A DNA stretch of 64,000 nt from Candidatus Sungiibacteriota bacterium. Its GTDB lineage: Bacteria > Patescibacteriota > Minisyncoccia > Sungbacterales > JACQCQ01. The stretch is from the NCBI GenBank assembly GCA_016201505.1, contig JACQCQ010000002.1, positions 76,750-140,749 on the forward strand. The letters run 5' to 3'. Position 1 is the stretch's first letter, and the number at the start of each line of letters is the position of its first letter. Below, piece by piece: positions 1-64,000 of the stretch. The notes beneath the pieces are model-generated. The model was not told the origin of the DNA and did no database searches. It was given only the letters and a program-made list of their open reading frames with translations. A program made the translations under genes and the position numbers.

Positions 1-161
1 GAATTCATCCGGAATTAACCATGCGCTTCGGCCATCTCTTTTCTGTTGATGGGTATGATCGTGCGGTACTATTAAAAATTAAGAGCCGACTTTTACGTCG
101 ATTTTCCCCGTAGGAGCATCCTAGCGGGAGTTCCGATTCGGTCGTATAATGTCCTCGTTCT

Positions 162-524
162 ATGGGGAAGGAATGGACAACCAAGCTGTATGAGGGCATA
201 GGCGTTGATCTAGTAGAGCTCGCTGCCATTAGAAGGGCTCGGTTTCCTTGGCGTGTCGCCGAGTATTTTTTAACCCCCCGTGAGTATAAAGAAGCCCAAA
301 ACTCATCAGATCTGTATCAATTTATTGCTTCGCGCTTTGCGGCAAAAGAAGCAGTCATCAAGGCCTTTCCGGCGGATCTTTCACCAAAAGACTTCGAAAT
401 CATTAAGGGCGGTAGGAAGCCAGAAGTGCGATTTATACATAAACAGCATGCGGGATTTCGGGCATTCGTAAGTCTTTCCCATTCAGAACACTACGTCATA
501 GGATTTGCCAAAGTTACCTCATGA
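162..524 (+). CDS. acpS: Holo-ACP synthase (phosphopantetheinyl transferase)
   Basis: GIGVDLV, RFAAKEAVIKA and VSLSHS motifs; 120 aa; next to an ACP gene. Confidence 0.92.
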   Translation: MGKEWTTKLYEGIGVDLVELAAIRRARFPWRVAEYFLTPREYKEAQNSSDLYQFIASRFAAKEAVIKAFPADLSPKDFEIIKGGRKPEVRFIHKQHAGFRAFVSLSHSEHYVIGFAKVTS

Positions 525-2242
525 ATGCGCTAGATTATCTAAAATTGGCTTCGCGTATCTCCGAAACCGATCGTGGACGATTTCCTTCAACCATTTCAGT
601 AAATATTATTACTAATTTTACTGATGATGTGTTTCTGAAAGTCTTGACCGGAATATGTCTTGAAAATTCAATCTATCCGGTCATTTGGAGAGCACCCTAC
701 AAGCAATATCATCTAGCGTTTAAATCAGGAGAAATTCCGAAAGATGTCGCCATCACGTTTATTTTCTTTTATCTAAATCCTTATCTTTACTCCGAATTCT
801 ATAATCCCGATCAGGTAAATGAACTATTCGACGATATTGAGAAGTTCGCCGAATCTACCAAAGGAACGGTGGTTATGAATTCGTTTATCACCCCCTACCG
901 AGGAGCATACGGCAATTTATTTGATAAAAGCGAGTTATTTAGCCTCGCTGAAAATTACAACCGGAGTTTATTTGAGCTTGAGAAAAGGTTAAAAAATTTC
1001 CGGGTCCTTGACGTAAATCGTCTCATGCACACACTCGGGGAACGACAGGCTCGTGATTTTAGGGGAATGTATGCCTTTGATTTTCCCTTTACGAATGATT
1101 TTGCAGTTGAGGTAGCGAAAGAATGGTTTTCTTATATTCGGGTGCTTTTGGGTAAAATCAAAAAATGCATTGTCGTGGACCTTGACGATACGGTATGGGG
1201 AGGGATATTGGGCGAAGTTGGGCCGCTGGGCATTCTTTTGGGAGAGGACTATCCGGGACGATGCTATCAAAACTTTCAGCGGGCTCTGGTTGAATTTCAT
1301 AACCGAGGCATTTTGCTCGCGATCAATAGCCGAAATAACTGGGAGGATGTAAAAGAGGTTTTTAATCAAAATCCGCACATGGTTTTAAAGGAAAGCCATT
1401 TTGCCTCAATTCAAACAAATTGGAATAACAAGGCCGATAATTTACGCGCCATTGCTGAAGAACTTAACATCGGCCTTGATAGCTTTGTCTTTTTTGATGA
1501 TGACCCCAATAATCGGGCGCTCGTCAAAACTATGCTGCCCGAGGTTTTAGTTCCCGAGTTTTCCATAGCGCCCGAGGAATATGTGAATATGCTCTATGGG
1601 CTTGACGAATTTAATCAGTTTGCGCTCACCGAGGAAGATACGGCCAGAGCCAAAATGTACGCCGAGGAACGCCAGCGCAAAGTAGTCGAGAAAGGCTCAG
1701 CGTCGTTCGATGAGTATATCGCAGGGCTCCAAATCGTGGTGAATGTTTCAGTAAATAAACTAGAGTATCTCACGCGTCTTTCCCAGCTAACATTAAAAAC
1801 CAATCAGTTTAATTTAACGACCAAGCGCTATTCAGAAAGCGAAGTTGCTGACTTAATCAAAAAAGGCTGTCGATTTTTTGCGGGCGATATCCAAGACAAA
1901 TTTGGTCGGTACGGAGTCACTATACTGGCTATTCTTTCTCCCCAAGAGAATGGAGTCGTTCGAATTGATAACTTTTTGATGAGCTGCCGCGTCGCAGGAC
2001 GAGGAGTTGAGTTTACTTTTTTTGATTACCTGCTTGAGCTCTTGGCCTCGGAAGGCGTAAAAAAAGTGACGGGACTGTTAATCGAAACACAAAAGAATCC
2101 TCCCGTAAGGGAGATTCTCCCCAATCTTGGATTCAAAATCAAAGAAAAAGGAGAAGGCGGGACTCTCTTTGAGATTAACCTAGAAGAGTATCAGATGTGT
2201 CAGCAACCGAACGTAAATCGGCATATCAAAATTGGATCCTGA
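521..2242 (+). CDS. FkbH-like HAD-IIIC protein (glyceryl-ACP synthase type)
   Basis: KKCIVVDLDDTVWGG, FFDD, QLTLKTNQFNLTT and FLMSCRV motifs typical of the FkbH family. Confidence 0.9.
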   Translation: MNALDYLKLASRISETDRGRFPSTISVNIITNFTDDVFLKVLTGICLENSIYPVIWRAPYKQYHLAFKSGEIPKDVAITFIFFYLNPYLYSEFYNPDQVNELFDDIEKFAESTKGTVVMNSFITPYRGAYGNLFDKSELFSLAENYNRSLFELEKRLKNFRVLDVNRLMHTLGERQARDFRGMYAFDFPFTNDFAVEVAKEWFSYIRVLLGKIKKCIVVDLDDTVWGGILGEVGPLGILLGEDYPGRCYQNFQRALVEFHNRGILLAINSRNNWEDVKEVFNQNPHMVLKESHFASIQTNWNNKADNLRAIAEELNIGLDSFVFFDDDPNNRALVKTMLPEVLVPEFSIAPEEYVNMLYGLDEFNQFALTEEDTARAKMYAEERQRKVVEKGSASFDEYIAGLQIVVNVSVNKLEYLTRLSQLTLKTNQFNLTTKRYSESEVADLIKKGCRFFAGDIQDKFGRYGVTILAILSPQENGVVRIDNFLMSCRVAGRGVEFTFFDYLLELLASEGVKKVTGLLIETQKNPPVREILPNLGFKIKEKGEGGTLFEINLEEYQMCQQPNVNRHIKIGS

Positions 2243-2243
2243 T

Positions 2244-2480
2244 ATGTCGAAACTTTCACATATTTTTTCTTCCATATTAGGTATTGATGAATCCCGCATC
2301 ACTCCAGATCTATCTCCCAATAATACTTCATCTTGGGATTCGCTGAATGCCATCATTCTTTTGACCGAAATCGAAAAAGCCTTTGCTACTAAATTTGATT
2401 TTAATGAGGCCATGTCAATTAAAAATTTTGGTGATGTTACTCAATTGATTGAATCGAAAGGACTCAATCCCCATGCCTGA
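2244..2480 (+). CDS. Acyl carrier protein
   Basis: Short acidic protein with WDSL Ppant-serine motif; ATG at 2244 chosen over the ORF-track TTG at 2232. Confidence 0.88.
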   Translation: MSKLSHIFSSILGIDESRITPDLSPNNTSSWDSLNAIILLTEIEKAFATKFDFNEAMSIKNFGDVTQLIESKGLNPHA

Positions 2481-2895
2481 AGCCATGGAACGAACCTACG
2501 AGGAACTAAAAACGGGTGAATCTTTTTCATTTGAAGTTCTTATCGACGAAGATCTCGTGGCAGCCTTTCGTCAACTTTCCGGCGACAGAAATCCGCTGCA
2601 TGAAAAAACAGAATATGCGCGAGCCTCTTCATTTGGGAAGCCTGTAGTACATGGCATGATTGCCGGCGCTTTCTTTTCTCGACTTGTCGGCATGCATCTG
2701 CCGGGAAAATTTGGGCTCTATCTTTCCCAGACGCTTCATTTTCGAAAGCCGATCTTCTTCGGAGATAAGGTTACGATCCGCGGAGAAATACTTGAAAAAA
2801 GTGAGGCCATGAAGACCATACGGGTCAAGACCGAGGCACTGACTCAAGACGGGATTTGTACGGACGGAGAAGCGCTGGTACGTTTGCTCAAATAA
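2473..2895 (+). CDS. MaoC-like (R)-specific dehydratase, hot-dog fold
   Basis: SGDRNPLH and VVHGM motifs. Confidence 0.88.
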   Translation: MPEAMERTYEELKTGESFSFEVLIDEDLVAAFRQLSGDRNPLHEKTEYARASSFGKPVVHGMIAGAFFSRLVGMHLPGKFGLYLSQTLHFRKPIFFGDKVTIRGEILEKSEAMKTIRVKTEALTQDGICTDGEALVRLLK

Positions 2896-2898
2896 GTC

Positions 2899-4341
2899 AT
2901 GGTTTTTAACTCATTTCAGTTTCTTCTCTTCTTTCCCGCGGTTGTGGCCATTTATTTTTTGTTGCCGCACTGCTGGCGCTGGGTTTTTCTCTTGCTTGCC
3001 AGCGGTTATTTCTATATGGCCTTTATCCCGAAATACATTTTCGTTCTGGGATTTTTGATTGTTATCGATTACTGGGCAGGGATCTTGATTGAACGAGCGC
3101 AAGCGCGAAAGCGATTTTTTTTGACTATCAGCATTCTCGCAAATGCCGGAATGCTGTTTGTTTTTAAATATTTCAATTTCTTTAATTCAAATCTCGATCA
3201 TCTTGCGCGTTTCCTTCACTGGAACTACCCCATCGGCTATTTGGCGTTGGCTCTGCCGCTCGGGCTCTCGTTTCATACCTTCCAGAGTCTTTCGTATGTC
3301 ATCGAGGTCTATCGCGGACGTCAAAAAGCTGAACGGAATTTCGGCATTTACGCCCTCTATGTAATGTTTTTTCCCCAGCTCGTCGCCGGCCCGATTGAAC
3401 GGCCGCAGAATCTGCTGCATCAGTTTTATGAGCGGCATATATTCCTGCCGGATCGCGTGGTTTTGGGACTGCGGCTGATGCTCTGGGGATTTTTCAAAAA
3501 GATTGTGGTGGCTGATAATATCGCCGGACTCGTGAATTTGGTATATGCCGCCCCGCCTCACTTTTCAGCGCCCGCAATACTGCTCGCCATCTTTCTTTTT
3601 ACCATTCAATTATACGCCGACTTCTCGGGATACTCGGACATTGCCAGAGGCTCGGCTCTGGTTCTCGGCTACCGCTTAATGGAGAATTTCAATCGCCCCT
3701 ATTTTGCAAAGTCGATAGCCGAATTCTGGAGGCGCTGGCATATTTCGCTTTCCAGCTGGCTTCGCGACTACATCTATTACCCGCTTGTTTTCAAAACCAG
3801 AAACCAGCCCGTTCGGGGCATGTATTTTGCGCTTCTTTTTACATTTCTTATATCCGGCGTCTGGCATGGAGCCGGTTGGACATTTTTAATTATGGGATTT
3901 TTATTCGGGTTTTATATTGTTTTTGGTTTAGTCACAAAATCATGGCGGGCATCAATACTGGAAAGTATCAAAATAGCGCGATGGCAGAACCTCCACGGCG
4001 CGATTCAGGCCTGTTTCACATTTTTGCTGGTTTCGTTCGCCTGGATTTTTTTTCGCGCCAGCTCGCTTCAGAACGCCTATGACATCATCCGCGGAACTTT
4101 TTTAAATTTTCGCTTCTCATACGCAGAGTTTAGTTCGCTCAATAAACTGCAAATCCTTTTTGGATTCATTGGAATTTCCGTTTTGTTCTTAGTTGAACTA
4201 ACTTCAAAAGATGCCGAGGTTTGGGGTCGGCTCCATTCTGTCGGGTCGCTTATGCGCTGGGGGATTTATAGCGGGCTCGCGCTTGCGATTTTGCTGCTGG
4301 GCTATTTTCGCGGCCAGACATTTATTTATTTCCAGTTTTGA
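2899..4341 (+). CDS. MBOAT O-acyltransferase (AlgI/DltB-like)
   Basis: LPLGLSFHTFQ, FFPQLVAGPIER, FWRRWHISLS, GVWHG and C-terminal FIYFQF. Confidence 0.93.
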   Translation: MVFNSFQFLLFFPAVVAIYFLLPHCWRWVFLLLASGYFYMAFIPKYIFVLGFLIVIDYWAGILIERAQARKRFFLTISILANAGMLFVFKYFNFFNSNLDHLARFLHWNYPIGYLALALPLGLSFHTFQSLSYVIEVYRGRQKAERNFGIYALYVMFFPQLVAGPIERPQNLLHQFYERHIFLPDRVVLGLRLMLWGFFKKIVVADNIAGLVNLVYAAPPHFSAPAILLAIFLFTIQLYADFSGYSDIARGSALVLGYRLMENFNRPYFAKSIAEFWRRWHISLSSWLRDYIYYPLVFKTRNQPVRGMYFALLFTFLISGVWHGAGWTFLIMGFLFGFYIVFGLVTKSWRASILESIKIARWQNLHGAIQACFTFLLVSFAWIFFRASSLQNAYDIIRGTFLNFRFSYAEFSSLNKLQILFGFIGISVLFLVELTSKDAEVWGRLHSVGSLMRWGIYSGLALAILLLGYFRGQTFIYFQF

Positions 4342-4344
4342 TGC

Positions 4345-5292
4345 ATGAAAAATCTTACATTTTTTATTAAACTCGGCATTTTTTTGGGATTACTATCGCT
4401 CGCTGTTTTTTTAATTTCGGCAATCGGGCATGATTCAAATTCAGCCGCGGCCGTCATTTTAGATAAGCACGCGCTGCTTGCCGGCGCGCCATCGCCGAAA
4501 ATCATTTTAGTCGGCGGATCGAATATTACTTACGGTATTGACAGCCTGCGGATAGAGCGTGATGTCGGGCGTCCCGTCGTCAACATGGGTTATTCGCTCG
4601 GCGTTGGTTTGAGGTTCGCCCTAGAGGAAGTAAAACCAGATCTGAAAAAAGGCGACGCGGTTTTAGTGATTCCCGAATACGAACAATTTCAGGATTTATT
4701 TGAAGGCAATGGCGCGATCTTAGATTTAGTGCAGTATGATCCGTCGCTTGCGCGACACATAACTTCCTGGCGGCAGGTGCGCGAGATGGTTAAATATTTC
4801 CCGAACTTTTTGCAGAATAATTTTAAACGCGGCATGGTAGAGCCTCTCTTCCGTCGTTTCGGTCTTACCATTGGAAAAAGCGAACGCCGCTACTACCGCA
4901 GTGACTTTAATGCGGCTGGCGATCTCGTCGGCTATTTAAAAGATCCCCGATCCGATTCGATCGATATATCTCGATTAAATCCGGGGTATATCAATCCCGC
5001 TGCCATCGAGGCGCTCTCGAATTTCACCGCCTTTGCCAAACAAAAAGGCGCCCCGGTCGTTTTCATCTTCCCGTCTTACAGCACACCAGCCTATCAAGAA
5101 AATAAAGATACCGTCAATGCAATCTACAAAAAGCTCCAGCAGATTCGAGATCTGGTGATACCAGACTCGCCTAGCGATTTTATATTCTCCACGGGTCAAT
5201 TATTCGACAGCAGTTATCATTTGGTTGGCGCGGGTCGCGAAGATAGAACCTCTAGAATAATCGCGAAATTAAAAACGGTTTTGGCCCATTAA
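4345..5292 (+). CDS. Membrane-anchored SGNH-like protein (DltD/AlgJ-like MBOAT partner)
   Basis: N-terminal TM helix, VGGSN block I-like motif, FDSSYHL (DxxH-like); follows the MBOAT gene. Confidence 0.65.
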   Translation: MKNLTFFIKLGIFLGLLSLAVFLISAIGHDSNSAAAVILDKHALLAGAPSPKIILVGGSNITYGIDSLRIERDVGRPVVNMGYSLGVGLRFALEEVKPDLKKGDAVLVIPEYEQFQDLFEGNGAILDLVQYDPSLARHITSWRQVREMVKYFPNFLQNNFKRGMVEPLFRRFGLTIGKSERRYYRSDFNAAGDLVGYLKDPRSDSIDISRLNPGYINPAAIEALSNFTAFAKQKGAPVVFIFPSYSTPAYQENKDTVNAIYKKLQQIRDLVIPDSPSDFIFSTGQLFDSSYHLVGAGREDRTSRIIAKLKTVLAH

Positions 5293-5327
5293 GCCAAAAC
5301 CCAAACAGGTATAGAATCAACCTGGCT

Positions 5328-6011
5328 ATGGAAAAGAAATCGGTGCCCTATATTCCGCAAGTTGAATTAAAAAAGCACGCCGGAGAAGTAAAAACCCAAC
5401 TGCGAGTTTCGGATACCTGGACTCTCCGAGAAAATATTTTTTGGGACTTCCTTGAGGCTCGCATTCCCAAAGAAGCGCGCATTTTAGATGTGGGCACGGG
5501 GCCGGGAACTCTCTTGCGCCAGCTGGAGAGCCGAGGCTGGCACAATTTAAAAGGCTTAGACATTGCTGACTTTATGGACGCTGACTTGAAGCCGAAGTTC
5601 GAGCTCGCCGTTACCGACTTGGATTTTGAGGCCGCACCCTTCGCCGCGAACAGTTTTGATTTAGTTTTCGCGCTTGAAGTTATTGAACACCTGGAGAATC
5701 CATTCCATTTTATTCGCGAAATGAGCCGTATTCTGGATGACGGGGGATATTGTATCTGTTCCGCGCCGAATCCATTTCACATCTGGAATAAAGTAAAATT
5801 CTTGCTGAAAGGGAATCTACAGCACTGGCACGTGTATAACGATCACATCACCTTTATGACAAAGGACGTTTTCAAAAAGACTGTGCTCCGCTATTTCTCA
5901 ATTGAAGAAATTAAATATCGCTGGGGCTATTTGCCGTATTTCCCAAAGATCAACATGCCGCGAACTGAATTATTTGGCAGGAATGTTTGCTATTTTCTTA
6001 AGAAGATTTGA
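5328..6011 (+). CDS. Class I SAM-dependent methyltransferase
   Basis: ILDVGTGPG and FDLVFALEVIEHL motifs. Confidence 0.88.
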   Translation: MEKKSVPYIPQVELKKHAGEVKTQLRVSDTWTLRENIFWDFLEARIPKEARILDVGTGPGTLLRQLESRGWHNLKGLDIADFMDADLKPKFELAVTDLDFEAAPFAANSFDLVFALEVIEHLENPFHFIREMSRILDDGGYCICSAPNPFHIWNKVKFLLKGNLQHWHVYNDHITFMTKDVFKKTVLRYFSIEEIKYRWGYLPYFPKINMPRTELFGRNVCYFLKKI

Positions 6012-6123
6012 GGCCAGAACGATGGCTTAATCTGTGTCACAGCGTTGACACATTTTAAATATTTATGTAAATTATCTCCCGGTACATTAAGTCGCCGGTT
6101 AAATCCGGAGAAAGAGGCGCGTT

Positions 6124-7227
6124 TTGCCCAAAAAGGTTGTATTCTGCCTCGGAGATGGCGGCAACGGTGAGTACTACCTCGCCCTTCGTCCGCATCTGGA
6201 AGCGGCCGGTGTCGAGCACGAGGTACTGATGGATCCGAAGGGGGCTGCGAAGGTTCTCCTCGAGAAGAGGGGAATTCCCTTCAGGCTGACAGAGGGTAAG
6301 GAGGACATCGACTGCAAACAGTACGACCATGTCCTGGTCGGCAGCGGCAACAAGGCGCGCGATCTGATTAGGAACGCGACGGAGAACGCCCAGAAGGCAG
6401 GCGTTCGTGTCACCTGGTTCTGCGACATTCCGCACTCTGGGTGCGAAGAAGCCTTTCGAGATCTTGTCCCGTCGTCGATGGCCGTCTTCGACGGCCTGAC
6501 ACGGGACCGGCTTCTCAAGATGAAGTCGGCGCTCGACGAGAGCAAGATCTTCGTCATCGGCAATCCCGCCTTCGACAACCTGCCAACGCTGAAGAAGAAT
6601 CATGCAGTCTTGCGCGCGGCGATCTTCAGCTCGACGGGCCTTCGGGACCTGCAAGATCAGCTCGTCGTTTACTTCGGCTCTTCTTCGGCGCAGTTTGATC
6701 TCGTCGGTGAGTCGCTAGAGCCGCAGATCGAGTGGGTGCAGAAGAATCCGCGCGTGAAGTACTACTGCGCCACTCATCCCGCCGACCTGAAGAAGGATGA
6801 GGTCACTGCGCTCGTCGCAACGCTCGGCAGTCAACTCATAACCGAGAGGTTTTCCAACGACGATCTCACAGTTGCGGCCGACATGGTTGTCACCGATTAC
6901 TCAACGCTGGGGATTCAGTCATGCCTTATCGGCACGCCAACGGTGTTCCTGATGGGTCCGTCAGCCCAGGCTTACCAAGAGAAAGAGCGAGGAGCGAAGT
7001 ACCCGGTATTCCCGGTACTCGACCTCGCGCGTGGCTTTATCTACCAGGGGAAGAGCTACACGCCAGCCCTCGGCGTCTGGAACATCGCTCGCATCACCGA
7101 AGCGCTTGACAAGGTCCTCCTGGATCCGGATCAGTGGAGGCTGATGCGGCTTGCCGCCCAGCTTCCTGAGTTCGAACGCATGGCCGACGGCCACGCTGGA
7201 GAGCGGTTCATCAAGAACGTCCTGTAG
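6124..7227 (+). CDS. Putative GT-B-fold glycosyl/glycerophosphotransferase-like protein
   Basis: VIGNPAFD, HP, ADMVVTDYST and DGHAGER motifs; TTG start after GGAGAAAGAGG; codons visibly more GC-rich than neighbours. Confidence 0.55.
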   Translation: MPKKVVFCLGDGGNGEYYLALRPHLEAAGVEHEVLMDPKGAAKVLLEKRGIPFRLTEGKEDIDCKQYDHVLVGSGNKARDLIRNATENAQKAGVRVTWFCDIPHSGCEEAFRDLVPSSMAVFDGLTRDRLLKMKSALDESKIFVIGNPAFDNLPTLKKNHAVLRAAIFSSTGLRDLQDQLVVYFGSSSAQFDLVGESLEPQIEWVQKNPRVKYYCATHPADLKKDEVTALVATLGSQLITERFSNDDLTVAADMVVTDYSTLGIQSCLIGTPTVFLMGPSAQAYQEKERGAKYPVFPVLDLARGFIYQGKSYTPALGVWNIARITEALDKVLLDPDQWRLMRLAAQLPEFERMADGHAGERFIKNVL

Positions 7228-7252
7228 CAGCAAGTCTCGGCAGTCCGAACGC

Positions 7253-7285
7253 AAACGGCGGCGCACCAAGTGGTGCCCGCCGTTT
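7253..7285 (+). terminator. Probable intrinsic terminator
   Basis: AAACGGCGG...CCGCCGTTTT hairpin after the stop codon. Confidence 0.55.
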
Positions 7286-7313
7286 TCTCATAACCACGTT
7301 TGCAGAACTCAAA

Positions 7314-7353
7314 CCGAATTAGTTCGATAGACTAGTCTATCGAACTAATTCGG
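7314..7353. repeat. Perfect 40-bp palindrome, GATAGACTAGTCTATC family copy 1
   Basis: CCGAATTAGTTCGATAGACT|AGTCTATCGAACTAATTCGG; core shared with 62264-62303. Confidence 0.9.
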
Positions 7354-7356
7354 GAA

Positions 7357-8724
7357 TTATTGCAGATGCCTAAGCAGAAAATTCCCGATGCGCTCACCAG
7401 ATTTTCCGTCGATTTTCCAGACTTGCTCGTCAAATAATTTTTTTCTGCCTGCTTTGTGAATTGATGGATTTTCCACATATTTTTTGGTGGCCTCGACTAA
7501 TTCTTTTTCGTTGTTTACTCTCCAGCAAGCGCCCGTTTCCTGAACGTATTTATAATGCGTGATGTCCATGCTGTGGCGCACCGATATGTAATAGGGTTTA
7601 TTTTTGTAGCCGTCAAAAGCGATCAAAACAGTCGGCTTATCGTAAATGGCCGCCTCAATCGTCAGGGTCGACCCCGTGTTCATGGTGACGTCACTCCAGT
7701 AAATCGTAGAAATTAAAAGTTTTACGTCTTCTTCGTCGAACTCGCGATCGCCCTTGATCTCGGCAATGCTTTTCCCCGGAATATGGAAGACGACATTCTT
7801 CCAGCTTTTGAGATCGGCCAGGTCAACTTCATATTTTGGATGCGAGCGCACAAAAATGATCGATGGGGGCAGTTCGCCGCGCTCGATGGCATGGTTTAGC
7901 ATCTTTATGTGGTCCCGCGGGTCGTCAATCGCCAGCACCCCGCCCATGAAATAGGTGATTAATTTTTTTGACGGGTCGATGTTGAACATTTTAAAAAACT
8001 CATCGCGCGTGAGGCGCCACTCCGCTTTCAGGTAGTTGTCATATTGCGGCAGGCCGACAACCGTAACTCGATTTTCAGGCATGTCGCCGATCCTCATCGC
8101 CTCGCCTTTTATGTAGGGATTGTTCACGATTAACTGATCCGGCTTTACGCGGAGCATAGTTTTTGAGGTAAAATTATCCCAGCTTTTGGTCATGCCGATT
8201 GATGGAATGCCGCGGCGCCTGGCCGCCTTGATCAACGCAACAGAAGTTCCGTGGATCATATTCGTCCCGAAAACCAAAGATGGATTATATTTTTCAAAGT
8301 ATTTGTCCCAGATCGCGTCCTCATGGAACAGGGGATCAACGGCACGCACCAACTCGCGCCAGACGCGAAAATGACCGAGAAGCCAGATCGCCCGCTTTAA
8401 GGGCAGTATGACTTTATTGGCCAGCGACGGATTTTCGTAGACGAGTTTATTTTGTCTGATCTTAATCGTTCCCGTCGGGATGCTGTTGTATGAAACGGTG
8501 CGGACAAACTGGCGCATCGGATGTAAGTCGTACTCTAAATCCTCGATCGGCTCGACCATAAAATTCAAAGCCCTGAACCGGGCTTTATAATTAGTGACTT
8601 TTTTTTGGGGCACGAACAAGACGACGGAGAGATCCGGCGTACGCGCGAGCAGGGGATACATATCCGAGAGCATCAGATTTTTCGTCTCGGCTTGAGTGGG
8701 CAGCGCGATAAACAGAGTTTTCAT
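7357..8724 (-). CDS. CDP-glycerol glycerophosphotransferase/TagF-like GT-B protein (possible nonulosonate transferase)
   Basis: SWDN, VGLPQYD, RSHP, GSTLTIEAAIYDKP and DGKSGERI motifs. Confidence 0.65.
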   Translation of the reverse strand: MKTLFIALPTQAETKNLMLSDMYPLLARTPDLSVVLFVPQKKVTNYKARFRALNFMVEPIEDLEYDLHPMRQFVRTVSYNSIPTGTIKIRQNKLVYENPSLANKVILPLKRAIWLLGHFRVWRELVRAVDPLFHEDAIWDKYFEKYNPSLVFGTNMIHGTSVALIKAARRRGIPSIGMTKSWDNFTSKTMLRVKPDQLIVNNPYIKGEAMRIGDMPENRVTVVGLPQYDNYLKAEWRLTRDEFFKMFNIDPSKKLITYFMGGVLAIDDPRDHIKMLNHAIERGELPPSIIFVRSHPKYEVDLADLKSWKNVVFHIPGKSIAEIKGDREFDEEDVKLLISTIYWSDVTMNTGSTLTIEAAIYDKPTVLIAFDGYKNKPYYISVRHSMDITHYKYVQETGACWRVNNEKELVEATKKYVENPSIHKAGRKKLFDEQVWKIDGKSGERIGNFLLRHLQ

Positions 8725-8796
8725 ATCAGGCGGAGTATAGCGAATTGACGTTCGATTGACAATTGAGCTTAGATACTGTTTTATAAGGCTGAAATC

Positions 8797-9513
8797 ATGA
8801 ATGTACTTGGCGTTATTGGCGCTCGATCCGGCTCGAAGACTATCCAGAATAAAAATATCAAGCTGCTTTTCGGGAAGCCGCTTTTGGTGTGGATCGCCGA
8901 GGCCGCTAAGAATTCGCAGTATGTCAACCGAGTTATTGTTTCCACCGATTCGCCGGCATACGCCGAGATTGCCAAACAGTATGCCATCGAGGCCCCCTTT
9001 ATGCGTCCGGCGGAATTAGCCGAGGACCATGTGCCGGATTTTGACTATCTCTATCACGCCGCGACCTGGCTGCATGAAAATGAAGGCTGGAAAGCCGATA
9101 TCATTTTGAGGCTCCCGCCGACCTCGCCCCTTTGCACGACGGAGCATATTGACGCCTGCGTTAAACTTTTAATGGATGATCCGGAGGCTGACTCATCCCG
9201 GACTATTACCCCGGCCTCAAAGCATCCTTATAAGCTCTGGCGCATAAACGGCAACTATATCGAGCCATTTCTCTCGGAAGAATATACTGGCTTGAAAGAC
9301 GCGCATAATATGCCGAGACAGGCCTTCCCCAAAGCTTTCCAGCATGTTGACGTGATTGCGCTCCGCTGGAAAACCTTGGTCGACGATAAATCCATGGCGG
9401 GGAAAAAGATTCGTTTTCACGAAATTCCCAAAATGAATGCCATTGATATTGACACGGAAGCGGATTTTAAAATTGCCGAAGAGTTGTTAAAAAAAAGAAT
9501 GCATGCCGAATAA
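8797..9513 (+). CDS. neuA: Acylneuraminate cytidylyltransferase
   Basis: ARSGSK..NKNIK, VSTDS, RPAELA, PTSPL and IDIDTEADF motifs. Confidence 0.9.
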   Translation: MNVLGVIGARSGSKTIQNKNIKLLFGKPLLVWIAEAAKNSQYVNRVIVSTDSPAYAEIAKQYAIEAPFMRPAELAEDHVPDFDYLYHAATWLHENEGWKADIILRLPPTSPLCTTEHIDACVKLLMDDPEADSSRTITPASKHPYKLWRINGNYIEPFLSEEYTGLKDAHNMPRQAFPKAFQHVDVIALRWKTLVDDKSMAGKKIRFHEIPKMNAIDIDTEADFKIAEELLKKRMHAE

Positions 9514-10333
9514 AACGACGAGCGCCCTTTTTGATTTAACCGCTGAAGTTGCCATTGTCACCGGCGGGCAGGGACAACTGGGTTCGGAATATGTAAAAAC
9601 ATTGGCGGGCGCCGGTGCCTCGGTCGCAATTTTCGATATTGCTCCGCGGGTGCGGGATTCAAACCAAAATCTCATCGATCAGAAGTGGCCGGTCTCGACG
9701 CACGTGGTTGATATTTTAGAAAAAGATCAAATTGCCGGTGCCTTTGATGCAGTTGAAAAAACATTCGGGACGCCGACGATATTGATAAATAACGCCGGGC
9801 TGGACTCGCCGCCCGATGCTTCGGAAAAAGACAACGGCCCGTTTGAGACCTATCCCGAGTCCTCTTGGGATGCCGTCGTAAATTCGCACATCAAGGGAGC
9901 GTTTTTGATGTCGCAAGAATTCATCGGCCGGGCGAAAAAAGCAAAAAAGAAAGCCAGCATAATTAACGTCTCTTCAACCTACGGCCTGGTTTCGCCTGAT
10001 CAGTCGATCTACGAGTTTCGCCGCAAAAACGGCGCGTCATTTTATAAGCCCGTTGCCTATTCGGTGGCTAAATCGGGCATTTTGAATTTGACGCGCTGGC
10101 TGGCTGAATACGGCGGGCCGTTCGGGATTCGAGTGAATACTCTGGTGCCCGGAGGTGTATTCGCAAATCAAGATAAAGAATTTATCAAAGAATATTCAAG
10201 GCGCACCATGATCGGCCGCATGGCGAATGTCGATGAATACAACGGCGCAATTTTATTTTTGGCTTCCGCGAAAGCCTCTGCCTATATGACCGGCTCGATG
10301 CTCGTCATTGACGGGGGCTGGACCGCAAAATGA
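9503..10333 (+). CDS. Short-chain dehydrogenase/reductase
   Basis: TGGQGQLG, NNAG, YSVAK (YxxxK) and DGGW. Confidence 0.92.
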   Translation: MPNKTTSALFDLTAEVAIVTGGQGQLGSEYVKTLAGAGASVAIFDIAPRVRDSNQNLIDQKWPVSTHVVDILEKDQIAGAFDAVEKTFGTPTILINNAGLDSPPDASEKDNGPFETYPESSWDAVVNSHIKGAFLMSQEFIGRAKKAKKKASIINVSSTYGLVSPDQSIYEFRRKNGASFYKPVAYSVAKSGILNLTRWLAEYGGPFGIRVNTLVPGGVFANQDKEFIKEYSRRTMIGRMANVDEYNGAILFLASAKASAYMTGSMLVIDGGWTAK

Positions 10334-10340
10334 AAAAGCT

Positions 10341-11804
10341 ATGGCCTATCCGCGAAAAGTTCTGCACTGGATAAACGATGCAGAGGTGAAGGCCTCCTCA
10401 AATTCGGTATTTAAAAAAATAAACCCGGCAACGGGCGCGGTTTTAGCCGAAGTTGCCCGCGGCAATACGGCAGACGTCGAAAAAGCAGTTGCGGCCGGCA
10501 AAGCCGCACTCCCAGCTTGGTCGCGGACGCTGGTCGTGCGTCGCGGCGAGATTCTGCGAAATGCGGTCCTGCTGATGATGCAAAAAAAAGCTGAAATCGC
10601 CGAAATCACGGCGAGAGAAAGCGGCAAGGCGGCGGCGCTCGCTTTAGGTGAAGCCAGCGCGGCCATCGAATGCGGGTTTTTCTTTGCCGGAGAAGGACGG
10701 CGCTATTTCGGCGAGGTCTTAACGTCCGCGGAGGCGCATCGCGAAGTAACCATGGTGCGGCAGGCCAGCGGGCTCGGTGTGCTGCTGACGCCATTTAATA
10801 ATCCCGCGCCGGGGGTTGCCTGGAAACTTTTTCCGGCGCTTCTCTGCGGAAACTCCGTGATTATCAAATCGCACGAGGACGTTCCGTATGTCGCCGTATG
10901 GTTTGCTAAAATTTTAAAAGAGGCGGGGTTACCGAAAGGCGTACTTTCGGTGGTGCAGGGAACGGGTTCCGAAGCCGGTGAGCCGCTGACCCGGCATCCC
11001 GATGTCGCCTTCATTAGTCTTACCGGGTCCCCCGCAACCGGTAAAAAAGTTTTACACGCCGCAGCCGATCGGCTGGCCAAAGTTTCGATTGAATCCGGCG
11101 GCAAAAATCCATTTATTGTTTGCGATGACGCGGATTTAGATCGGGCCGCAACGCTGGCTTCGGCCTCAGCCTTCATTGATGCCGGTCAGCGCTGTGCGGC
11201 CGCGAGCCGCATTATCGTAATGGAGGCCGTCTACGAAGAATTTAAGCAGAAATTATTGGAGCGGGTAAAAGCGCTTAAAGTCGGCGATCAAGAAGGAGAT
11301 AATTACGGCGCCATTATCAACGAAAAGCGCATGCGAGCCATTCTCGATTCGATTGAAACAGCCAAGACTCGTGGTGCGCGTGTTGTATGCGGCGGCGAGC
11401 GGCTCACTGATGAATCTCATAAAAACGGATTTTTCATTTCGCCTGCCGTTCTTGAGGAGGTAGATCCGGATGACGAGATTTCACAAAAAGAAATCTTCGG
11501 ACCGGTGACGATTCTCTACCGCGTGAAGACATTTGACGAGGCGGTGGCGCTTGCCAACAATTCGCCGTTTCGATTATCGAGCGCTTTGCACACCAAAAGC
11601 ATCCATCGTGCGCAAGAATTTAAAGAGCAGTACCGCGGCGGGGTCGTGCGCATCAACGGCGCAACGCACGGCAGTGAGCCGCATATGCCCTTTGGCGGAC
11701 TCGGCCTTTCGGGCAACGGCTGGCGCGAGCCGGGAACGAAGGCACTCGACTTTTATTCCGAGTGGAAGCAAATCTCGACAGATCATGATCCGTTAAAAAT
11801 TTAG
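10341..11804 (+). CDS. Aldehyde dehydrogenase family protein
   Basis: LTGS, ESGGKNP, AGQRC, EIFGPV and PFGG motifs. Confidence 0.93.
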   Translation: MAYPRKVLHWINDAEVKASSNSVFKKINPATGAVLAEVARGNTADVEKAVAAGKAALPAWSRTLVVRRGEILRNAVLLMMQKKAEIAEITARESGKAAALALGEASAAIECGFFFAGEGRRYFGEVLTSAEAHREVTMVRQASGLGVLLTPFNNPAPGVAWKLFPALLCGNSVIIKSHEDVPYVAVWFAKILKEAGLPKGVLSVVQGTGSEAGEPLTRHPDVAFISLTGSPATGKKVLHAAADRLAKVSIESGGKNPFIVCDDADLDRAATLASASAFIDAGQRCAAASRIIVMEAVYEEFKQKLLERVKALKVGDQEGDNYGAIINEKRMRAILDSIETAKTRGARVVCGGERLTDESHKNGFFISPAVLEEVDPDDEISQKEIFGPVTILYRVKTFDEAVALANNSPFRLSSALHTKSIHRAQEFKEQYRGGVVRINGATHGSEPHMPFGGLGLSGNGWREPGTKALDFYSEWKQISTDHDPLKI

Positions 11805-11814
11805 ATTAATTTAT

Positions 11815-13746
11815 ATGGGAGAATTAGGCGGGGTTATTACCGAAACGGCGAAAAGCCTTCAGTTCATACCGCTGTCCGAAATAAAGCGCGTCAAGAAAAG
11901 TATTCATGATCCGGTAAGCCGGGCAAAAATCTTGGCCGATATCTTTCGCCTAAACGCTCTTTATATGATTATGAATGCTGGTTCGGGCCATATCGGATCC
12001 TCATTTTCGGCGATGGATATTGTCACCTGGCTTTGGACTGAAGTTCTTAAAAATCCTAACAATGTCCGCGCCCAAGAATCGGATATTTATTTTTCCTCCA
12101 AAGGACATGACGCGCCGGGCCTCTACGCGGTGATGGCGGGCATTGGCAAGCTCGATTTTGATTTGATTCACGCACTGCGAAGAATGAACGGGTTACCGGG
12201 ACATCCGGATGTGGCAACACCGGGCATCGCCGCAAATACCGGTGCGTTGGGGATGGGAATTTCAAAAGCGAAGGGCATGGCGCTTGCGCGAAGGCTCGAA
12301 AATAAAAAGGGCACGATTTATGTCTTGACCGGCGATGGTGAATTGCAGGAAGGCCAGTTCTGGGAATCGCTTCAGCCAACGGCCAATGCAAAATTATCCG
12401 AGATTGTCGTCATCATCGATCATAATAAAATTCAGTCTGACACCTGGGTGCGCGAGACGAGTGATCTCGGCGATCTGGAATACAAGTTAAGAGCTTTTAG
12501 CTGGGAGGTCGCGCGATGTAATGGAAATGATGTTTTGGAGATAAAAGAGAAACTCGAATATTTTAGAAGTATCACTGATAAACCAAAGATGTTAATCGCC
12601 GATACGAAAAAGGGAGCTGGCGTCTCATTCATGGAGGAAGTCGCCGAAGATGGATTTTATAAATTTCATAGCGGGGCGCCTTCGCTCGGTGATTATGAGC
12701 GGGCAACGCGTGAATTGGTTGAAAAGATTAATCAGAGGCTCGGTGAGGTTTGGGTTCAGCCAATACAGATTGAAACGCGGAGCATGCCGGCTCGAACGAC
12801 CCCACAAAATCCTGAGAGGCTCGTTTCTGCCTATAGCGATGAATTGATTGCGCTCGCGAAAGAAAATAAAGACATCCTAGCGCTCGACGCCGACCTCATT
12901 TTAGACACAGGACTCATCCCATTTAAAAAACAATTTCCCGATAGATTTTTCGAGTGCGGGATTGCCGAGCAAGACATGGTCTCCACCGCGGGAGGCATGG
13001 CGCTCGCCGGGAAAATTCCGATTGTGCATTCGTTTGCTTGTTTCCTTTCAACTCGGCCGAACGAGCAGATCTATAACAATATTACGGAAAAGAAAAAGGT
13101 GATTTACGTTGCCTCGCTTGCGGGAGTTCTGCCTGCCGGTCCCGGGCACTCGCATCAATCGGTGCGCGACATTTCAGCCGTCGGCGGAATGCCGGGACTC
13201 ATCTTGATTGAGCCGGCGAATGAAGCGGAGACGAAAATGGCGCTTCGCTGGGCGGTTAATGAGAATACAGAAAGCACCTATCTTCGACTAGTCAGCATCC
13301 CATCGGAAATCAATTATAAGCTTCCGCACGCTCACCAATTGATCCGCGGGCAGGGGGTAAAGATTAAAGACGGAAATAAGGCTCTTATCATTTCGTATGG
13401 CCCCTCGATGCTGATTCAGGCAGTGAAGGCGGCGGAGATTCTCGATCGAAAAAGTATTTCAACGGCAGTCATCAATATGCCGTGGTTAAATTGTGTTGAC
13501 GCAAGTTGGCTGGAAAAAGAAATTCAGGGATTTTCGCTGGTTATGACGCTCGACGATCACTATACGAATTTTGGCCAGGGGATGCTGATTGCTGGCGAGT
13601 TGGGAAAAATAAATTTTCGAGGGAAAATTATAACACATGGTATAATGTATGAAATCCCCGCCTCGGGACAAAACACGGAAGTTTTGAAATATCACAAACT
13701 GTATGCGGAGTCTTTAGCGGCGATGGTTCAGGAAGGTATTGGATAA
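11815..13746 (+). CDS. Single-chain transketolase-like ThDP enzyme
   Basis: GSGH, SKGH, GDGELQEG, GIAEQ and GHSHQ; N and C domains fused. Confidence 0.88.
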   Translation: MGELGGVITETAKSLQFIPLSEIKRVKKSIHDPVSRAKILADIFRLNALYMIMNAGSGHIGSSFSAMDIVTWLWTEVLKNPNNVRAQESDIYFSSKGHDAPGLYAVMAGIGKLDFDLIHALRRMNGLPGHPDVATPGIAANTGALGMGISKAKGMALARRLENKKGTIYVLTGDGELQEGQFWESLQPTANAKLSEIVVIIDHNKIQSDTWVRETSDLGDLEYKLRAFSWEVARCNGNDVLEIKEKLEYFRSITDKPKMLIADTKKGAGVSFMEEVAEDGFYKFHSGAPSLGDYERATRELVEKINQRLGEVWVQPIQIETRSMPARTTPQNPERLVSAYSDELIALAKENKDILALDADLILDTGLIPFKKQFPDRFFECGIAEQDMVSTAGGMALAGKIPIVHSFACFLSTRPNEQIYNNITEKKKVIYVASLAGVLPAGPGHSHQSVRDISAVGGMPGLILIEPANEAETKMALRWAVNENTESTYLRLVSIPSEINYKLPHAHQLIRGQGVKIKDGNKALIISYGPSMLIQAVKAAEILDRKSISTAVINMPWLNCVDASWLEKEIQGFSLVMTLDDHYTNFGQGMLIAGELGKINFRGKIITHGIMYEIPASGQNTEVLKYHKLYAESLAAMVQEGIG

Positions 13747-14317
13747 AAGAGAGATCATGGAGGGACTGACAAAAATCCAGGGGGAACGACTAGCTGCCGT
13801 TAAAGCACTCATCACGGACTGCGATGGTGTTTTTAACACAGGACATGTGTTTGATGGGCCCGGTGTGCCATCACGCAAGATGCGCACGCATCATGACAGC
13901 ATGGGGTTTGAGCTCCTGCGCCGCGCGGGGATACCGGTTTTGATTTTAACCGCTGAAGCCGAGGACTACATCAAGCCGGTGGCCGAAAAAATGACGCGCG
14001 CCTTTCCGGCCGTGCCGGTTGAATACGCGGCAAACGTCAAGGGTAAGGCGAAAATCGAAGTCGCCGAGAATTGGCTCATTCCTAAAGGAGTTACACTCGC
14101 CGAGGCAGCCTATATGGGGGATGACATCGGCGATTACAAATTGCTGATGGCGGCAGGCTTTGCTGCCGCCCCGAGCCAGGCAAATCGGATTCTCGATCAC
14201 GTCCCAAATCTTTGGAGATCGTCTTGTCGCGGCGGCGACGGCGCCATCCGGGAACTCTGTGATCTGATCCTTGAAGCCAAAGGCATCGATCCATTGAACC
14301 TTGTCGCCGATCGCTAG
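13739..14317 (+). CDS. KdsC-like HAD phosphatase (KDO8P/KDN9P phosphatase family)
   Basis: DCDGV, YMGDDIGD and GGDGAIRE motifs. Confidence 0.85.
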   Translation: MDKREIMEGLTKIQGERLAAVKALITDCDGVFNTGHVFDGPGVPSRKMRTHHDSMGFELLRRAGIPVLILTAEAEDYIKPVAEKMTRAFPAVPVEYAANVKGKAKIEVAENWLIPKGVTLAEAAYMGDDIGDYKLLMAAGFAAAPSQANRILDHVPNLWRSSCRGGDGAIRELCDLILEAKGIDPLNLVADR

Positions 14318-14479
14318 TTTTTTTGGGGCTTACATTCTCATGGCTCCAGCAGTCGGGTTCGTTTTTGTCCGCCGCACGAGTGCAGCAGCCGCTTATTTTT
14401 TCACTAGACATTTTAGCCGAATCTGGTATTTTAACGCTGAAACAAAGTCGGTTGTATTTTCGTTGTAGATTGTAAAAGG

Positions 14480-15577
14480 ATGAGATTTCCCCTAGGAGCA
14501 AAACTAAAGCGATTAATCACGACCTTACCCCATAAGGTAAAGGTCGGGAGTCAGTATGTCGGCCAAGGCAAGCCGGTATTTTGCATTGCCGAGATCGGTA
14601 ACAACCACAACGGCGATTTCGAGCTGGCTAAAAGAACGATTGAGGCCGCTAAAGACGCGGGAGCCCAGGCCGTGAAGTTCCAACGCCGAGCCGTAGAAGC
14701 CGTATTTGTGCGCGAGATGCGCGAGATGGCGTACGATAACCCGCGCTCGATGGCTCCAACCTACGGCGAGCATCGAAAAAAGCTTGAACTCCCGATTGAA
14801 CAGCTCCGCGAGTTAAAAGAATTTTCGGAGAGTCTGGGTCTGGTATTTTTTGTGACTCCCTTTGATAAAAAAAGCGCCGACGATCTTGAATCAATCAATA
14901 TTGGGGCCTACAAAATCGCTTCGTTTGATGTGACCAATCTTTCGCTTCTGGGCCATGTTGCTAAAAAGGGCAAGCCGATTCTGCTTTCAACCGGCGGCTC
15001 GACGCTTGAAGAAATAGATACGGCCATTGAGACGATTTTAAAATACAACAATCGGCTGATTGTAAATCACTGCACCTCGATGTATCCCACACCGGATGAG
15101 AATTTAGATTTAAACATGCTGCCGGTATTGCGGGAGCGATATAAACCTTTGCCGATCGGCTACTCGGGGCATGAGCCGGATTTTCTGCCTTCTGTTATCG
15201 CAGTGGCGCTCGGCGCTTCGGCTGTTGAGCGTCATTTTACGATGGACAAAACCATGCGCGGATCGGATCACCACATGTCGATTGAGCCCCCGGAGTTTAA
15301 AAAGATGGTAGATGACATTAGACGAATTACGGTTGCGCTTGGCGCCAAGGAAAAACGCATCCATGCCGGCGAAATTCCCATCCGCGAAAAACATGCTAAA
15401 AGCCTAGCCACCCGTGTCCGCATTCCGAAAGGCGCCGTGATTACGCGCGCGATGCTGACCGTCAAAAGTCCGGGTACGGGGCTCAAGCCCTCGATGGTTG
15501 ATTTCATTGTCGGTAAAACGGCGCGCTACGACATTGACGAGGACGCATTGATTAAAACCGATTCATTTGAAGTCTAG
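14480..15577 (+). CDS. neuB: N-acetylneuraminate synthase family with C-terminal SAF domain
   Basis: IAEIGNNHNGD, KFQ, KIAS, HCTSMYP, GYSGHE, ERHFT and KSPGTG. Confidence 0.92.
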   Translation: MRFPLGAKLKRLITTLPHKVKVGSQYVGQGKPVFCIAEIGNNHNGDFELAKRTIEAAKDAGAQAVKFQRRAVEAVFVREMREMAYDNPRSMAPTYGEHRKKLELPIEQLRELKEFSESLGLVFFVTPFDKKSADDLESINIGAYKIASFDVTNLSLLGHVAKKGKPILLSTGGSTLEEIDTAIETILKYNNRLIVNHCTSMYPTPDENLDLNMLPVLRERYKPLPIGYSGHEPDFLPSVIAVALGASAVERHFTMDKTMRGSDHHMSIEPPEFKKMVDDIRRITVALGAKEKRIHAGEIPIREKHAKSLATRVRIPKGAVITRAMLTVKSPGTGLKPSMVDFIVGKTARYDIDEDALIKTDSFEV

Positions 15578-15578
15578 A

Positions 15579-15611
15579 AATTGAAAATCCGCCGAGAGCG
15601 GATTTTCAATT
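15579..15611. terminator. Intrinsic terminator-like hairpin after neuB
   Basis: AATTGAAAATCCGC-cgaga-GCGGATTTTCAATT. Confidence 0.7.
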
Positions 15612-15763
15612 GCAATTTAGCTAATGCTTCGCTATCATTTTGTGGTATGCCAACTCAAGTTTCCCCCAAGTCTAATGCCGATCAATATCACGGAGTGATT
15701 TTGAGAACGGCGGACGTAACAAGGTCGGATAGGAATTTAGGTCTGGGGAAAATTTAAGCGGGT

Positions 15764-16352
15764 ATGAATCCCGTTAGAAGCCGCGATCGCATACACGGGG
15801 TACAATGGTATGAAGCTCCTCAACATGAATAGTTTAACTCGAGCGATAACGCGAATGATCGCGATCTGCTTCTAACGGGATGAATCCCGTTAGAAGCCGC
15901 GATCGCATACACGGGGTACAATGGTATGAAGCTCCTCAACATCCTCAACATGAATAGTTTAACTCGAGCGATAGCGCGGATGATCGCGATCCCGCTACCA
16001 CAAATCCTTCTTGGATCTGGCTACGGGACAAGCATACTATGACAGATGTATTATTAACTACGACTCGCCCCGTAGTCACCGAGTCTATGAGGTGTACTCA
16101 CGGGGTCTGCTTCTAACGGGATGAATCCCGTTAGAAGCCGCGATCGCGAAAACCAATCTTTCCGAGAGTTTATTTTAATACTTAATGTTAGGCAGACTCC
16201 GCGTTTGATCGCGATCCCGCTACCACAAATCCTCCATGGATTTGGCTACGGGACTAGAGAGCTATGACAGGCTTACTATTAACTACGGCTCGCCCCGTAG
16301 TCACCGAGCACGTGAGGTGTACTACTGGGGTCTGCTTCTAAACGGGATGAAT
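15764..16352. mobile_element. Tandem array of three MITE-like elements located at a start codon
   Basis: Units bounded by TCCCGTTAGAAGC...GCTTCTAACGGG (third right end has one extra A); ATGAAT at 15764, 15880, 16121 and 16347. Confidence 0.8.
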
Positions 16353-18569
16353 TCAGGCAGGACTCTTGAGATCTGGCTTTCCAATATCGTGAAATGGGGC
16401 CTGTTTTTGATTTTGCCCCTGCCGCTGGTGGTTTGGGGCATCTTTTTATTTCCCTATATCACCGGGCGCAATTTTTTATTTCGCATCTTGATTGAAATTT
16501 TGGCGGCCCTGTGGGTCGGGCTGCTGGTTCTTTCTAAAACCTATCGGCCGCGGCTTACCTGGCTGACGCGCGCGGTCGCGGTCTTTCTGTTTGTCGTGAC
16601 CCTGGCTGACTTGTTCGGCATTAATCCCTATCGCAGTTTTTGGTCGAACAACGAACGCATGGAGGGGCTTATCGCTTTACTCCATATGGTGCTGTTTTAT
16701 TTCATTGCGAGTTCGGTATTTAGAAAGTACACGCACTGGAAAGCGTTTTTCTACACCTCAACGGCTATAAGCTTGTTGGTCGCGCTCTATGGGCTCGCGC
16801 AGAAATTCGGCCTGGCTCAATCTATCCAAGGCGGTACGCGCGTTGATGGAACGATCGGCAATCCGGATTATTTAGCCTCCTATTTGATGTTCCATATTTT
16901 CTTCTTACTCTTTTTTCTCTGGCGTGAACGAATTGCGTTGCTGCGGTGGTTTTCATGGGCGGTGATCGTCTTCGAATTCTACATTATTTATTTAACGGCC
17001 ACGCGGGGGGTTGTGCTCGCCATGCTCACGGCTTTCGGCCTGGTGACAATCGTATTTGCCATCCGCAGGCCGAAAGATCGGGTTGAAAACATTTTACGCC
17101 GGGTTTCTATATCGGCACTCGCCGTCATCATAATCGCGGTCGGTTCAATTTTTCTTCTGCGCCACGACCCGCGTATTTTACAAAATCCGGTGCTTTCGCG
17201 ATTCGCTACCATTTCGACTCAAGATCGGACCGTTCAGTCGCGATTTTTTATATGGCATATCGCTTGGCAGGGAGTAAAAGAGCATCCCGTGCTCGGCTGG
17301 GGTCAGGAGAACTTCTATTACGTGTTTAATAAATATTTTGATCCGCATCTCTGGTCATCGGAGCCGTGGTTCGATCGGTCACACGACATTTTCTTCGACT
17401 GGCTGATTCACGCCGGCGTCTTGGGGCTTCTTTCATATCTTTCGGTTCTGGCCGCCGGGTTTTACACCATCTGGCGGGCGCAAAAGCTAGAGGCGATCTC
17501 TTTCTATGAGATGATGATCCTGGGAGGTGTCTTGCTCGCCTATTTCCTGCAGAATATTTTTGTCTTTGATAATTTCCAGACGTACTTCTTATTGTTTGTA
17601 ACCTTAGGCTTTGCCGAGTTTCTAATACTCCGCGGCGAGGAAAGTAAAACACTGATGGCCCCAGTCGTGCCAAATCGGCTGCCTATGGCGCTTGGTATAA
17701 CATCCGGCGCAGGCATTGTTACACTCATTCTCATTTACCTCTTGAATGTAAAGCCCATGATCGCGTCAGCCGATTTGATCGGTGCATTGCAATTGCAAAG
17801 CCAGCACGCTTCCGTCAACGATGTAAAAGCCCAGTTTCAAAAGGTCTACGATGCGGATACCTTTGTCAGCGGCGAGGCAACGGAGCAGTTAGCCGCCATG
17901 GTACGAGGGGTATTGTCGTCAGCTACGCCGCAGGATGCCAAAAGTTTTATTGACTTTGCTGTTCTCCACCTGCAGGATCTTACTAATATAGCAAATCCGG
18001 ATGCGAAACACCTGCTTTTCCTTGGTTCTGCTTTTAACACGGGCGTCCGATTCGATCAGGCCTATGCCCAAAAGGCTCTCGATGCTCTCAATAAGGCTAA
18101 AAACCTGGCACCCCAAAAACAGCAGATTTATTTTGAACTAGCGAACACGTATTTGATCGCGGGGAATTTAAATGACGCCATCCAGACTCTGCAGCGGGTA
18201 GTGGATCTTGACCCAGCCTACCCAGGGGCAGAGTTAAATCTCGGCATTGTGGCGCTGCTTGCCGCTAGACGCGATATTGCCGATCCGGCCATCGCGAGAT
18301 ACGAAAGTCTTCCCAAAGCGCCGGACGCCAGTGAATTAGAGAGGCTCGTCCAGGTGTATATTCAGGTGAGCGATATGAAAGGCGCGAGACGTGTCATGGA
18401 AGAACTGTTGAAAATCGATGACCGCAACTCACAGTATTGGGCTCAATATGCCGCTATCCTGGCTGCACTGGGCGATAAGACTGACGCCAAAACGGCTGCG
18501 GAAAAAGCGGCCGAAATCGATCCCAGTCTCAACACCGAACTGCAGCAGTTTTTGAAGACGCTTAAATAA
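16347..18569 (+). CDS. O-antigen-ligase-like membrane protein with C-terminal TPR repeats
   Basis: GTIGNPDYLA, TATRG, GWGQENF and RSHD motifs, then TPR-like helices; the ORF-track 5' extension lies in repeat DNA, so ATG 16347 is preferred. Confidence 0.85.
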   Translation: MNSGRTLEIWLSNIVKWGLFLILPLPLVVWGIFLFPYITGRNFLFRILIEILAALWVGLLVLSKTYRPRLTWLTRAVAVFLFVVTLADLFGINPYRSFWSNNERMEGLIALLHMVLFYFIASSVFRKYTHWKAFFYTSTAISLLVALYGLAQKFGLAQSIQGGTRVDGTIGNPDYLASYLMFHIFFLLFFLWRERIALLRWFSWAVIVFEFYIIYLTATRGVVLAMLTAFGLVTIVFAIRRPKDRVENILRRVSISALAVIIIAVGSIFLLRHDPRILQNPVLSRFATISTQDRTVQSRFFIWHIAWQGVKEHPVLGWGQENFYYVFNKYFDPHLWSSEPWFDRSHDIFFDWLIHAGVLGLLSYLSVLAAGFYTIWRAQKLEAISFYEMMILGGVLLAYFLQNIFVFDNFQTYFLLFVTLGFAEFLILRGEESKTLMAPVVPNRLPMALGITSGAGIVTLILIYLLNVKPMIASADLIGALQLQSQHASVNDVKAQFQKVYDADTFVSGEATEQLAAMVRGVLSSATPQDAKSFIDFAVLHLQDLTNIANPDAKHLLFLGSAFNTGVRFDQAYAQKALDALNKAKNLAPQKQQIYFELANTYLIAGNLNDAIQTLQRVVDLDPAYPGAELNLGIVALLAARRDIADPAIARYESLPKAPDASELERLVQVYIQVSDMKGARRVMEELLKIDDRNSQYWAQYAAILAALGDKTDAKTAAEKAAEIDPSLNTELQQFLKTLK

Positions 18570-18612
18570 TCCCAAAGAAACTTTCTACTTTTCTCGTCGG
18601 TTATAAAGTAGG

Positions 18613-19539
18613 ATGAGACAGCAAAAGCTTGCGGTGGGCGTTGTGGGGGTTGGCATGGTAGGTACGCCCCTAGCTCGCTGGTTTTTAGAACGTCAGGGTT
18701 ACGTGCGCCGGGAGAATCTTTTTTTGTCTGACCTTAAGCCCGAAAAGGAAATGCCCGATGACGTCAATCAAGCTGACGTTATTTTTATTTCAGTTCCCAC
18801 GCCGTCCCTCGGCGATAGATCCTGTGATATCTCGCGGGTGGCACATGCGATCCAATCTATTAGCGGTGAAAAGATTATTGTTATCAAATCGACTGTGCCG
18901 CCCGGAACGACCGAACATTTCCAAAATCTTTATCCAAGACATAAGTTTTTATTTAATCCCGAGAATTTAACCGAACGGAATGCCTGGGAAGATTTTGTCC
19001 GGCCTGACGCCCAGATTGTAGGTTTTACCGAACACGCCAAAGATGCTGCTATGCCGGTCCTGGCGTTATTGCCGAAAGCTCCTTTCATGTCGCCTTGGGG
19101 GATACAGACCTATCGACGAACCAGTATTACGGCCACCGAGGCAGAGATAATTAAATATGCGCGGAACGTGTTTTTTGCGCGTAAGGTGGTCTTCGCCAAC
19201 CTTTTGGCGAAGTTTTCTAAAGCCATGGGCGCGGATTATGAAAACGTGCGCAGTGGCATGTCGGCTGACTTTCGTGTCGGCGACTCGCACCTGGATGTAC
19301 ATCACAACGCTTACCTAGGATTTGGTGGATACTGCTTGCCCAAAGATGTCGACGCGTTTATCGCCGAATTAAAGAAGAAGAATTTGACCAAGGAAGCAGC
19401 CGTCGTTCTGGCTGATCGGGAATATAATCGGAAGCTATTGCTATCCCAGGGCCTTACGCTTGAGGATGCGAGTGTTCATGACGGTGAGTGGATCAAGCGT
19501 AAAATTGCGCAGACGGCATCACTACCTTCCGGCGCGTGA
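18613..19539 (+). CDS. UDP-glucose/GDP-mannose dehydrogenase family, short form lacking the C-terminal domain
   Basis: GVGMVG, SVPTP, KSTVPPGT, FNPE and GFGGYCLPKD. Confidence 0.85.
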   Translation: MRQQKLAVGVVGVGMVGTPLARWFLERQGYVRRENLFLSDLKPEKEMPDDVNQADVIFISVPTPSLGDRSCDISRVAHAIQSISGEKIIVIKSTVPPGTTEHFQNLYPRHKFLFNPENLTERNAWEDFVRPDAQIVGFTEHAKDAAMPVLALLPKAPFMSPWGIQTYRRTSITATEAEIIKYARNVFFARKVVFANLLAKFSKAMGADYENVRSGMSADFRVGDSHLDVHHNAYLGFGGYCLPKDVDAFIAELKKKNLTKEAAVVLADREYNRKLLLSQGLTLEDASVHDGEWIKRKIAQTASLPSGA

Positions 19540-20856
19540 AATCACAATCGCAATCGTCTTTAAAAGAATTAAGAGATCCAGCGCAATCGAGCGGTGCGCG
19601 ATGTAGTAGAGCTCATACTGCAACTTCTTGTAGGCGTCTTGAACTGAAGCGTAGTAGTATGGTGGATTAATCTGCGCCCAGCCGGTGAGGCCAGGCAGGG
19701 CGATATGGCGAATATCGTAGAAAGGAATTTCCTTTCGCAGGGGCTCGACAAATTCCGGCCGTTCGGGGCGCGGACCGACAAACGAAAGATTGCCCTGAAG
19801 CACTGCAATTAACTGCGGCAGCTCGTCAATGCGCGTAACCCGCAAAAATTTTCCGACGCGCGTGACTCGGGGGTCATTTTCACCGGCCCACTTGGCGCCG
19901 TTCTGTTCGGCATCAGCAATCATGGAACGGAATTTATAAATTTTAAACAACCTGCCATAACGTCCAACGCGCGTCTGGCCATAGAAAATCGGACCAGGAG
20001 AGTCGAGTCGGATAAGTATCGCCAGAATCGGCGTCGCCAAAGCTGTGGGAATGAGCAAAATTAAAGCGGCGATAATATCAACCAGCCGCTTGAAGAGATC
20101 AAAAACCAGGCGCTTGGTCGCCATAGGATTTTCAAGAAACCACTGCTCCGTGATGAGCGAAATCGGAATCCGCCCCGTATTTTCCTCATAAAACTTGGCA
20201 AAATTTGCTATACGGACACCAAGCGGGATGAGTTCTACGAGTCTTTTGGCGATCGCGCCGTTGGCCGCAACTTGGGGTGAGACAACGACCAGCGAGATTT
20301 TATCTTGTAAAACAAATTCTTTTAAATTTTCAGGAATCGGCGCGGCGTCATCCATAATCTCTGTCACGCGGTAGCCGAGTGCCACATTCTTTTTAAGAGC
20401 ACTAGCGAGCTCAAGTACTTCATCGGTAATTCCCAAAAACAAAACGGACTCGCGCGGGATGGATTTGAATAGCGAGGCAATGATTTGCCGCCAGATAATG
20501 ACCAACATGGCGGAAAGCGCCAGAACCGCGAATAAGTTGAGTTTTGGCGCAATGCCAAAAAATGGAATGAAGTAAAACAAAATAACGCCGACCAGCGCGT
20601 TGATGGTGAAGGCGAGGAGAATGCGCTGGATGAAATCGGCCGCCGAAGAACGAATGATTTCGTAGAGCCCCAAGATGTAAAAAACAATCGCCCAAAAGAA
20701 AAAAAGGATTGAGAAGGGGAGCGCGTGGATGCGGATAGGCAAACCCGTCTCAAGTCCGGCGTAACGAATGAAAAGTACGGCGAAAAGGGAGATATAAAAA
20801 GCTACCAAATCTCCCAGCAGGAGTATCAATTTTCTGGTGTCAGTTGATTGGCTCAT
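19522..20856 (-). CDS. Polyprenyl-phosphate sugar phosphotransferase (WcaJ/WbaP-like)
   Basis: KRLVDI, YKFRSM, RIDELPQL, VGPRPERP and PGLTGWAQI. Confidence 0.92.
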   Translation of the reverse strand: MSQSTDTRKLILLLGDLVAFYISLFAVLFIRYAGLETGLPIRIHALPFSILFFFWAIVFYILGLYEIIRSSAADFIQRILLAFTINALVGVILFYFIPFFGIAPKLNLFAVLALSAMLVIIWRQIIASLFKSIPRESVLFLGITDEVLELASALKKNVALGYRVTEIMDDAAPIPENLKEFVLQDKISLVVVSPQVAANGAIAKRLVELIPLGVRIANFAKFYEENTGRIPISLITEQWFLENPMATKRLVFDLFKRLVDIIAALILLIPTALATPILAILIRLDSPGPIFYGQTRVGRYGRLFKIYKFRSMIADAEQNGAKWAGENDPRVTRVGKFLRVTRIDELPQLIAVLQGNLSFVGPRPERPEFVEPLRKEIPFYDIRHIALPGLTGWAQINPPYYYASVQDAYKKLQYELYYIAHRSIALDLLILLKTIAIVISRAGR

Positions 20857-22014
20857 TTAAAGGCCATATACGGCCCGCGTCTTTTCTAGCATGGTTTGAA
20901 GCGAAAAGTCACGCGCCACCGTCTCATACAGCGCTGCGCCATATTTTTCTCGCAATGAGCTATCTTCCAGTAATTTATCAATGGCTGATGCAAAACTTTT
21001 TGGATCTTTGGGGTTAGTGAGTATACCATTTTCGCCGGAGCGAATGATATCCGGAATGCCGCCCACCTTGGTGGCAACCACCGGCACTCCGGCGAGGCCC
21101 GCTTCTAAGATCGCGTAGGGCAGACCTTCTTTTATCGATGACATAGAAAATATATTGAAGGCTCTTATAAGCCGTGCGGCATCAGGCACAAAACCGGCAA
21201 AAAATACGCGCTGGTTCAGTTTTAGTTGATCAACTATGTGGGTTAATATTTCTTGTTCCTCACCATCGCCGATGATAATAAGTTTGAACATTCCTTTTAC
21301 ATTGGCTGCGGCCTCAAGCAGGGTCTCATAGTCTTTATTTTTCGTCAGCTCACCGTTGGCGCCGATCCAGACCTCGTCCGATAGAGCCGTGATCTCCGCG
21401 CCATATCGCTGGTTTATGATTGTCTGCAGCTCCTTCCGGGCTCCTTCCCGGTCAAGGAATGGTAGATATAACTCAGGATTTACTCCGATAGGAATATAGT
21501 GAATCTTTTTACCGACAAAAGGCATTTGTTTTCCTATAACAAAGTCGCATTTCGTAATCACGATAGTTTTATGCGCCAGCAATGACGTGATCCAGGAAAA
21601 AAACCAAATTATTATCTTTTGCCATCGGGGCCGATCTTCTAAAAACGTCCAGCCGTGAACGGTAACAATGATACGGGACACACCGAGCATTCGTCCGGCC
21701 AGCGCCCCCAGGCCGGCCATTTTGGCGCTATTGGCATGCAGGACATCGGGCCGCAATGTTTTTAAAACTTGATAGATCTTGGTGAAAACACGGTATTCGG
21801 AGCTTCGGATGTCTCGCTCTAATCCCCCGATTGTTTCAACGCGGATATTTTTTTCTTGCAGTTGGTTTGCCAGCAGACCCCACTCACCCAGAACTACCGA
21901 GATTTGGTTCTTGCGACCCCCAAAATGGCTCGCTAAAGTAAACACATAGCGCTGTGCCCCTCCCCAGGTGCCTTTGGTGATGGCAAACACAATGTGTGTA
22001 CGCCCTTTTTGCAT
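20857..22014 (-). CDS. Glycosyltransferase family 4
   Basis: GGAQRYV, TVHG and EGLPYAILEA (EX7E). Confidence 0.9.
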   Translation of the reverse strand: MQKGRTHIVFAITKGTWGGAQRYVFTLASHFGGRKNQISVVLGEWGLLANQLQEKNIRVETIGGLERDIRSSEYRVFTKIYQVLKTLRPDVLHANSAKMAGLGALAGRMLGVSRIIVTVHGWTFLEDRPRWQKIIIWFFSWITSLLAHKTIVITKCDFVIGKQMPFVGKKIHYIPIGVNPELYLPFLDREGARKELQTIINQRYGAEITALSDEVWIGANGELTKNKDYETLLEAAANVKGMFKLIIIGDGEEQEILTHIVDQLKLNQRVFFAGFVPDAARLIRAFNIFSMSSIKEGLPYAILEAGLAGVPVVATKVGGIPDIIRSGENGILTNPKDPKSFASAIDKLLEDSSLREKYGAALYETVARDFSLQTMLEKTRAVYGL

Positions 22015-22086
22015 ATGGCTAGTCTATCATTTAAAACCACACAATCAGGCAAAAAGTTATCCGTTAACGTTCAAGCACCCGGAGGC

Positions 22087-22222
22087 AAAATCCGAAACAC
22101 GAAACACGAAATCCTAAACAAATTCCAATAGCTAAAATCAAAAATACAAAATGTCGTTTTAGATTTATTGCCTTAAAATTGAGATATTGTTTCGTATTTC
22201 GGATTTAGAATTTAAGATTTTC
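22087..22222. repeat. Inverted arrays of degenerate 7-mers with no ORF between them
   Basis: AAATCCGAAACACGAAACACGAAATCCTAAAC ... GTTTCGTATTTCGGATTTAGAATTTAAGATTT. Confidence 0.7.
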
Positions 22223-22239
22223 TGATGTACTATGCCTGT

Positions 22240-23172
22240 ATGCAAGAAAATGTCACTTTAGCACCGCATACAACCTATGGCATTGGCGGGCCGGCGCGAT
22301 TTTTTAGGGAAGCAGAAACCCCCGATCAAATCATCAACTCAATTCAATTTGCCAGAAAGAAGTCGTTGCCCTTTTTTCTTTTGGGCGCGGGATCAAACGT
22401 TTTAGTTTCTGACGAGGGATTTCCCGGGGTGGTCATTAAAATTAAAGATGCTCAGGTACGCGTTGAAGGGAATACGATCATTGCGGGGCCCGGCATAATG
22501 ATGGCGCGGCTTGTGCACACGGCGGTGGCGGCGGGATTATCAGATATTGAATGGGCCATCGGTGTTCCAGGGACGCTCGGCGGATCAATTCGCGGGAACG
22601 CAGCCTGCTTTGGCGGCGAGACGGCCGCCAGGCTCGATTCAGTTGAAATCTATGACGCGCGATTGGATGAGACTCGCACGATACCGGCAAAGATGTGTGA
22701 ATTTGGCTACAAAGACAGCATTTTTAAACGTCGTCCCGCATGGGTCATTCTGTCCGCGCGGCTTGTTCTGCCCAATGGCGATATACCCGTCTCGTATCAA
22801 AAGATTCTCGAACATTCGCGGGTGCGGACGGTGTCTCAATCTATCGGCCCGAAATCCGCCGGCTGTGTGTTTAAGAATATTCCCTGGTCGCGGAAAGATA
22901 TCGAACGCACCAAGATTTTAATGCTACACCCGGAATTGGCCCAGTTTATGAATCTGCCCGAGATTCCGGCCTCCTTTTGTCTCGATCGTTCGGGAATGAA
23001 GCGCGAGCGCATCGGAGCCGTCGAAGTGAGCCCGGTTCACGCCAATTATTTTTTAAACCACGGCGGTGCTTCGGCCGAAGAAATTATGATGATGATTGGG
23101 GTTGCCAAAGATCGGGTAAGAAGAACCTTCGGCCTTGAGCTCGAAGAAGAAATCGCCAAAGTCGGATTTTAG
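22240..23172 (+). CDS. murB: UDP-N-acetylmuramate dehydrogenase
   Basis: GIGGPA, LGAGSNVL, PGTLGG, SAGCVFKN and HANYFLN. Confidence 0.95.
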   Translation: MQENVTLAPHTTYGIGGPARFFREAETPDQIINSIQFARKKSLPFFLLGAGSNVLVSDEGFPGVVIKIKDAQVRVEGNTIIAGPGIMMARLVHTAVAAGLSDIEWAIGVPGTLGGSIRGNAACFGGETAARLDSVEIYDARLDETRTIPAKMCEFGYKDSIFKRRPAWVILSARLVLPNGDIPVSYQKILEHSRVRTVSQSIGPKSAGCVFKNIPWSRKDIERTKILMLHPELAQFMNLPEIPASFCLDRSGMKRERIGAVEVSPVHANYFLNHGGASAEEIMMMIGVAKDRVRRTFGLELEEEIAKVGF

Positions 23173-23262
23173 AAACCACAAATCTCTACAAATTTCTGCA
23201 CTAAGATATACGAAAACTATTTGTACAGTTTTCGTTTTTAATTTTTTGTAATGCTTTGTGGC
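23172..23262. repeat. AT-rich imperfect hairpin element, related in inverted orientation to 23969-24058
   Basis: GAAACCACAAATCT...TTTGTGGC versus GCCACGAA...AGATTTGTGGTTTC. Confidence 0.65.
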
Positions 23263-23440
23263 GACTCTAGTAGTTATCCACACTTGCAATGAAATGCCCA
23301 TCTGTTAAACTGAAGTCAGTTTTTGCTTTCTCAACGTTCCAGAAATTTTATTACAGCGAAGTGCAACAAGCACCCGTGTACATGCGGTGGTCGGCGTGTA
23401 CTAATATCGGCAAGTGACGTGTCGTCGCTCGCATACCTAG

Positions 23441-23494
23441 ATGGCAAAGAAAAAAGCAGCAAAGAAAAAGAAAGGCGGAAAGAGACGCAGATAA
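23441..23494 (+). CDS. 17-aa Lys/Arg-rich micropeptide MAKKKAAKKKKGGKRRR
   Basis: ATG..TAA read directly; strong terminator follows; below the ORF-track cutoff. Confidence 0.6.
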   Translation: MAKKKAAKKKKGGKRRR

Positions 23495-23500
23495 GCCTTA

Positions 23501-23534
23501 AAAACAGCCCTGCCGATGGTGGGGCTGTTTTTTT
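23501..23534 (+). terminator. Intrinsic terminator
   Basis: AAAACAGCCC...GGGCTGTTTTTTT. Confidence 0.8.
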
Positions 23535-23579
23535 GAGCCGCTTGAGAAGGATGCCGAGTTTATAGATAATAAAGGCACC

Positions 23580-23969
23580 ATGCGCTATCAATTAAAATTT
23601 ACCAAGGTTGATCCGACCCTTTCTCTCAAGGAGTACGCCGAGGAGAAACTCGTCTCCGTTTTAGAAAAACACCTGGGCGCGGGCGAAGATCCCTGGCGGT
23701 TTTTAATCGAAGTCGGCAGAAACACGATGCACCATCGGAAAGGCGAGATCTGGTTTGCGGAAGTAACCGGTTCCTCTCCCTTCGGCCAAATTCGCGTGCG
23801 TGAAGAAGCCAGTGAAATCCATGAGGCCATCGATTTAGCTGAAGCGGAACTCAAGACTAAACTGACGAAGTCAAAGGAAAAAATTACCACACGAGGAATT
23901 CGCGCCGCGCGCCGCGTGAAAGACATGATGCGTCTCTCGCGTCTTGTCAGATTTTTTAGGAGAAAATAG
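23580..23969 (+). CDS. hpf: Ribosome hibernation factor HPF/RaiA family
   Basis: SLKEYAEEKL, EVGR..HHRKG..FAEV and IHEAID pattern. Confidence 0.8.
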   Translation: MRYQLKFTKVDPTLSLKEYAEEKLVSVLEKHLGAGEDPWRFLIEVGRNTMHHRKGEIWFAEVTGSSPFGQIRVREEASEIHEAIDLAEAELKTKLTKSKEKITTRGIRAARRVKDMMRLSRLVRFFRRK

Positions 23970-24058
23970 CCACGAATACTTACAAAAAGCTATACGAAAC
24001 AAAACAAAACTTTTTGTATATATTTGTAAAAACAATTTTTGTACAGATTTGTGGTTTC
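23969..24058. repeat. AT-rich imperfect hairpin element, second copy
   Basis: Inverted relative of 23172-23262. Confidence 0.65.
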
Positions 24059-24113
24059 CAGAGTTATCCACCATTGAAATTCTTTGGCAATCTTGTCAAA
24101 ATGAATAGCAGAG

Positions 24114-24581
24114 ATGAAATCTTCAAACGCGACCACCAACTTTGGTCTCCATCTGACAATCGATGGATATAATGGAGACGCGACGAAGCTCAACAGTATG
24201 GAGCACGTTTTCAAGGTCCTTGATGATTTACCTTCGTTTCTGGCAATGACGAAGCTAATCACACCCTATGTGGTCGCAGCCCCGGGCAATGACAAAAAAG
24301 ACCCAGGGGGATATTCGGGGTTTGTCATGATCCAGGAGTCCCATATTTCAGTTCATACCTTTCCTAAACGTCGATTTGTATCCATAGATGTCTACTCGTG
24401 CAAAAATTTTGATACGGGTAAGACCAAAGAGTACTTAACGAAGGCTTTTGGGCTCGGCGAGTGCGAAACGAACATCATCGTTCGCGGCACGCGCTATCCG
24501 ACCGAAAATGCTTCTCGAAGGGGAAATGGCGAAAAGTTTACACATCCTCGCGGATCTCTACAACTGCAACGGCGAGGCTAA
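24114..24581 (+). CDS. Pyruvoyl-dependent decarboxylase, AdoMetDC class 1B fold (copy 1)
   Basis: FGLHLTIDGY, GGYSGFVMIQESHISVHTFP and DVYSC. Confidence 0.88.
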   Translation: MKSSNATTNFGLHLTIDGYNGDATKLNSMEHVFKVLDDLPSFLAMTKLITPYVVAAPGNDKKDPGGYSGFVMIQESHISVHTFPKRRFVSIDVYSCKNFDTGKTKEYLTKAFGLGECETNIIVRGTRYPTENASRRGNGEKFTHPRGSLQLQRRG

Positions 24582-24900
24582 GTATCTCTCAAACGTAAAA
24601 GTTATAAAAGAAAAAGTCCTGGAGATGATCAGACGATCCGGGTTTACGGTCGTCGATTCGCGTTTTCATAAATTTGCACCCGGGACCAATGCAACAGATG
24701 GAGGCATCACGGGCGTGATCGTCGTCTCGGAATCTCATGCCGCCATACACACTTGGCCCGAGAAAGGGTTTGTAAATATCGATATCTTTTTTTGTAGCTA
24801 TTCGCGCGATAATTCAAAAAAGACCGAAAAGATTTTTAAGAAATTAACTGACCTCTATAAGCCCCGGAAGATGCGCCGCCGCGACGTCTGGCGGGATTAA
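24526..24900 (+). CDS. speD: S-adenosylmethionine decarboxylase proenzyme-like (copy 2)
   Basis: HILADLYNC, GITGVIVVSESHAAIHTWPE and DIFFC; ATG 24526 follows GAAGGGGA. Confidence 0.85.
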   Translation: MAKSLHILADLYNCNGEAKYLSNVKVIKEKVLEMIRRSGFTVVDSRFHKFAPGTNATDGGITGVIVVSESHAAIHTWPEKGFVNIDIFFCSYSRDNSKKTEKIFKKLTDLYKPRKMRRRDVWRD

Positions 24901-24960
24901 ACAAATCCCCCCGCGCGGGGTCTGTTTTTTAAGCCTCATCTAGGCTACAATAGCCCAGTT

Positions 24961-27651
24961 ATGGCTTGGTTTTCAGCCATTTTAGGGAACGCCAATCTCC
25001 GGGTCGTAAAAGACCTCGAGCCTTTGGTTGTGGATATTAATGCGCGTGAAGCTGATTTTGAAAAACTATCCGACGCCGAGCTACAAGCAAAAACAGTTGA
25101 ATTTAAAAAACGTATCGAGGCTGGAGAACTTTTAAATGATCTGCTCCCGGAAGCTTTTGCCGCAGTCCGCGAGGCTTCGAAGCGCACGCTCGGTCAAAGG
25201 CACTTTGATGTCCAATTGATGGGAGGCGCCGTTTTACATCAGGGCCGAATTGCTGAAATGCGCACCGGAGAAGGCAAGACGCTGGTGGCGACGCTGCCCA
25301 GCTATTTAAACGCGCTTTCGGGTAACGGCGTCCACATCGTGACCGTGAACGATTATCTTTCGCGGCGCGATGCTGTTTGGATGGGCCAAATTTATGCGGC
25401 TCTCGGCCTTTCGACCGCCGTCATCAATCACGATACTTCCTATATATATGATACGAGCGCCGAAGCCGAAGCCGAGGACGCGAAGCGCGACTTGATCGGC
25501 GGGTTTAAAATTGTCTATGATTTCCTGCGCCCCGTCACCAGACAAGAAGCTTACCGCGCCGATATCACCTACGGCACCAATAACGAGTACGCCTTTGATT
25601 ATCTGCGTGACAACATGGTCTATGCCGCAGCCGATAAAAGGCAGCGGGGGTTTACCTACGCCATCGTTGATGAAGTGGATTCGATTTTAATTGATGAAGC
25701 TCGCACCCCGCTCATCATTTCAGCCCCCGATGAAGAATCGGGCGAGCTCTATAAAACATTCTCGCGCATTGTCCCAAGACTAAAACGCGACGCCGACTAT
25801 ACGGTTGATGAAAAATTAAGAGCCGTCTCGCTCACCGAGCCGGGAATTGATAAGTTAGAGGAAATTTTAGGCAAAAAATTGTATGAGGGCGGGCATGAGG
25901 CTGAATCGATGCGGCTCGTGCATCATGTGGAGCAGGCTTTGAAGGCCGAGACTTTATTTTTGCGTGATCGCGATTACGTCCTCACTAAGGGCGAGGTCAT
26001 TATCGTTGATGAGTTTACCGGCCGTCTCATGCCGGGGCGGAGATGGTCGGAGGGACTGCATCAGGCGATTGAAGCTAAAGAAAGCGTCGAGGTCCAGAAA
26101 GAGTCGAGAACACTCGCGACCGTCACCTTCCAAAATTATTTCCGTATGTATAAGAAACTGGCCGGCATGACGGGAACCGCAGCCACCAACGCCGAGGAGT
26201 TCCATAAAGTCTATAATCTCGATGTCGTCACCATCCCGACGCACCGAGAAAATGTTCGGCAGGATCTAGCAGATCTGGTATTTCGCACCGAGAAGGGAAA
26301 ATTTCTGGCGCTCGCCCGGAAAATCAAATCTTTAAATGAAGCTGGCGCGCCGGTTTTAATCGGCACCGTCTCAATTGAAAAAAACGAGCGGCTTGCAGAA
26401 GTTTTAAAACGCGAAGGCGTGCCGCATGAAATTTTAAATGCTAAAAATCATGAAAAAGAAGCCGAAGTCATCGCCCAAGCCGGTGCGCCGGGCGCGGTGA
26501 CCGTTGCCACCAACCTCGCCGGCCGGGGCGTCGACATTATTTTAGGCGGCAATCCTCCCGCGTCGGAGGACGCGGAAAAAGTAAAAAACCTCGGCGGGCT
26601 GCATGTTTTTGGCACCGAGCGGCATGAGGCGCGGCGCATCGATAATCAGTTACGCGGCCGTTCAGGCCGGCAGGGCGATCCCGGAGCAACTCAATTTTAT
26701 CTCTCGCTCGATGACGATTTAATGCGTATCTTCGGCTCGGGTCGTATTAAGAAGATGATGGAGAGTTTTGGCATCCCCGAAGATGAGCCGATTGAAAATA
26801 AAATGGTCTCGAAAGCCATCGAGTCGGCGCAGGCCAAAATCGAAGGCTTCCATTTTGATGCCAGAAAACATGTCTTGGAATTTGACGACGTGATGAACCG
26901 GCAACGCGAGGCGATTTATCGCCTGCGGTCTGAAATCTTAGAGTCGGGCGAGGATAAGGAAAAACTGCAGAAGCGCGTATTTAGCATGATCGATGAAGAG
27001 GCGAGTATTATTTTAAATAATTATTTAAACGCTGAAGATTTAAACCAAGGCATTGATGAATTAAAACAGTTTATGCAGGTCTTTTTGCCGGAAGAAACTG
27101 ATCTTAATAAATTTGATGAGTTAAAAGAATTAAATAGCGGAGAACTATTTGATTCGGCGCGAGAGCTGGTAGCGGGGAAGTTGAAAAATGCCTATCAAAA
27201 TAAAGCAGCGAAATTCGGCGAGGGATTTATGACCACCGTGCGCGCATCTCTGCTTCAGACGATTGACATGTTCTGGATGGATCACTTAACGACCATGGAT
27301 CATTTGCGCGACTCGGTCCGCCTTCGGGCCTACGGCCAGCGCGATCCGCTGGTGGAATACAAAAATGAATCGGTGCGACTTTTTCGAATGTTGCAGGGGA
27401 CAATTCGCCAATATGCCCTACAGATTATCTTCCGCATCGGAAATGTTGAGCGGCAAGCAGCGGGAGACAAGAGACAAGCGGCTCAACCTTCGCAGAATTT
27501 GATATTCGAGTCAGCAAAAAATCAGAATCCAGAATCAGGAATTAATAATCAGGGAATGGAACGTCCCGCCTCCGCTAAAGCCCTGGCGGGCCGGAATGAT
27601 CCATGTCCCTGTGGAAGCGGTAAAAAATATAAGAGATGTCACGGGGCTTAA
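24961..27651 (+). CDS. secA: Preprotein translocase ATPase
   Basis: MRTGEGKTL, DEVDSILIDEARTPLIISA, QLRGRSGRQGDPG and the SEC-C motif GRNDPCPCGSGKKYKRCHG. Confidence 0.98.
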   Translation: MAWFSAILGNANLRVVKDLEPLVVDINAREADFEKLSDAELQAKTVEFKKRIEAGELLNDLLPEAFAAVREASKRTLGQRHFDVQLMGGAVLHQGRIAEMRTGEGKTLVATLPSYLNALSGNGVHIVTVNDYLSRRDAVWMGQIYAALGLSTAVINHDTSYIYDTSAEAEAEDAKRDLIGGFKIVYDFLRPVTRQEAYRADITYGTNNEYAFDYLRDNMVYAAADKRQRGFTYAIVDEVDSILIDEARTPLIISAPDEESGELYKTFSRIVPRLKRDADYTVDEKLRAVSLTEPGIDKLEEILGKKLYEGGHEAESMRLVHHVEQALKAETLFLRDRDYVLTKGEVIIVDEFTGRLMPGRRWSEGLHQAIEAKESVEVQKESRTLATVTFQNYFRMYKKLAGMTGTAATNAEEFHKVYNLDVVTIPTHRENVRQDLADLVFRTEKGKFLALARKIKSLNEAGAPVLIGTVSIEKNERLAEVLKREGVPHEILNAKNHEKEAEVIAQAGAPGAVTVATNLAGRGVDIILGGNPPASEDAEKVKNLGGLHVFGTERHEARRIDNQLRGRSGRQGDPGATQFYLSLDDDLMRIFGSGRIKKMMESFGIPEDEPIENKMVSKAIESAQAKIEGFHFDARKHVLEFDDVMNRQREAIYRLRSEILESGEDKEKLQKRVFSMIDEEASIILNNYLNAEDLNQGIDELKQFMQVFLPEETDLNKFDELKELNSGELFDSARELVAGKLKNAYQNKAAKFGEGFMTTVRASLLQTIDMFWMDHLTTMDHLRDSVRLRAYGQRDPLVEYKNESVRLFRMLQGTIRQYALQIIFRIGNVERQAAGDKRQAAQPSQNLIFESAKNQNPESGINNQGMERPASAKALAGRNDPCPCGSGKKYKRCHGA

Positions 27652-27654
27652 ATT

Positions 27655-28263
27655 ATGATTACTGACTTACAGAAAATTAACGAAGAGGAGATGTTGAAAA
27701 ATTGGGCTTTGGCGGAGGTGTCGAGTGTCAGAAGGCAGAAATATCTAAGCGACATACTTCCCGAAAGTTTGATTCAGAAAATATCGCAAGAAGGGTACGA
27801 GTTTACGCAAGGTGAATGGAAACGACTTATAGAAATGATACGATCTACCCGGTCGCAATTGCTAAATGGTTTACTTCAACTGGATATGGAGTGGCACGAG
27901 GGAAAATTGCCGATACAAGAATTAAAGGACTTAGAGATGATGAACTGGCCGCCATTCGTAAATTTGGCAGGATCTAAAAGGTTTTTAGACCTCGTCAACA
28001 CCTTCCGAAATGGAAAGATGCCACCGAACCACCACGAATTTGCAGAGAATCTGGGACGCATACGAAAAGAACTGAAAATTGAGAATATGAAAGGTAAGCC
28101 GATTGTATTGAGCCGAAGCAGTGAGCCACCATACATTTTAGTCGAAGGATTTACACGATTATCTGCAATGCTAATGAATATACTTGACGGAAAATCGTAC
28201 GGAACGGATGTTCCTGTAATTCTAGGAGTAAGCAAGCAACTGGATGAATGGGAGTACGCTTAA
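27655..28263 (+). CDS. Hypothetical protein, weak ParB/Srx-like motif
   Basis: 202-aa ORF with PIVL...YILVEGFTRL; AT-richer than neighbours. Confidence 0.5.
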   Translation: MITDLQKINEEEMLKNWALAEVSSVRRQKYLSDILPESLIQKISQEGYEFTQGEWKRLIEMIRSTRSQLLNGLLQLDMEWHEGKLPIQELKDLEMMNWPPFVNLAGSKRFLDLVNTFRNGKMPPNHHEFAENLGRIRKELKIENMKGKPIVLSRSSEPPYILVEGFTRLSAMLMNILDGKSYGTDVPVILGVSKQLDEWEYA

Positions 28264-28396
28264 AAAGCGTTGCCAAGTATAAATTTATCCGCATGACATT
28301 TTCTATAATTAGACAAATCCGAGAGTGTCGCAGCAGGGAAAACGGCTTAAAATAAGGAAAATCCGTGCGTGACAGTATTTAAAGTGTAAAAGTGTC

Positions 28397-28861
28397 ATGG
28401 AAAGTAAAAATAAAAAGGTCATGGTCGCAGTTTCCGGCGGATTTGACCCGGTGCATATTGGGCATGTTCGGATGTTTTGCGAGGCGCGAAAACTCGGAGA
28501 CTCCCTCGTTGTCATATTGAATAACGATCATTGGTTAAAAAAGAAAAAAGGGTTTAGTTTTATGCCCGAGAAAGAACGCAAAGAGATTCTGGAAAGCTTT
28601 CGCTGGGTGGACAAGGTAGTGCTGACATCCCATCCCCGGAATCCAAAAGATATGAGCGTTTCGCGAGAGTTGTTGAAAATAAAGCCAGCCATTTTTGTGA
28701 ACGGCGGCGACCGCAATCAGCATAATACGCCAGAAAACGAGGTCTGCAAGCAAATTGGCTGCCGCATAGTATTCGGAGTCGGGCGGGGCGGCAAGGTGCA
28801 GTCAAGCTCCTGGTTGCTTGGAAAACATTTAGGAAGGCATAAAGTAGGTAAGAAAAATTAG
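28397..28861 (+). CDS. Cytidylyltransferase family (TagD/RfaE-II-like)
   Basis: SGGFDPVHIGH (HxGH), NGGDR and QSSS. Confidence 0.88.
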   Translation: MESKNKKVMVAVSGGFDPVHIGHVRMFCEARKLGDSLVVILNNDHWLKKKKGFSFMPEKERKEILESFRWVDKVVLTSHPRNPKDMSVSRELLKIKPAIFVNGGDRNQHNTPENEVCKQIGCRIVFGVGRGGKVQSSSWLLGKHLGRHKVGKKN

Positions 28862-28862
28862 C

Positions 28863-29729
28863 ATGAAAGTTATCACTCACAGCGGACATTTTCAGCCGGA
28901 TGATGTATTTGCCATAGCCGCGCTTTCCTTAATGCTCGGCGATTTCGAGTTGGTTCGGTCGCGTGACCCCGAAGTTATAAAAACCGGAGACTATGTGGTT
29001 GATGTAGGTCGCGAGTATGACCCGGAGAAAAATCGGTTTGATCACCATCAAGCAGGCGGCGCGGGGACAAGAAAAAATGGCGTGTCGTATTCGTCCATTG
29101 GGCTTATCTGGAAACACTACGGTATTCAGCTTTCTGGAAGCGAAGAAGTGGCAAGTCGTATTGATGAAAAATTAATTCAGCCGCTCGATTTAAACGATAA
29201 CGGCCAGACTTTTTTTACGGCAGATGCGGTCTATCCCTATCTGGTTGATGATGCGCTATACGCGTTTCAGCCGACCTGGAAGGAGGGAGATGTTTTCGAT
29301 GAGCGTTTTGGAGAAGCGGTCGAAATTGCTAAAAAGATTTTAGCGCGCGAAATAAAAAGGACGAGAGAAGAGTTAGAAGCTCGCGAGTTAGTTGAGGCTC
29401 TCTATCAAGCAATGCCGGATAAGAAGCTCTTAGTCATGGATCAGAATTATCCGGCGGGAGATTTGTTTGAAACGCATCCGGAAATTTTATTTACGGTAAA
29501 ACCCGATGCCACAAATGCGACTTGGAAAGTTACGGCAGTGCGTGAAAATAAACACGACTTTAAAAACCGAAAGGATCTGCCGGCTGCGTGGGCCGGAAAG
29601 ACTGATCAAGATTTGCAGGAACTCACCGGTGTCGCTGACGCCACCTTTTGTCATAATGCCCGGTTTGTTGCCGCAGCAAAATCAAAAGAAGGCGCAATAA
29701 CGCTTGCAAAACTAGCACTCGAGTCTTGA
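28863..29729 (+). CDS. MYG1 family (DHH-like) hydrolase
   Basis: THSGHFQPDDVFA, VVDVG, FDHHQ and FCHNARF. Confidence 0.9.
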   Translation: MKVITHSGHFQPDDVFAIAALSLMLGDFELVRSRDPEVIKTGDYVVDVGREYDPEKNRFDHHQAGGAGTRKNGVSYSSIGLIWKHYGIQLSGSEEVASRIDEKLIQPLDLNDNGQTFFTADAVYPYLVDDALYAFQPTWKEGDVFDERFGEAVEIAKKILAREIKRTREELEARELVEALYQAMPDKKLLVMDQNYPAGDLFETHPEILFTVKPDATNATWKVTAVRENKHDFKNRKDLPAAWAGKTDQDLQELTGVADATFCHNARFVAAAKSKEGAITLAKLALES

Positions 29730-31000
29730 TGACGCATTCGGTCCTGATTATTGGCGGCGGGGGAAGAGAGCATGCACTTGCCTGTAAGTTGCAGCAATCG
29801 CCGAATGTCGAGCGCATTTTTATTTTGCCGGGGAATGCCGGAACGGGAATGATCGGCGAGAATGTGGAGATTGGTATAAAGAATCACGCTAAAATCGTTG
29901 AGTTTGTAAAAGAAAATAATATTGATTTGGTCGTTGTTGGTCCGGATGATCCATTAGCCGATAGTATGGTTGATGATCTTGAAGCGGCAGGCATAAGCAT
30001 CTTTGGCCCGACGAAAGCCGCCGCCGAGATCGAATGGTCCAAAGTATTCGCTAAAGAATTTATGCAAGCCGAAGGCATTCCGACGGCAGAGTTTCAAGTT
30101 TTTAGCGACCAAAAAGAAGCCAATGAGTATGTAAAGCGTCAAAATTTCCCGGTCGTTATTAAGGCGAGCGGCTTAGCCCGGGGAAAAGGCGTCATAATTG
30201 CAAAAAATTTATTGGAGGCAGAGAAGGCAATTCAAGATCTTATGGAGCATAAGATCTTCGGCGAGGCGGGAAAGGAAATCGTGATCGAAGAATTTTTGCG
30301 TGGGGATGAAATCTCAATTCACGTATTTTGTGATGGGAAGAATATTGCCATGTTCCCGTCCGCACAAGATCACAAGCAGATTTTCGATAACGATGAGGGG
30401 CCGAACACCGGCGGTATGGGAACGATTACACCCGTGCCCTGGGTGAATAAGACCTTGATGGACCAAATTAAACGAACAATTGTTCTTCCAACTATTCGCG
30501 GGCTTGAAAAACGCGGCAGAAAATTCGTCGGTGTTTTGTATCCTGGTCTGATGATTACAAATCATGGGCCCAAAGTAATTGAATTTAATGCGCGATTCGG
30601 AGATCCGGAGGCCCAGTCCTATATGCGGGTTTTAAAAACTGATTTATTTGAGATACTATCGGCATGCGTCGAGGCAAGACTCGATCAAATCAAGATCGAA
30701 TGGACGTACGAGTCCGCCTGCTGTGTTGTTCTCGCGTCCGGCGGCTACCCGGGAGAGTATAAAAAAGGCATTTCAATTGATGGCTTAGAAACTACCAGCT
30801 CGGATGCGATAATTTTTCATGCCGGGACTAAGATGCAAGATGGAGCAATCGTAACCAACGGCGGCCGAGTTTTGGGAGTTACGGCAACCGGTAAGGATCT
30901 ATCGTCGGCCTTAGGAAAAGCGTATGCAAGGATCAAAATGATTCGCTTTGGCGGCATGCAGTATCGGAGGGATATCGGTGCCAAATCATCTGGAAAATAA
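29729..31000 (+). CDS. purD: Phosphoribosylamine-glycine ligase
   Basis: GGGGREHAL, PGNAG, GPNTGGMG, EFNARFGDPE and TNGGRVL. Confidence 0.97.
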   Translation: MTHSVLIIGGGGREHALACKLQQSPNVERIFILPGNAGTGMIGENVEIGIKNHAKIVEFVKENNIDLVVVGPDDPLADSMVDDLEAAGISIFGPTKAAAEIEWSKVFAKEFMQAEGIPTAEFQVFSDQKEANEYVKRQNFPVVIKASGLARGKGVIIAKNLLEAEKAIQDLMEHKIFGEAGKEIVIEEFLRGDEISIHVFCDGKNIAMFPSAQDHKQIFDNDEGPNTGGMGTITPVPWVNKTLMDQIKRTIVLPTIRGLEKRGRKFVGVLYPGLMITNHGPKVIEFNARFGDPEAQSYMRVLKTDLFEILSACVEARLDQIKIEWTYESACCVVLASGGYPGEYKKGISIDGLETTSSDAIIFHAGTKMQDGAIVTNGGRVLGVTATGKDLSSALGKAYARIKMIRFGGMQYRRDIGAKSSGK

Positions 31001-31039
31001 AAATCTTGCGGATCTTTTGACTCAGTGTATTCTTCCGAT

Positions 31040-32152
31040 ATGGCACGCATTGTCCTGCATATTGATATGGATGCTTTCTTTGCTTCGGTGGAGGAGCGCT
31101 ATAATCCGCAGTTTCGCGGCCGGCCGTTAGTCGTGGGTGCTGATCCCAAGGGCGGTCAAGGGCGAGGGGTTGTTTCAACTTGTAATTATCTGGCGCGGAA
31201 GTATGGCATCAGGTCTGCCATGCCGATTTCAAAAGCTTGGAGTCTCGCCGAAGCCGCACAGCGCCGCGGCGAACCGGCAACCATTTTTGTTGAAGCCAGT
31301 TACGAAGCCTATGCAGAAATTTCGCGCCGTATCATGGATTTTTTACGAACGCAGGCGGCAGGATTTGAGTCCGGCGGGATTGATGAGGCCTATCTGGAAC
31401 TAAGAATTAAGAATAAGGAATTGGGAATTAAGGCAACTGACTGGATAGAAGCCGAAAAGCTGGCGCAAAAAATAAAGTTACATATCAAAAAAACTGAAGG
31501 GCTGACGGCCTCGGTCGGCATCGGTCCGAATAAATTAATTGCTAAAATCGCCTCCGATTTTAAAAAGCCCGATGGACTGATGGTGGTGCGACCCCCGGAA
31601 GTTATTGAATTTTTAGCCCCTCTTTCAATTCGAGTTATACCCGGTATCGGACCCAAAGCAGAAATTGACTTGAATAAAAATGGCATCAAACTGATCGGCG
31701 ACTTGCAGAAGTTATCGGAGGCCGAACTCTATGATACCTTCGGCGATTGGGGGTTGTGGCTTGCCCGAAATGCGCGGGGTGAGAGCGACAGCCCCGTATC
31801 TGATGAGGGCGAGATAAAATCCATCGGCGAGCAGGCAACCTTTGAGACCGACACGTTGAATCCGGGGGCCCTGCTTGATAGGCTAGATAAGCTTTGCTCT
31901 CACGTATTCAAGCGCTTTCGCCACTCCGAGTTTAATACCTTTCGCCAAGTTACCATTACCGTGCGGTTTTTTGATTTCATAACCCGGACGCGCTCGAAGA
32001 CTCTCCCTAAAGATGAAAACTCCAGCCTCATCTTAAAACGCGAGGTCATCCTGAGCTTTCTGCCATTCCTGGATGATCGTGAAAATCCCAAACGAAAAAG
32101 GATCCGGCTCCTCGGCGTGCGTATAGAGAAGTTCGGCCGGACGAGTAAATAA
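31040..32152 (+). CDS. dinB: DNA polymerase IV
   Basis: HIDMDAFFASVE, IDEAYL, AKIASDFKKPDG and IRLLGV. Confidence 0.95.
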   Translation: MARIVLHIDMDAFFASVEERYNPQFRGRPLVVGADPKGGQGRGVVSTCNYLARKYGIRSAMPISKAWSLAEAAQRRGEPATIFVEASYEAYAEISRRIMDFLRTQAAGFESGGIDEAYLELRIKNKELGIKATDWIEAEKLAQKIKLHIKKTEGLTASVGIGPNKLIAKIASDFKKPDGLMVVRPPEVIEFLAPLSIRVIPGIGPKAEIDLNKNGIKLIGDLQKLSEAELYDTFGDWGLWLARNARGESDSPVSDEGEIKSIGEQATFETDTLNPGALLDRLDKLCSHVFKRFRHSEFNTFRQVTITVRFFDFITRTRSKTLPKDENSSLILKREVILSFLPFLDDRENPKRKRIRLLGVRIEKFGRTSK

Positions 32153-32185
32153 TCATGAGACGCCATCCATCTTCGTCTTAAGACA

Positions 32186-32217
32186 TACCTATACCGTACT
32201 ATAGTACGGTATAGGTA
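32186..32217. repeat. Perfect 32-bp palindrome, TACCTATAC family copy 1
   Basis: TACCTATACCGTACTA|TAGTACGGTATAGGTA; relative at 48064-48099. Confidence 0.9.
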
Positions 32218-32253
32218 CTTTGCGGCCGCGATGGTTTTGCGGGCCTGAGGCCT

Positions 32254-32778
32254 ATGAAAGAAATTGAAATAAAATTCATGGTTGCTAGTTTCGATGCGAT
32301 TATCCCGAAATTAAAAAAACTCGGGGCGCGTTGCGAATGGAAAGGACTCGAGGAGAGTTATTTTTTTGATACTAGGTCAAAAACGCTTAAGTCAAAACGT
32401 CAAATGCTGCGGCTGCGCCGCTGGCAGGGGCACTCCAATTCTCTGACCTTAAAATTAGAACCCGAGAAAGACTCGGCTAAATTCAAGATCCGCGATGAAT
32501 ATCAAATTACGATTAGCGATATCAATGTCATGCGCAACATTTTAAAGTTCTTGGGATTTCGCGAGTACATGCGATACAAAAAATGTCGCGAGCATTGGAG
32601 AGTGCAAGATGCGGCAATCGAACTTGACACGGTATATAATCTCAAATTTGTCGAGATCGAAGGCTCTCGTGAGGCGATTCATAAAATGGCCGCCGAACTT
32701 GGCCTTGACTGGTCGGCTATGACGACGAAGGGCTATCTTTCAATCATTCGCGATTTGCGGAGAAAGCCAGGACGGTAA
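32254..32778 (+). CDS. CYTH domain / class IV adenylate cyclase-like protein
   Basis: EIEIK (ExExK), LRLR, LTLK and FVEIEG. Confidence 0.88.
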   Translation: MKEIEIKFMVASFDAIIPKLKKLGARCEWKGLEESYFFDTRSKTLKSKRQMLRLRRWQGHSNSLTLKLEPEKDSAKFKIRDEYQITISDINVMRNILKFLGFREYMRYKKCREHWRVQDAAIELDTVYNLKFVEIEGSREAIHKMAAELGLDWSAMTTKGYLSIIRDLRRKPGR

Positions 32779-32805
32779 TATGCTGAAGTAAAAGGGGGTG
32801 ATCCG

Positions 32806-32988
32806 ATGTTGGTTTTACTTCTCGCCATCTGGGAGTCTTTGAAGAAAACTTTCAATGGAAGCTCGACAGTCTCAACGGGTGAATCGCCCCATGATCTATC
32901 GCATGGCTGCCGGGGCATGTCGGACTGCCCCAGTATCGCCTGCGAGGGTAAGACTGAAAAGGATCCGACACCTGACGCGCGGCATTGA
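32806..32988 (+). CDS. Possible 60-aa microprotein
   Basis: SD-like AAAGGGGGTGA, hydrophobic N-terminus, hairpin at its end. Confidence 0.4.
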   Translation: MLVLLLAIWESLKKTFNGSSTVSTGESPHDLSHGCRGMSDCPSIACEGKTEKDPTPDARH

Positions 32989-33042
32989 ACCTAATGCCGC
33001 GCTTTTGATTTGAATAATTTTTTGTATTACTATCGCCGCATT

Positions 33043-35616
33043 ATGCCAACGAAAGCTATCCGCCTCCATCCCGGCAATTTAATCCCCGAGCGGTATCGGA
33101 TTAGGCTACACCCGAATTTACAAGCTTCTACTTTTAGAGGCGAGGAGACGATATATCTGGTGCTCAAAAAACTGACCAAGCGCATTACTCTGCACTCAAA
33201 AGACCTAAAGCTTTCAGGGGTTATTTTTAGGAGTAAGAATAGAGAGGTAAAAATAACGAGTGTTCAATACGACAGAGAGGGCGAGATGGCGCATCTCCGC
33301 TTCGGTGGGTTACTGCCGGCGGGCAAAGCCGAACTCAATCTTGTGTTTGCGGGGAAGTTAAACGACTCGATGCGAGGGTTTTATCGTAGTAGGTACGAAA
33401 AAAACGGCGCTGCTTTTTATATGGCCGTCTCCCAGTTTGAAGCGACCGATGCCAGGCGCGCATTTCCCTGCATTGATGAACCAAAGGCCAAAGCCATTTT
33501 TGATATCTCGCTGATTGTGGCGGACGATCACGTCGCTATCTCAAATACCTACGAGACAGAAGTCCGTCAGCACTCGCCAGGATTCAAGGTCATCAAATTT
33601 GCTCCGACGCCCATGATGTCAACCTATTTGGTTGCTTTTATTATCGGTGATCTTGAGTTTATAGAAACTAAAACTAAAGAAGGCGTCTTGGTGCGCGTAT
33701 TTACGACGCCAGGCAAAAAGCACCAGGCAAAATTTGCCCTCGATGTGGCTGCAAAGTCGCTATCCTTTTATGCAAGTTACTTCGGCATCGAGTATCCCTT
33801 GCCGGTGCTCGATATGATTGCCATTCCCGACTTTGCCGCCGGGGCCATGGAAAATTGGGGAGCCGTAACCTATCGCGAGTCGGCCATTTTAGTTGATCCC
33901 GATAACTCTTCGACGGCTAACAAACAGTGGGTGGCACTCGTGATTGCGCATGAACTGGCGCATCAGTGGTTCGGGGATCTCGTCACGATGGAGTGGTGGA
34001 CGCATTTATGGTTAAACGAGGGATTTGCTTCCTACATTGAGTTTCTGGCGGTTGATCATCTTTTTCCGCAATGGAACATCTGGAATCATTTTATCACCTA
34101 TGATTTTGAGGCGGCGCTGCAGTCGGATGCTTTAAAAAACACGCATCCGGTTGAGGTCAAGGTTCATCATCCCCACGCCATCAGCGAAATTTTTGATGCC
34201 GTCAGTTATCAAAAGGGCGCGGCCATCATCCGGATGCTGGCGGGTTACCTGGGTGCGGAAAATTTTAGACGGGGACTCAATCACTATTTAGCAAAGCACC
34301 AATACGCAAACGCCACGACCGAAGATCTCTGGCGCGCCTTCGAGCACCATTCCCAAAAACCGGTGGCGAAAATCATGGCAGGCTGGACGGGGCGTCCCGG
34401 GTATCCGCTGGTCTCGGTTTTACAAAAAGGGGCAGATCTTCGATTTCGTCAGTCGCGTTTTTTCCGCAGTGCGCTTGCTCGCAAGTCTTCAAGGGACAAA
34501 ACCATTTGGCGCATCCCGCTTTCATTTATTCAAAATGGTACGAAACCAAAGCATATTCTTCTAGAGAATAGTCAAGCAGCTCACGTGGTAGCGAAGGCGA
34601 GCGGTTGGATAAAACTGAACATAGGATCGATCGGCGTTTATCGCGTCAAATACGAACCTGAAAATCTTGATTTGTTGAAGCCGCTCGTTCGATCGAAGAA
34701 ATTAGCGCCGCGGGATCGATTTAATCTGGAAAGCGATATATTCGCGCTGGCCGAAGCCGGTGAGATTTCAGCAGCTCGCGCGCTCTCATTCGCCGAATCT
34801 TTTAAAAAAGAAACCGAGTACATGATTCTGGCCGATCTCGCAGCTAATCTCGGCCTGCTCCATCAGCTTTTCTATCACGAGCACTTTATCAACGATTTGC
34901 GCGCTTTCGGCCGGTCAATCTTTCAACCGCTAGAGAAAAAACTCGGCTGGCAGAAGAAAACAGGCGAAGGGCACGAGACAACGCTGCTGCGCAGTTTGGT
35001 CATCGCGGCGCTCGGCGTCTATCAGGATCGCGCCGCCATCCAAAAAGCCAAGAGGCTGTTTTACCATTTAGTCCAGCGAAAACAGCCGATCTATCCCGAT
35101 ATTCGCGGCGCGGTCTACGGCATGGTAGCGCGGCATGGGAGCGGGAAGGCATATACTCAATTTTTGAGAATGTATAAAGCGGCGAACCTCCAGGAAGAAA
35201 AAAATCGCATTGCGCGGGCGCTCGCCATGTTTCCTAATCCCGCATGGATTGAAAGATCACTCGAATTTGCATTTTCGAAGGGGGTCCGGCCGCAGGATAC
35301 AGCATTTTTCTTTGGGCCAGCATGTATGAATCCAGAGGGGCGAGAAATGGCCTGGAAATTCATGCAAAACCGTTGGCCGACGATCCTCGACCGCTACGGC
35401 GAGGGCGGCCATATGCTGCCTGCGTTTATAAAACCCCTAAAAGTATTTCACACCAAAGAAAAAGCGGCCGAGGTCCGCGCATTTTTCAAAACTCATAAAG
35501 CCCCAGGCGGCGAGCGGACGGTTCAACAAGTGCTGGAAGAGATTGAATCTAACGCCGATTGGCTGATGCGCGATCGAGAGGAACTGCGAAACTGGTTTCT
35601 GTCCCGGCGTGGATAA
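33043..35616 (+). CDS. M1 family aminopeptidase with ERAP1-like C-terminal domain
   Basis: ARRAFPC, GAMENWG, HELAHQW-x-NEGFA and YQKGA. Confidence 0.95.
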   Translation: MPTKAIRLHPGNLIPERYRIRLHPNLQASTFRGEETIYLVLKKLTKRITLHSKDLKLSGVIFRSKNREVKITSVQYDREGEMAHLRFGGLLPAGKAELNLVFAGKLNDSMRGFYRSRYEKNGAAFYMAVSQFEATDARRAFPCIDEPKAKAIFDISLIVADDHVAISNTYETEVRQHSPGFKVIKFAPTPMMSTYLVAFIIGDLEFIETKTKEGVLVRVFTTPGKKHQAKFALDVAAKSLSFYASYFGIEYPLPVLDMIAIPDFAAGAMENWGAVTYRESAILVDPDNSSTANKQWVALVIAHELAHQWFGDLVTMEWWTHLWLNEGFASYIEFLAVDHLFPQWNIWNHFITYDFEAALQSDALKNTHPVEVKVHHPHAISEIFDAVSYQKGAAIIRMLAGYLGAENFRRGLNHYLAKHQYANATTEDLWRAFEHHSQKPVAKIMAGWTGRPGYPLVSVLQKGADLRFRQSRFFRSALARKSSRDKTIWRIPLSFIQNGTKPKHILLENSQAAHVVAKASGWIKLNIGSIGVYRVKYEPENLDLLKPLVRSKKLAPRDRFNLESDIFALAEAGEISAARALSFAESFKKETEYMILADLAANLGLLHQLFYHEHFINDLRAFGRSIFQPLEKKLGWQKKTGEGHETTLLRSLVIAALGVYQDRAAIQKAKRLFYHLVQRKQPIYPDIRGAVYGMVARHGSGKAYTQFLRMYKAANLQEEKNRIARALAMFPNPAWIERSLEFAFSKGVRPQDTAFFFGPACMNPEGREMAWKFMQNRWPTILDRYGEGGHMLPAFIKPLKVFHTKEKAAEVRAFFKTHKAPGGERTVQQVLEEIESNADWLMRDREELRNWFLSRRG

Positions 35617-35676
35617 GTAAGTTGCCGGACTCACTAAAAAAGATACAATAGAGATATCATACCTAACACATTGGGA

Positions 35677-36285
35677 ATGAAGTCTTCACACATCGGCATC
35701 GGTATAATATTCTCTTTTCTGCTGGCTTCGCCGTTGGCGGTCATGGCCGAAGGCACGACCACCACAACCATAACCGCAAGTTCGACGCCCTATACGGTCA
35801 TGCGCCAGAATATTCGAGCCAAAATTGAAGAAAAAAAGGCTAGTTTAACCAAGAAGTTCGGCGAGGCTAAACTCCAGAGAGTTGAAAAATTAGCTGAAGC
35901 GATGTTCCGCAAGTTTGAGGCGTCCGCTCATCAGATGGAAACGTTATCAGGTAAAATCGGCAGGAAATTGAGTTCGTTTGGCTCGAAAGGCGCTGATGTC
36001 ACGGCGGCCAAAGCCCAGCTTGATACGGCGAACGGATTGATAGAAGCGGCAAAACAGAAACTTGAAGATGCAAAAAATCAGCTGACGAAGACACTCGATG
36101 CCTCGAATCCATTAGCATCGTACAAAAACGTGCAGACTCTTTTAAATGATGTGCGCGACTCTTTGAAAACCGCGCGGAAGAATCTCGATATGGTTCTGCC
36201 GCTGGTGATTCGCGGCTATAAGACCGCTTCGACCACTCCCGCAATGACCGCTTCCACAACCGCCTCAACCAGCCGATCATATTAA
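35677..36285 (+). CDS. Secreted coiled-coil hypothetical protein
   Basis: Signal-peptide-like N-terminus, Thr-rich ends, helical Lys/Ala-rich core. Confidence 0.7.
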   Translation: MKSSHIGIGIIFSFLLASPLAVMAEGTTTTTITASSTPYTVMRQNIRAKIEEKKASLTKKFGEAKLQRVEKLAEAMFRKFEASAHQMETLSGKIGRKLSSFGSKGADVTAAKAQLDTANGLIEAAKQKLEDAKNQLTKTLDASNPLASYKNVQTLLNDVRDSLKTARKNLDMVLPLVIRGYKTASTTPAMTASTTASTSRSY

Positions 36286-36293
36286 TTTTATTT

Positions 36294-36668
36294 ATGGAAC
36301 CATCGCAAAATTCAGCCTTTTCCACCCAACCATCGCCTCAACCGATGCCGCATCTGTCCATGGTACCGCCGGTCATGCCCGATGGGGCAAAGACGGCGGG
36401 ACATCATCGCTGGTATGGATATTTGCTCTTAATCCTTCTCGCTGTCGCCGTGTTTGGCGCGATCTGGGTTTGGTATGCAAATCAGGATTATTTTGATAAC
36501 GCACTGACAGATCAAATGAATCAAAGTGCCCGGTCAGCGGCCATCTTCCAAGCGGCGGCCCAGGATAAACGCATTGAGTCTTTAAACGCCGAAGTCCAAT
36601 CAGCCGATCTCGACGCGCTCGGCAGTCAGGACTCACAAGATTTGAAAGCGGAGTTGAGGAGTAAGTAG
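36294..36668 (+). CDS. Single-pass membrane hypothetical protein
   Basis: Pro-rich N-terminus and one TM helix. Confidence 0.7.
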   Translation: MEPSQNSAFSTQPSPQPMPHLSMVPPVMPDGAKTAGHHRWYGYLLLILLAVAVFGAIWVWYANQDYFDNALTDQMNQSARSAAIFQAAAQDKRIESLNAEVQSADLDALGSQDSQDLKAELRSK

Positions 36669-36720
36669 GAAATAGGTAATAGGAAATAGGTAATAGGAAA
36701 TGGGAAATAGGTCATAGGTA
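36666..36720 (+). repeat. 7-mer tandem array (AATAGGA/AATAGGT)
   Basis: AGGAAATAGGTAATAGGAAATAGGTAATAGGAAATGGGAAATAGGTCATAGG, followed by a hairpin at 36720-36745. Confidence 0.8.
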
Positions 36721-36783
36721 AAGAAGGCGCCGCGGCGCCTTCTTTAATTTGGCGAAATAGGGAATTTATAGAAAAATGGCTGT

Positions 36784-37182
36784 ATGCACCAGAAATTGCC
36801 GAAAGATGATGCCAGATACCAATGGACCAATCACGTGGTCCATAAGATGCGCCAGTATGCGTTGTCCGAAAGCCGCGTGAAGCGCGTGGTTTTAAATCCT
36901 AAGCGCATCGAGGCAGGCATTGCGCCGAAAACCATTGCCGTCATGCAGTCGGTGGGAACAATGAAAAAACCATTTGAAATTTGGGTGATGTATCAGGAAT
37001 TAGGAAATAGTAAAAAGGAAATAGGTAATAGTAAAAAGAAAACGTTTGCGGCGTTTCAAAATTTTCAGCCGGTTCGCAAACGAATTATTACCGCCTGGAG
37101 ATATCCGGGGAAATCAAAGCCGAGAGATAAGCCGCCGGTGCCGCAGGATATTCTCGATGAGCTTGTCAATGGACTTAATTAA
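36784..37182 (+). CDS. Hypothetical protein, DUF4258/BrnT-like pattern
   Basis: WTNHVVHKM, EIWVMY and IITAWRYPG; contains an in-frame 7-mer-derived insert. Confidence 0.55.
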   Translation: MHQKLPKDDARYQWTNHVVHKMRQYALSESRVKRVVLNPKRIEAGIAPKTIAVMQSVGTMKKPFEIWVMYQELGNSKKEIGNSKKKTFAAFQNFQPVRKRIITAWRYPGKSKPRDKPPVPQDILDELVNGLN

Positions 37183-37251
37183 AGAGTACGGGAACGTTGG
37201 CCTTCAAAAAATGGAGTTTACATGCTAGCCTATAGGCTGAGTTTGGAGGCT

Positions 37252-37923
37252 ATGAAACAGGCTGGCAGCATAACGGGAATTGTGGCGGCGATTATCGCGC
37301 TGGGTGTAATTTATTTCTGGCGTGCTGAAAAACAAAATAATGAAGCCGCGTCAGTCATAAATTCTCAAAGCTCTCAAACTGCGCCTTCATCAGGACAAAC
37401 TATCATTATGGCAACCATTAAAACAGCCAAAGGGGATATTAGTTTAGAATTATATCCCAAGGCCGCGCCGCATACGGTGGATAATTTTATAAAACTGGCC
37501 GAATCCGGATTTTATAACGGCATTACGTTTCATCGCGTCGTTCCCGGGTTTGTGATTCAGGCGGGAGACCCCTATTCGAAAACCGGCGACTCTCGCGTTG
37601 GGACCGGTGGACCCGGCTATGCTTTTGATGATGAAATTAATCCCAAAGCCCAAGGGTTAACGGACGGAGAGATCAAAACACTCGAAGCCCGCGGCTACAA
37701 ATTTGATTTTAATCTGCCTTCACTTCCAGTGACGGTTGGTGTCAGCGCTATGGCAAACGCCGGGCCGAATACGAACGGGTCGCAATTTTTCATCGTGACT
37801 GACAAAGATCAGCCGGCTTTAAACGGCCAATACACCGTATTTGGCAAAGTGACCGCCGGCCTGGACGTCGTTAAAAAAATAACCCAAGGCGATGCCATCG
37901 AAACCATCCGCGTCACGAAGTGA
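37252..37923 (+). CDS. Membrane-anchored cyclophilin-type peptidyl-prolyl isomerase
   Basis: FHRVVPGFVIQAGDP, AMANAGPNTNGSQFFI and YTVFGKV. Confidence 0.95.
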   Translation: MKQAGSITGIVAAIIALGVIYFWRAEKQNNEAASVINSQSSQTAPSSGQTIIMATIKTAKGDISLELYPKAAPHTVDNFIKLAESGFYNGITFHRVVPGFVIQAGDPYSKTGDSRVGTGGPGYAFDDEINPKAQGLTDGEIKTLEARGYKFDFNLPSLPVTVGVSAMANAGPNTNGSQFFIVTDKDQPALNGQYTVFGKVTAGLDVVKKITQGDAIETIRVTK

Positions 37924-38590
37924 TCGGGCTTCCCGCGGTGAGGCCAAAAAAAAGACTTGGCTTTCGCATACGGGACTCGAAGGATTTGAACGCTGCCCGC
38001 GTTGCTTTTGGCTGCAATACAACAAAAAGATCAGGCAGCCCGAAGGTATTGTCTCGCGACTGGCTAATCGGTTTGATCGATTGTTTAAAGCCTATTTTAA
38101 TGCCTATCGGCCTGAATTGCCGCCGATTATAAAGGGGAAAATTACGGGACACCTAGAGCAGCCATTCACCGAAACTTATTTTTTTCATGTGGATAATGAT
38201 TTCGGCTTCTACGGAAATTTAGATGAGTGCATTGTAGAAGAGGATGGAAGCAGGACGCCGGTCGATCACAAAACTTCAACCTCCGATCCGAGAAAAGAAA
38301 AAGCTTTAATCCCCGCCTATCAGGCGCAACTCGACAGTTATGCTTTCCTGCTCGAGCAAAACGGGAAGCCAACAAGCGGCCGCGGACATCTGATTTATTA
38401 CTATCCGGATGATAGTCTCGAGATGCACAACGGCGTGCCGCTCGCAGTTGTGATAAAAACGCTCGAAACGCATCCGGCAAATACCATACAGCGCATTCAG
38501 CGCGGCATTGAGGTTTTAAAATCTGAAATTCCCGAGCCCTCCCTAGATTGTCCTTTTTGCACCTGGAGAAAAACACTCGATCTCTTATGA
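37892..38590 (+). CDS. PD-(D/E)XK nuclease (Cas4/AddB-like)
   Basis: LSHT..CPRCF, GNLD...VDHKT, QLDSY and CPFC. Confidence 0.8.
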   Translation: MPSKPSASRSDRASRGEAKKKTWLSHTGLEGFERCPRCFWLQYNKKIRQPEGIVSRLANRFDRLFKAYFNAYRPELPPIIKGKITGHLEQPFTETYFFHVDNDFGFYGNLDECIVEEDGSRTPVDHKTSTSDPRKEKALIPAYQAQLDSYAFLLEQNGKPTSGRGHLIYYYPDDSLEMHNGVPLAVVIKTLETHPANTIQRIQRGIEVLKSEIPEPSLDCPFCTWRKTLDLL

Positions 38591-38719
38591 CCCGCTCGAG
38601 CAACCTCGAACGCTTCCGCCGTGGCAGAGCGAGCCATCAAAATAAAACTGCGCTATGAATTTCTACAGCCTACCGAGTCAACCTTTCAGCCTAACAATTC
38701 GAGGTTCTTCTCACCGGGC

Positions 38720-39778
38720 ATGAATCCTAAGCGGCTCCTCGTTTTCGGCATACTCTTAGGATTATTTTTTGCGCCCATTCTTAATTACCTGGTGACGGAA
38801 CGGATTCTCTTTGAAGGGGGCGGTGGAGTCAGTCTAGAAAAGAGTTTGATGCAGTCGCTATGGGCTAAAATTCTTTTAAATCCGAATCTCTATACGTCAA
38901 ATACGGCTGCACCCGCTGGCGCAACCTCGACCGGAAAGAAGCCGGTGCATGCGACTCCCCTTAAACTTCCCGTAGAAAAGAAAAAGCTAGCAGAGTCAGT
39001 AAAACCTGCCCCCGCGAGCCAAAAATCGACTGAGCCCATGACAGCCGAACCGCGGCAGGCTTTCTTAACTTCTCAAGTGGTCTATTCGCGCATTGATACC
39101 GCCGTGGTTCAGATCATTTGCCACCTATCAGCCGATGTGCTCGTTACCGGAAGCGGGTTCGTTATTTCAGCCGACGGATTGATTCTCACCAATGCCCATG
39201 TTGTAGAAGGCGGGACCGATTGCGTGGTTAAAACCGGAGACCCGGCCCAGTTCTCGGGAAATTTTAAAATTCTCTATGCCGGAGATTCGTCAGAAAAAAT
39301 TGAGGGCACCTCTGTTTCGAAACGAGATTATGCCATCGGAAAAATTACTGAATTATCCGAACATTCGCTGTTTCATCAGCCCTTTTGGTATTTAAAATTG
39401 AATACAAATTTTCCCGCGCATGATGGTGATCGGTATTATCTGGCGGCCTATTCATCTGAACTGATCGGCAGTTCGGGACTCCGCGGCGCGCAAAACTTGG
39501 TGTTCAGCTCAAGTGCGCTGCTTAATCTTTACCTACCCGGCATCATGGAATTAGCCGGCAATATTTCAACGCAGGAGGGTGCGTCAGGCAGTCCGGTGAT
39601 TTCTCCCGTGGATGCGAGTGTCATCGGGCTTGTCTTCGGTCAGGATAAAAGCCAGGAAACAAACCCCAATACGTCAGCCCGTACCGAATTTGCTTTTACG
39701 ATGAGTTCTATTGCTTCATTAATTCAAAAAGACACGGGTAAATCTTTGGCCGAGTTTTTGAGTTCCATCGATCAGTAA
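38720..39778 (+). CDS. Membrane-anchored trypsin-like serine protease
   Basis: GSGFVI, ILTNAHVV, DYA and GASGSPV. Confidence 0.85.
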   Translation: MNPKRLLVFGILLGLFFAPILNYLVTERILFEGGGGVSLEKSLMQSLWAKILLNPNLYTSNTAAPAGATSTGKKPVHATPLKLPVEKKKLAESVKPAPASQKSTEPMTAEPRQAFLTSQVVYSRIDTAVVQIICHLSADVLVTGSGFVISADGLILTNAHVVEGGTDCVVKTGDPAQFSGNFKILYAGDSSEKIEGTSVSKRDYAIGKITELSEHSLFHQPFWYLKLNTNFPAHDGDRYYLAAYSSELIGSSGLRGAQNLVFSSSALLNLYLPGIMELAGNISTQEGASGSPVISPVDASVIGLVFGQDKSQETNPNTSARTEFAFTMSSIASLIQKDTGKSLAEFLSSIDQ

Positions 39779-39839
39779 ATTATTGCTCCCATCTTGCAGA
39801 TACGTGATTGATTTGCTAGTTTTTTAATGCAGTAAATCC

Positions 39840-41225
39840 ATGTCTGATCGAAAAGAGGCCCTATCTATTTCTTCACGCCGAATCATCGCCGGCTTAATCG
39901 TTCTCCTGGCTTTGGCACTCGCGGTCTTTGACGCGCCGGGCTTTTGGAATAAACATGTCCCAGCGTTTTTTGGTCTGCCGAAATCAATCATAAAACCCTT
40001 TCGCTTGGGTCTTGATTTGCAGGGCGGCACGCACCTCGTCTATCAAGCCGATTTTTCGCATACGAACGTTCCTGACCAAGCTGAAGCCATGGCAGGCCTG
40101 CGCGATGTCATCGAGCGCCGCGTCAACACCTTCGGCGTGGCCGAGCCCTTGGTCGAAGTCAACCACGTCGGCAGTAACTGGCGGCTGATTGTGGAGCTCG
40201 CCGGCATCCGCGATATTAATCAAGCTATCAAGTACATTGGCCAGACTCCGTCGCTTGAGTTTCGTGAATTAAAAACGGGCACCTCGACGGTTACAGGCTT
40301 CAATGCCGCCTCAGCTAAAGGCAATATTGATTACAATCAATATTTCCTTCCCGCTCTACTTACCGGCCGATACTTCGATAAAGCCGAGCTCGAGTTTGAT
40401 CCGAATGTCCCGAATACGCCGATCATCGGCATTCAATTTAGTGCCGAGGGCGGAAAGCTTTTTGAGAATATGACCAAGCGAAACGTCGGACGCCCGATCG
40501 GGATTTTTGTGGATGGAGAGCTTCTGTCTGCACCGAACGTCAACGAGCCGATTTCAGGCGGGAGGGCGGTTATCACGGGTCAATTTACCACAGATTACGC
40601 CAAAGCTTTGGTGCGCAATTTAAACTCCGGCGCCTTGCCTGTTCCCATCGGTCTTCTCTCACAGCAGTCGGTTGAAGCCTCACTCGGCATCGCCTCACTT
40701 GAATCATCGCTGCGCGCCGCGCTGGCGGCCTTCCTGCTTGTTACGCTCTTCATGATTATTTGGTATCGGCTGCCGGGGTTACTGGCCGTACTTGCCCTCA
40801 CCATATATGCCGTCATTACGCTGGCCTTGTTTAAACTTGTCGGTGTGACGCTGACAACCGCCGGCATCGCAGGATTTATCTTATCGGTTGGCATGGCGGT
40901 CGACGCTAACATTTTGATCTTTGAGCGCATGAAAGAAGAATTGAGTAGAGGAAAACCTCTACAGCCAGCGATGGAGGAGGGGTTCGAGCGCGCCTGGACC
41001 TCGATTCGCGACTCAAATGTTTCAAGTCTGATCACTTCGGCTATTCTCTACTGGCTCGGAACATCCGTCGTCCGCGGATTTGCTACGACCCTTGCCATCG
41101 GCATCATGGTCAGCATGTTCACGGCCCTCACCGTCTCCCGCACGTTTTTAATCGCCAGCCTCCGCCGAAACGCGAGCACCACATGGTATCTTTCGGGCTT
41201 TTCTCTTAGGCATAATCAATCATGA
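39840..41225 (+). CDS. secD: Protein translocase subunit SecD
   Basis: LGLDLQGG, IERRVN..GVAEP and GMAVDANILIFER. Confidence 0.96.
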   Translation: MSDRKEALSISSRRIIAGLIVLLALALAVFDAPGFWNKHVPAFFGLPKSIIKPFRLGLDLQGGTHLVYQADFSHTNVPDQAEAMAGLRDVIERRVNTFGVAEPLVEVNHVGSNWRLIVELAGIRDINQAIKYIGQTPSLEFRELKTGTSTVTGFNAASAKGNIDYNQYFLPALLTGRYFDKAELEFDPNVPNTPIIGIQFSAEGGKLFENMTKRNVGRPIGIFVDGELLSAPNVNEPISGGRAVITGQFTTDYAKALVRNLNSGALPVPIGLLSQQSVEASLGIASLESSLRAALAAFLLVTLFMIIWYRLPGLLAVLALTIYAVITLALFKLVGVTLTTAGIAGFILSVGMAVDANILIFERMKEELSRGKPLQPAMEEGFERAWTSIRDSNVSSLITSAILYWLGTSVVRGFATTLAIGIMVSMFTALTVSRTFLIASLRRNASTTWYLSGFSLRHNQS

Positions 41226-42127
41226 CTTTGATCCGTTATCGAAAACTGACCTATATTTTTTCCGGGACGTTAGTGCTGCTTTCACTCATTGCGCTCCTGG
41301 TTTGGCACCTGAAACTGGGTATTGATTTTACCGGGGGCTCGCTGATTGAAATCGAATATCGATCCGACCGCCCAAGTTTGGATGAGCTGAACAAAGATTT
41401 AGTTGGGTCCGGATTTCACACGGAAATTCAGCCGACCGAAGCCCGGGGTGTTTTTATTCGAACACAAAGTTTAATGGAACCGGAGCATCAAGCGCTGCTT
41501 TTCGCCTTGAGCCACGGCGATAAGAATCTATTCACGGAAAAAAAGTTTGACTCCATCGGGCCGACTATTGGAGCCGAACTGGCGCGAAAGTCAGTCTATG
41601 CGATTTTCCTGGTTATTCTTTTAATCGTGCTCTATATTGCTTTTGTTTTTCGTAAAGTTTCGGAACCCGTGGCTTCATGGAAATACGGCATCGCAACCGT
41701 CATCGCCTTAATCCATGACGTGATGATTCCCGTCGGGGTATTTACCGTGCTCGGTCATTTTTTTGGCTTTGAAGCCGACACCTTATTCGTGACCGCGCTG
41801 CTCACAATTCTCGGCTTTTCGGTTCACGATACTATCGTGGTCTTTGACCGCATTCGCGAAAATTTGAAGATTGGTAACAGAAATCAGTCCTTTGAGGATA
41901 TTGTCGGGAGAAGCATCTCCCAGACAATCACGCGCTCGATCAACACCTCAATGACCGTCCTGCTTGTTCTCTTTGGCGTTTATTTCTTCGGCGGCGAGTC
42001 GGTCAAGACCTTTGCCCTCACCTTGATCATTGGCATTTTCTTTGGTACATATTCATCGATCTTTTTGGCAAGCCCCCTGCTCGTTACCTGGCACGGGCTG
42101 ATCACGCGCCGAGGTAGGCGCCTGTAA
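41222..42127 (+). CDS. secF: Protein translocase subunit SecF
   Basis: LGIDFTGG, GFSVHDTIVVFDRIRE and RSINTS. Confidence 0.96.
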   Translation: MTLIRYRKLTYIFSGTLVLLSLIALLVWHLKLGIDFTGGSLIEIEYRSDRPSLDELNKDLVGSGFHTEIQPTEARGVFIRTQSLMEPEHQALLFALSHGDKNLFTEKKFDSIGPTIGAELARKSVYAIFLVILLIVLYIAFVFRKVSEPVASWKYGIATVIALIHDVMIPVGVFTVLGHFFGFEADTLFVTALLTILGFSVHDTIVVFDRIRENLKIGNRNQSFEDIVGRSISQTITRSINTSMTVLLVLFGVYFFGGESVKTFALTLIIGIFFGTYSSIFLASPLLVTWHGLITRRGRRL

Positions 42128-42270
42128 GGCGACAAGTAGCTCAATTTTGAAAAAATGGACGCTGAGTTGACATATTGTCAAGCTAGTGCTACTTTATAGC
42201 TACCTCTAGACTTAGCCTAAAAACGGCCCGGATTTGCGGCTTCGGCTTCTCTGTTTTAAATTTTAAATCA

Positions 42271-43320
42271 ATGTTGCAGCCTATTAAGACACAATTGAAA
42301 CTTAAAGAAACTTCACAAGACCTGCTGAAGCATATTGAAAATAAGCGCGTGCGGGAGGTTTTGGAGAAGCGTTTTGGATTGAAAACCGGAGATAAGAAAA
42401 CGCTGGAAGCCATTGGGAAAGAGTATGGCATTACGCGTGAACGAGTCCGCCAAATTGAAGCCGATGGTCTTCGTGCGCTGGTTCTACCCGCAGTCTATTC
42501 GACGGCTGATTTGGTATTTAAAGCATTACGCGAACACATTGAAGAGCATGGCGGCGTGGCAGCCGAGCATAATTTGCTGTTTAGCCTGGCGGATGCTAAA
42601 TCGCATGCGCATGCCACCTTTTTACTGACCGTCGGCAAACCTTTTTCCAAGAAACAGGAAACCGACCGCGCTCATCCAACCTGGTATACTGATAAATCAG
42701 CGCATGACGTGCTGGAGAAAGTTTTAGACGGCGTCTATCGTGACCTCGAGATAAAGAAAGTGCCGGTGAGAAAGGAGGCTCTCATCGCCCTGTTTGCCAA
42801 AGAGGCAGAAAAAGTTCTGGGTCATCGTCCCAAAGATCATGTCCTCTTAAATTATCTTGGGGCGGCCAAATTGATCGGCGAAAATCCTTACGGAGAGTTC
42901 GGCCTTATTTCCTGGCCGACCATCCGACCCAAAGGTGTTCGCGATAAGGCTTATATGGTTTTGCAAAAGTCCGCCAAACCCATGCATTTTCGCGCAGTAG
43001 CCGAAGCCATTAATAAAATGAATTGGGCTAAAAAGGCGGCGCATCCCCAGACGGTGCATAACGAATTGATTAAGGCGCAAGACCGGTTTGTCTTGGTCGG
43101 CCGCGGACTGTATGCCTTGCGGGAATGGGGGTATCTACCGGGCACCGTCGCCGATGTGGTCAAGGGAATAATCAATGAGGCGGGCAAGCCCCTGGGCCGT
43201 GAGGAAATTGTTTCGCGGGTTCTCGCTAAACGATTCGTTAAAGAAAACACGATCTTGCTGAATTTGCAGAATCGCAATCTATTTACCAAAGAACCCGACG
43301 GAAAATATTTCGTCGCCTGA
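42271..43320 (+). CDS. Sigma70 region-4 HTH plus winged-HTH (RNAP delta/HARE-HTH-like) protein
   Basis: TLEAIGKEYGITRERVRQIE at the N-terminus; HPQTVHNELI..RFVLVGRGLYAL. Confidence 0.75.
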   Translation: MLQPIKTQLKLKETSQDLLKHIENKRVREVLEKRFGLKTGDKKTLEAIGKEYGITRERVRQIEADGLRALVLPAVYSTADLVFKALREHIEEHGGVAAEHNLLFSLADAKSHAHATFLLTVGKPFSKKQETDRAHPTWYTDKSAHDVLEKVLDGVYRDLEIKKVPVRKEALIALFAKEAEKVLGHRPKDHVLLNYLGAAKLIGENPYGEFGLISWPTIRPKGVRDKAYMVLQKSAKPMHFRAVAEAINKMNWAKKAAHPQTVHNELIKAQDRFVLVGRGLYALREWGYLPGTVADVVKGIINEAGKPLGREEIVSRVLAKRFVKENTILLNLQNRNLFTKEPDGKYFVA

Positions 43321-43321
43321 A

Positions 43322-43393
43322 GTTGACTACAGACTACTGTCTACAGTCTACGGCGCAAGCGGTAGTCAGTAGACTGTCAGTGGTAGTCAGTCA
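43322..43393. repeat. Inverted 7-mer (CAGTCTA-type) array element
   Basis: GACTACAGACTACTGTCTACAGTCTAC ... GTAGTCAGTAGACTGTCAGTGGTAGTC; similar to the 23S insert at about 52226-52302. Confidence 0.75.
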
Positions 43394-43414
43394 GTAAATA
43401 GGGGAAGCCCCTCT

Positions 43415-44887
43415 ATGCAGATTCTTTTAGAAAATTTTGGGATAGTCTATACCGTAGCTGCCAATAGCTGGTGGTTTATTTTGCCGGCATTTTTTCTGTA
43501 TCTGGCCGCGGAAGCTCACAAATATTCTCTGATTGCGGAAAAAATAAAAGAAACAAAATGGCTGTTGCTTGAGATTAAAGTACCGCGGGAAATTTTAAAA
43601 TCACCCGAGGCCATGGAGCGCGTATTTGCGGGCCTCCACGGGCCCTACGATCCGCCGGAAAAATTTAAAGAATATTATTTGGAGCCAAAAATCCGCTTGT
43701 GGTATAACTTTGAAATTGCCGGCCAAGCCGGCGATATTCGGTTTTATGCCTACGTGCCGGTCAAGTGGCGCAATCTGGTCGAAGCCCAGATGTACGCCCA
43801 GTATCCAGACATCTCGATTGCCGAAGCCAAAGATTACACTGCGTCCGTCCCCGATGACATTCCGAATGCTGATTATGATATGTGGGGCATGGAGTTGACT
43901 CTGGCGCGGGACATGTATTATCCGATTTTAACCTATAAGGAGTTTAAAAGTTTGGCGGAGCCGAATGCTACGAAAGACAATATCGGTGAGGCCTTAAAGA
44001 TTGACCCGCTCTCGGCGTTTGCCGAAAGCCTGGCGAAACTCCACCCCGGCGAGCAAATTTGGTTTCAGTTGCTCGCCCGTCCCTGCGGCAAGCCGGGCCA
44101 GGGTCCGAATGACAATTGGGCGGAAAAAGGTCAGGAACTGGTGGATAAACTGGCCGGACGGGAAAAACCAAAGCCAAAACCCTGGTACGCCTCACTGGTT
44201 GAAATCATCGCCGCATTTTTTGAGGAAGGCGGTGAACTGATTAAAGAGGGCATCAAGCCCTTATCGTCTTCCGGCGAGCGTGGACTCGGCCGCCTGATGG
44301 CTCTACCCGTGAAAGAAGAAAAAAAAGTTGATCTGTCCGAGCTCATACATAAGACTCAAGGCGAAAAGGATGTGATGTCCGCCGTTGAGGAGAAAATTTC
44401 GAAACTGGGCTATGAGACGGTTGCGCGCGTCATCTATGTGGCGAGACGCGATGTTTTTGATATGGCGACCGTCGGATCATTGTTTGGCATGGTCAAGCAA
44501 TTTAACACCAACCATTTAAATGCTTTTAAGCCGAATGGCGATACGATTACCAAAAAAAAGGATTACTTCTGGGGTTTTGTCACTTCCGAGACGCACCAAA
44601 ACCGCATTAAACAGGGCCTAATCTACTCATACAAAAAGCGCAGTCTCTTCTGGGACTTAAAACCGATTGTGCCGTTTTTGCCGAAATCTCCGCTGCCGGC
44701 GCTGCAGGCGGCTTTGTACCACTTCATCCCTAATGCCATGGAGTATTCGCGTTCCAAACCCTTTGTTTTAAACACCGAAGAAATGGCAACATTGTTTCAT
44801 TTTCCGGGTTCGACCGTTTCTTCGCCCTCAATGCCCAGAATCCAGGCCAAAGCCTCGGAACCGCCGATTAATTTACCCACCGGGTAG
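43415..44887 (+). CDS. Membrane-anchored hypothetical protein associated with the downstream ATPase
   Basis: N-terminal TM, LLEIKVPRE..KSPEAME, YAQYP and LNTEEMATLFHFP. Confidence 0.65.
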   Translation: MQILLENFGIVYTVAANSWWFILPAFFLYLAAEAHKYSLIAEKIKETKWLLLEIKVPREILKSPEAMERVFAGLHGPYDPPEKFKEYYLEPKIRLWYNFEIAGQAGDIRFYAYVPVKWRNLVEAQMYAQYPDISIAEAKDYTASVPDDIPNADYDMWGMELTLARDMYYPILTYKEFKSLAEPNATKDNIGEALKIDPLSAFAESLAKLHPGEQIWFQLLARPCGKPGQGPNDNWAEKGQELVDKLAGREKPKPKPWYASLVEIIAAFFEEGGELIKEGIKPLSSSGERGLGRLMALPVKEEKKVDLSELIHKTQGEKDVMSAVEEKISKLGYETVARVIYVARRDVFDMATVGSLFGMVKQFNTNHLNAFKPNGDTITKKKDYFWGFVTSETHQNRIKQGLIYSYKKRSLFWDLKPIVPFLPKSPLPALQAALYHFIPNAMEYSRSKPFVLNTEEMATLFHFPGSTVSSPSMPRIQAKASEPPINLPTG

Positions 44888-44891
44888 AAGT

Positions 44892-45290
44892 ATGAATAAA
44901 GAATTAAGAATAATGGAAAACCGAAAAATAGAAAATTTTAAAGATCTAGAGGCCCGGAAGAAAGGTCAGGCTTTTGTACTCAATATCTACCAGGTTACCA
45001 AACAATTTCCAAAAGAAGAGCAGTTCGGTCTTATTGCTCAGCTTCGGCGGGCTGGTGTCTCCATTACTTCTAATATTGCAGAGGGATTTAGTCGAAGATC
45101 ATATCGAGAAAAATCTCAGTTCTATGCCATCGCATTAGGATCTTTAACCGAGGTCCAAAGCCAGCTTCTAAGTGCACGTGATATTGGATATTTGGACCCA
45201 GATATCAATAACGCTTTGGATAGCGCAGGTGTCGAAATTCATAAAATAATTAACGGACTTATTAAGTCGTCCTTTATTCTTTATTCTTGA
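44892..45290 (+). CDS. Four-helix-bundle protein (23S-IVS protein / bAvd-like family)
   Basis: FKDL, FPKEEQFGLIAQLRRAGVSITSNIAEG and GSLTEVQSQL; alternative start 44913; flanked by inverted 7-mer arrays. Confidence 0.9.
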   Translation: MNKELRIMENRKIENFKDLEARKKGQAFVLNIYQVTKQFPKEEQFGLIAQLRRAGVSITSNIAEGFSRRSYREKSQFYAIALGSLTEVQSQLLSARDIGYLDPDINNALDSAGVEIHKIINGLIKSSFILYS

Positions 45291-45305
45291 TTCTTTATTC
45301 TCAGA

Positions 45306-47318
45306 ATGAACGACGTAACCTACTTTGGCGAAACGAACTTTAGAAACGAGCGGAGGCGCTTCGGGATTAAGCGCGCCGACCGGAGACGGCATATGTACAT
45401 CATCGGGAAAACCGGCACCGGCAAAACAACCCTGCTCGACAATATGACCGTCCAGGATATCGCGCATGGCAATGGCGTCGCCGTGATTGACCCGCACGGC
45501 GAGTACGCCGAACGCATGCTCGCTTTCGTGCCGCAAAACCGCATCCAGGACGTTGTCTACTTTAATCCGGCCGATCTTGATTATCCTTTCGGATTCAATA
45601 TGTTAGAGCAGCCAAAAGCCGAAATGCGCCACTTTGTGGCTTCCGGTTTGATGTCGGTTTTCAAAAAACTCTGGGTTGATGCCTGGTCGGCGCGCATGGA
45701 GTATTTTCTCTCCAATTCAATTCTCTCGCATCTGGAAATGCCGGACTCGACGTTGATGGGAGTGCATCGGATTTTTGGCGATAAGGCCTATCGAAGATCA
45801 CTGGTCTTACAGCTGCAGGATCCGGTTTTAAAGGCCTTTTGGGAAAACGAGTTCGACAAGCTTCCAGAGCAATTTATGCGCGAGGCGGTGGCCGCGATTC
45901 AAAATAAAGTCGGCCAGTTTATTGCCAATCCCTTAATCCGCAACATTATCGGTCAACCCCGTTCCACCTTCAACATTCGCGAAATCATGGATTCAAAAAA
46001 GATTTTAATCGCGAATCTTGCCAAGGGCCGCATCGGCGAAGAAAACTCAAAATTGCTCGGCGCCATGCTGGTCACGCGAATTTATCTTGCCGCCATGTCG
46101 CGGGTTGACGTACCCGAAGATGCCCGCGAGGATTTTTATGTCTATGTGGATGAGTTTCAGAACTTCGCCACCGAATCGTTTGCCTCGATCCTTTCCGAGG
46201 CGCGCAAATACCGCCTCAATTTAACGCTCGCCAATCAATACATGGCGCAGCTGGTTGATGATAAAACAAAGTCCGCCGTGCTCCGCGACGCCATTATCGG
46301 CAACGTCGGCAGCATGATTTCGTTTCGCATCGGCGCGGAAGACGCGGAAGTTTTAGAAAAAGAATTTGCGCCCGAGTTTTTAATTCAGGATTTCGTAAAC
46401 TTGGGATTCGCCAACGTCTATCTGAAATTAATGATCGATAACGTGGCTTCGCGGCCATTCTCGGCAGTTACTCTCGCGCCGATTGACACACCAACCATTA
46501 ATTACGCCAAAGAAATTATTGATTACTCGCGGCTGACCTACGGCCGGTCCCGCGAAGTAGTTGATCAGTCAATCCGGGACTGGGGTGGCTTTGCGATGAA
46601 ATCAGGGGCTTCAGTTTTTTCTGGGGTTCCCGTAGCGCCTCGCCCCGTGCCACACGTATCCGCGCGGGATTCATCTAACGCTTCGGTAATCAACCAGGCG
46701 CCCACCGCCGCCGTTTCCCCGCCAGCAGTCGCATCTGTAGCACGCCCCATCGTTTCAAAAGATGAAAATGGCCAGAAAATGTATCGCGCGACCTGCGCGA
46801 TTGATGGACAAGAAATTTGGGTGCCGTTTCAGCCTGACGGCCGGCGGCCGGTGTATTGCAGTGAACATTTAAGCCAGATTCAGCGTGGGCAAGGCCAAAG
46901 TCAGAACCAAGAATCAAAAAATATGAATCAGGGTTCCGTTGCGACGAGCGCTCTAATGCCAGCAGGAGAAGGAGAGAAGAAACGAAAACGCCGCCGCAAT
47001 CGTAATCGCAATAGACATCGCGAAGGAGCGGCGAGTTCCCATACCCAGGCTTTTCAGTCTGCCCCGGTCGTTCGCACATCAGATCAAACGATCTCGCTCC
47101 GCGACCTTTCACCAAAAAATGACTCAAGCCTGAATACCTTGCGAAAAGATCATGAGCCGCGTCCTCCGATGTCGCCCAAAAAACCAGTTGACCTTGGCGA
47201 GCTTCGCAAGGTGTTGCAAGAGACGATCACACGCTCTGCTCCCCAAACCCCACCGCCGGATTCTCAAAACGAACGAGAGTCAGGCACATTAAAACCGGGG
47301 GAGTCAATTAAGTTTTAA
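45306..47318 (+). CDS. TraD/VirD4/HerA-like P-loop ATPase with CxxC-x17-CxxC-like domain and disordered tail
   Basis: GKTGTGKT, IDPHG, YVDEFQNF, SEARKY and ATCAIDG..VPFQPDGRRPVYCSEH. Confidence 0.85.
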   Translation: MNDVTYFGETNFRNERRRFGIKRADRRRHMYIIGKTGTGKTTLLDNMTVQDIAHGNGVAVIDPHGEYAERMLAFVPQNRIQDVVYFNPADLDYPFGFNMLEQPKAEMRHFVASGLMSVFKKLWVDAWSARMEYFLSNSILSHLEMPDSTLMGVHRIFGDKAYRRSLVLQLQDPVLKAFWENEFDKLPEQFMREAVAAIQNKVGQFIANPLIRNIIGQPRSTFNIREIMDSKKILIANLAKGRIGEENSKLLGAMLVTRIYLAAMSRVDVPEDAREDFYVYVDEFQNFATESFASILSEARKYRLNLTLANQYMAQLVDDKTKSAVLRDAIIGNVGSMISFRIGAEDAEVLEKEFAPEFLIQDFVNLGFANVYLKLMIDNVASRPFSAVTLAPIDTPTINYAKEIIDYSRLTYGRSREVVDQSIRDWGGFAMKSGASVFSGVPVAPRPVPHVSARDSSNASVINQAPTAAVSPPAVASVARPIVSKDENGQKMYRATCAIDGQEIWVPFQPDGRRPVYCSEHLSQIQRGQGQSQNQESKNMNQGSVATSALMPAGEGEKKRKRRRNRNRNRHREGAASSHTQAFQSAPVVRTSDQTISLRDLSPKNDSSLNTLRKDHEPRPPMSPKKPVDLGELRKVLQETITRSAPQTPPPDSQNERESGTLKPGESIKF

Positions 47319-47385
47319 TTGTTGACGCCGAGTCTCTTTCGCGATAGTTTCAAAATAACGAACAGATACTCTCAAAGGAGGGCAT

Positions 47386-47520
47386 ATGTGCGTTCGATGC
47401 GGCCTGAATAAAGGCGAAGTGACCTGTATCTGCGGCGACTTTCTTTGCAAAGACTGTATGAGAGATGAGTGCGTCGAATCCGATGGTGAACACCATGCGG
47501 TGATAGCGTGTCTTTCGTAA
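47386..47520 (+). CDS. 44-aa Cys/His-rich zinc-finger microprotein (B-box-like spacing)
   Basis: MCVRCGLNKGEVTCICGDFLCKDCMRDECVESDGEHHAVIACLS; SD AAAGGAGG upstream. Confidence 0.7.
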   Translation: MCVRCGLNKGEVTCICGDFLCKDCMRDECVESDGEHHAVIACLS

Positions 47521-47534
47521 GCGCTATCATTGAA

Positions 47535-47666
47535 ATGCTCTATCCGTGCGGCAATGCGGATTGCAATAGCAAGGTTTCGTCGCTCAACTTCCTTTCTTGC
47601 CCACGGTGCTTTACGCACGTCTGTTCACTGAAGTGCCTCGAGAATCACAACTGTCCGGAGGCCTAG
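47535..47666 (+). CDS. 43-aa zinc-finger microprotein (zf-HIT/AN1-like spacing)
   Basis: MLYPCGNADCNSKVSSLNFLSCPRCFTHVCSLKCLENHNCPEA; hairpin follows. Confidence 0.65.
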   Translation: MLYPCGNADCNSKVSSLNFLSCPRCFTHVCSLKCLENHNCPEA

Positions 47667-47674
47667 GGCCGAAA

Positions 47675-47708
47675 GGGGTAGGGAAGAAGCCGTTTCTTTC
47701 CTACCCTT
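47675..47708 (+). terminator. Terminator-like hairpin after the zinc-finger ORFs
   Basis: GGGGTAGGGAAGAA...TTCTTTCCTACCCTT. Confidence 0.55.
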
Positions 47709-47745
47709 GACTTTTAATATAAATAGTGTATTATTGCTTAACTAA

Positions 47746-48020
47746 AGAGCGCCGCGGTTCTTGCATACTTCCGCGCCGCTTCCGCTGGACGTTGATCCGA
47801 AGGAGGAGTTCCGGTTCTAGTTCTTTGGGCTCGCAGACCCCAACATAGTCTTCAAATTCACCAGTGAATGGAATCAAATCAATCTTAATTCATGATTCTT
47901 TATTCTTGATTCTAGTCAGTGGTGAGATCAAAGACTCTTAGCTATTAAATTTATAGAAGAGGCAATACACGATGAGACAACTGTATTCTTTGCAACACGC
48001 GGGTACTGATCATCTAATCT
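47746..48020 (+). ncRNA. Candidate structured ncRNA, family unidentified
   Basis: TTGACT-N17-TATTAT promoter-like site at 47707; long-range pairings CCGCGG.TTGCA/TGCAAC.CGCGG and AGTCTT..TCACCA/TGGTGA..AAGACT; terminator follows; no ORF of 60 aa or more. Confidence 0.35.
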
Positions 48021-48023
48021 CAT

Positions 48024-48057
48024 AAATCAAAAAACCGCGAACGCGGTTTTTTGATTT
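48024..48057. terminator. Bidirectional intrinsic terminator
   Basis: AAATCAAAAAACCGCG-aa-CGCGGTTTTTTGATTT. Confidence 0.8.
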
Positions 48058-48063
48058 CATTCC

Positions 48064-48099
48064 TATACCTATACAGTACTATAGTACTGTATAGGTATA
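48064..48099. repeat. Perfect 36-bp palindrome, TACCTATAC family copy 2
   Basis: TATACCTATACAGTACTA|TAGTACTGTATAGGTATA. Confidence 0.9.
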
Positions 48100-48101
48100 T
48101 T

Positions 48102-48671
48102 TCAGGCTTTTTTGACTCGCTCAACGTATTCGCCCGTTTCAGTGTTCACGCGCACCACGTCGTCTGGATTGATAAATAGAGGCGCCGAAACAACGGCGCC
48201 AGTTTCGAGAGTTACTGCCTTTGTTCCGCCTTGCGCCGTATCGCCGCGAAGCCCCGGCGGGGCTTCGGTCACTTTTAAGTCCATCTTAATGGGGAGAACG
48301 ATAGATATAATTTTGTCTTCCAGCATAACAGCCGTCACTTCAATATTCGGTTTCAGCCATTTTGTTTTTTCCCCGAGCACTGACTCTGGAATGGGGAATC
48401 GCCTTGACCGATCTTTGGGGTCACAAAACATGTATTCTCCGCGATGGCCGTATAAAAACAAAATCGACTTTTTTTCGATGTCGGCCTCTTGGAAGGCATC
48501 GGCTTGCTTGAAGGTCCGAGTTAAGACCTGGCCGGAAACGCAATTTCGAATGCGTGCTGTCGTATTTGACCCACCGCGTCCAATATGCGAGTGCGAAATC
48601 TCAAGCACCTCAAAAGGGCCTCCTTCGAGGATAATCAGTGAGCCGTGTTGTAAGTCATTCATGGAAAGCAT
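48102..48671 (-). CDS. efp: Elongation factor P
   Basis: HSHIGRGG loop, PPGLRGDTAQGGTK.VTLETG and VNTETGEYVER; start MLSMNDL, since the longer ORF-track start lies in 7-mer repeats. Confidence 0.93.
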   Translation of the reverse strand: MLSMNDLQHGSLIILEGGPFEVLEISHSHIGRGGSNTTARIRNCVSGQVLTRTFKQADAFQEADIEKKSILFLYGHRGEYMFCDPKDRSRRFPIPESVLGEKTKWLKPNIEVTAVMLEDKIISIVLPIKMDLKVTEAPPGLRGDTAQGGTKAVTLETGAVVSAPLFINPDDVVRVNTETGEYVERVKKA

Positions 48672-48954
48672 GCCGGTCGAATTATGAACTAGGAATTGAG
48701 AATTACGCAAGTTGGGTTCTTGTTTTCTTACTAATTCTGGCTTCATGATTCAAGATTCCAGCCAATGTGGATAAAACGTTTCGGTTATTGGGTGTTTCAT
48801 CATAAAATTAAGATAGGTCAATAGATCTTCTTTTTGCCCTGACGCGTGTGGTCGGTCTTTGGGGATAGACAAAAGGAAGCTGACATGAAAATTTTGGAGG
48901 TTCTAAAGCTTTGATCTCCAGAATGATAGTTCATTATCGTTAACTCCAATTCAC

Positions 48955-49635
48955 ATGATACTTCAATACGGAGGAGACGCGATTGTCTCCTCACTCTACA
49001 ATACGTGGGCCTCGGTTATCTCTTTCATCCCCATGTTTTTGATAGCGTTAATTGTTTTCCTGATCGGCTGGATTGTGGCGGTGGCCATCGGCAAGCTTGT
49101 CGAAGAAGTGGTTAAGTCGCTTAAGATCGACAGCGTTCTGGAAAAACTCGAAGTCCACAAAGGACTTGATCGAGCCGGCATCAAATTAGATTCCGGCGCG
49201 TTTCTCGGCGGCCTGGTGCAGTGGTTTTTGGTTGCTGTCTTTTTGCTGGCGGCAGTTAATATTCTTAATCTGAATGAAGTCTCCGGATTTTTGCGCGATG
49301 TGCTCCTTTACATCCCGCGTGTCGCGGTGGCGGTCTTGATTCTGGTTATCGCGGCTCTTGTCGCGGAGACGGTAGAGAAAATTGTGCGCGCCTCGGTTGA
49401 GTCGGCCGGATTAAAAGGCGGACTGGTTGGCGCGGTCACGCGCTGGGCGATCTGGATCTTTGCGCTGATTGCAGCGCTCCAGCAATTGGGCGTTGCTTCC
49501 GCTCTCTTGGAAACATTGCTGACAGGTCTTGTCGGCATGATTGCGCTGGCCGGTGGACTGGCCTTTGGCCTTGGCGGAAAAGACGTGGCAGCTGATATTC
49601 TCTCCAAAGCTCGCCGCGAGATTCAGAATAAGTGA
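48955..49635 (+). CDS. Conserved TM-helix repeat (MscS/CmpX-like) membrane protein
   Basis: Repeated FIP/YIP..hydrophobic helices and GLAFGLGG. Confidence 0.8.
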   Translation: MILQYGGDAIVSSLYNTWASVISFIPMFLIALIVFLIGWIVAVAIGKLVEEVVKSLKIDSVLEKLEVHKGLDRAGIKLDSGAFLGGLVQWFLVAVFLLAAVNILNLNEVSGFLRDVLLYIPRVAVAVLILVIAALVAETVEKIVRASVESAGLKGGLVGAVTRWAIWIFALIAALQQLGVASALLETLLTGLVGMIALAGGLAFGLGGKDVAADILSKARREIQNK

Positions 49636-49659
49636 AGCCAAAAATTGGTCGAAAACCAA

Positions 49660-49691
49660 GCAAAAATCCCGCCCTTAGGCGGGATTTTTGC
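49660..49691. terminator. Intrinsic terminator
   Basis: GCAAAAATCCCGCC-ctta-GGCGGGATTTTTGC. Confidence 0.8.
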
Positions 49692-49718
49692 GGGTTACGA
49701 GTCTATCCAAGAGTCAGC

Positions 49719-49748
49719 TTGACTTGCATTACGCTACTATAGTAGTAT
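49719..49748 (+). promoter_or_regulatory. Candidate promoter for the 23S-5S unit
   Basis: TTGACT at 49719 and TAGTAT at 49743, just after a terminator. Confidence 0.45.
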
Positions 49749-50381
49749 TTCTGAAGCTAGATTAAGGTAATTATTCGAAGCTATTTGATCAAATGCAAAC
49801 GTACTTCCAATTGAATACCACTGCGGCCTCGGATGAAAGAACATAAGCCCCTCTCGTAGGGAGACTTAGGTAGATGAGGTCGCCGGAAGGCGATTTTTCG
49901 TTCGAACGTCTTTTTAAAAACATTTGATTTCCCACCGAGAAATCAGATTCGCCACTCTCCTCGCGATCGCTTCGCGAACCGTGGTCGCTTCGTCGAGTGA
50001 GCGTTCTAAAAAGATATTCTTCACTTGAGCTTCGTAGGAAAGGTCGCTTCGCTCCCCACATTCAAGAAGTTGGAGATGACGACTAGTTAACTAGAAAACT
50101 AGAAAACTAATCGGTGTCTCTGAAAACGTTTTCGTACGCTTACGGAAAAAGTAGGAGGCAAGATTTTTGACATAAGGCTAATAATTGCAAAAGGGTAATA
50201 AACCGATGCTTCGCATCGGAATGTCTAATTTTCAATTTCTAATTTCTAAACTTTTTACGCCACATCGCTTCATTAGAAATTAGGTATTAGGAATTTGGAA
50301 TTTCCGATGCGGAGCATCGGAAAATTGTATTTTCAGTAAACTCTTTGGAGTTTATTGAAGCGTGATTCGATACAAATTTGT

Positions 50382-50728
50382 TATGTACCTGAATTGTGGA
50401 ATGTAGAAGTAACTAGACGAGAAGAGGGGAGACACTCTATGACGATCGAAGCAGTGCGGAATCTGGAGAAGCGTCTCGGCGACGTAATCCATGTGGAGCT
50501 TGAGAAATTCTCGCGGCAGCACGCTTTCGTGGAGGGGCGCGGCTGGCTCTTGAAGGACGCTGACCACCACCTTCTTTTCCGGACGTCGCAGCAGATGGCT
50601 AGGGTGGCAGCTGGTATCTGCGCTCATCTCTGCACAGAGCGCCAGCCAATCTCGAAGCCGAGAAGAAGCACGTAGCGTTCATCATGGGGAAGGTCAGTAC
50701 GACTTCCCCTCCACAATTCAGGTACATA
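50382..50728 (+). mobile_element. CTGAATTG cassette 1, in the rRNA leader
   Basis: Perfect 19-bp IR TATGTACCTGAATTGTGGA / TCCACAATTCAGGTACATA; SD-led ORF; 3' hairpin 50686-50709. Confidence 0.8.
50439..50675 (+). CDS. Cassette-1 cargo, 78-aa hypothetical protein
   Basis: ATG after GAGGGGAG; MTIEAVRNLEKRLG... Confidence 0.65.
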   Translation: MTIEAVRNLEKRLGDVIHVELEKFSRQHAFVEGRGWLLKDADHHLLFRTSQQMARVAAGICAHLCTERQPISKPRRST

Positions 50729-51116
50729 CAAACATAAGTCGAATCGCAAATGGTTCGGCAGGCTCACCACAAGTGAATCTGTCGAACTTTCTCTCGATGA
50801 TTCTTGAGACTCGTAATTACATTACTTGTCCCGAGCGAAGTCGAGGGATCTCACTCGTTCTCTGATGAATGTCAGAGGACAAGAAAATAAAAAGCGGTTA
50901 TTAAGGGCGCATGGTGGATGCCTTGGCTTTAAACAGCGATGAAGGACGTAGCGTGCTTGCGATAAGCATCGGGGAGGTGGCGAGCAACCTTTGATCCGGT
51001 GATGTCCGAATGGGGAAACCCTAGGGGAGTAATGTTCCCTAACCCGTCGTGTAATAGCGATGTGGAGTCAACCTGGTGAAGTGAAACATCTCAGTAACCA
51101 GAGGAAAAGAAAACAA

Positions 51117-51219
51117 GTTGCTTCGCAACTTTTATCAGCGAATAGCGAATCCCGTACGAATAAGCGAATTCGTTTATTCGAAAAGATTCGTAATTCGTTG
51201 ATGATCGAGCGCAGTGAAC
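51117..51219 (+). other. 23S insertion near E. coli position 230 carrying the 70-nt CGAAT element
   Basis: Lies between GAAAAGAAAACAA and ATTCCGTCAGTAGCGGCGAGCG. Confidence 0.8.
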
Positions 51220-51674
51220 ATTCCGTCAGTAGCGGCGAGCGAACGCGGAACAGCCTAGAGGAATCAGTTTGCTAGTTTACTAGTTCGCTGGTTCCAGTTG
51301 TAAGTTTAGTTCGTAAAAGAGCAATCTTTTGAAGAGTGTAAAAATTAAGACTTCGTTAGGAGAATGGTCCTGGAACGGCCAACCACAGAAGGTAATAGTC
51401 CTGTACACGAAAACGGTCTTATACTCTTGGAACTTTACTTGAGTACTGCCCAGTATGACGACTGGGTAGGAAGCAGGGAGAACTAGTCTCCCAAGGCTAA
51501 ATATGTTTAAAGACCGATAGTGAACCAGTACCGTGAGGGAAAGGTGAAAAGCAGCCCGGTGAGGGCGGTGAAATAGTACCTGAAACCATGTGCTTACAAG
51601 GAGTCGGAGCTCGCTTCGCTGACGAAGCGGTAGATTCAAAATCTTAAAACTGCAAAATCAAATATTTCCTTTTG

Positions 51675-52074
51675 TGTATCTGAATTGAAAAAATAAGGAG
51701 GTGTCAATGGCATACCCCCAAGATGAAATCGCACGCCTGCGGGAAATGCTGCGGCTTGATCAGATGTCGCCGGAAGAGCTGGTACGGTTTCTTAAACTGT
51801 TTTGGGAGATTACGGAGAGCAAGGTTCTCGAGCGCGGCGCCGAAGGCAAGGATGTCTTTAACGCCGGGTTGGCTGAATGGCTGCTCACGATTGCTGTAGT
51901 TGCCATCGTGCGGTCTTTTATTGATCGCGCTGACAAGAGAGCGATTGTCCGAACCCTCAAAGCCTCGTTACCGGCGAAGATTTGGGAAGTTTGCCGGCCG
52001 CTTTGCGAGCCCTTGCTCTCAATTCCCGGGGAGTGATCCGTCAGCCGACGGACTCCCCGTTCAATTCAGATACA
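51675..52074 (+). mobile_element. CTGAATTG cassette 2
   Basis: Perfect 15-bp IR TGTATCTGAATTGAA / TTCAATTCAGATACA; 3' hairpin 52028-52058. Confidence 0.8.
51707..52036 (+). CDS. Cassette-2 cargo, 109-aa helical hypothetical protein
   Basis: SD TAAGGAGGT 4 nt before ATG; stop codon lies inside the conserved hairpin. Confidence 0.75.
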   Translation: MAYPQDEIARLREMLRLDQMSPEELVRFLKLFWEITESKVLERGAEGKDVFNAGLAEWLLTIAVVAIVRSFIDRADKRAIVRTLKASLPAKIWEVCRPLCEPLLSIPGE

Positions 52075-52192
52075 TAAAAATAGTTTTGAATTTTGTAGTT
52101 TAGTTTTTAAATTTAGCGACGCGTCAGCGGAGCGAGTAACGGCATGCCTATTGAAGAATGAGCCAACGAGTGTATGGAGATTGCTTGCTTAA

Positions 52193-52330
52193 CCCCGCCC
52201 TTTGCGCAGTAGCGCAAAAGGCGGAACTGACAGTCTACAGTCTACCGACTACAGCAGATGTTGTTGTTCATGCGGTAGTCAGTAGTCCGTGGTCAGTAGT
52301 CCGCCCCTTGTTAGTGAACAAAGGACGGGG
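52193..52330 (+). other. 23S insertion near E. coli position 615 with CAGTCTA 7-mer arrays
   Basis: Between GCTTAA and GGAGGCGCAGGGAAACCGAG. Confidence 0.75.
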
Positions 52331-52366
52331 GGAGGCGCAGGGAAACCGAGTGTTAACAGCGCGTAA

Positions 52367-52480
52367 GCACCTCACTTTGTTCGGTGCCTATCAGCGAATA
52401 TCGAATCCAAAACGAATAAACGAATTCGTTTATTCGAAAAAGATTTGTAATTCGTTGATGACCGAGCGAAGCGAGGCTGC
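52367..52480 (+). other. 23S insertion near E. coli position 655 with a CGAAT element
   Basis: Core 52390-52460; basal stem CCTCACTTTGTTCGGT/ACCGAGCGAAGCGAGG. Confidence 0.8.
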
Positions 52481-52989
52481 ATGTAGTCTTCATACGACCC
52501 GAAACCAAGTGAGCTACCCATGGGCAGGGTGAACTTTGAGTAACATCAAAGGGAGGCCCGAACCGGTTGGTCGTACAACGCCTTCGGATGACCTGTGGGT
52601 TGGAGTGAAAAGCTAATCGAACTTGGAAATAGCTGGTTCTCTTCGAAATAGCTTTAGGGCTAGCGTCAAATCACACCGTAATGGAGGTAGAGCACTGGAT
52701 GGACTGTAATGGGGCAACCCAGGCAGTCCAATCAAACTCCGAATGCCGTTACGCGTTATTTTGGCAGTCAGCAGGCGGGGGCTAAGCTCCGTCGTGCAAG
52801 AGGGAAACAGCCCAGACCGCCGATTAAGGTCCCTAAATCAATGCTAAGTGTATAAGGCGGTGGAATTTTTAAAACAGCGAGGAGGTTGGCTTAGAAGCAG
52901 CCATCCTTTAAAGAGTGCGTAACAGCTCACTCGTCAAAAGATTCTGCGCCACAAATGTAGCGGGGCTAAGCATTGTACCGAAGTCGCGG

Positions 52990-53133
52990 GTTGCGCGCTT
53001 CACTTTTGTTCAGCGCGCTCATCATCGAATAGCGAATCACGAACGAATAAACGAATCACCATAACCGTATTCGTATATTCGCAGCAAATTCGTTATTCGC
53101 TGATAGAGCGCCGAGCAGCAGCGAGGCGCGTAA
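52990..53133 (+). other. 23S helix-45 insertion with a divergent, apparently inverted CGAAT element
   Basis: Between CCGAAGTCGCGG and CGGTAAGAGAGC; core 53021-53104. Confidence 0.8.
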
Positions 53134-54034
53134 CGGTAGAAGAGCATTTGCATCAGCAGTGAAGGAGGACCCGCGAGGGCCTCTGGAGCGGTGCGAAGAG
53201 AGAATGTTGGCACTAGTAACCGCAAGTTAGGTGAGAATCCTAACCGCCGAAAGTCCAAGGTTTCCTTGGCAATGCTAATCAGCTAAGGGTTAGTCGGTCC
53301 TAAGGGAATGGTGAAAACCGCACCCGATGGATACACGGTTAATATTCCGTGACTCGAGTTTTGATCGATGGCGGGACGGAGCGTTGTACATTCTATGGAT
53401 TATTGGATTTCCATTTCTGTTATGAGGAAAGCGCGTAGGCAAATCCGCGCGCTGGGTTAGACCCGCTTCCAAGTAATGGGATAATGCGTTTCTTCGGATT
53501 CGCAAATAGAAAGGAGCACGCTTCCCAGAAAAACGTCTAAGATTATCTTGACTCGAACCGTACCGCAAACCGACACAGGTGGACTAGTGGAGAACACTAA
53601 GGCGAACGGGTGAGACCTCGTTAAGGAACTCGGCAAAAAAGCGGCCGTAAGTTCGCAATAAGGCCTGCCTCATTGAGGCTGATAGAAGGAAAGAAAGCAC
53701 TGCACAGTGTTGGTTTTTGAATTTGTGTTTTGTGCAACGTATTCTCGAAAAGCGTTTGCATTTGTTCCAGCGACAAATGCAACTCGCCAAGCTCGCAAAA
53801 ACTTTTTGTTTCGACAAAAAGACCAAGCTTTTCGCTCGCTTGAGCGTTTTCTTAAATACGTTTGCACCGATATGGATTCTTGATCGAACACTGTGCAGTG
53901 CAAAAGAGAAAGGGCAGATTTTTGCTGATGCAAAAATCTGAAACTAGAAAACTAGAGCCGCGAAAGCGGCGTAACTAGAAAACTATAGTTGTAACTCTGA
54001 ATTGCGGAGTTAAATAGTTCGCTGGGGAAAAGGT

Positions 54035-54130
54035 ATGAACTCGCAAGGAGAAGTAACGCCACTGGCGTTGATGGGACTTGCGACCGTTTTTGCCATATAT
54101 CTTCTCTGCCAGCTCATCTGGGCGGGATAG
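54035..54130 (+). CDS. Cassette-3 cargo a, 31-aa TM peptide
   Basis: MNSQGEVTPLALMGLATVFAIYLLCQLIWAG; preceded by GGGGAAAAGGT. Confidence 0.6.
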   Translation: MNSQGEVTPLALMGLATVFAIYLLCQLIWAG

Positions 54131-54142
54131 TGGAGGATATGA

Positions 54143-54271
54143 ATGTCCAGGCTGGCGGCATATCCGCTGTTCCTTGTCTGTTGGACTCCGTTCATGATTG
54201 TGATCGGGTTCATCATCGGGATCATGATCGAGCGATCGGGTCGGATTCTTGCGGCCGAGGAGGAGGTATGA
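54143..54271 (+). CDS. Cassette-3 cargo b, 42-aa TM peptide
   Basis: MSRLAAYPLFLVCWTPFMIVIGFIIGIMIERSGRILAAEEEV; SD GGAGGA. Confidence 0.65.
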   Translation: MSRLAAYPLFLVCWTPFMIVIGFIIGIMIERSGRILAAEEEV

Positions 54272-54390
54272 GAACAGCCATCGGTTTTATGATCACTATT
54301 GGGATCATGGCTGCTGTTGTGATCATCGATCGGTGGTGCAAGCGGCGCCTGCCGATGCGCGGCATCTTCGGGCCGTATCGGCAGGCATAA
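54268..54390 (+). CDS. Cassette-3 cargo c, 40-aa TM peptide with basic tail
   Basis: MRTAIGFMITIGIMAAVVIIDRWCKRRLPMRGIFGPYRQA; SD GAGGAGG; ATGA overlap with cargo b. Confidence 0.65.
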   Translation: MRTAIGFMITIGIMAAVVIIDRWCKRRLPMRGIFGPYRQA

Positions 54391-54716
54391 GGAGACGAGG
54401 GAGTGCGATCCGTCAGTTGACGGAGACTCCCCCAACCCTACTAAAAATGTAGGGCCGCAATTCAGGGTTACAACAGGTCTAAGTTTAGGCGCGATTGCGC
54501 GAGCGAGCGGTAAGTTCTTAAAGAAAGGAGAAGTACGCGGACCGAAGAGGATCTGCCGAATCGAGGGCAGCACATGTGCATACCGGAGTAGTCGACGGTC
54601 ATTCGGCAAGACCTTACGCCCCTCCGCATAGTTCTTTGATCGCTCGTGCAAAAAAATATGGAGGGCGCAGACCTTCGGGTCTCGGTATAGGCAGGTAGCC
54701 TGCCCCTCCGCCATTC

Positions 54717-54755
54717 GCCAACTGGTGAAGCCAACTGGTGAAGCCAACTGGTGAA
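54717..54755 (+). repeat. Three perfect 13-bp tandem repeats
   Basis: GCCAACTGGTGAA x3. Confidence 0.9.
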
Positions 54756-55157
54756 CTCGAGCAGAGAGTCTCCCGCCAGGGTCTCTTCTCTGTAAAAGAT
54801 GGGCGGTCCCGCCGCCCGTTACTCGAGCACCCCAGCGGCCTCCCTAGCCCGGGGCCGCTGGGGTTCGAAAATCACTATGTCGGGCGCGACGTGAGCTCTC
54901 CTGGTAGGGGATTGCGTCGACTCACCCGGCAGAACGCGGCGGCGGTTCCCCCCGGAGCCGCCGCCGTCGTAAACACTTTTCTCTTATTTTTCTCCTCGAA
55001 ATTCGAAGTCGGATTTCGATCCTTCTATCAGCCTCTTTGAGGCCGCAGCGAAAGATTCTCTGGCGACTGTTTACCAAAAACACAGGTCCCTGCTAAACAC
55101 GTAAGTGGATGTATAGGGGCTGACGCCTGACCAATGCGAGAAGGTTAAAGATTGTGG

Positions 55158-55277
55158 TTGCTTCGCTCTTGCTTCGTAACATCAGCGAATAGCGAATCCC
55201 GTACGAATAAGCGAATTCGTTTATTCGAAAAGATTCGTAATTCGTTGATGAAAAGCTGTGGAGCGTGAGCGGAGCAG
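55158..55277 (+). other. 23S helix-68 insertion with a CGAAT element identical to 51134-51203
   Basis: Core 55181-55250; basal stem TTGCTTCGCTC/GAGCGGAGCAG. Confidence 0.85.
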
Positions 55278-55317
55278 CTAACGGTCCCAAGCCCTCGTCA
55301 ATGTCAGCGATAACTAT

Positions 55318-55808
55318 AAGTAACGATTGTAGTTATAAAATTTGGCTATATGTTCCCAATTTGTCTGCGAGCGTTAGCGAGTGGCTAACAAATCGCAATC
55401 CCGTGGCCTTACAGTCACGAGACAAAACAAATTCGGGAAACCCGAAGTCACGCCGCGCAATACGAAAGTGTTGGTTGCGGGGGAAGGCTTTGGGGACTGG
55501 AAAACCCGCGAATGCAGAAGTACTTCAATACCACGTAGTATTGAAGTAACAATCTTCTGCCGATTCGTGAAGGTAAGATGGATGTATTCCGCTCGCAATA
55601 TGAACGGATGTATCCGCCGAAGCCTTGGCGAAGGCGGACAATCAGCAGGAAAGATTCTAATTGGTAAAAATTAGAAAATCCTCAGAGACTACACGCCAAA
55701 CTCTTCAATGCACTCGAGTCTGTCGAGCTAATTGGATAGATGATATAGTCCGAACTCTATGGTGACATAGAGAGTTGACCCGAGAGAGGGTCAGAGTAAC
55801 ACTAAATG
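55318..55808 (+). ncRNA. Group I intron at the L1917-equivalent site, no homing endonuclease ORF
   Basis: Exon ..TAACTAT^AATCGTT; guide AACGATTGTAGTTAT pairs with both exons; P7 blocks CAGAGACTA and GATATAGTCC; terminal G. Confidence 0.9.
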
Positions 55809-55822
55809 AATCGTTCTAAGGT

Positions 55823-56142
55823 GAATAACACTGCCTTAGTAAAATCTAGCTATATCGGTGAACACCTTACACTTTAATACTTTAAAGTATTAAAGTGTAA
55901 GACAATACCGAGGCAACCCCGCCAAAATTTTGCACGAGCAAAACTTAGGCGGGTGAGTCCGTAGAGACTACACGCTAGACTCCAATCCGCAGTTGGCGGA
56001 GGAGAAGATATAGTCCGGCCTCTATGGCGACATAGAGAGATGCAGAGAAATCGTGCATCCGGATTCATGATTCATAATTCTTGCTTGCCCTTCCGTAGCT
56101 CTAGAGAGCAAAGGAGGGATTCATGATTCTAGTAACAATTCG
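55823..56142 (+). ncRNA. Group I intron at the L1931-equivalent site, no homing endonuclease ORF
   Basis: Exon CTAAGGT^AGCGTAATTCC; guide GCCTTAG; GTAGAGACTA and AAGATATAGTCC; terminal G. Confidence 0.9.
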
Positions 56143-56616
56143 AGCGTAATTCCTTGTCGGGTAAGTTCCGACGTGCACGAAAGGCGTAACGACTGGAGAA
56201 CTGTCTCAACGAGGTGCCCGGTGAAAATACAATATCGGTGAAGATGCCGATTACCCACAGATAGACGAAAAGACCCCGGGAGCTTTACTGCAGCTTGATA
56301 TTGGCAATGAATACTTTATGCGTAGCATAGATGGGAGACTTTGAAGTCGTGGTTTCGGCCATGATGGAGTCGCCAGTGAAATACCATTCTTAAAGAATTC
56401 TTTGTCTAACTTGTAGAGACGAAACTCTATGCAGACAGTGTCTGGCGGGCAGTTTAAGTGGGGCACTTGCCTCCCAAAAAGTAATGGAGGCGTTTATTAA
56501 GGTTGGCTAGCGCCGGATGGAAATCGGCGTCGTCCCGTAAAGGGAAATGCCAGCTTGACTGCAAGGCGGGTATGCCGCGCAGGTGCGAAAGCAGAACTTA
56601 GTGATCCGATGGCTAT

Positions 56617-56712
56617 GGTTGTTTAGTTTACTAGTTTCGGTCTTTATTGACCTACTGGTTTTCTAGTTTTCGAACTAGTTAACTAGAAAACTGGTGAACT
56701 GATCAATTTCTT
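56617..56712 (+). other. 23S insertion near E. coli position 2405 with ACTAGAAA 8-mer arrays
   Basis: Between GTGATCCGATGGC and GGCCAAAGCTCA..AAAAGCTACCCCGGGGATAAC. Confidence 0.7.
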
Positions 56713-56739
56713 GCTAGAACAAGGCCAAAGCTCATCAGC

Positions 56740-56770
<31 letters not shown>

Positions 56771-56902
56771 GCTTCCAAGAGTTCATATCGACGAAGCGGT
56801 TCGGCACCTCGATGTCGGCTCGGCTTATCCTGGAGGTGGAGAAGCTTCCAAGGGTTTGGCTGTTCGCCAATTAAAAAGTCACGCGAGCTGGGTTCAAACC
56901 GT

Positions 56903-57740
56903 CAACAAAAGAACCCGAAAATGACATCGAAACATTCAACAAGTTTTTGATAGGAGCTTGTTTGAAACACACGGCGGCCCCTGGTAGCAATGCCGGGGAG
57001 CGAAACCCGTAGAATCCCAAGGGGGTCCGGGTAAGAAAACCGACTCATATCGATGAAATCCACGTATGCATTCAACCTGTCATATGTTAGGATAATATCG
57101 AGGGAAGTCGTGTATGTTGCAATCGTTAACGCAAAATCAAAGGGCATATATTGCAGGTTTTCTTGATGGAGATGGAAGCATTTATGTGCGAGCAAAACCA
57201 AACCCTACTTATCGGTTTGGCTTTCAAATTGCTCCATATATAGTATTTTTCCAGTCACAATCTAGTCAGGAAAGATTTGGGGAGATATGCAAGTTGATTA
57301 GCGTGGGACATTTACGCATTCGAAGTGACGGTATTCTTGAGTACATCATAAATCGTATTGATGAAATCAAGATGTTGCTGGAATGTGTTCGTCCCTTCGC
57401 AATTCTCAAAAGGCGACAGATAGATTTGATGTTGAAAATAATTGAATCAAAGTCGCAAGTAGAGAACGAAGACGATTTTGAGAAACTTCTTCAACTAGTA
57501 AATTCTTATCGAGAATTAAACTATTCTAAGAAGAGAAAGCAACGTTCATTGACCCCGTAGAGACTTGTCGTGAAAGCGGCAGAGTAATTCAGAAATGATT
57601 TGCTAACACGTCGGTCACCCATTAAATGTAGATACTGTTTAATGGGTTGGTGGTATAGTCCAATCCCTCTAGTAATAGAGGAAGGTTAAGCATTTAGTAA
57701 CCTTAATTCTTGACTCTAAATTCTTAATTCTAGTAAACAG
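56903..57740 (+). ncRNA. Group I intron at the L2593-equivalent site, with homing endonuclease
   Basis: Exon AAACCGT^CGTGAGACAG; GTAGAGACT and GGTATAGTCC core; terminal G. Confidence 0.92.
57114..57560 (+). CDS. Single-motif LAGLIDADG homing endonuclease (I-CreI-like)
   Basis: AYIAGFLDGDGSI, 148 aa, inside the L2593 intron (the site class I-CreI occupies). Confidence 0.93.
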   Translation: MLQSLTQNQRAYIAGFLDGDGSIYVRAKPNPTYRFGFQIAPYIVFFQSQSSQERFGEICKLISVGHLRIRSDGILEYIINRIDEIKMLLECVRPFAILKRRQIDLMLKIIESKSQVENEDDFEKLLQLVNSYRELNYSKKRKQRSLTP

Positions 57741-57883
57741 CGTGAGACAGGTTGGTCTCCTATCTTCTGTGGGCGTAGAAATTTGAGAGGGCTTCTGGAC
57801 AGTACGAGAGGACCTTCAGGAACAAACCTCTGGTGTACCAGCTGTTCCGCCAGGAGCATCGCTGGGTAGCTATGTTTGGTTGT

Positions 57884-57914
<31 letters not shown>

Positions 57915-58087
57915 ACGCCTCAAGATAAGATTTCATAGATCCCTGAGAGATTATCAGGTTGATAGGGTGCAGGTGTACATGGAGTAATCCATTCAGCCGA
58001 GCACTACTAATAGATCATCACCACTTTTTATTTTCCTTTGCCCGCCGAAGCGTTATGCGACGGCAGGACGGTGAGAATAATACAATT

Positions 58088-58128
58088 CTTGCCCGCCTAA
58101 GTTTTTCGTTAGAAAAATTTTGGCGGGG
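58088..58128. repeat. REP-like hairpin, CCCGCCTAAGTTTT...AAAATTTTGGCGGG family
   Basis: Inverted copy inside the L1931 intron (about 55917-55957); degenerate copy at about 62760-62840. Confidence 0.7.
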
Positions 58129-58294
58129 TTTATTACCCTTTTGCAGTTATTAGCTTTGAATGTGCGTTTCTCCAAAATAAAACTTGCCGACCTCGAACGC
58201 GCCGGACTCGGCCGCGAGGTCTGAGAGGGAAAGGAGAGCCTCTAAGCTCTTATCCTACCCTCTCTCTAACACCGAGTTTCGTATTTTAAAATTC

Positions 58295-58336
58295 CATCTA
58301 GTACAATATATCCGATCGGATATATTGTACTAGATG
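58295..58336. repeat. Perfect 42-bp palindrome in the 23S-5S spacer
   Basis: CATCTAGTACAATATATCCGA|TCGGATATATTGTACTAGATG. Confidence 0.9.
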
Positions 58337-58509
58337 AGTGAGGAATAATAGATAGCAATAATATAAAGCATTGTTTTGGTGGCTTACAGGTACGTGGCAC
58401 CACCCCCGCCTGCGCTAAGGCTTCGGCGGGTAAGCCTTTCTCTGCTACACAACGCAGTTGTGCCACGGGACTTAGCATTCCGACTGTGCCCCGTACCAAA
58501 TTTGCTATT

Positions 58510-58628
58510 TGCTGGTGTCTTTCATCTTTTGGGTACCACCCCTTCCCATTCCGAACAGGGCCGTTAAACCAAAAGTAGCCGATGATACTCGGAGGTTTAG
58601 CCTCCCGGGAAAGTAGGTGATGCCAGCA
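58510..58628 (+). rRNA. rrf: 5S rRNA
   Basis: TGCTGGTGTC...CCACCCCTTCCCATTCCGAACAGGG..GTTAAAC..GCCGATGATACT..GGAAAGTAGGTGATGCCAGCA. Confidence 0.92.
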
Positions 58629-58880
58629 TATAAAAGATTTGGTTCGGGGACCCCGAGCAATCGCTCCCGCGATATTTGGAGGCAGGGGGCAGGGTCTCAC
58701 TTCGGAAAGCATAGCAGGGCGAAGTCCCGCATCGAGCTTTGCTCTGGTGCGGGATAGCTGCCGCCAGAACAATGCTTTTTATTTTTCCCACGAAGTGGGA
58801 AAAATAACCCTGAGCGCAGTTGAAGGGTCACACTATTCTCATTATTCCTAATTCCTGATTCATAATTCATAATGAAGGGC

Positions 58881-58997
58881 ATGGATCCCGTTAGAAGCCG
58901 CGATCGTCGAATGATAGGATAAAATATAACTGATTTAAATATCATTAACACTACGCAGATTCCGCGCAGAATCGCGATCTGCTTCTAACGGGATGGA
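58881..58997. mobile_element. Single MITE-like element at a start codon, same family as 15764-16352
   Basis: ATGGA-TCCCGTTAGAAGCCGCGATCG...CGCGATCTGCTTCTAACGGG-ATGGA. Confidence 0.8.
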
Positions 58998-59778
58998 CTG
59001 GCGTACCGCTCGACAATTGACCGTGATTTTTATCGCCGTTTTGGTTGTCGGCGGCATTCTTTTTTTTCTCACCTACGGCTATTTCCATCAGCCGGCATCG
59101 TGTACTGATAACAAGAAAAATCAGGGAGAAGAAGAAGTTGATTGCGGCGGCCCCTGCGAGCCGTGCGCCTTCAAGCATCAAAAGCCAGCAGAAGTTTTTT
59201 TCGCCCGAGTTTTGCCGTTGCGGCCGGGGAACTATGATGTCGTGGCTGAAATTCAAAATCCCAATGATCATTTAGCAGCGAATCCCTTAGCCTATCGGGT
59301 GCATGTGTTTGATGATCACGGAGTTGAAATTGCAACGCGGGAAAATCTAACCTTCGCCTATCCCAGTGACAAGATCTATATCGTTGAAAGCAACTTTCTA
59401 ACCGAGCGCAAACCAGTTCACGCGAGCCTTGAAGTCATTGACCAGGCAACTTTGTGGACATTCACCAATGACTTGCGTCCGGAATTTCAAATTGGCAATA
59501 AAACCTATGTAGTTTCGGCCGACAATGAGGTCAAAGTGACGGCTGATGTGATGAGTCGAGCTGATTTTGGGTTTAATCAAGTTGAAATCCGGGTGGCCCT
59601 GCTCGACAACGCGGGAAATGTCGTAGGGGCGGCTAAAACCATTCTGGATCATGTGAGTCCCCGCCAGTCTCGGCGGGTTGAATTTACCTGGCCGCAGGCG
59701 CCACAAGATTTGGTGGCTCACGTCGACATTGAAGCCAAAGCCAACGGCCTCGATAAAACCAATGTCTTTCTGCCGTAG
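58993..59778 (+). CDS. Membrane-anchored hypothetical protein with a Cys-rich CTDNKKNQGEEEVDCGGPC motif
   Basis: TM helix, Cys motif and beta-rich C-terminal region. Confidence 0.75.
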   Translation: MDWRTARQLTVIFIAVLVVGGILFFLTYGYFHQPASCTDNKKNQGEEEVDCGGPCEPCAFKHQKPAEVFFARVLPLRPGNYDVVAEIQNPNDHLAANPLAYRVHVFDDHGVEIATRENLTFAYPSDKIYIVESNFLTERKPVHASLEVIDQATLWTFTNDLRPEFQIGNKTYVVSADNEVKVTADVMSRADFGFNQVEIRVALLDNAGNVVGAAKTILDHVSPRQSRRVEFTWPQAPQDLVAHVDIEAKANGLDKTNVFLP

Positions 59779-59780
59779 CG

Positions 59781-60941
59781 GTGAATTTCGACGCTCGTGA
59801 CATGCTAAAATCTTTTTTGGAATTGGCGCGGCAAATGGATTGGATATTGGCCGGATCCGTATTTGTATTGCTTTTATTAAGCCTCGTGTCGCTCGCCAGT
59901 TTCTCAACCACCACGCCCTTCCCGTATTTTTCGAGACAAATTATTTGGATCTTACTTGGTATCGCGGCTTTTTTTACCGTCAGCTTTTTTGACTACCGGA
60001 TTCTTAAAAATTATGGCGGCTTGCTGCTGTTGATTTATTTACTCTTGCTCGTGCTGCTTCTCGTTTTAATCGTCGTAGGGCGCGAGGTTCGCGGCGTTGT
60101 CTCGTGGTTTCGGTTTGGCTCGTTTGCGTTAGAGCCCGGGGAATTCATGAAAATTGCGCTGGTGCTGATTCTGGCCAAATATTTTTCGCGCCGGCATGTT
60201 GAAATTTATCGCCTGCGGCATCTCATTATTTCCGGCCTCTATGCCGGTATGCCGGCTTTTCTCGTATTACGCCAGCCCGATCTTGGTATGGCTGTAATTC
60301 TTGGGTCTATCTGGCTCGGTATCGTTTTGTTTTCTGGAATTAAATTTAAGCATCTGGCGATTTTTTTTCTGCTGCTTGCCGCTCTTTCGGTTTTTGGTTG
60401 GTATTTTATGTTAGCGCCCTACCAGCATGCGCGCATTATTTCATTTCTGAATCCCTGGAATGACCCCCTACATTCCGGCTATAATGCCATTCAAGCCATG
60501 ATTGCGGTCGGATCCGGTAAGATCTGGGGCAAGGGTTTGGGATACGGTTCACAGACCCACTTAAATTTTCTCCCCGAGCCGGCAACCGATTTTATTTTTG
60601 CCGGGTTTGCCGAAGAATGGGGACTTATCGGTGTTTTATTTCTACTGCTTATTTATTTTGTATTTTTTTTACGCTTATTTCGCATTGGCATGCGAGCAGG
60701 GGATAATTTTGCGCGGCTCGTGATTCTCGGTGTAACGACTGTGTTTTTTGTCCATGTCATGATTAATATTGGCATGAATATGGGCTTATTTCCGATAACT
60801 GGCATCACCCTGCCCTTTGTTTCTTATGGAGGATCCTCGATTTTGACGGACATGATTCTCGTCGGGCTGGTCCAAAGTATTTCGGTTCGTTCGTTAAAAA
60901 GTACTGCCTTTACCACTCGCGAGAGCCTGGTTGCGGCTTAA
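59781..60941 (+). CDS. rodA: Rod shape-determining SEDS glycosyltransferase
   Basis: EPGEFMK, QPDLG, LPEPATDFIFA..AEEWG and TGITLPFVSYGGSS. Confidence 0.92.
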   Translation: MNFDARDMLKSFLELARQMDWILAGSVFVLLLLSLVSLASFSTTTPFPYFSRQIIWILLGIAAFFTVSFFDYRILKNYGGLLLLIYLLLLVLLLVLIVVGREVRGVVSWFRFGSFALEPGEFMKIALVLILAKYFSRRHVEIYRLRHLIISGLYAGMPAFLVLRQPDLGMAVILGSIWLGIVLFSGIKFKHLAIFFLLLAALSVFGWYFMLAPYQHARIISFLNPWNDPLHSGYNAIQAMIAVGSGKIWGKGLGYGSQTHLNFLPEPATDFIFAGFAEEWGLIGVLFLLLIYFVFFLRLFRIGMRAGDNFARLVILGVTTVFFVHVMINIGMNMGLFPITGITLPFVSYGGSSILTDMILVGLVQSISVRSLKSTAFTTRESLVAA

Positions 60942-61081
60942 TCGTAGCTAGTGGCTAAGGGCTAGTGGCTATATACTAGTTTTAATGATCCCTCGGCGTT
61001 GCTCGGGACGAGTTTTAGAAAAGGGTCTATTAATATTTTCAGCTCTCCCATGTGTCCAACTTGTGGTGAGCTCATCGAACC

Positions 61082-61540
61082 ATGACTATCTATCTTGGGG
61101 CAGACCATCGCGGCTTTGGTTTAAAAGAGCATGTCAAGGCTCAATTAACTGAGGCCGGCTATGACGTTCGCGACATCGGCGCTGCGCAGATAGACGTAGC
61201 CGATGATTATCCTGATTTTGCGATTATAGCCCTCGAGGCCCTTAGTCAGGATTTAAAAAATAGAGCCATTTTAATTTGCGGTTCCGGGCATGGCATGGAT
61301 ATGATTGCCAATAAATTTTCCGGCGTTCGGGCGGCGCTTTGTTTTAATACAGCGGTGGCTAAACAATCGCGCGAGCATGAGGATGCCAATGTGTTAGTTT
61401 TGGCTTCCGACTGGGTAAAAGAACAAGAGGCCTGGAATATCATCGAGATCTGGCTTGAGACAGAGTATGGGAAGGCGGAAAGAAATGAAAGAAGACTTCG
61501 AAAAATAAAGGAGATTGAGGAAAAACATTTTAAAGAGTAA
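61082..61540 (+). CDS. rpiB: Ribose-5-phosphate isomerase B
   Basis: GADHRG, DDYPD, ICGSGHGM..ANK and REHEDANVL. Confidence 0.93.
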   Translation: MTIYLGADHRGFGLKEHVKAQLTEAGYDVRDIGAAQIDVADDYPDFAIIALEALSQDLKNRAILICGSGHGMDMIANKFSGVRAALCFNTAVAKQSREHEDANVLVLASDWVKEQEAWNIIEIWLETEYGKAERNERRLRKIKEIEEKHFKE

Positions 61541-61602
61541 TCGCCAATATACGAATCTACACGAAATATACCAATATACAAATTCGTATATTCGTGATTA
61601 CT

Positions 61603-62271
61603 ATGAATCTTGAAATCATCCCCGCCATTAACGCGGAAACGTTTAAAGAAGTTGAGAAAAAAATAAGACAAGTTGAGCCCTATGTTCGCTGGGTGCATTT
61701 GGATGTAGCGGACGGCACATTTACACCAAACACACTCTGGCATAATGCCGCAGAACTTTTTGTTTTAAAGACGAATGCGCTCGTTGAGGTGCATTTAATG
61801 GTCGAGGAGCCGGAGAAAGTCATTGATGCTTGGATCGGCGCCGGGGCCAAGCGCATTATTATACAAGTCGAGACCATCGAAGATTTTACATTCCTCAAAT
61901 CGCGCTGCGATCAACATAAAGTTTTTTTGATGGTATCCGCCGCGCCGCAAACCTCATGGCAAGAACTCAAGCCCTATGCCGCAAAAAATGTTGTCTCGTA
62001 TCAATTTTTGACAGTCTGCCCGGGACTTCCCGGCCAGTCGTTCATCGAAGGCGGGACCAGTGAATATCCTGAAAATATTTTCGATAAAATTAAAGGCTTG
62101 CGAGCAAAATGCAGTTACTGCGACATTGAAGTCGACGGTGGAGTAAGGCCCGGCATTGCGCGCCGCTGCCGCGAGGCCGGCGCTAATCTGTTTGCTGCGG
62201 CTTCGGCGATTTTTAGCGGACTGGAAATCAAAACCGCCATAGACGCGTTAAAAAACGATGTTGCGCTATAA
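61603..62271 (+). CDS. rpe: Ribulose-phosphate 3-epimerase
   Basis: HLDVADG, EVHLMV, PGLPGQ and IEVDGG. Confidence 0.9.
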   Translation: MNLEIIPAINAETFKEVEKKIRQVEPYVRWVHLDVADGTFTPNTLWHNAAELFVLKTNALVEVHLMVEEPEKVIDAWIGAGAKRIIIQVETIEDFTFLKSRCDQHKVFLMVSAAPQTSWQELKPYAAKNVVSYQFLTVCPGLPGQSFIEGGTSEYPENIFDKIKGLRAKCSYCDIEVDGGVRPGIARRCREAGANLFAAASAIFSGLEIKTAIDALKNDVAL

Positions 62272-62303
62272 ATTCGATAGACTAGTCTATCGAATTTATA
62301 GCG
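62264..62303. repeat. Perfect 40-bp palindrome, GATAGACTAGTCTATC family copy 2, overlapping the rpe stop
   Basis: CGCTATAAATTCGATAGACT|AGTCTATCGAATTTATAGCG. Confidence 0.9.
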
Positions 62304-62423
62304 TTTTGGCGTTTTAGTATTTCTAGTTCACAAGATTGGCCCGTGATGCTATAGTGAACCTAACATAGAGGCTGGTCGAAACTCTATATTCTTATTCCTT
62401 TTTCGTGATTCTATTTTTATTTT

Positions 62424-62696
62424 ATGATGGACATAGCAAAAGACGGCATGCAGCATGATAAAATGCATTGGCACTGCTGCTGGATGCCGATGCTGGGGAA
62501 ACTTCTCTGGGTGCTGGCGTTTCTGGAAATGATCGGGGCACTGCTTGCCTATTGGAGTGGCGGAGAATTCTTGGGCGTTCACGGCATGACCTGGCTCTGG
62601 TTCTCCTTGGTTAAAGGCGTTCTTGCGACAGGAGCCAAGATGAAGCCTCACTGGTGCAGCTGCACGCAATGCTCGAGCGGAAAGCCGATGATGTAA
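62424..62696 (+). CDS. Small two-TM protein with His/Cys-rich termini
   Basis: MHWHCCW, two hydrophobic segments, HWCSCTQC; terminator-like IR follows. Confidence 0.65.
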   Translation: MMDIAKDGMQHDKMHWHCCWMPMLGKLLWVLAFLEMIGALLAYWSGGEFLGVHGMTWLWFSLVKGVLATGAKMKPHWCSCTQCSSGKPMM

Positions 62697-62885
62697 TCAA
62701 AAAGCCCCAGTCGATTTATCCCGGATGGTGTCGCAGGGATATTGAGGGGCTTTTTGATTTGCCCGCCTAAGTTTTTGTTAGAGGTTTATATCTTGAGATT
62801 CTCCTTTTATTAATATCCCCATGACAAAGACTTAGACGGGTGTGTGGATTCGCTCTCACGCGGGCCTGGGATACAATAGAAACTA

Positions 62886-63743
62886 ATGCGTTTAGATGAC
62901 GAAAAACTTAAATTTCTAGAAACAAAAGCCAACGAGATTCGCCAGTCGATTATTGGGATGCTGGTGGCTGCGGGCTCCGGCCATTCTGCCGGACCATTGG
63001 GGATGGCCGATGTTTTTGCGGCTCTTTATTTTCACTCGCTTGCGCTGGACCCTAAAAATCCGTCGTGGGAGGGACGCGATCGGCTCGTCCTTTCAAACGG
63101 GCATATTTGCCCGGTGTTATATGCGACCATGGCGCATGCCGGATATTTTCCTGTTGAAGAATTAAAAACACTGCGTAAATTCGGGACTCGTCTCCAAGGT
63201 CATCCACATAGGACTAGTCTTCCCGGGCTCGAGACCTCATCTGGTCCGCTTGGTTCCGGCCTTTCGCAAGCCATTGGTATGGCCCTGGGACTTCGCATGG
63301 ATAAAAAATTAAACTGGGTTTTGTGTTTGATGAGCGATGGCGAACAGGATGAGGGGCAAACTTGGGAAGCCGTACTCCAGGCGGGAAAAGAACGACTATA
63401 CAATCTGATCTGCATCATGGATCGCAATAATATCCAGATTGACGGCAACACCGAAGACATCATGCCGCTTGAGCCCTTGAAGGCCAAATACGAGGCTTTT
63501 AACTGGCATGTTTTAGAGATTGACGGGCATAATTTCGACCAAATTATCTCGGCCATTGACGAGGCCAAGGCCATTTACGAAAAACCGAAGATGATTATTG
63601 CCCACACCATTCCCGGGAAGGGCGTTGATTTCATGGAGCGCAGATTTGAGTGGCATGGTGTTCCGCCCAACAAAGAACAGGCCGAAATTGCCCTTGAGGA
63701 GCTACGCACTCTGGGCGGTAGAATAACCAGTGAACATCAATAG
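62886..63743 (+). CDS. Transketolase N-terminal subunit
   Basis: GSGH, SNGH, LQGHP, SDGEQDEG and WHG. Confidence 0.93.
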   Translation: MRLDDEKLKFLETKANEIRQSIIGMLVAAGSGHSAGPLGMADVFAALYFHSLALDPKNPSWEGRDRLVLSNGHICPVLYATMAHAGYFPVEELKTLRKFGTRLQGHPHRTSLPGLETSSGPLGSGLSQAIGMALGLRMDKKLNWVLCLMSDGEQDEGQTWEAVLQAGKERLYNLICIMDRNNIQIDGNTEDIMPLEPLKAKYEAFNWHVLEIDGHNFDQIISAIDEAKAIYEKPKMIIAHTIPGKGVDFMERRFEWHGVPPNKEQAEIALEELRTLGGRITSEHQ

Positions 63744-64000
63744 TCATTAGTTTTTTAGCTGTGGTCTTAAGTCATCAGTTCGAGTTAAACTAAAACCAGC
63801 GACGAGTAACTAAAAAGAAGAATTAAAAACCAAGAACTAAAACGATGTCAAACCTTTATACCCAATCACTAGAGTCCAAGCTTTATTTTGTCGTTTTCTT
63901 TTTATCTTCAAGCTTTTTAGCGGTTCAAATTTATCGGTCGGGTCTCTACACTATTGTTCTCGACGCTGAAACACATCAAAGCCAAAGTTTAACAGCATTA

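Follow-up and report, generated by a model that had tools for sequence, protein, structure and literature searches.

Why does one 23S rRNA precursor carry three inserts that share their ends and layout and enclose unrelated small genes? The question arises from the window (the whole 64,000-nt stretch of DNA analyzed here), for which a preliminary description had proposed a family of rRNA-embedded gene cassettes. Intervening sequences (IVSs) of rRNA are usually regarded as selfish or neutral, excised and destroyed. Our best reading, drawn from sequence comparison, is that an RNase III-type IVS has probably been reused as an exchangeable expression cassette.

Three stem-closed frames in one precursor

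The features are listed below in plus-strand order; helix numbers (H25, H63, H45) are presumed from E. coli flanking motifs.

49719..49748, + strand: sigma-70-like promoter ahead of the 23S precursor (by match to the consensus only)
50174..50204, + strand: 23S processing stem, 5' arm (partner 58127-58157; 31 nt, 94%; 32 pairs)
50382..50400, + strand: cassette 1 left arm, in the 23S leader (19 bp with the right arm)
50439..50675, + strand: cassette 1 cargo, 78-aa orphan ORF with an SD-like site ahead
50686..50709, + strand: cassette 1 3' hairpin, adjoining the closing stem
50710..50728, + strand: cassette 1 right arm, pairing with 50382-50400
50889..58018, + strand: host 23S rRNA gene including insertions
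51610..52136, + strand: outer hairpin at the H25 tip, its loop containing cassette 2 (repeat search and fold)
51675..51689, + strand: cassette 2 left arm, pairing with 52060-52074 (extends to 20, one G.U)
51707..52036, + strand: cassette 2 cargo, orphan ORF of 109 aa, all-helical, with a near-perfect SD ahead
52028..52058, + strand: cassette 2 3' hairpin, which overlaps with the stop codon of the 109-aa ORF
52060..52074, + strand: cassette 2 right arm, partner of 51675-51689
53670-55040: large H63 insertion enclosing cassette 3
53988..54007, + strand: cassette 3 left arm, within the large H63 insertion (20 bp, one G.U)
54008..54034, + strand: cassette 3 5' leader with the ATAGTTCG motif, common to frames in relatives
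54035..54130, + strand: cassette 3 cargo a, 31-aa hydrophobic peptide
54143..54271, + strand: cassette 3 cargo b, 42-aa hydrophobic peptide
54268..54390, + strand: cassette 3 cargo c, hydrophobic 40-aa peptide that shares ATGA with b
54399..54454, + strand: cassette 3, two 3' hairpins (54399-54432 and 54436-54454)
54455..54474, + strand: cassette 3 right arm, partner of 53988-54007

The architecture described for the three segments was confirmed, i.e., the end motif and the arms occur at exactly three frames, all in the 23S precursor. The left-end motif has six matches in the 816-kb genome, namely the three left arms and, read in reverse complement, the three right arms, and a profile search of the genome revealed no additional frame copy. 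The inverted repeats are self-complementary as described, forming three arm pairs of 19, 20 and 20 bp with one G.U in each of cassettes 2 and 3; the stems have cores of 15-20 bp that are lengthened by outer arms. Cassette 2 is located at H25, a classic IVS helix, whereas cassettes 1 (leader) and 3 (H63) are off the classic sites. The processing stem 50174-50204/58127-58157 places all three frames inside one precursor. The promoter at 49719-49748 is argued by position, not by score, because three sigma-70-like sites were found vs. 4.8 in shuffles; no plus-strand promoter match lies within the three frames. The genome contains an RNase III gene in the region C18:126618-127013 (PF14622, E 1.3e-37, in a 238-aa frame; TIGR02191 gave 152 bits with the domain alone scored, below the 166 cut-off).

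The sense-strand cargos are indeed unrelated: (i) 78 aa in cassette 1; (ii) 109 aa in cassette 2; (iii) 31, 42 and 40 aa in cassette 3. ORFs led by Shine-Dalgarno (SD) sites fill 75, 88 and 92% of the respective interiors, a coverage matched by 2, 0 and 0 of 60 shuffles. The cassette 3 peptides have hydropathy peaks of 2.2-2.5 (19-residue), and the 109-aa protein contains a hydrophobic stretch as well (peak 2.0). For the five ORFs of the window no homologues were found: searches with the 78- and 109-aa proteins returned self only, plus two long weak matches; there was no Pfam match to the cargo, nor did it resemble the PF05635 (23S_rRNA_IVP four-helix-bundle) gene that the genome itself carries; Foldseek searches of PDB and the viral library with the 109-aa model (pLDDT 77) gave no match with an E value of 0.001 or less; and the atlas and fold searches named no family for the cargos.

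The hairpin pattern yielded five overlapping matches at three places in the genome (50686-50709, 52028-52058 and 54399-54432), and no U-tail follows the 3' hairpins of the window's three frames. The second hairpin of cassette 3 (54436-54454) precedes the stem.

The frame in relatives

Twelve genomes or contigs yielded 16 frames. Helix 45, like H25 a classic IVS site, has six of them and the leader five; H25 and H63 have one each, and three are free-standing, so that the frame occupies five kinds of position. One motif scan missed cassette 2 itself and so under-counts. The helix-45 frames belong to three other families. Leader frames are present in independent genomes; an H25 or H63 frame was not found in a second genome. 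The three free-standing copies lie behind promoter-like sequences and keep the stem. Embedding in rRNA is thus not a property of every frame. A same-ended family does exist, but the ends taken for a new motif are those of the stem that closes an insertion at helix 45, which other families of the class also have. The shared hairpin also needs qualification: all 16 frames have a strong 3' hairpin, nearly always against the closing stem and freely varying in sequence, whereas the GTC-AG-N-GAC loop is specific to the genome of the window. The loop motif was rejected as a family signature, given four lone matches without a hairpin in 150 relatives and ten chance matches in viral contigs.

The exchange of cargo is most apparent at the leader hairpin site, where the same ends enclose four different cargos in G001, L103, L143 and G003, and where G004 has a short empty hairpin. 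Both the further copies with new cargos and the empty vs. filled alleles at an orthologous site, as anticipated, are thereby observed. The L103 cargo is DUF397-like (E 1.4e-5), with no close relative found, so no donor can be named; by-eye resemblances between the cargos of cassette 1 and L143, and of L103 and G003, were not supported on comparison. L143 has SD-led antisense ORFs too, covering 86%. The helix-45 arrays comprise 2-4 ORFs behind a repeated SD spacer, the first ORF in G202 being only 27 aa long. Across the frames 26 ORFs were called, an approximate number (one G413 ORF was mis-started and others were missed). In G413, two free-standing copies end in terminator-like hairpins, and the free copies carry ~60 nt of copied 23S flank that is closer to the 23S of another family than to its own.

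Two wider distributions were considered and rejected. For spread beyond the class, the partner arm in rRNA context was absent for 18 of 21 genome-collection matches and 87 of 89 metagenome matches (full flanks were available for only 80 of the 89), and no same-contig arm pair occurred in 370 genomes of other classes; two matches in G350 have arms that face outward and are located in genes. For a phage origin, 29 viral loci contained one arm and none contained its partner, and the 77-aa cargo described below has no viral relative.

In the stem alignment, where good pairing is partly by construction because the frames were found via an arm search, and where kin are non-independent, 281 of 288 cells are Watson-Crick, six are G.U, none is A.C and one is other; 10 of 18 columns contain more than one pair type. 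The presence of G.U without A.C suggests that pairing is kept on the sense strand, in agreement with the proposed selection on RNA or ssDNA pairing. A 77-aa cargo common to G224, G245 and G413 is 72-79% identical, with a dN/dS of 0.04-0.08 that is rough because dS is near saturation (1.7-3.8). Judged by these ratios, this cargo is under purifying selection, which indicates that at least some cargos are real proteins. As the window ORFs have no homologues, selection is established only for this sister cargo, in other families.

Shine-Dalgarno sites and competing explanations

The 16S rRNA of the window has no CCTCC (anti-SD) tail, and the cargos retain strong SD sites. The frames provide a compact test case for the question of why accessory genes in these bacteria retain SD sites after the ribosome has lost the complement; the same frame is present in carriers whose 16S tail is missing, U-rich or variant. 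The window cargo leaders pair with their own 16S tail at only -4.6 to -9.3. SD-like sites precede 9% of 305 long genes vs. 12.6% of random stretches, and pairing with the U-rich tail has a cargo median of about -5.4 vs. -1.8 for long genes. Canonical SD sites are near-perfect, down to -17.9 kcal/mol, and the 16S-tail complement is lost in G000, G001, G003, G022, G016 and G026. The SD spacer of G202 and G245 pairs with their own variant 16S tail at -12.7 to -13.6 (one at -7.6), and more weakly with the canonical tail, at -8.7 to -9.9 (one at -5.6). Sites in G202, G245 and G089 match the carrier's own variant tail, suggesting translation at home. G413 keeps the selected cargo with a tail pairing of only -2.4 to -3.9. 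Outside rRNA, orphan families keep their SD sites across genera, and SD-led short ORFs without a stem gave 93 intergenic candidates, many probably spurious. A 16S-tail-like 13-mer at C16:84435, considered as a trans-acting anti-SD, was present in one of five relatives and was dropped. No description of the helix-45 arrays or of the mismatch between SD sites and the 16S tail was found in the literature.

The strongest competing explanation, unlikely in our view, is that the frames are a safe harbor: the stem makes an insert removable, SD-led genes from an orphan pool land there, and the RNA is excised and degraded, so that the window cargos are unexpressed. There is a precedent in Coxiella burnetii, where, in the sections of PMC4990558 used here, the RNA of the helix-45 IVS is short-lived once excised and the protein of its ORF is probably not produced. 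The lack of homologues for the window cargos, the mismatch of their SD sites with the cell's 16S tail, and the stem-free ORFs at many intergenic places (the above candidates) also fit. However, the ORFs are intact, sense-oriented and fill the interiors, the sister cargo is under purifying selection, the 3' hairpin is universal among the frames, and the stem is retained in free-standing copies, where there is no rRNA to protect.

It is less probable still that the frames are non-autonomous DNA elements (MITE, IS-derived or hairpin-recognized) that have TG...CA-like ends, carry passenger genes and are mobilized in trans by an enzyme. Terminal inverted repeats and several copy positions, two of them nested in the loops of other hairpin repeats, would be expected for such elements, and a RAYT-like tyrosine transposase fragment is present in the genome, as is a single tyrosine recombinase. 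Conversely, the flanks of eight frames compared by eye have no target duplication, the profile search recovered three copies, not many spread ones, none of the 16 copies is inverted, the stems have G.U without A.C on the sense strand, and the free copies of G413 moved along with rRNA flank outside the stem.

A very improbable alternative is that the RNAs are released for use in another cell, i.e., as stem-closed, SD-led mini-mRNAs that a presumed epibiont makes at the rRNA rate and that are read by a host ribosome with a normal anti-SD. It would account for near-perfect canonical SD sites where the 16S tail has lost its complement, for their retention across genera in orphan families, and for a selected cargo in G413, where the tail is unusable; yet the sites of G202, G245 and G089 fit their own tail, and a U-rich tail still pairs weakly with purine-rich leaders. 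We know of no export route for such RNAs, and no paper describing one was found in the literature. Introns, self-spliced or enzyme-spliced to leave ligated rRNA and circular RNA, can practically be dismissed: the same 23S has intron-type insertions downstream, one with a LAGLIDADG gene (57114-57560), but no Rfam intron model matches 49700-55100 at E up to 1, the frames are too small for a catalytic core, and around leader and free-standing copies there are no exons that could be ligated.

The proposed expression cassette and known systems

Returning to the reused IVS, we consider it fairly probable that the three segments are copies of one stem-closed frame, likely derived from a helix-45 IVS, with predicted RNase III excision, likely translation and cargo likely exchanged by recombination. 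The rRNA promoter would transcribe the frame, and its stem of 17-25 bp would allow removal by RNase III, making the frame tolerable to the ribosome at helix tips. With cleavage inside the stem, the released RNA would keep the SD site, about 10-40 nt inward, together with the 3' hairpin, which may slow 3' decay. Homologous or short-patch recombination, acting on the shared ends and the repeated SD spacers, could change the cargo and move the frames, presumably with no dedicated enzyme; no dedicated recombinase for the frames was found and no recombination intermediate was seen.

The original proposal of a gene-capture or expression system is retained for the same-ended, exchangeable frames and the protein-coding sister cargo, and not for confinement to rRNA or a conserved loop motif. 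The SD/16S-tail mismatch of the window, along with the Coxiella precedent, counted against its "rRNA-like levels" of product. That the rRNA spacer is a recombinase-free platform for gene capture and expression, with stem-closed mini-mRNAs released at the rRNA rate and read by the cell's own ribosome, is a tentative suggestion to which we give slightly less than even weight; the full version, with messages delivered to and translated by host-cell ribosomes in anti-SD-less lineages such as that of the window, appears highly unlikely. The small genes carried by this single stem family change from set to set, and at least one of them is strongly selected; the family moves among rRNA sites and families, and persists outside rRNA, where a promoter-like sequence of its own precedes it. 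Should the cargo be translated, a reduced genome would be using its strongest promoter also to express fast-changing genes, which are overlooked when annotation masks rRNA.

Integron cassettes are promoterless, unrelated small ORFs, each followed by a hairpin and transcribed from an outside promoter. The frames resemble them in small, promoterless, unrelated ORFs with a 3' hairpin and in transcription from outside, and differ in that the frame ends are inverted and integron ends direct. No IntI integrase was found in the genome, the one tyrosine recombinase scoring 175-184 bits with Xer models and 112 with the integron model (cut-off 265; domain only), and no attC core motif follows the ORFs in a by-eye comparison. 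There was no PF00078 (reverse transcriptase) match in the genome, and Pfam and genome searches found no homing endonuclease or reverse transcriptase ORF within the frames.

PeSL cassettes in hyperplastic regions of T4-type phage DNA are bounded by direct repeats of a promoter plus terminator (Arbiol et al. 2010, PMC2839356). As far as the parts of that paper used here go, in both systems ORFan cargo is shuffled, without a dedicated recombinase, among conserved regulatory modules that contain G/C-rich stem-loops; unlike PeSL, the frame consists of an RNA stem that inverted repeats form within a cellular rRNA precursor, and its interior is promoter-free. No PeSL-type direct repeats surround the window ORFans; the only direct repeats are the SD spacers of the helix-45 arrays.

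The same kind of host and the same gene were covered by Tsurumaki et al. (2024, PMC11270868): in the portions drawn on here, CPR rRNA has non-intron insertions at known IVS sites, some of 500-1000 bp and of unknown function, the short ones were suggested to be RNase III-cleaved IVSs, and insertion ORFs were sorted by Pfam (LAGLIDADG, GIY-YIG, IVP). Compared with these portions, the shared frame, the Pfam-less SD-led cargo, and the leader and free-standing copies are found only here.

The best reading is that the frame family is a variation on the RNase III-type 23S IVS, probably with exchangeable cargo as the added feature. ORF-bearing, RNase III-excised 23S IVSs of Leptospira and Salmonella are cited in PMC4990558, and cleavage in mid-stem was demonstrated for such a stem. 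Within the scope of those sections, the frames resemble the Coxiella IVS in being 23S helix-tip inserts that have a long terminal stem, contain a sense ORF and occur where the genome encodes RNase III; helix 45 itself is the site of six sister frames. In contrast, frame cargo is not S23p/PF05635 and varies between genomes, with one cargo under purifying selection vs. a decaying S23p in Coxiella; the SD site is well inside the stem, a 3' hairpin is always present and up to four genes are carried; and the stem is reused in the leader, at H25, at H63 and outside rRNA.

The frames of the 23S precursor and their cargo

The window, on contig C5, belongs to a genome of 816 kb, whose size and rRNA layout suggest a Patescibacteria (Parcubacteria-type) organism, and holds one 23S gene with many insertions, together with a 5S gene, the 16S gene being located on a different contig. 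Helix numbers (H25, H45, H63) are those that we take to apply from E. coli flanking motifs. A promoter-like site and a long stem place all three stem-closed segments (frames) within a single 23S precursor:

49719-49748, promoter-like site
50174-50204 / 58127-58157, arms of a 31-32-bp stem
50382-50728, cassette 1, leader, 78-aa ORF
51675-52074, cassette 2, H25, 109-aa ORF
53988-54474, cassette 3, H63 insertion, hydrophobic peptides of 31, 42 and 40 aa

The genome has six matches to the left-end motif, which form three inward-facing pairs, and three places with the hairpin pattern, every match of either kind lying in 50382-54474; a profile search, using eight frames, found no additional copies in the genome. 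The frame pattern of the window is real and not a product of chance. The preliminary description had proposed three segments with shared ends in the 23S precursor, each with sense-strand ORFs led by Shine-Dalgarno (SD) sites, and both proposals held; its GTC-AG-GAC hairpin loop, offered as a family feature, proved peculiar to the window. The ORFs cover 75-92% of the interiors, a coverage equalled by 2, 0 and 0 of 60 shuffles, and their third-position GC is 0.59-0.72 versus 0.54 +/- 0.07 in long genes. None of these cargo ORFs has a significant match in Pfam or PHROGs, and the 78-aa and 109-aa proteins matched only themselves among 5.8 billion proteins. For the 109-aa protein, the full HMMER scan added two long weak matches, and comparison with the order (62 genomes) yielded two matches (E about 0.02); the model predicted from its sequence alone comprises five helices (pLDDT 77), and the structure search returned no fold match for it.

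Cargo exchange and the wider family

Comparison of the orthologous leader site, which the preliminary description had advised, revealed filled alleles with different cargos. The same stem is present in the 23S leader of two genomes of the same family but other genera (G001, G003) and of metagenome contigs L103 and L143, with 69-aa membrane-type, 90-aa, 58-aa DUF397-like and 76-aa proteins as cargo; genome G004 has a short hairpin only. No likeness was found among the ten cargos compared from the window and its relatives' frames (best E 0.024). The window's equivalent leader hairpin (near 50851-50880) is empty, with cassette 1 located further upstream; thus, the frame position has changed. A second frame of G001 lies outside rRNA, directly 3' of a TTGACA-type promoter-like sequence and after the orthologue of gene 45306-47318.

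The recommended scan of other Patescibacteria also yielded further copies. A two-mismatch motif search of the 62 genomes of the order identified a helix-45 frame in G022, and a relaxed 15-letter pattern matched 36 of 401 genomes of the class, with inward-facing pairs in the window's own genome (G000), G001, G224, G078, G202, G245, G089 and, twice, G413. The reversed-pattern control gave no genome with both orientations, and no same-contig arm pair occurred among 370 genomes of other classes. Altogether, 12 sources yielded 16 frames: helix 45 accounts for six, the leader for five, and H25 and H63 for one each, while three are free-standing. A scan of 112 partial, overlapping 23S loci showed no additional frame at either H25 or H63, although cassette 2 was missed by it as well. 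Across the 18 positions of the stem (288 cells), 281 pairs are Watson-Crick, 6 are G.U, 1 is other and none is A.C, with more than one pair type in 10 of the 18 columns, counts that are weaker than they look because the frames were detected via their arms and are mutually related. TGAATT never varies, about half of the frames have a leader motif resembling TAGTTC ahead of the first SD, and every frame has a strong 3'-end hairpin of free sequence. The window contributes the spread of the frame to leader, H25 and H63 within one precursor and cargo exchange at a single site within one family, and it connects such frames to those at helix 45.

Frames of G224, G078, G245 and G413 hold arrays of 2-4 ORFs, each preceded by a repeated SD spacer. 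A 77-aa ORF common to G224, G245 and G413 is 72-79% identical, with differences mostly at third positions and dN/dS of 0.08, 0.04 and 0.08 in the comparisons among these genomes (dS near saturation), which points to purifying selection on this cargo; one more pair is homologous (E 3.6e-7). Both G413 frame copies lie upstream of its 23S, with promoter-like sequence on one side and a terminator-like hairpin on the other; ~60 nt of 23S flank, closer to the G224/G078/G202/G245 type than to G413's own, is retained in each. We read these copies, from their sequence, as a probable between-family transfer followed by independent expression; G413 has a listed contamination of 5%, but the copies are on the same contig as its own 23S.

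Predicted excision, a possible message and the Shine-Dalgarno problem

With a single 23S copy, inserts at helix tips must probably be removed. RNase III is encoded in the window genome and, according to an excerpt of PMC12641178, is retained in CPR; its known excision signal, as excerpted from PMC4990558 and PMC11270868, is a long stem at helix 25 or 45. The best explanation, and a reasonably probable one, is that the frame is an RNase III-excised intervening sequence (IVS), likely derived from one at helix 45, acting as an exchangeable message cassette for small genes. RNase III would cut the frame out of the rRNA precursor at the stem, and the released RNA may act as a message, as suggested by the SD inside the stem, the constant 3' hairpin and the keeping of the stem outside rRNA. 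Cargo might be exchanged by recombination in shared ends and spacers, by analogy with PeSL, the T4-type phage cassettes (PMC2839356, in part).

The window frames would work like ORF-bearing IVSs and share their structural features, but the window cargo is not the usual S23p protein. The Coxiella IVS loses its SD through the cut and is degraded (excerpt of PMC4990558), and neither IVS nor protein was seen in the ribosome (excerpt of PMC13392368), whereas in the window frames the SD is inside the stem and a 3' hairpin is always present. Judged by the features that define those elements, the frames are not MITEs, integrons or PeSL cassettes. A common frame with interchangeable non-IVP cargo was not described in the passages of the mostly open-access literature covered.

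Among other readings, that of a safe harbour for the cargo is rather improbable. A DNA transposon is less likely still, as no target duplication was seen in the flanks of eight frames. No reverse transcriptase was found in the genome, and its only tyrosine recombinase scores Xer-like. That the RNA is a message for the host cell seems very doubtful. An intron is scarcely credible, since intron models had no match in the frame region and the frames lack its defining features.

The window genome's 16S (contig C18, about 106420-106460) has a U-rich tail without CCTCC after helix 45, as do G001, G003, G016, G022 and G026. CCTCC is reported in only 48% of Parcubacteria (PMC9297842, in part), and organisms without it generally have no SD sites (PMC6107228, in part). 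In long genes of the window genome, SD sites are no more frequent than by chance (9% of 305 reach -7 kcal/mol, versus 12.6% of random stretches). Against the canonical tail, the pairing energy is -6.4 to -17.9 for ten cargos; against that of their own 16S, it is -4.6 to -9.3 for the window's five. In three carriers, G202, G245 and G089, the tail is a variant that gives strong pairing with the cargo spacers (-12.7 to -15.1, one -7.6); therefore, some carriers are clearly able to read cargo SD sites themselves. First-gene leaders in G202 and G245 fit the canonical tail better than the variant one, and G413 has no usable 16S tail. Separately, the window genome has up to 93 short SD-led candidate ORFs between genes, and a 13-nt intergenic sequence that matches the canonical 16S 3' tail exactly (C16:84430-84450), present in one of five relatives.

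Other inserts and neighbours

Further elements were observed in and around rRNA:

47320-47720 (window); L160:5000-9200; L335; L178/L011: slot after gene 45306-47318
51134-51204, 55181-55251, 52390-52460, 53020-53106 (window): 71-nt hairpin repeat
C18:107450-107750; L016, L021, L030 (two), L288, L293: antisense-unit stem family
C18:111400-112300 and 108800-109800: 16S leader ORF and 16S insertion ORFs

In each of the four family genomes examined, the slot is filled by a different array of SD-led orphan genes and GC hairpins, including a small Cys-rich ORF homologous across three genera. The 71-nt repeat sits at several 23S helix tips, with two copies identical, and is present in relatives too. 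Antisense units, closed by another stem family in rRNA insertions, combine an SD-led orphan ORF with promoter-like sequence and a terminator-like hairpin, the cargo being different each time. The 16S leader has an SD-like-led ORF of ~130 aa in a long inverted repeat, and the 16S insertion has small SD-led ORFs in its loops.

The H63 insertion remainder (54480-55035), a GC-rich hairpin series with a 14-nt unit three times near 54716-54757, had no match that reached an Rfam family's cut-off. In the 3' half of the window 23S, intron-type insertions lie at 55320-56140 and 56903-57740, one of which encodes a single-domain LAGLIDADG protein (57114-57560). Outside rRNA, 44868-45301 holds a PF05635 four-helix-bundle gene (44892-45290) between inverted low-complexity arms. 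In G382, a 23S insertion (L291) has a sense SD-led 78-aa orphan, an unrelated 18-bp closing stem and, likewise, 3' hairpins. A second inverted-repeat frame in 23S (L029:4190-4730 of G001; L103:3710-4380) encloses tRNA or tRNA-like genes, in a different array in each of the two genomes, those of L029 being Thr and Ile by ARAGORN; tRNA genes within 23S also occur in L013 (Val, Ser) and L017 (Asn).
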